Positions 1 to 32,000 of a DNA stretch of 32,000 nt are shown here, in pieces. Within the stretch, counting starts at the first letter, position 1; every line of letters starts with the position of its first letter. The stretch covers positions 1 through 32,000 of the forward strand of contig JBHLKY010000009.1 in the NCBI GenBank assembly GCA_048886185.1, written 5' to 3'. The notes under the pieces were generated by a model that did not search any database, was not told the DNA's origin, and saw only the letters and a program-made list of their open reading frames with translations. The translations under genes and the position numbers were made by a program. This DNA comes from Candidatus Hermodarchaeota archaeon. GTDB lineage: Archaea > Asgardarchaeota > Heimdallarchaeia > Hodarchaeales > Hodarchaeaceae.

Positions 1-35
1 AAATGATGCGACCCTATATTGTTCAATCAGTATAA

Positions 36-296
36 TTGAAACAAGGATGGAAAGATGCCATCCATTCATTTTTTTTTAAATTTCCACAATACAAAGAAAC
101 AATTAACGAAATTCCTCAACATATTTTATCTAAATTTCATAAGTTACCCTATCGTCTTCATGAAACTCAATGGCACGTTGAATCAGGTTTTTTGTTTCAT
201 CCATCAGGTCTAATGTTTCCTTCTGAATTAAAAAATGAATTCAACTATCGACAACCGATATTTCTTTTTTTGAATAAGACAATAGATAAAAAATAG
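36..296 (+). CDS. Hypothetical protein or gene remnant; the frame continues upstream past an in-frame TAA at 33-35
   Basis: 86-aa TTG-start ORF. The same frame reads ATG ATG CGA CCC TAT ATT GTT CAA TCA GTA TAA from position 3. No recognisable motif. Confidence 0.3.
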   Translation: MKQGWKDAIHSFFFKFPQYKETINEIPQHILSKFHKLPYRLHETQWHVESGFLFHPSGLMFPSELKNEFNYRQPIFLFLNKTIDKK

Positions 297-372
297 AAAA
301 ATCTATACTTAATTTCTAATTTTCTGGATGAAGATTCAATCTAACCACAATCATAAAATTTATTAATAAATA

Positions 373-423
373 CTTACCAAAAGTAACATAGTTACTAATA
401 GTAACTTATTGACTCGTAGTAAC
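373..423. promoter_or_regulatory. Three tandem 15-bp imperfect palindromes (GTTACT-N3-AGTAAC) with an 18-bp period; putative TetR operators
   Basis: 373-387 CTTACCAAAAGTAAC, 391-405 GTTACTAATAGTAAC (perfect arms), 409-423 TTGACTCGTAGTAAC. They lie between a TATA-like TTTATTAA (~359-366) and the TetR gene. Confidence 0.7.
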
Positions 424-439
424 ATTATTTGTAAAAATT

Positions 440-1117
440 TTGCTAAAGGTGTGTGATAATATTTCTACCCGATCTAGAAGAGAACGCGAAAAATTAAAAC
501 GGCGAAACGATATAATTGAGGCAGCAGAAAAACGATTCTTTGAAAAAGGATTTGATGAGGTTACTATGGACGATATCGCTAGAGATGTAGAACTTTCAAA
601 AGCAACGCTTTACTTGTACTTCAAGAATAAACAATCACTTTATTTTACTATAGTAATAAGAGGTATGGTTCTCCTTCGAGATACATTTAAAAAAGCCGTA
701 GAAAGCGAAACTGCGGGATTAAAGAAGGTTTTAGCTATTACTCATTCTTTTCAAGAATATATTCAGTTTTTTTCGAACTACTATCGTCTTAATCGTTCAG
801 TAAGAGCAGAACGCTTTATTAATATGCTTAAAAACAATGAAATTGAGGAGGCAGAGACTTACGTGGGATTAACAGTTGAATTACTTGAATTAGTAAAAAA
901 CGCTGTCATATCAGGTGTTAAGGATGGTACAATTAGAAAAGAACTAGATCCACTTCAAACAACTATGTTTTTAGGTGTGGTTATTGAAGCTGCTGCCCAA
1001 GTACCTCCTGAATACCAACTTCTCTTACAACAATTCGGATTAACCAAAGAAGAGTACATTCAACATTCGATTAATGTGTTATTACGAGGAATAGCTGGTA
1101 AACAAGCAAAAATATAA
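440..1117 (+). CDS. TetR/AcrR family transcriptional regulator
   Basis: N-terminal HTH IIEAAEKRFFEKGFDEVTMDDIARDVELSKATLYLYFKNK. The true start may lie slightly downstream of 440. Confidence 0.95.
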   Translation: MLKVCDNISTRSRREREKLKRRNDIIEAAEKRFFEKGFDEVTMDDIARDVELSKATLYLYFKNKQSLYFTIVIRGMVLLRDTFKKAVESETAGLKKVLAITHSFQEYIQFFSNYYRLNRSVRAERFINMLKNNEIEEAETYVGLTVELLELVKNAVISGVKDGTIRKELDPLQTTMFLGVVIEAAAQVPPEYQLLLQQFGLTKEEYIQHSINVLLRGIAGKQAKI

Positions 1118-1126
1118 TTAAGAAGT

Positions 1127-1822
1127 ATGAAAAAGATGAAAAAACGCAATAAAAACGCAACTCGAGTAACTGTATCAACTTTTGGAGTTATTCTAGGAAT
1201 AGCTGGAGTTGAGCATGGTATTGGTGAAATACTTCAGGGAAACATCGCTCCTAGCGGAATTATGATTGAATCATGGCCTAATTCAGATTTATACGAAATC
1301 TTATCCGGGGAACCTGCTGTGACAATCATTCCCAATATTCTCCTAACTGGAGTTCTAGCAATATTAATGTCTTTAATACTTATAATTTGGGCTATTAAAT
1401 TCATTCAAACAAAACATGGGGGTTCAGGTTTTATTTTTCTATCATTCGTATTTCTCCTTGTTGGTGGGGGATTAGCTGGCCCTCTATTAATTGGAATCAC
1501 AATTGGTTTGGCTGCAACAAGGATAAATTCGCAATTTAAATGGTGGAATGACCACGTTTCTGTTGAAATAAGAAGAGGATTATCAAAAATATGGCCGTAT
1601 TCATATGTTGCCTGTGTAATTGGCTGGTTCTCTCTCTGGCCAGGTGTAATCATCCTAGTATATTTTAGCGGATTTCAAAATTCATTACTTGTATACATTT
1701 CAGCGTTATTCAGCTTTACTACTCTTCTATTGACTATTTTTTCAGGATTTTCCTTTGATAGTTTCAATAATGTCTCTAAGAATAAACAAATAAAAAGTGA
1801 GGGGGTTGTGATTCATGTCTAA
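1127..1822 (+). CDS. Multi-pass membrane protein of unknown function
   Basis: About 6 hydrophobic segments; polar motifs EHGIGE and GEPA. Starts 9 nt after TetR and overlaps the next gene. Confidence 0.85.
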   Translation: MKKMKKRNKNATRVTVSTFGVILGIAGVEHGIGEILQGNIAPSGIMIESWPNSDLYEILSGEPAVTIIPNILLTGVLAILMSLILIIWAIKFIQTKHGGSGFIFLSFVFLLVGGGLAGPLLIGITIGLAATRINSQFKWWNDHVSVEIRRGLSKIWPYSYVACVIGWFSLWPGVIILVYFSGFQNSLLVYISALFSFTTLLLTIFSGFSFDSFNNVSKNKQIKSEGVVIHV

Positions 1823-2384
1823 AAAGATACTGATTGTGTATGGGACACGGTTTGGAAGTACAGAAGAGATATCACTCAATTTTAAACAAATACTAGAAAA
1901 AAAAGGCTTTTTAGTCGATTTAGTCAACTTAAAATCCAAAAAAAGTGGAAGTCCCAAGATATGCCATTATTCTGGTGTTTTAATAGGGAGTGGAATTCGG
2001 ATTGCTCGATGGACAAAAGAAGCTAAAAACTTTTTAAAAACGAATATCAAAGAAATAAATAAGAATAGGATGTTAGTTGGAATTTTTCTCAGTTCGGGAG
2101 AAGCCTCCGATCCAGAGAAAAGACCCGAAATAGTTGAAAAATATCTAGTAAAGGTTTTTAAAGAATTAGGCTTGGAACTAGGCGATCATATATTCTATGA
2201 TGCTTTTGGAGGAGTTTATGATCTATCGAAAAATACCAACCTGAATTGGATCAATAGAAAAATGTTGAGAACAGTAGCAAAAGAAGATCCTAAAATTGAT
2301 CCATATGGAAAAAGAGACTACCGTGATTGGGACCAAATCAATAAGTTTATTGATCAATTCATTGCTGGATTTCAAGGAACTTGA
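1815..2384 (+). CDS. Flavodoxin-domain protein (HemG/Flavodoxin_5-like)
   Basis: FMN-binding ILIVYGTRFGSTEEI, GSGIRIARW, AFGGVY, and C-terminal DYRDWDQI. Confidence 0.88.
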   Translation: MSKKILIVYGTRFGSTEEISLNFKQILEKKGFLVDLVNLKSKKSGSPKICHYSGVLIGSGIRIARWTKEAKNFLKTNIKEINKNRMLVGIFLSSGEASDPEKRPEIVEKYLVKVFKELGLELGDHIFYDAFGGVYDLSKNTNLNWINRKMLRTVAKEDPKIDPYGKRDYRDWDQINKFIDQFIAGFQGT

Positions 2385-2783
2385 GGGAATTTTCGTAAAC
2401 AGAAAAATAATTCTTTATCTTGGAGATAGACCGATTCTACACTTAATATCGGATCTATTCTCCCCGTCGTCTTCCTAGTTGACTATATTACTTGTATTTA
2501 TCAAATCTCATCTTTTACTGGTAGTGAATAGATTGGAATTATAAAACAGGACCAATTTCCCTTTTAATTACTCCCCATTTTCAATTTTCTCATATTTTGT
2601 GTGATTTTGATTGTCAATGTATATACGTTTTATATAAAAAATTTCTTTAACCAACGTTAAAGGACAAATTCAGATATTACGTAATAAAAAATCTCACGAA
2701 AGCTGTCTATTTTAATCATATTAATACAACTAATTCTTGTACTATCTTGCTTAACAGAATGATTAAAAGGAGGACAATGAACA

Positions 2784-2969
2784 ATGAAATGTACTTTGTG
2801 TAAGGAACAAATAAATAGTTATACTCCTGAATTTAATCAACTTGAGATTAATGAATCAATTAGTGTTCATATTTGTCAATCATGTGTGAATAAGTTTGTT
2901 AAATGGCAACAAAGAAAATACGCTAAATTATTTCCTACTAAACATGCTAAAAAGCTGTTTAAAGACTAA
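2784..2969 (+). CDS. Small CxxC...CxxC zinc-binding protein
   Basis: CTLC and CQSC motifs, basic C-terminus, strong SD AGGAGGA 9 nt upstream of the ATG. Confidence 0.8.
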   Translation: MKCTLCKEQINSYTPEFNQLEINESISVHICQSCVNKFVKWQQRKYAKLFPTKHAKKLFKD

Positions 2970-3292
2970 AACCTATGAAAGTCAGCTTTAACAATTATAA
3001 TTGGGGCTTAACGACAATGGAAAGTATATAACCAATGCTAATGTGTTACTAAAAGAATTTTATTCAGGAATAGTTTTTGTCTTATTATTTCATTCATAAG
3101 GAAAAACAGAAATAGAAATAATTCAGCTTTCTTATTCTTAACTGGAACCTCTATCACTTTAAGCACAATTAGACTCTTAGAAGAATGTGAGACTCAAAAT
3201 GCAATAAGCAGTATCTTGTCATTTGTGTTCCGATCCTCTTATTGATTAAATGGACAGTAATATCGACATTATTCAGTTAATATCTTTAGAGC

Positions 3293-4150
3293 TTATCCAA
3301 ATAATATAAATTTAAACAACATTGGTATTTTATGTGGCTTAACTAATATTGGGACTTTCTTTTTATAATTATGGTACTCTTGACCGAATCGTTCTATTAA
3401 TTCTTTTTCTTCAACAAATTTTAGGTGTATATTTATTCCTATTACAAACAAAATAAACGAACTCAATGCATACACGGATAAATACCCAATCCATCCTCCC
3501 AATCCAATTAAAATTACAGCAAAATATGTAGGATGTCTAACAACAGAATATATTTGGTTTTTCTTCAATTTGGATTCATTAGGATAATATATGTACACTA
3601 AGGCCATATAATCTATCCCAAAGACTGCAAAAGTTCTTATTATAGTAAGAAAGCCAACAAGAGTAATAATTAGCCCAAATATGAATGCTACTATAGATAA
3701 TGGTTGATTTCCAAGGAATAATGGAGAGGCTAGTTTTTGGGTGATGGGATTTATGGGTTTCCAAAATAATTCTATAGGAATTAATCTGTGGATAACAGTC
3801 GCAATTACTATTGGAATCCCTAAAAAACCAACTATTATTCCTTTTTGATATGCAGTTTCTCTTGATTCACTAAGAAGTCTTTCTCTTTTACTCCACACTC
3901 TTGAAATGAACATGAATCCAAGTGTAATAGAAACCATTTGCCCAAATATAGGTAAGAATGGCTCAATAATTATTAAAAATTGGTAATTAGGGTGTAAACT
4001 GGGTAAAATATACATCAGCACTAAAAATATGAGATTCAAACAACCAGCTAGTAACGCAATAAGAAAAATAATCATTATTTTTCTCCCAGAATAAGATGGC
4101 AGTTTTTCTCTAAATTTTTCCATCCCTTTGATATGCATTATCAATTTCAT
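3293..4150 (-). CDS. Isoprenylcysteine carboxyl methyltransferase / phospholipid methyltransferase family membrane protein
   Basis: Several TM segments; YSVVRHPTY and EEKELIERFGQEYHNYKKKVP motifs. Confidence 0.88.
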   Translation of the reverse strand: MKLIMHIKGMEKFREKLPSYSGRKIMIIFLIALLAGCLNLIFLVLMYILPSLHPNYQFLIIIEPFLPIFGQMVSITLGFMFISRVWSKRERLLSESRETAYQKGIIVGFLGIPIVIATVIHRLIPIELFWKPINPITQKLASPLFLGNQPLSIVAFIFGLIITLVGFLTIIRTFAVFGIDYMALVYIYYPNESKLKKNQIYSVVRHPTYFAVILIGLGGWIGYLSVYALSSFILFVIGINIHLKFVEEKELIERFGQEYHNYKKKVPILVKPHKIPMLFKFILFG

Positions 4151-4188
4151 CTCTTAATGAATCATTTTATTGGTCCCTTATTAATTAA

Positions 4189-4290
4189 ATGGAAGCACTA
4201 TTGGATTATACGCCAGAGATGGATTTCACCTTTACACCGATTTTTGAAGTTGCTAAATTCGTTGAATCATATCAAAAAATGCGAAAATAA
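4189..4290 (+). CDS. Possible 33-aa small ORF or gene remnant (MEALLDYTPEMDFTFTPIFEVAKFVESYQKMRK)
   Basis: ATG at 4189, TAA at 4288-4290, protein-like composition. Not in the supplied ORF track; no clear SD. Confidence 0.2.
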   Translation: MEALLDYTPEMDFTFTPIFEVAKFVESYQKMRK

Positions 4291-4345
4291 CTTAATTCAC
4301 TCTAAATCCACCTAACAACTCCATAGTTACATTTCATCCTCTTTC

Positions 4346-5281
4346 CTATTTTTTATAAGCAAGAAGAACCTCAAAATCATTGAGATCTGGCAGTAATTTT
4401 GCTAAATTAACTGCAATTGAAGAACTGGCATAGAAATGGAAATTAACTCTAAGGGGAACATCAGTCCAGCCTAATTTAACACATTCATTAGCTAACTCTA
4501 TAAGCATCCGATTCCATGCATCCCGATATTTTGGTCGTACAGCTGAAAATCTCAATAATATTCTTTTTTCCTTGCCAACAAGAACAGATGTTCCAGGTTG
4601 AACTCTCAGAATGGCACCTGTGGCGACAACTTGATCATTATAAAAAACTAAGACCGTATTTCCATCTTTGAGTACTTTACTTGCGAAGTAATTTGTTGCA
4701 ACTTCTCGGGTTAAGAATTGCCAGTTTGGATCTGCTTTACATAATTCAATGAGCTTTTCAAGATCTTCTTGTGTTGCAGCTCGACAAGTGTAGGATTGTA
4801 GCTCCTCTGTTATATTCCAATTACAGATTTTATCAATCTCGAAATCGTAAAAATAGTAATATAAGCGTTCTTTTTCAGAGAAACCTTTTTTTGTAAAAAA
4901 CTCTATTCTTTCATCAATACCTTCAACATTGAGTACTAGAGGAGCAGTGATTTCTAAGATTTTTTCCCTTTGTAGCAGATATGCAAAAAGCTCATCAAAT
5001 ATTTTTTCTTGTACTCCAGCGGGACAAGCTGATAAAGCCCAAGGATAACTTATATGCGTTCGGCCAATATGTGAAGTTGAATCTGTTGCTTGTACATATG
5101 CTAATGGGGCACCATCTTCTGTTAACGCGTATATAGTTGTTTTGGGGTCTTTTTTCTGATCCTTGTATCGTGATCTTATGTCTTCACCCGATACGGGGCG
5201 ACCTGTTACTTCTGAATAGATTTTTGCTTGAAGATCTTCTAATCCTTGATCTGGTTTATAATATCGATAAATGACTTTCAT
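4346..5281 (-). CDS. Tandem GNAT-fold protein (paralog of 6235..7170)
   Basis: Two GNAT-like halves (IYRYY.../LAYVQ; CRAATQEDLEKL/VVATG/SAVRPKY). 311 aa. The acetyl-CoA motif A is degenerate. Confidence 0.7.
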   Translation of the reverse strand: MKVIYRYYKPDQGLEDLQAKIYSEVTGRPVSGEDIRSRYKDQKKDPKTTIYALTEDGAPLAYVQATDSTSHIGRTHISYPWALSACPAGVQEKIFDELFAYLLQREKILEITAPLVLNVEGIDERIEFFTKKGFSEKERLYYYFYDFEIDKICNWNITEELQSYTCRAATQEDLEKLIELCKADPNWQFLTREVATNYFASKVLKDGNTVLVFYNDQVVATGAILRVQPGTSVLVGKEKRILLRFSAVRPKYRDAWNRMLIELANECVKLGWTDVPLRVNFHFYASSSIAVNLAKLLPDLNDFEVLLAYKK

Positions 5282-5307
5282 AATGCTCTTTCATCCTTGA
5301 ATTGTGA

Positions 5308-6204
5308 TTATATACATGTAAATTGCTCTTTTTTTGTTTTTCTATCAATTTTAAGTTGTTTGACATAACTATTCTTGAAAAAATCGTCGTGAGTATAAAT
5401 GGGAAATGTAGAACAATAATTCGTGATCTCAGTCAGGATTTCAACCGTTTGTTTATAGTCTCGTTGAACTATCTGCTTCATTTCAGGAGAGACAATGAGA
5501 GACTCAAGTATCTCAAAATATTCCTTCACACGATGATTCCATTTACCACGACTCCTCCGACCCAACCTATAAATAATTGGAGTTTCAATCTCTATAAATC
5601 TAAGACCTGATTCGGAAACGAATTGCCAGAACACTAAAGGAAAAGCATATCCAGCATGATAAAGATTATTTGGAAGTGTCTTCACCCTATATCCTTTTAG
5701 ACCACAGAAAGCATCGGTTATTTCTAAACCAAAACATTTGTTGATTGTTCTTGTAAGTAGCATGTTGAGGATGTACCGATCAAGTGGAACTTCTGTATTA
5801 TGATGCCAAAAGCGATAAGAGAGATAACGGCTTGTGGAAACTAGATCAATATCAGGATCAAAATGAAGGAGATCCAAGATCTCTCTAATGCTGAAAGGAG
5901 CGTGTTGTAGATCAGCATCAAAAGTAATTAATATATCATAGTTTAGTTTAGCTAGTTGAAATAATGTCAGAATCGTATTTCCATAACCATGGGGGCCATC
6001 TTCGTGCATAAGATACTGGAATGGGTATTGTTTCGCTAACTCCTTGTAGATCTTTCGAGATTTATCTGTACTTCCATCATCTACCACTACAACAGTTATG
6101 TCATATTCTGAACACTCGGTAGTTAGAAATTTGTAAAGAGAATGAATGCACTCAGATATGTATGCTTGTTCGTTATAAAGAGGGATTCCAATTAAGACCT
6201 TCAT
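5308..6204 (-). CDS. Glycosyltransferase family 2 (DPM1-like GT-A fold)
   Basis: IPLYNE, VVDDGSTD, GYG, FDADLQH (DxD), SRY and ITDAFCGLKGYR motifs. Confidence 0.93.
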   Translation of the reverse strand: MKVLIGIPLYNEQAYISECIHSLYKFLTTECSEYDITVVVVDDGSTDKSRKIYKELAKQYPFQYLMHEDGPHGYGNTILTLFQLAKLNYDILITFDADLQHAPFSIREILDLLHFDPDIDLVSTSRYLSYRFWHHNTEVPLDRYILNMLLTRTINKCFGLEITDAFCGLKGYRVKTLPNNLYHAGYAFPLVFWQFVSESGLRFIEIETPIIYRLGRRSRGKWNHRVKEYFEILESLIVSPEMKQIVQRDYKQTVEILTEITNYCSTFPIYTHDDFFKNSYVKQLKIDRKTKKEQFTCI

Positions 6205-6234
6205 TGATTTTTTACTCCAACTCTGGATACTATT

Positions 6235-7170
6235 TTAATCAGGAAGAGTAAAAAGAACTGCCATATCTTCGATTGAGTCTTGTAATTGGGCTAGATGGAC
6301 TGCATTCATTGAATACCCAAAAAATAATGTACTAATTCTCAAGGGAAGATTTTCCCAACCACTTTTGATACAATCTTTCGCAACTTCAATAAGCAATCTT
6401 CTCCAAGCGTAAGTATGTTCAGGACGGGTCGCTGATGTTAAACCAATTATTTCAAGGCCTTTATCTTTTCCCCTCGTTAAATTTCTTCGATATGGAAGAC
6501 CTATTGAGACTATCTGGTTGTCTTTAATGATCAGCTTGTTATTATCATCTCTTAGAAAAGTATTTTCAAGATAGTATGTAGTCTCCTCAACACTCGGGAA
6601 GACATCACGCATATAATTGTCCACATGACAGACTTCAATAATTTGTTCAAGGTCATCAATTGTACCTAATCTACACGTATAGGAGGCAATTTCATTAGTC
6701 ATTTCCCAAGTAGAAATCTCCAATAGATTGAAATCCATACTGTATACATAAAGATGCTCTTTTTCAACGAATTCTTTCTTCTGAAAAAAAGCAATACGTT
6801 CTTCAGTGGTTGGTGTTTCGAATACAACTTCACCAGCGATTACTTGGGGATGAATAGTGTCTTGTAACCATTTAAGTAATTCATCAAAGATCTTTTCTTG
6901 TGCTTCAGTAGGGCAGTCAGGTAGTGCCCATGGATAACTAACAATGTATGTTCCGGGTCTTGCGGCCCATCTACTAGTTTGAACATAAGCTAAAAGGTCT
7001 CCATCCTCCGTTAAAACATAACGAGCACTTAAAGGATCCCTTTTTTCACCTTTAAAACGTCTTTTAATCTCCTCAGCATCAGCAGGTAGTCCTGAAACTT
7101 TTGTATAGACTTTTGCTTGTTTCTCTTCCAGTCCTTGATTTGGTTCATAATGTCGATAAATCAATTTCAA
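6235..7170 (-). CDS. Tandem GNAT-fold protein (paralog of 4346..5281)
   Basis: 311 aa. Shares QGLE, LTEDG, LAYVQ, SYPWAL and QEKIFDEL with the paralog. TTG start. Confidence 0.7.
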   Translation of the reverse strand: MKLIYRHYEPNQGLEEKQAKVYTKVSGLPADAEEIKRRFKGEKRDPLSARYVLTEDGDLLAYVQTSRWAARPGTYIVSYPWALPDCPTEAQEKIFDELLKWLQDTIHPQVIAGEVVFETPTTEERIAFFQKKEFVEKEHLYVYSMDFNLLEISTWEMTNEIASYTCRLGTIDDLEQIIEVCHVDNYMRDVFPSVEETTYYLENTFLRDDNNKLIIKDNQIVSIGLPYRRNLTRGKDKGLEIIGLTSATRPEHTYAWRRLLIEVAKDCIKSGWENLPLRISTLFFGYSMNAVHLAQLQDSIEDMAVLFTLPD

Positions 7171-7373
7171 TGTAATCCTTTCTCCATCACTTCTTTGTTA
7201 GAAGAATTCCCATTTAGTGACATTAATTAACATGTACTGTCAATGATTGTAATCACATTTATTTAATTTACTATTGTGGCTAATCTTTAAATAGTCTTAA
7301 ATTTCCCTCTAACTTGAAGAAAAGTGATTAAATTCCAAGTTGAAAAACCTTTATTTCCCATGAGTGTCATAAT

Positions 7374-8060
7374 ATGAAAGATGGAAACAAATCGAATAAA
7401 AAAGCCTCAGAATATTGTTTTTATATTACATATAAACCACAAAATGTAAAATCAGTCTCAAGAGAGGAATTAGATTTAATCAAAGAACATTATCTGATTA
7501 TTTCCGCTTTAAGAAATAAAGTTATGAGTGCAAAAGATATCTATAATCTCTTTCGAAATCAAGAAACAGGGGACTATACTTATACTTTAAAAACAATTTA
7601 TCGTCATTTAGAAAAATTAGAAACTGCAGGAATAGTAACAGCTGCAGGCTATCGGGAAAAAAAGGGAACAAGATCGTGTGAAAAGGTATATTGTAGAACA
7701 GCGAAAATTTTTTTTCCTGAAATTGAAGAAGAAGACATAAAATGGTGGGAACTAGAAAATGGTAAACAATATGCTCAAATATTTAAAATCACATTATCTG
7801 AGCTATTGCAAAAATCAGAACCAGATAAGGAGTCGTTTAATAAACTATTCAAACAATTAAATCGACTTCAAATCAAAACAAGAAAAGAATTATTCGAAAA
7901 AGCTAGAAACAATGATGAACTTGCGGACTCTCTAAGTCAAATTGACATCAATAAATTAAATTCCATTGTTGATTTAGCAAGTATTCTTAAAGTTCTTTTA
8001 CAAGATCCATATTTGCTTAATCAGTTGCAAAAGCTCTTAAACATGAAAGAATCGAAATAA
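7374..8060 (+). CDS. Winged-helix (ArsR-like) transcriptional regulator
   Basis: MSAKDIY...TIYRHLEKLETAGIV...EKVYCRTAKIF; divergent from the GNAT-GT2-GNAT cassette. Confidence 0.8.
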   Translation: MKDGNKSNKKASEYCFYITYKPQNVKSVSREELDLIKEHYLIISALRNKVMSAKDIYNLFRNQETGDYTYTLKTIYRHLEKLETAGIVTAAGYREKKGTRSCEKVYCRTAKIFFPEIEEEDIKWWELENGKQYAQIFKITLSELLQKSEPDKESFNKLFKQLNRLQIKTRKELFEKARNNDELADSLSQIDINKLNSIVDLASILKVLLQDPYLLNQLQKLLNMKESK

Positions 8061-8233
8061 TCTGGAGGTTTTATTGGAATACTAGGATAGTTTCATTAAA
8101 AACATTATCTATTCTAATAGAGGAGAAATTATTTTTTAGGAGTGAATAAACTCAATACTAGCTTACACCAATTAAAAATGTTAGTTTGACAAAATTATTC
8201 TTAAAAAAAGAAACTACAAATTAAGGATCCCTT

Positions 8234-9550
8234 TTAGTCACAGGATCTTGCTTCTCCTGACTTATCAATTGCCCATTTTATAGCAATTGGGCCGATAATC
8301 TGAAAGATGATTGTAGAAGCGGTAATAGTATTCAGAATTAATAAACCCATCTCTGGAACTCCAAAAGATGAGAGCTTTCCAGATATAAGTACAGCTAATC
8401 CAAGAGCAACGCCTGCTTGAGAATATAAACATGGTCCCAAGTATCTTTTAACGACTGGTTCAGCTCTCACTAATGTCGCACCCAAAAAAGCTCCGATTGA
8501 TTTTGCGATCGTTCGACTCACAATATACAAAATTCCTAGAAAACCAATCTGTGCAAGAGACGATAAATCAAGATTGAGGCCTATCAGGACAAAAAATACT
8601 GCGACAATAGGTCTTACCATTCTATAGACTTCGTGAAAGATCTGATGTGGTTCATCTTCCGCAGTTTTGATTAGCTCCTGATCGATTTCAGCTATCATCT
8701 CATCCGCAGTAGCACCAAACAGTTCTGTGAAAAGTATTTTCTTTTGAGGATCGATTTCTGGTTTTTTACACAAACTAGCAATTGTTACACCAAAAACCAT
8801 GGTTGGCAAGATATAAGAAATACTCAAAAAACCAGAAATCCCAATACACACAAGAACAGATCCAAGAATTAAGCCTACATATTCAGCGTGCTCTTCTTCT
8901 CTGTTTAATTTTATTGATATTATCCCTCCTGCAACCAATCCTAGGAAAACAGAGAGGCATATATCAGTGAATACTGGTACAAATAAAATAACGAAGTCAA
9001 TCTTAATCCCCTCAAAAACAATCGTGGCATAATCAATTGCAAAATCTGTTAGTATTATTGCCAGAATATCATCGAGGGCGAGGATAATCATTGTTGTTGT
9101 AGTTAAAGGTCCTTTACAGTCATATTCCCAAAAGACAGCAGCAGTCCCTGCTGGAGCTGTGGCCGATGCTAAAGCTCCGAATAATAAAGCTAGATATAGT
9201 TCATTTGTGATCAGCAAGACAAGAAACATCACTAGAAAGAATGTCATAAAACCCTCAAATAGAAGGATTATGATCACTTTTGAAGACATAGATTTGATTG
9301 TTTTCCAATCTAACTCAGAACCTAAGTTGAATCCTATAAAACCTAAAGCTAATGCTACAACAGCATTTGTTATACCACTGTAACTTACTTGAAACAGTCC
9401 GAGCGGTCGAAGGATCAGCCCTGCTGCAATTCCAATTAAGATAAATCCTAAAATTTCTGGTAGATTTAGTTTCTTGAAAGTATCTGAACCTATAACCCCT
9501 AATGTGAGAATCAATCCTATTTCTAGTATAAGAGTTATCTCTGGTTCCAT
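8234..9550 (-). CDS. Cation:proton antiporter (Na_H_Exchanger, CPA2-like)
   Basis: About 12-13 TM segments; LPEILGFILIG, GFNLGSEL, ASATAPA, ALDDILA, RTIAK and QAGVAL motifs. Confidence 0.93.
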   Translation of the reverse strand: MEPEITLILEIGLILTLGVIGSDTFKKLNLPEILGFILIGIAAGLILRPLGLFQVSYSGITNAVVALALGFIGFNLGSELDWKTIKSMSSKVIIILLFEGFMTFFLVMFLVLLITNELYLALLFGALASATAPAGTAAVFWEYDCKGPLTTTTMIILALDDILAIILTDFAIDYATIVFEGIKIDFVILFVPVFTDICLSVFLGLVAGGIISIKLNREEEHAEYVGLILGSVLVCIGISGFLSISYILPTMVFGVTIASLCKKPEIDPQKKILFTELFGATADEMIAEIDQELIKTAEDEPHQIFHEVYRMVRPIVAVFFVLIGLNLDLSSLAQIGFLGILYIVSRTIAKSIGAFLGATLVRAEPVVKRYLGPCLYSQAGVALGLAVLISGKLSSFGVPEMGLLILNTITASTIIFQIIGPIAIKWAIDKSGEARSCD

Positions 9551-17813: not shown

Positions 17814-19430
17814 ATGACTGTAAAATTTTGGAGGCGTCCCAATTCTGGACGTTCTGCTGTACACGCATGTAATGGAATGGTAGCTTCTTCCCAACCCCTC
17901 GCTTCTCAAACTGGTGTTCAGATACTACAAAACGGAGGAAATGCTTGTGATGCAATCGTGGCAATGGCAGCCGTATTAAATGTTGTTGAACCTTTCTCAA
18001 CAGGTATTGGTGGCGATGCCTTTGCTCTTTTATATATACCAGGAGATAAAGCCCCAAAGGCAATTAATGGATCAGGTTTTGCTCCAGAAAATCTATCTTA
18101 CAGTTATCTCGTGGATGAGCTAGCTCTGGAAACAATGCCCATCAATGGAGTAATTCCAATTACTGTACCTGGGGCTGTTAGTGCTTGGGAATTGATTCAA
18201 GAAACCTATGGGAGACTTTCCTGGGAGGAAATACTTCAGCCAGCAATAAAATACGCTCAGAATGGTTTTCCAGTTAGTCCTATTATAGCTGAGGTCTGGA
18301 AAGAACTTGTCCCCAAACTCTGTAATCATGATGGTGCTCGAAAAAATTATCTGATAAATGAAGAAAGAGCTCCTGCCGTTGGAGAGATATTTAAACAAAA
18401 AGCACTTGCATCTACATTGAGTGTTATTGCAAAACAAGGAGCAGAAGCATTTTATCACGGTGAACTCGCACATCGAATTGTAGAATTCCTAGAAAACCAA
18501 GGTGGTTTTATTAAAAATTCTGATTTAGAAAATTTTAAGGCCGAATGGACAGAACCTATCTCTCAAGAAATCTATAATAACATAGTGTGGGAACATGGGC
18601 CAAATGGACAAGGATTAACAACTCTTCTAATTCTCAATATTGTAGAAGAATTAGATATTGCTAGGTATCCCCTCAATTCAGCAGCTTATCTTCATCATTT
18701 TATTGAATCTAAAAAGATTGCTTTTGCAGATGCCTTCGCACAAATTGCGGATCCAAGATTCATGACAATTTCTCCCTCCAAATTGCTTTCTGAAGAATAC
18801 TCTCAGACTCGTGCTAGTCAGATCAATCCTAGACGGGCAATGAAGGTTATAACTGCTCCTCTCGAAATGGCGGATGATACTGTATATTTAACCGCTGCTG
18901 ATAAAGAAGGGATGGCTATTTCATTCATTAATTCTCTCTATTATGGTTTTGGTTCAGGGATTGTAGACCCACAAACGGGCATTGCATTTCAGAATCGGGG
19001 GGCAGGTTTTTCGTTAATTAAAGATCATCCCAACCAATATATGCCCAAAAAACGTCCCTTTCACACTATTATCCCCGCAATGATAACCTCATCTGAGAGT
19101 GAACTAGAATATTCCTTTGGTGTGATGGGGGGACATCATCAACCTCAAGGTCAAGCCCAAGTATTTCTCAATTTAATTCTGCATGAAATGGATCCGCAAG
19201 AAGCAATTAGCTGTCCAAGATTTCATCATGATCAGATATTAAATACTGTGGCCTTAGAAGATCCTATTGGAGTGAATATTCGTACTAAGTTGCGTAATCT
19301 TGGTCATACAATAGTTGACTGTGTGGGTACAAACTTTGGAGGTGGACAGATTATTAAAAGAAACTCTTCAAATAATTGCTATATCGGAGGATCTGATCCT
19401 CGTAAAGATGGTCAAGTCGATGGATACTAA
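17814..19430 (+). CDS. ggt: Gamma-glutamyltransferase family protein (YwrD-like)
   Basis: GGNACDA, TGIGGD, TVPGAV, autocleavage Thr in DDTVYL, NRGAGF, KRPFHTIIP, GVMGG and DPRKDG. Confidence 0.95.
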   Translation: MTVKFWRRPNSGRSAVHACNGMVASSQPLASQTGVQILQNGGNACDAIVAMAAVLNVVEPFSTGIGGDAFALLYIPGDKAPKAINGSGFAPENLSYSYLVDELALETMPINGVIPITVPGAVSAWELIQETYGRLSWEEILQPAIKYAQNGFPVSPIIAEVWKELVPKLCNHDGARKNYLINEERAPAVGEIFKQKALASTLSVIAKQGAEAFYHGELAHRIVEFLENQGGFIKNSDLENFKAEWTEPISQEIYNNIVWEHGPNGQGLTTLLILNIVEELDIARYPLNSAAYLHHFIESKKIAFADAFAQIADPRFMTISPSKLLSEEYSQTRASQINPRRAMKVITAPLEMADDTVYLTAADKEGMAISFINSLYYGFGSGIVDPQTGIAFQNRGAGFSLIKDHPNQYMPKKRPFHTIIPAMITSSESELEYSFGVMGGHHQPQGQAQVFLNLILHEMDPQEAISCPRFHHDQILNTVALEDPIGVNIRTKLRNLGHTIVDCVGTNFGGGQIIKRNSSNNCYIGGSDPRKDGQVDGY

Positions 19431-19521
19431 CTAGTAAGTTCTTGAAGAATAAAATTCAAGTAAGGAATTATATTCTAAAACAAAAAAACATCAAAATTTA
19501 ATCTTAATGGCTTCTTAATAC

Positions 19522-20748
19522 GTGATTATGATGGAAAATGACGCAATTCTAACCAAATTATTGAAGCAAACGAGAAATGAGTTATACTCTTGGGCAACAA
19601 ACGATTTAACATGTCAGTTGGCAAAAGAGGTTATGACTATTGGATTAGCGAAGATAAAATTGTTTTATCAGGAGTTAGGCGTTGATTCAAGTGCGATAAT
19701 TGTATTTGGACCTGATGGAAGTGTCACACGAAATAAAGCTAGATTCAATGAGGGTGTTGGTTATGGATGTGTCGTTGCGACTAAGGATTTCATTTTCCCT
19801 AGTTTACTCCATCCAAATGGCTGTGGTTTTGGGCTTTACAAAATTGATAATATACCTTCTTTACAACAGTTGATAAGAAAATTAAATAGATTAAAGAGAG
19901 AGGGGGTTCCCATTGGGAGTCAACAGGGTAAATGGGATGTTTGGAAGTCGAATCACTTTATTGACATTCTTAAGTTGGATAGAGTCAGTCCAAAATATTC
20001 CCAATTCGAGGAATGGTTATCTCAAGGAAGTTATGTTCTAATACACTCATCACAGCAAACTCAGACCGAACGTTTAAATCATTGGAATGATGAGGAATTC
20101 ATAAGAGTTCATACTCCCCTTGGGACAGTTGAGGGACTTACTGGTGAATCTATAAGGGAGTATCTTAAATTCTTTCAAAAAGTTGAAGCATATAGTAAGA
20201 AAAAAAGAACATCCATTGCGACTGAACTTTTTGGAGAAGAAAATGTCAGCTGTATTTCTAATCCTACTCATCAAGGGTATTATCAAGAAGATAGCTACTA
20301 TGTAATGAGACTTGGCCTCTATAACTCGATTGATCCAACTGGGGAGAAAACAATACCTGTTTTCCCTTTAGCTTTCAATGGCTATTCCTTTATCTATCTT
20401 TATGAAGGATTACCAAATGTTAAAAGACAGTACTGGACTGAGAATCAGTATGAAAGAGCTAAAAATATGGGGCATGTTGATTTCTTGAAAAAGGCGAACC
20501 TTCTTCCGCACGGTGGTGGTTATTCATTGAATTATCCGTTTTCTACCGTAAAATCTCTTGTATTCGATGGTGTTATCTATTTTGAGTTATTTGATGCTGC
20601 TATGGCTAAAAGCCATTTGCTTATTAAAAATATTGAAGCATTAGAGTACGGGTATCGGGGACCAACTGAAATCTTACCTTTAGTCGATCAGCTTGAATTT
20701 GGAAAAAGAGTTGCTCAATTTGTTCCAATAACTGTTATTAAATTTTGA
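19522..20748 (+). CDS. Divergent RtcB-fold protein
   Basis: Motifs in RtcB order: GPD, PNGCG, SNHFID, LIHS, THQGY, LLPHGGGY, C-terminal PITVIK. Confidence 0.7.
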   Translation: MIMMENDAILTKLLKQTRNELYSWATNDLTCQLAKEVMTIGLAKIKLFYQELGVDSSAIIVFGPDGSVTRNKARFNEGVGYGCVVATKDFIFPSLLHPNGCGFGLYKIDNIPSLQQLIRKLNRLKREGVPIGSQQGKWDVWKSNHFIDILKLDRVSPKYSQFEEWLSQGSYVLIHSSQQTQTERLNHWNDEEFIRVHTPLGTVEGLTGESIREYLKFFQKVEAYSKKKRTSIATELFGEENVSCISNPTHQGYYQEDSYYVMRLGLYNSIDPTGEKTIPVFPLAFNGYSFIYLYEGLPNVKRQYWTENQYERAKNMGHVDFLKKANLLPHGGGYSLNYPFSTVKSLVFDGVIYFELFDAAMAKSHLLIKNIEALEYGYRGPTEILPLVDQLEFGKRVAQFVPITVIKF

Positions 20749-20953
20749 ATAAGTAATTATTAAATAATTATAAGTTATTTAAAAGAGATTTCTTGATATT
20801 ATTTTCTTTTTATAGATTTTTAATGAAATCTTAATTCCTTGAATGTTAATTATTTATATTTAGATTTCTTCTATTACTTTTAGGAAGTCATATACAAAAT
20901 AACGGAGTACTATTAGCAGCCTTTTTAACCCATAAGACTAAAATTCAATTGCA

Positions 20954-21868
20954 ATGGAGGAAAAAGCACCTAACGCTGAATTGCGAAAAAAGCTCTTAGA
21001 GGATCGTCAAGACCTTTCATTTCCGGGCCGTCAATCTCTAATTGCTAATATTCAGAGTAGGTTTGCTGTGAAGGGAGATGTATGGATTCATCATGCATAT
21101 AATGTCCCTGAAGAAGACCCTCTTGTCATCAATGAGGAAGGAGGTAACATTCAATATCAAGATAGAATAATAGTTCCCGCTATAATTCATACTTTGGTTG
21201 ATAAAGTTGGGGGAATGAGAACAACAAGTATTGCAGCAATTAGTGGTATGAAAACCCCAGAGCTGATGTTACTTCAGGATCCTGCTACAATGAATCTTGC
21301 TATCATCTACAAAGAGAAATTATGGATCACTGAAATTTTATTAAAAGAGGTTGATTTTCTATATCCCTTTCCTGCTGAAAGAACTCATGCATTAACCGAC
21401 AGTGAACGAACAATCGTCGAGGTGTCTCAAGAGGACATTTCTATAGAAATAACAGGACATCGCGCTAAAGGAGGGATTGTTCAAGAGAAGATTTTCATGC
21501 CTCTTGATTCGAATTACCATCCTGTTTTAGGGGGAACGGATCCTGCAAAACGATTTAAAACCTCACTCCCAAGGTTTCCTGACATAGGGGAACTGGTATT
21601 AATGATTTCAGATGCAATCTCCAGTTCTGCTAAAATGTATCTAGGTACTGTAAATGTAAGACTTGATGAGGGCCGATTCGCGTTGGAATACCCCCAAGAT
21701 ATAAATGTTGCAGGATTGAAGATATATCGAAAATATTTAGATGTAATAGAGGTTCGCTCCCCCTCCAATCCCCCTCATATGGAACTCCAACGTGTTATTT
21801 TCCGCATATATCGAACTGAAATATCTCGTCATATAAGAAGCCTTATCAAGATGCTTCATATCGGTTGA
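20954..21868 (+). CDS. Hypothetical soluble protein
   Basis: 304-aa ORF, ATG start, no TM segment, no motif recognised. Confidence 0.8.
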   Translation: MEEKAPNAELRKKLLEDRQDLSFPGRQSLIANIQSRFAVKGDVWIHHAYNVPEEDPLVINEEGGNIQYQDRIIVPAIIHTLVDKVGGMRTTSIAAISGMKTPELMLLQDPATMNLAIIYKEKLWITEILLKEVDFLYPFPAERTHALTDSERTIVEVSQEDISIEITGHRAKGGIVQEKIFMPLDSNYHPVLGGTDPAKRFKTSLPRFPDIGELVLMISDAISSSAKMYLGTVNVRLDEGRFALEYPQDINVAGLKIYRKYLDVIEVRSPSNPPHMELQRVIFRIYRTEISRHIRSLIKMLHIG

Positions 21869-21882
21869 TTTTCCAGTAAATT

Positions 21883-22377
21883 TTATTCATTTTCTTCCAT
21901 ATAATCATCTACTATTTTTTTCGCTTCTTCAACCCAAATCCGAGTAAGTTGTAGTTTTTCAAGTTCTTTTTGCTTTTCTATTAATAGTTGTTTTCTCGTA
22001 TCATACTCTACTCGACTAATTCGGTCCATTAAAAAGTCTCTTTCAAGCTGATCAATCTCTGCAGAGACTATTCCGTCCATGGACTGAAAAAAGGTTATTA
22101 TTGCCGAATTAATAACATCCATCATCTCTAAACTAGGATCTGAAGCGTAATAAACATAATGAGGTGTTGGAAAGGGCTCAACAGTTCGTTCACAAAAATA
22201 GTTTATTAAGAGGAGTTTTAAATGTTTCTCCACCGCTGGCCTTGAAATATTAAGTTTTTCAGCTAGCCCCTGTGGATTCATGGGATTTTGACTTATCAGA
22301 TTGAAAATTTTTCGTCGTGTAGGGTCAGATAGGAGTTTATGAAGAGAACCAATTCGTTTTTCTAGCTCCTTACTCAA
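21883..22377 (-). CDS. ArsR-family regulator with a C-terminal SHOCT-like helical extension
   Basis: LSDPTRRKIFNLI...LAEKLNISRPAVEKHLKLL; C-terminal LERDFLMDRISRVEYDTRKQLL. Confidence 0.85.
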   Translation of the reverse strand: MSKELEKRIGSLHKLLSDPTRRKIFNLISQNPMNPQGLAEKLNISRPAVEKHLKLLLINYFCERTVEPFPTPHYVYYASDPSLEMMDVINSAIITFFQSMDGIVSAEIDQLERDFLMDRISRVEYDTRKQLLIEKQKELEKLQLTRIWVEEAKKIVDDYMEENE

Positions 22378-22649
22378 TTAATTTTCCTCAAAAAGGTTTT
22401 AGATGCTTTTATTATTATTTTTTAATTTGTCTAAAATGAATTTTGCTCTGAAATCAATTAAGAAACATCAAATTATGTTGAACATTCATTTGAGATAAGA
22501 TTATTAGTCTGATTTAACTCATTGGTTATATCAAGTAACTGATTGGTTTCGTCTTTAAACTCGATTCTTTAGAATATTTTTTAACTAGTTGCTTATCTGT
22601 ACTATCAGAAGTTGTTTATAAGTAGAAATTTCATGAAAAAGTGGTTTAA

Positions 22650-23486
22650 ATGTCAAATAAGGAAGTAGAGGATTTAAAAACCTTAATAAAAGCATTAGAT
22701 ATTCGTTTTAAAAATGAAGAGATATCTGTTGAAGAATATAACAATTTAAAAGAAAAATACGAGGCTAGACTAGAAGAGGAGATTAGTCTTGTTAAAGAGA
22801 AAAGTTTTCTAAAGAATCTTTCATATATCAGTATTTCTGGATCAGGAAAGGTTACTGACTCGTATATCAGTATTTCTGGATCAGGAAAAGTTGATGGATG
22901 GAGAGGGGGATCTATAGCTATTTCTGGATCTGGAAAAATATCTGAGGATGAAATTAAGGTTAGTGGTTCTGCATCTCTCCCAGGTGATCTAAAAACACAC
23001 ACTTTAAAAGCATCTGGTTCAGTTAAGGCTGATGGACCAATTGAAACTACTATTTTCAAAAGTTCTGGATCGTGCAAAATCGAAGGCGATTTGATTGCTC
23101 ATGAAACACTTGCTATTTCTGGATCAGGAAGTATAGAGGCTGATCTTAAAGGTGGTGATATTTCTTCAAGTGGTGCATTGAAAGTGACTGGTGAAGTTCA
23201 GTGTATTAATGCTGATCTTAATGGTGCCTATAGGATTGGGGGAAACGTGAAATGCCAAGGATCATTTACTTCTGAAATAAATTCAAAATGCACCATTGAA
23301 GGAGATTTAATCTGTGGTGGAAACGTTCAAATTGAACAGGGGAGTCACCGTGGCCAACTTCGTGTGGATAAAATTCTTGCTGAAGGAGATGTTTACCTTG
23401 AAGGAGTTTCCGCCCAGTATGTTGAGGGGAAGACAGTTAAAATTGGACCGGAATGTCATGTTGACAAAGTAGAGGAAAAAGCCTAA
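22650..23486 (+). CDS. Bactofilin-like (polymer-forming, YhbE/YhbF-type) beta-helix protein with an N-terminal SHOCT-like domain
   Basis: ISGSG/SGS beta-helix repeats; C-terminal EGDVYLEGVSAQYVEGKTVKIGPECHVDKVE; N-terminal LDIRFKNEEISVEEYNNLK. Confidence 0.8.
   Translation: MSNKEVEDLKTLIKALDIRFKNEEISVEEYNNLKEKYEARLEEEISLVKEKSFLKNLSYISISGSGKVTDSYISISGSGKVDGWRGGSIAISGSGKISEDEIKVSGSASLPGDLKTHTLKASGSVKADGPIETTIFKSSGSCKIEGDLIAHETLAISGSGSIEADLKGGDISSSGALKVTGEVQCINADLNGAYRIGGNVKCQGSFTSEINSKCTIEGDLICGGNVQIEQGSHRGQLRVDKILAEGDVYLEGVSAQYVEGKTVKIGPECHVDKVEEKA
22824..22888 (+). repeat. Exact 26-bp direct repeat (39-nt period) inside the bactofilin-like gene
   Basis: TATATCAGTATTTCTGGATCAGGAAA at 22824-22849 and 22863-22888, encoding YISISGSGK twice. 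Confidence 0.95.
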
Positions 23487-23501
23487 TCTGTAATCTGAAT
23501 T

Positions 23502-24347
23502 TTGGGATTAATGGGAAACACCTTGAGCTTGCTTCCTCAAATACCTTCTTTTTTATTTGATCAGACCTCTCCCTCCATCTTATGGTGTTATACAGGTGGA
23601 GGTCATTTTTTTGATGAAATTTTCACTCAAATATTAAAATTAAATAACAAGTCTGTCCCAATCTGTTTTGTCTTCTCAAACGCGGGAGCTCTTGTAGCAA
23701 ATAGATATGGTTTCTTTTGGAAATTGACTCATTCAGATATTAAAAAAGAGTATTTCCACTTTATTTTTGAGTATACTGTTGCTCAATACAATATTGAAGC
23801 CATGTTAACTGATGCTGAGTTTTCATATTCCATCATATTTGAGGATCCAGCTTTTTCAGTTGCGATAGCCCTTGCTAACACTCAAGCCAGTTGCATTATT
23901 GCTTGTCCCTTGACAGCTAACACAGCTGCAAAGTTAGTATCTGGAATAGCTGATTCATTCATCTCAAATTTGCTATCTAATGGATTAAAATCTGGAAAAA
24001 AGGTTGTAATTTATCCAACAGATGCAATATTACAGAAAATAAAGACAAAATTACCAGTACGACAGATTAAATCCACTTCATCTGATTGTATTGATGCTTC
24101 CGTATGCAGATTTAATGCGCTAAAGGAGTCTTCAACAAATAACATTATTTTTTTACCTCAGTTCTGTGTTGGTTGCCAAGCTTGCGTTAAGAAATATCCT
24201 ACAGTTTTCTCATTTGGAGATGAGATTGATTTACAAATTCGAAAAGTAGACTTTCTTAATATTCAGAAATTAGGTGCTGAGATGACTATTTTTAAGACAC
24301 CTAAAGAAATAATTGATTTTGTTGACCAGAATTTTCCACTACATTAG
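23502..24347 (+). CDS. HFCD flavoprotein with ferredoxin insert, similar to dihydromethanopterin reductase DmrX
   Basis: WCYTGGGH, FSNAG, CPLTANTAAKLVSGIADS, PTD, CVGCQAC and IRKVD motifs. The start is probably ATG at 23511. Confidence 0.8.
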   Translation: MGLMGNTLSLLPQIPSFLFDQTSPSILWCYTGGGHFFDEIFTQILKLNNKSVPICFVFSNAGALVANRYGFFWKLTHSDIKKEYFHFIFEYTVAQYNIEAMLTDAEFSYSIIFEDPAFSVAIALANTQASCIIACPLTANTAAKLVSGIADSFISNLLSNGLKSGKKVVIYPTDAILQKIKTKLPVRQIKSTSSDCIDASVCRFNALKESSTNNIIFLPQFCVGCQACVKKYPTVFSFGDEIDLQIRKVDFLNIQKLGAEMTIFKTPKEIIDFVDQNFPLH

Positions 24348-24358
24348 ATCTGAGATCT

Positions 24359-24916
24359 CTATGTTGACGCTTGGGCTTTGTAGCTTTCAATATATCCCTT
24401 TATTGTTCTACCCAGTTCTGTAAAAGCTTCCGTTACGTTTAAACCTGATTTAGCGGATGTATTAAGAAATGTAATAGTAAAATTAATTTCAGTTATTTCT
24501 TGTTGAGATTTAGTCAAAAAAGATGTTAATTCATCTTGATTTACTGTTATTCCAGGTAAATCGCTCTTATTTCCTAATATTATATATGGGATTTGCCTGC
24601 CTACATTTGTAAAAAGCTCTTTTTTCCAGTTTTCAAGGTTGTATAAACTTTCAGGTCGAGTACGATCAAACACGAGGATGGCTCCATGCGATCCTTTATA
24701 ATAAAGAGCTCGTACAGCTTCAAACCGTTGTTGTCCTGCAAGATCCCAGATTTGAAACTTATATTGCATTCCATCAATTTCAAGATTTTGAACTGCGAAA
24801 TCGGCACCGATTGTCAGTATATAACCGCTCTGAAACCCCTTTCCAAGAAATCGTTCCCTTAGAGAGGTTTTTCCAACTCCACCATCGCCTAGTAAGCAAA
24901 TTTTGTACAATGGCAC
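24359..24916 (-). CDS. Rab-like small GTPase (Ras superfamily)
   Basis: GDGGVGKT, TIGADF, IWDLAGQ, YYKG, GNKSD and TSAK motifs. Confidence 0.96.
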   Translation of the reverse strand: MPLYKICLLGDGGVGKTSLRERFLGKGFQSGYILTIGADFAVQNLEIDGMQYKFQIWDLAGQQRFEAVRALYYKGSHGAILVFDRTRPESLYNLENWKKELFTNVGRQIPYIILGNKSDLPGITVNQDELTSFLTKSQQEITEINFTITFLNTSAKSGLNVTEAFTELGRTIKGYIESYKAQAST

Positions 24917-25225
24917 AGGTTTTTCCTCAAACTTTATGATATTCCGTGAAATCTCCTTTGGTTACTTGTAGTATGAGTTCGTTTTGATTGTATTAGGGAG
25001 GATTTTCTTTAGCATTTTGAAACATTAAACAGATTGGGAACCAGTAGTATTTTACTAAATTGATATACATTTCAAGGTTTAAACCTTACACGTAAAACAA
25101 TCTGATTCTAATATATATTTATATTCAAAACAATGCGGTGTCAACACAATCCTTGGTAAACTTTATGAAAATCTTCAGGGAAGAAGTACATATAATAAAT
25201 TTATTGTTATGTGTTTCAATAGAAG

Positions 25226-26710
25226 TTATGATGATGGAGAGAATTTCTTTATCATATTTGTCTTCAAATCAAATAGGGATTTTGTTAAACTAACTTTATA
25301 GATGTGAGGATTTAATAGTCGTTTATAAGTTGGATCTAAACAAAGTAATTGTTCTTTACAAAACTTTTGAGCAAGTTTCCAGTCATAATAATTTTTATTT
25401 GTTATAATTTTCCCCTCCTTCATTAATAAATGATGTAAAAGCTGAGTAACTACATGTTTCGGTAAACAGAATTTCTTTAAATGTTCAATAGGATGAAAGA
25501 TCCAATCACCCGAACTGGGTTCTTTTTCATTAATTAAGCCAATTACATCTGCTAGAAACTTTCCATTTTTGTCAGTGATTCTCCAAATCTTTTTAATGCC
25601 TGGATTTATAGTTTTTGATACATTTTCACTTACTTTAATCTTGGGTTCTCCATTGAAAGCAACTAGCTTGTACACTCCTCCCAATGCACTCTGTTGTCCT
25701 CCTGTTATCAATTTTGTTCCAACACCATAAGTTAATTTAGATAAGGTTTCCTCACAAAGCTTTTTCTCTTCTTTATTGTTGTTTGCTCTCTCCATTATTT
25801 GTTGGACAATAGAGCTAATAGTAAATTCATCCAGTTCATTTGAAAGAACAATACTGATGTTAGGGAAACCTGCTTTTTTGAACTCGCGATAAATTTCAAC
25901 AGATAAATATGCTAAATCACCTGAATCAATTCTAACTCCCATTATCTGTTTTCCCTTTTCATAAAGGATTTTCGCAACTTCAATTGCATTTGGGAGGCCT
26001 GATTTCAACACATCATAAGTGTCAATTAAGAGTAAGCATTTATCAGGGAATACCTCTGCGTATGCTTTAAAAGACTCTAATTCTGTGTCAAACGCCTGAA
26101 CCCAGGAATGGGCCTGGGTTCCAACTATCGGACAATTCCAAATTTTTCCACCTTGAACGAATGATGTTCCAACACATCCCCCAACAAGAGCTGCACGAAC
26201 CCCGATATAAGCACTGTCACCTTGAGCTCTTCGAAGTCCAAATTCTATGACATTCCCTCCCCTTGTTGCATTCACTACTCGCGCCGCTTTGGTGGCGATC
26301 AGTGTTGAATAATTTATGATATTAAGTAACGCAGTCTCTACAAGTTGAGTTTCGATTATTGGACCAGTAACCGTCAATATTGGAGTATAAGGGAAGATTA
26401 CCGATCCTTCTTTTACACCCTCAACCGTTCCTGTAAACTTTAGCTGCAATAAATGATCCAAAAACTCCTCTGTAAAAATCTTTTGTTTTCTCAGATAATT
26501 GATATCGTTTTCTGTAAACTTAAAGTTTGAGAGATATTCTAGAGCTAGAGCTATCCCACTTGCAATAGTATAACCTCCCTTAAATGGATTTGATCTAAAG
26601 AAAAGATCAAAGGTGGCCTCTTTTTCAATACCCAAGCTATAATACCCTTGACTCATTGTTAATTGATATAGATCGGTAAAAAGAGCTCGATTATCCTTGT
26701 AGAACATCAT
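25226..26710 (-). CDS. pncB: Nicotinate phosphoribosyltransferase
   Basis: TDLYQLTM, EFGLRRAQG, GTQAHSWV, LIDTYD, RIDSGDL, SNELDE and GVGTKL motifs. Confidence 0.97.
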   Translation of the reverse strand: MMFYKDNRALFTDLYQLTMSQGYYSLGIEKEATFDLFFRSNPFKGGYTIASGIALALEYLSNFKFTENDINYLRKQKIFTEEFLDHLLQLKFTGTVEGVKEGSVIFPYTPILTVTGPIIETQLVETALLNIINYSTLIATKAARVVNATRGGNVIEFGLRRAQGDSAYIGVRAALVGGCVGTSFVQGGKIWNCPIVGTQAHSWVQAFDTELESFKAYAEVFPDKCLLLIDTYDVLKSGLPNAIEVAKILYEKGKQIMGVRIDSGDLAYLSVEIYREFKKAGFPNISIVLSNELDEFTISSIVQQIMERANNNKEEKKLCEETLSKLTYGVGTKLITGGQQSALGGVYKLVAFNGEPKIKVSENVSKTINPGIKKIWRITDKNGKFLADVIGLINEKEPSSGDWIFHPIEHLKKFCLPKHVVTQLLHHLLMKEGKIITNKNYYDWKLAQKFCKEQLLCLDPTYKRLLNPHIYKVSLTKSLFDLKTNMIKKFSPSS

Positions 26711-26871
26711 TTATCATCAAAAAATATAATAGGATATATATTTTTTAGTTTCACTGAAAATAGGTTTAATAATCAAAATGCATTTTTATAGAAAATCTTT
26801 TGGAAAAAGAATCATAAACTTACTAAACATATAAAACTTAGTAATAACAAAAATAGTGGTGATGGTTCCGA

Positions 26872-27558
26872 ATGCAGATTGATGAGGTTGAACTAGCTGG
26901 ATTTGTAAAAATTTCAAAAGATACAGATGCTTTACTTGTTGTCGATATGCAGAATGATTTCCTGCCTAATGGAGCTTTACCTGTAATTGACGGTGATAAG
27001 ATAGTCCCTGGTATCAATTACCTTTCAGCTAAATTTCATCAAATTGAAAACCCTATCGTGTTTACACAGGATTGGCATCCTCCAGACCATTTTTCTTTTG
27101 CCAGTACCCATCCAGGGAAGAGTCCTTATGACCCTATTTCTGAAATTGAAGGAATAGGCCCCATTTTGTGGCCAGATCATTGTGTTCAAGGTACTCATGG
27201 AGCTAATTTTGCCCCTAGATTACAAACAGTGAATGCAACCCTAATTCTTCGAAAAGGATTTCATAAGACTATTGACTCATACTCGGCCTTTTTGGAAAAT
27301 GATAGGAATACTGAAACTGGTCTTAAAACTTATCTAGAAGCCGTTGGAATAAACAGAGTGTTTATTTGCGGATTAGCTTTAGACTATTGCGTCTATTTCT
27401 CTAGTATCGATGCTAAATCTTTTGCAGAACTTGAAGTAGTCCTTGTTCTCGATTTAACAAAACCTGTTAATTCGCCCGAGGATAGCGTTTCTAATGCGCT
27501 CCAAGATATGAAAGATCATAATATTCTATTTGTGAGTTCTGATCAAATCCTTAGTTAG
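26872..27558 (+). CDS. pncA: Nicotinamidase/pyrazinamidase
   Basis: VDMQNDF, TQDWHP, WPDHCVQG, RKG, SYSAF and GLALDYCV motifs. Confidence 0.96.
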   Translation: MQIDEVELAGFVKISKDTDALLVVDMQNDFLPNGALPVIDGDKIVPGINYLSAKFHQIENPIVFTQDWHPPDHFSFASTHPGKSPYDPISEIEGIGPILWPDHCVQGTHGANFAPRLQTVNATLILRKGFHKTIDSYSAFLENDRNTETGLKTYLEAVGINRVFICGLALDYCVYFSSIDAKSFAELEVVLVLDLTKPVNSPEDSVSNALQDMKDHNILFVSSDQILS

Positions 27559-27565
27559 AAAGAAG

Positions 27566-28174
27566 CTACTCTGTTTCCTCGCTTGACCTTAGTGTTAAAT
27601 ACTTTTGGACGAGAAAAACTAATAGGATAATAGCAATTGAGATTGTAATCCCCAGTGTTCCAAATTCTCCAGTCCCCATCTCGATGAAAAAATTATTAGT
27701 CACAAATAGAATTCCCCAAGAAATTAGGAGGATTATCCAAACTAAGAGAAAAAACGAGCTTAACTGATTATAATATGATTTTATAAGTAATTGCTTTTCA
27801 GTGCTATTTAAAGGGTATGTGACATATTCTTGATCAAATTGATTATATTTGAAGGAAATTAACCATATTTTATAGAAAGACCAAGATAATATTACACCAA
27901 GCGAAAGTAAATAAGGATTCTGTAAATAAAAGAGATTTCCACACGTGAAAAATGCAGTTACCAATGAGCGATATTCTAATTTTAGTGTTAAAATACCATA
28001 AATTGCTACAAACCCGAGGATAATTAGGATTAGTTCAACGAATACAAAACGAATCGAATGGGACGCAAGGAAAGGAAGGGAAAGAATAAACCAGAATAAA
28101 GGGATAAATGTAAATAAAATAAAACAGGATATCATCATTATTCGAAAAAAAAATAGTATTTGGTTTATTCTCAT
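27566..28174 (-). CDS. Membrane protein, last gene of the MoxR operon
   Basis: About 6 hydrophobic segments; 4-nt overlap with the DUF58 gene. Confidence 0.8.
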   Translation of the reverse strand: MRINQILFFFRIMMISCFILFTFIPLFWFILSLPFLASHSIRFVFVELILIILGFVAIYGILTLKLEYRSLVTAFFTCGNLFYLQNPYLLSLGVILSWSFYKIWLISFKYNQFDQEYVTYPLNSTEKQLLIKSYYNQLSSFFLLVWIILLISWGILFVTNNFFIEMGTGEFGTLGITISIAIILLVFLVQKYLTLRSSEETE

Positions 28175-29415
28175 GTAATATGTCTCTTTTTTATTACTTC
28201 ATATTTAGGACCATATGGGAACCAATGAATTTGTGAAATGCCCAATTTAGTTATTTTTTTCTGTATATAATCCCGATCGAGCGATAAAAGGGCGTTTGCT
28301 ATTTGGGATGAGTCTGAGGAGGTAGGATCTCCTTCGATGTTTGTTTCTAAACAAGGTATAATTAGGGTAATCTCATGCCCTCTTTGAGCGAGTTCTTGAA
28401 TAAAGTTGACAATATCACGATTGTAAAGCGGACTGATGAAAAAAACTTGAGAGAAAGGAGGGAGAGATGGTAAAAGTCCTTTAGACAATCGTGGGTATAG
28501 AGTATCCATAAAAAGAGGTTTAGAACAAGTAACATCAATAAGAAATTCATTTATACTAAGTAGTTGACGTTTACCTAGTGCAGCAGGTATTTTATGTAAG
28601 AATTCACCTATTCCAAAAAATCCAGTTTTATTTCGCTGGGAAATTAGATATTCTGAAGTTGATAAAGCAGCCATAACGCCTTCCTCTAATACTCTAATTG
28701 TAGAGTAAGTATGATCAAAAATTATAAATACACGAGCAGAATGATCTAAGGCATATTCATTTGCTGCGAGTCGATTGTACTTTGCGGTAACTCGCCAGTT
28801 GATTGTTCTAACCTCATCACCCTCTTGGTAGTCACGGACTCCTTGGAAATCAAAATCCCGGCCTTTATATATCAAACTAGGAATATAGCCTGTTTCTGGT
28901 AATAATCTTTGACGAGAAATTGGTAAAAACTTTAATTTAATTAGGGGTGGAACTACATCGAAAGAACTGAAAACTGGGTATTCAAATGGCTTAGAACGGA
29001 ATAAAAAATAATCAGAACCACGAATGAACGTAGGCCCTAGCCTAAAACGCCCCCGTTGATGACATTGTATTGCATATGAAAGTGTGATCTTTTCAGCTTC
29101 ATTAAGCTCAGAAATCCAGTGATTTGACCCCTCATTTATTGTACACTTATCAGGTATTATATCAACGATTTCAAGGACAGGTATTCGCTTTCCGTTATTC
29201 TTAATGCTTAGTTTTATATGAATAAGTTCTCCTTTTTTTTCTGTCTTATTTCGAGATAACCACCGTTTTACTTCAAGATTTTCGACATCGATATCTTCTG
29301 TAGTAAGTGAAAAATAGAAAATGGTGATGATTGGGAGAATTATAGCGGCAATGATCCAAATTTGAAACAAGATAGCTACAAAAAGAAGTACTAAAGCTAA
29401 ATTTGGTAGATTCAA
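28171..29415 (-). CDS. DUF58 domain protein (MoxR-associated)
   Basis: N-terminal TM segment, an Ig-like region (EIVDIIP...RGRFRLGP) and DFQGVRDYQEGDEVRTINWRVTAK. Confidence 0.92.
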   Translation of the reverse strand: MNLPNLALVLLFVAILFQIWIIAAIILPIITIFYFSLTTEDIDVENLEVKRWLSRNKTEKKGELIHIKLSIKNNGKRIPVLEIVDIIPDKCTINEGSNHWISELNEAEKITLSYAIQCHQRGRFRLGPTFIRGSDYFLFRSKPFEYPVFSSFDVVPPLIKLKFLPISRQRLLPETGYIPSLIYKGRDFDFQGVRDYQEGDEVRTINWRVTAKYNRLAANEYALDHSARVFIIFDHTYSTIRVLEEGVMAALSTSEYLISQRNKTGFFGIGEFLHKIPAALGKRQLLSINEFLIDVTCSKPLFMDTLYPRLSKGLLPSLPPFSQVFFISPLYNRDIVNFIQELAQRGHEITLIIPCLETNIEGDPTSSDSSQIANALLSLDRDYIQKKITKLGISQIHWFPYGPKYEVIKKRHIT

Positions 29416-29460
29416 AGGATCAATGTTTTTTATCAGATAAACTCCTCCAATTTAAATTCC

Positions 29461-30429
29461 TTACTCTTTCCGAGGAGCCTTAACCTTTTCCAATATTTTC
29501 TCTATAAGCATTTCTGAAGAAGTACCTGAAAGCCAAGAACTTATTTCAAGAATCATTCTATGTGCTAAAGCCGCTGGTGCAAGTTCTTTCACATCTTGGG
29601 GAATCACATAATCTCGCCCATTCAGAACCGCATTTGCTCTTGACAATGACATTAAGTCTAATGATCCGCGTGGGGAAGATCCCACTTTTACTGATTGCAT
29701 CTCTCGTGTTTGAGAGACAATTTTAACAATATACTCTTTAATCTCTTCAGAAACATGAATATTCTCGACAGATTGCTGCATCTTGTAAAAAATCGACCGG
29801 TCGGTCACTTTAGAAACATCAAAGGTTTTTTTCTTTCTATTGATGCGATTTGTCAAAATAATTTTTTCTGCTTCATTTGAGGGATAACCTATTTTAATCA
29901 TTGCTAGAAATCTGTCAATTTGAGCTTCAGGTAATGCAAATGTTCCTTCAAGTTCTAATGGATTCTGAGTAGCTATAACCAAAAATGGTTTATTTTCTGC
30001 CAATGGGTATGTGATCCCTCCCACGGTTACTTGATATTCACCCATTGCTTCCAGTAAGGCACTTTGTGTTTTAGGTGTTGCACGATTAATTTCATCAGCA
30101 AGAATAATATCTGCGAAGATGGGGCCTGCTTTAAATTCAAAATCATTTATTTTTTGGTTATATATCTCTGAACCAGTTAAATCTTGAGGTAATAAATCAG
30201 GAGTAAACTGAATTCTTTTGAATTCGCAACCTAATGCTGTTGCAAACGATTTGCATATCATAGTTTTGGCTAAACCTGGGTAGTCCTCAAAGAGAATATG
30301 TCCATCAGCTAAAAATGCCAACATGACTTTCTGGAGAACATCTTTTTTTCCTATTATATGCCTAGAAATTTCATTAAGAATATCATCACATAATTTTGAA
30401 GTTTCTTCAATTTGCAAACTAAAGATCAC
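29461..30429 (-). CDS. moxR: MoxR family AAA+ ATPase
   Basis: EDYPGLAKT (Walker A), RIQFTPDLLPQD, LADEINRATPKTQSALLEAM, ATQNP, LPEAQIDRF and SPRG. The start is probably the TTG about 12 nt downstream (MQIEE). Confidence 0.97.
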   Translation of the reverse strand: MIFSLQIEETSKLCDDILNEISRHIIGKKDVLQKVMLAFLADGHILFEDYPGLAKTMICKSFATALGCEFKRIQFTPDLLPQDLTGSEIYNQKINDFEFKAGPIFADIILADEINRATPKTQSALLEAMGEYQVTVGGITYPLAENKPFLVIATQNPLELEGTFALPEAQIDRFLAMIKIGYPSNEAEKIILTNRINRKKKTFDVSKVTDRSIFYKMQQSVENIHVSEEIKEYIVKIVSQTREMQSVKVGSSPRGSLDLMSLSRANAVLNGRDYVIPQDVKELAPAALAHRMILEISSWLSGTSSEMLIEKILEKVKAPRKE

Positions 30430-30881
30430 TCCTTTTCATAAACCAATTTGATATCTAGTAATCCTTGCAGTTCATTTAAGATCTGAATATACTGGTTCAT
30501 TATTTCTTCCTGATAATTTAAGTTAGAACGAAAAATGAGATCCTTTTGGAGGTGTGCCCATCTTTCAGGATCATTTATAAGCAGATTAAGATTTTCACTA
30601 GTCTGTAGATTGCCTTCCTCTCCAGTAAGATCAATATATTCTTTAATAGACCTAGATAGCGCCATTGCGAGTTCTTCCTTTTGTTTTGAATATACACTTG
30701 AGGCAAGTCGAAAGAATCTGCTATAGGATATGCTATGAGGCCTAGGAGGTTCGATATACTTTGTTTTTGCTTTTCTAAAGTGCTTTGTAACTTTTTCTTC
30801 TTCATTTCTTTTGTAAGAATTAATGGCCCAAAAAGTAAGAATTATTAATACAAGCAATAATACAATAAACAGGGGGTCCAT
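30426..30881 (-). CDS. Single-TM hypothetical protein in the MoxR operon
   Basis: N-terminal hydrophobic anchor; overlaps or abuts both neighbours. Confidence 0.8.
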   Translation of the reverse strand: MDPLFIVLLLVLIILTFWAINSYKRNEEEKVTKHFRKAKTKYIEPPRPHSISYSRFFRLASSVYSKQKEELAMALSRSIKEYIDLTGEEGNLQTSENLNLLINDPERWAHLQKDLIFRSNLNYQEEIMNQYIQILNELQGLLDIKLVYEKE

Positions 30882-30882
30882 C

Positions 30883-31800
30883 TCAATCCTCTGCCTCTTC
30901 TTCAGTATTATTCTTTTGAGCTAAATCGGGAAAAATAATTTTTGCGGCTAAAGATTTAGCTAAACTCACTTTTTGGTCGGAAATATCATGGCGTGAGAAC
31001 TTAACCTCTTCGAACACGTTTGTAAGGTTTTCAATTAAAGGAGGAGATGTTAAACTCTTTGTGACCACATCTTTACTGAATTCTGTTGGAGTGAAACTTG
31101 ATGAACTGTCAGCACCTCGTTCTTCTAGACATGCTGATGCTTGATAATAGCATTCAATCACGGTTCTTAATTTATAGTGGGTTTCAGCATGTTTTTTTCC
31201 GAAATCTTCATTTTCTGTTGATTCGGAGTCTTTAAAGCTCGATCTTAGCCGAAGTATCATCATAAATAAAAGTGGAAATAAAAGGAGACTGATGAAAAAA
31301 AAGCTGCCAAACTCTTGTATAATTTGCAGAAATGAACTAAAATCTAGTGTGTTTGTATTCACTAGCCCTGGAACTGAGGAGGATGAGTCGGTCGTTTCTT
31401 GTTTTGATATTGGTGATTCAGTGGGTGGTATTGAAGTACTTGTAGAATTTGGATTAATAATTGGAAAAATAGGTTCTTCCTCTCCTTCGGGTCGCTCTAA
31501 AGCTCCCAAATAGGCTGTAAAAATAAATGTTATTAGAAGTACTATTATTATAAATGTTAGTAAAGCCCAAGGGTATTTGTGCTTTGTACGGTAATTCAAG
31601 TAAATGTAAATACCAGAAACTATAGGTAAAATCACTCCTAATGTCTCAAATATCGGATACCTTAACTTAAAAATAGGTTTAATGTTTAAAAATCCTGAAA
31701 TTTGGCCTAATGATGCTTGAGCAAAGGCTAAAGCGATTAATAGGAGACAAAAGACAAGGAATTCTTTTTGAAACAAGGAATTGAAATCTTTAGTGTTCAC
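30883..31800 (-). CDS. DUF4129-domain membrane protein
   Basis: TM segments, a Ser/Thr/Pro-rich linker, and C-terminal IECYY...TPTEF...LTNVFEEVKFS. Confidence 0.85.
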   Translation of the reverse strand: MNTKDFNSLFQKEFLVFCLLLIALAFAQASLGQISGFLNIKPIFKLRYPIFETLGVILPIVSGIYIYLNYRTKHKYPWALLTFIIIVLLITFIFTAYLGALERPEGEEEPIFPIINPNSTSTSIPPTESPISKQETTDSSSSVPGLVNTNTLDFSSFLQIIQEFGSFFFISLLLFPLLFMMILRLRSSFKDSESTENEDFGKKHAETHYKLRTVIECYYQASACLEERGADSSSSFTPTEFSKDVVTKSLTSPPLIENLTNVFEEVKFSRHDISDQKVSLAKSLAAKIIFPDLAQKNNTEEEAED

Positions 31801-32000
31801 ATTTAATCCTGCTGCTCATATCTGTTAAGTTATTTATGTTCATTTTTAACTTATTACATTTTTCTCTTCATGCAAGTTTTCTCGATTTGTGTTCAATCCG
31901 TATTGACTTTTTATTAGTTTAATCCAAATTTTTTTAAATAGTACATTCGATTAAATATTATAGAACAAATATTTATTCCCTGACTTTGTTTTTTATTGAT

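Follow-up and report, generated by a model that had tools for sequence, protein, structure and literature searches.

A divergent sister family of RtcB in Hodarchaeales and beyond that keeps the histidine-nucleotidylation core and lacks the known RNA-strand contacts

Introduction

The stretch of DNA analysed here (the window) comprises 32,000 nt, positions 1 to 32,000 of contig JBHLKY010000009.1 from a Candidatus Hermodarchaeota archaeon, and carries a gene that belongs to an unannotated sister family of RtcB. A census of family sequences shows that this family keeps the nucleotidylation core of RtcB together with one and a half of its metal sites, and that it has lost one ligand of the second metal (M2) along with all side-chain contacts to the 5'-OH strand known from RtcB. 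Since the catalytic Cys/His core is retained and the residues that grip RNA are not, the protein probably performs RtcB-type chemistry on a substrate other than that of RtcB. Judging from the sequences, we give a probability of about 0.65 to a metal-dependent chemistry in which a histidine-bound nucleotide (His-NMP) would be used to activate a phosphate on a non-canonical substrate. The analysis establishes the fold of the protein, its homology, its residue conservation and paralogy, and the distribution and operon partners of the family, which together make up a second RtcB-fold family that is invisible to Pfam, with the His-nucleotidylation machinery in place and the RNA-strand clamps systematically missing.

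Results

An RtcB fold outside the RtcB family

The open reading frame spans 19,522–20,748 on the forward strand, exactly where an earlier note on this DNA had placed it, and is listed with a GTG start and 408 aa. A database protein with 100% identity to it is 405 aa long and its homologs begin to align at residue 4; the start is therefore probably the ATG at 19,531 (residue 4), giving 405 aa, which is the one correction to the earlier placement. The 91-bp spacer upstream is AT-rich and holds, on a reading of the sequence, a TATA-like AAAATTTAAT at 19,493–19,502 (forward strand), about 30 nt before the ATG pair 19,528/19,531; a promoter of the gene's own is possible there.

The eight motifs from which the earlier note had argued for an RtcB-like protein occur in the claimed order: GPD (residues 63–65), PNGCG (98–102), SNHFID (143–148), LIHS (173–176), THQGY (249–253), RLG (263–265), LLPHGGGY (327–334) and PITVIK (402–407). 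Across a census of 58 sequences from all clades, the motif resemblance to RtcB goes far beyond chance. The predicted structure is also RtcB-like: the AF2 model (pLDDT 93.5, pTM 0.91) matched RtcB structures and nothing else, and the RtcB fold is present over the catalytic domain, which places the protein in the RtcB superfamily at the level of fold.

Sequence models give a different picture. Pfam returned no relevant match for the protein, with no match to PF01139 even at E <= 10, and none of 42 remote family members matched PF01139 at E <= 0.01. A phmmer search of the single sequence against the PDB found nothing. The best match of a 36-sequence family profile in the PDB was Thermus RtcB (2epg), weak by score (E 0.15) and in exact register at NHF..H and at HGxG plus the C-terminus; in the underlying alignment the PNxCG, NHF, H175, NxTHQG, NLLPHGGGY and YGYR blocks are invariant. 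The only curated sequence model with any signal was NCBIfam NF007153 (PRK09588), at E 0.0022 and 17 bits against a cut-off of 407, over residues 80–237 (model positions 55–224). PADLOC and PHROGs matched neither the window protein nor its genomic paralog (paralog 2, below) nor the 304-aa protein encoded next door. The family is unmodelled in the curated libraries searched, dated 2025–2026, and no description of it was found in the literature library. The suggestion of an uncharacterised RtcB-like clade is thus borne out: the window protein matches RtcB structures only, its family lies outside PF01139, and its relatives are all annotated as 'hypothetical'.

Retained and lost active-site residues

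For residue mapping, the genome's own canonical RtcB was anchored to P. horikoshii (Pho) numbering and combined with two profile alignments (hhalign), and conservation was counted over the same 58 sequences. In RtcB, Cys98, His234 and His329 are the ligands of the first metal (M1) and Asp95, Cys98 and His203 those of M2, the GTP phosphates are contacted by Asn202 and Asn330, guanine is read by Glu206 and Lys480, and His404 is the nucleophile (PMC9745838, PMC8668186). The Glu206 contact is to guanine N1/N2 (PMC9745838). Arg190, Gln194 and Arg238 grip the phosphates of the 5'-OH strand (PMC8051266).

In the new family, C101, H145, F146, H175, R229, H250, H330, G331, G333 and R379 are invariant (58/58), and N99, N144, Q251 and Y334 nearly so (56/58 each); the four His are invariant in the 42 most remote members as well. 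P64-D65 (19,711–19,716, forward strand, as for all residues mapped here) opens the series, with P64 in 58 and D65 in 56 of the 58 sequences and D65 paired by hhalign with Pho Asp65. Within PNGCG (19,813–19,827), C101 corresponds to Cys98, which bridges both metals, and P98 takes the position of Asp95. SNHFID (19,948–19,965) lies in a high-confidence hhalign block and in the 2epg profile match, N144, H145 and F146 corresponding to Asn202, His203 and Phe204, and D148 pairing with Glu206. H175 of LIHS (20,038–20,049) corresponds to the M1 ligand His234. THQGY (20,266–20,280) supplies H250 for the M1 ligand His329 and Q251 for Asn330, which contacts the gamma-phosphate; the H250 pairing is of low confidence, coming from an alternative alignment where the other profile alignment mis-registers the block. 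With these assignments the M1 set is retained in full, C101, H175 and H250 each being present in 58/58, and so are the contacts to the NTP phosphates through N144 and Q251, the latter a conservative amide replacement for Asn330.

LLPHGGGY (20,500–20,523) aligns H330 with His404, the residue that is nucleotidylated in RtcB, and the invariant P-H330-G-G-G with HGAG, so that the loop around the nucleophile is kept. R229 (20,206–20,208) corresponds to the Arg of the RtcB ANRQ helix (Pho Arg296 by offset), and Y378-R379 (20,653–20,658), in a C-terminal block aligned with very high confidence, to Tyr451-Lys452. K407 of PITVIK (20,725–20,742) corresponds to Lys480, a guanine O6 contact. The two guanine-reading positions vary across the family, that of Glu206 being D in 39 sequences, N in 8, E in 5, A in 4 and K in 2 (D148 in the window protein), and that of Lys480 K in 42, R in 7 and other residues in 9.

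The losses are as consistent. Position 98 is P in 47 sequences, S in 7, I in 3 and V in 1, and never Asp, which leaves M2 with its Cys and His and no Asp95 equivalent in 58/58; N99, next to it, might stand in. Between the Cys and NHF about 60 residues are deleted, Arg190 among them, the Gln194 position aligns to G136, and Q179 (20,056–20,058), just downstream of LIHS, occupies the position of Arg238, which is H, Q, P, S or G in the family and never Arg. None of the three contacts to the 5'-OH strand is therefore retained. The Arg of HGAGR (Pho Arg408) is replaced by Y334, with Tyr in 56 sequences and His in 2. In MRLGL (20,305–20,319), M262-R-L-G265 aligns with Pho His349-Arg-Lys-Gly352, which we take to be the HRKG motif, and G265 is the only invariant residue of the four.

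Profile-profile alignment thus reproduced the three substitutions pointed out from the sequence, Pro at the position three residues before the Cys, MRLGL for HRKGA and HGGGY for HGAGR. The broader claim of the earlier note, that the catalytic His and the metal ligands are kept, stands for His330, the M1 ligands and the Cys and His of M2, the Asp of M2 being the exception.

A canonical RtcB and a second paralog in the same genome

The earlier note had asked whether the genome also encodes a canonical RtcB. It does (E 5e-160), directly downstream of archease, in a pair at G000:C9:133946-135786 (forward strand) that shares the window's contig and lies about 113 kb farther downstream (loci L001 and L058); RtcA is on another contig (C3). 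The genome thus has its tRNA-splicing ligase in this separate canonical archease-RtcB pair, and the window gene is an additional paralog. All 41 genomes sampled from the phylum encode a canonical RtcB. In three Asgard genomes, the profile match to the canonical protein is split (model positions 1–50 and about 49–426) within one frame of about 1000 aa (G035:C16:2586-5357, G026:C1:1558351-1561179 and G003:C38:129362-132214), which suggests an intein-sized insertion after model position 50 in these three canonical RtcBs.

The second family member of the genome, paralog 2 (G000:C2:98593-99813, reverse strand; L034:7591-8829), is 412 aa long and 27% identical to the window protein. It has the form common in the family, with PNACGM, GNHFIN, NKTHQG and ILPHGGGY. 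Its gene is divergent to that of a 398-aa HIT/GalT-like nucleotidyltransferase-family protein and convergent with that of an Alg9-like glycosyltransferase; the HIT/GalT-like neighbor was considered and rejected as a partner of the family, as the adjacency is confined to the genus. Every genome of the genus carries two or three family copies.

Distribution and phylogeny

Homology searches returned 125 and 170 relatives, all 'hypothetical' and without a Pfam domain, from Heimdall/Hodarchaeales, Altiarchaeota, Methanohalarchaeum, Woesearchaeota and Polyangiaceae, and about 170 clusters at 50% identity match at E <= 0.001. Of 201 genomes sampled from the phylum, 82 carry a member, with a very uneven spread between taxonomic families, and 193 loci were confirmed in species-representative genomes. 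Many archaeal phyla and at least five bacterial phyla are represented. The archaeal hosts include Hodarchaeota, Altiarchaeota, Hadarchaeota, Hydrothermarchaeales, Bathyarchaeia, Thermoplasmata, Methanocellales, Methanofastidiosia and Nanoarchaeota/Woesearchaeota; the bacterial hosts include Anaerolineae/Chloroflexia, Actinobacteria, Haliangium and other Deltaproteobacteria, Spirochaetales and Halanaerobiales.

Window-type sequences come out of a FastTree phylogeny as a fully supported clade specific to Hodarchaeales. With an SH-like support of 0.988 this clade joins one characterized by a Metallophos-family-GDPD operon, both branches being long. Paralog 2 groups with the common Asgard form.

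Gene neighborhoods

The window clade has the gene order GGT, RtcB-like gene, 304-aa orphan. The gamma-glutamyltranspeptidase (GGT; 17,814–19,430, forward strand) lies directly upstream on the same strand in 15/15 window-type loci. Before it, as the earlier note had seen, comes an S9 prolyl-oligopeptidase-family peptidase (15,758–17,797, forward strand), which is upstream of GGT in 9/15 loci and missing there in three complete ones. The orphan (20,954–21,868, forward strand) is directly downstream in 14/15 loci, and in the fifteenth a contig end cuts off its place; it is restricted to Hodarchaeales, belongs to no known family and has a weakly Roadblock-like fold. Functional links of the RtcB-like gene to GGT or to the orphan are putative.

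Further downstream in the window are an ArsR-type regulator, a bactofilin-like protein (22,650–23,486, forward strand), a flavoprotein and a Ras-like small GTPase (24,359–24,916, reverse strand), the bactofilin-like and GTPase genes lying within a few kb of the RtcB-like gene. Adjacency to a Ras-like GTPase, found in 11/28 loci, does not stand out from background and was rejected. With 63 Ras-family matches in the genome, or about one in every 77 kb, a 15-kb window would contain one by chance in about 18% of cases, nor are the loci independent of one another. A His_Phos_1 histidine phosphatase (13,455–14,204) and a DUF7342 protein (14,334–14,777), both on the reverse strand, lie 5–6 kb upstream, and no link between them and the RtcB-like gene was seen.

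The window contains neither rtcA nor archease, as had been noted, and the wider survey that the earlier note had called for gave the same answer, with no archease, RtcA or other dedicated RNA-repair partner near the RtcB-like gene or at any of about 110 family loci inspected. A BLAST comparison of the neighbors at the first distant loci found no shared partner, and partners appeared only when 80 more loci were added. Unbiased clustering of neighbors at 63 loci outside Hodarchaeales then identified one family of HD phosphohydrolases at 15 loci (directly adjacent at 11, on the same strand, on either side and with gaps of -4 to +56 nt), an AP_endonuc_2-type TIM barrel at 13 (directly downstream at 9), an ATP-grasp-like protein of 440 aa at 11, its Pfam signal being weak and below the cut-off, and an AstE/AspA-type amidohydrolase at 8. 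Several of these occur together: one operon (L118, 6001–10062) holds the RtcB-like gene, ATP-grasp, AstE and HD genes, and another (L105, about 3000–8000) AstE, ATP-grasp, a 153-aa ORF, the RtcB-like gene and the TIM barrel. The same HD family is found beside or near the RtcB-like gene in three other Asgard families and in one metagenomic clade, the Metallophos-family-GDPD operon occurs in two genera, and the TIM-barrel pairing reaches Hadarchaeota.

In a 743-aa protein (P0179; L055:6001-8232) an APH-type kinase is fused to the RtcB-like domain. Its gene sits in a tight same-strand cluster with genes for two radical SAM proteins, an unknown protein, an aminotransferase, an SDR and a HAD hydrolase, with a second HAD gene following on the opposite strand, and the arrangement resembles a small-molecule biosynthetic cluster. 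Searching for fused forms of at least 724 aa returned none, a result of little weight given that P0179 is real. The ESM Atlas contains a 936-aa cluster that combines Metallophos with the RtcB-like fold.

None of the cross-phylum partners is adjacent to the RtcB-like gene in the window. The window genome encodes a clear ortholog of the HD partner (E 8e-86) and homologs of Metallophos and GDPD, none of them adjacent, and lacks the ATP-grasp and AstE partner types.

Other recurrent arrangements look at least partly like synteny. In Altiarchaeota and relatives the order is PolB, a divergent GCD14/PCMT-like methyltransferase, the RtcB-like gene, the AP_endonuc_2 TIM barrel, DUF131 and TBP (loci L076, L079–L081, L085, L087, L088, L094, L099, L110 and L135), in which the methyltransferase, PolB and TBP look like housekeeping neighbors. 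In one large Asgard family (f10; L036–L039 and L044) the RtcB-like gene is convergent with that of methionyl-tRNA synthetase, probably by lineage synteny, and next to that of a VWA/RING-finger protein.

Discussion

The window protein falls below the HMM cut-off for RtcB, lacks Asp95, the strand contacts and Arg408, and is unlinked to archease and RtcA; with these five features of membership missing, we do not file it as a member of the RtcB family. What appears to be new, judged from sequence, is a variant inside the RtcB superfamily that is best kept apart from the RtcB family proper.

Catalytic activity, the nucleotide used and the class of substrate are what we infer from these data, and the following scheme is the most likely. 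An NTP would bind over a metal site in which M1 is held by Cys101, His175 and His250 and M2 by Cys101, His145 and a substitute for the missing Asp95, with its phosphates contacted by Asn144 and Gln251. In the window protein the NTP would probably be GTP, because the equivalents of Glu206 and Lys480 are Asp148 and Lys407; across the family, where both positions vary, the choice of nucleotide is doubtful. His330 would then attack the alpha-phosphate to form a covalent enzyme-His-NMP, and the NMP would be passed to an anionic oxygen of the substrate, in a phosphomonoester or elsewhere. The activated substrate could be released as a capped product or be attacked by a hydroxyl to give a new phosphodiester. 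The acceptor would be something other than the canonical pair of RNA splice ends, since nothing in the window protein corresponds to Arg190, Gln194, Arg238 or the Arg of HGAGR and the organism has a separate archease-RtcB pair. The conserved His-Gly-Gly-Gly loop, the bridging Cys, the three His and the phosphate-contacting Asn and Gln argue for the covalent His-NMP and for NMP transfer. With Asp95 constantly absent, however, the enzyme may bind NTP or be nucleotidylated in an altered way or not at all.

As to what is activated, the loss of the strand clamps and the set of partners (phosphoesterases, an ATP-grasp-like protein and an amidohydrolase, with GGT in this window) point away from ordinary RNA sealing. 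RNA end healing, on the other hand, classically involves HD and Metallophos phosphoesterases as well, and the context is therefore compatible with a nucleic-acid substrate. Within the main reading, a metabolite- or peptide-linked substrate and an unusual nucleic-acid end have about equal odds in our view. To our knowledge, every characterized RtcB-fold member is a nucleic-acid 3'-phosphate ligase. The boldest form of the proposal, which we regard as tentative and less likely than not, is that this would be the first RtcB-fold enzyme to act off nucleic acid, a His-NMP enzyme dependent on NTP and metal, whose target would be a phosphate (or perhaps a carboxylate) on a metabolite or peptide-linked group. 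The product might be a phosphodiester or NMP-capped, and the pathway might draw on the ATP-grasp protein as an amidoligase, on AstE/AspA- or GGT-type amidohydrolases and on HD, Metallophos, GDPD and TIM-barrel phosphoesterases as interchangeable partners.

The most serious competitor, unlikely in our view though to be taken into account, is a bona fide 3'-phosphate/5'-OH ligase of RNA (or DNA), a divergent repair paralog that would bind nucleic acid through other residues. Fold and catalytic core are those of RtcB, the family has invariant basic residues of its own (for example R70, R74, R229, R379 and K44), the HD, Metallophos and endonuclease-IV-type partners could be end-healing enzymes, and some loci have translation-related neighbors, methionyl-tRNA synthetase in the one Asgard family and a NOG1-like GTPase at L056. 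Such a ligase would nevertheless have to work with Arg190 deleted, Gln194 and Arg238 replaced and Tyr for the Arg of HGAGR, where the change of the Arg238 equivalent alone (Eco R189A) makes sealing 200-fold slower (PMC8051266). Nor did the roughly 110 loci yield any rtcA, archease, Hen1/Pnkp-type or nuclease partner, and the ATP-grasp, AstE/AspA, GDPD, APH kinase and radical-SAM/aminotransferase genes that do accompany the family are not genes of RNA repair.

We give little credence to the idea that the metal site catalyzes hydrolysis or other chemistry that bypasses His-NMP, for example as a phosphodiesterase on cyclic or ordinary diesters. It would suit the intact M1 ligands, the lost M2 Asp and the phosphoesterase neighbors, and RtcB itself hydrolyzes 2',3'-cyclic phosphate (PMC8668186); but the nucleophilic His and the PHGGG loop form the most conserved block of the family, which is hard to explain if there is no His-NMP step, and the NTP-contacting Asn144 and Gln251 are retained. 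Less probable still is a catalytically dead protein serving as a regulator, nucleotide sensor or scaffold. Residues essential to RtcB (Asp95, Arg238 and Arg408) are indeed gone, but the active-site Cys and the four His have stayed invariant, and the Asn and Gln present in 56/58, across archaea and bacteria at about 25% overall identity, and the gene is embedded in operons of enzymes. That the motifs resemble RtcB by chance in an unrelated protein, as the empty PF01139 and phmmer searches might suggest, is effectively refuted by the structure matches to RtcB and the profile-profile alignment, and we attach next to no weight to it.

If the enzyme is active, either RtcB chemistry would extend to a new class of substrates or nucleic acid would turn out to be bound in a new way. 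Hundreds of 'hypothetical proteins' would also gain a name, among them two in each genome of Hodarchaeales, an archaeal group closely related to eukaryotes.

Known systems offer several points of comparison. One chemical parallel outside the fold is CofC/CofD of F420 biosynthesis, in which a small-molecule phosphomonoester is activated with GTP and then attacked by a hydroxyl, following the logic of RtcB steps 2–3 (X-P + GTP gives X-pp-G, and a hydroxyl then gives a phosphodiester and GMP). The ATP-grasp, AstE and GGT neighbors also recall the gamma-glutamyl tail of F420. The folds of CofC and CofD are unrelated to that of RtcB; the analogy is a functional one only, and there is no evidence tying the family to F420 or to any named metabolite. 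NF007153 (PRK09588, 'RNA ligase RtcB family protein'), a profile of 379 aa, is similarly compact in length, although its score sets the window protein clearly outside it.

With RtcB itself (PF01139; P. horikoshii PH1602, 1UC2/4DWQ; T. thermophilus TTHA1785, 2EPG; human RTCB, 7P3B), the window protein has the fold and the core residues in common. It differs in being about 80 residues shorter, in the deletion between the Cys and NHF that takes out Arg190, and in the changes of Asp95 to Pro, Arg238 to Gln, HRKG to MRLG and HGAGR to HGGGY, and its family, unseen by the Pfam model and unlinked to archease or RtcA, coexists with the canonical enzyme. Work from the Shuman laboratory on Myxococcus xanthus reportedly describes several RtcB paralogs, among them an RtcB3 with nucleic-acid capping activity. 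The M. xanthus paralogs are ordinary PF01139 members that act on nucleic acids, whereas the family presented here, which is also found in Myxococcota, lies outside PF01139 and is devoid of the strand-binding arginines. They nevertheless provide a precedent for multiple RtcB-fold paralogs within one genome and for an altered outcome of the reaction, with capping in place of sealing.
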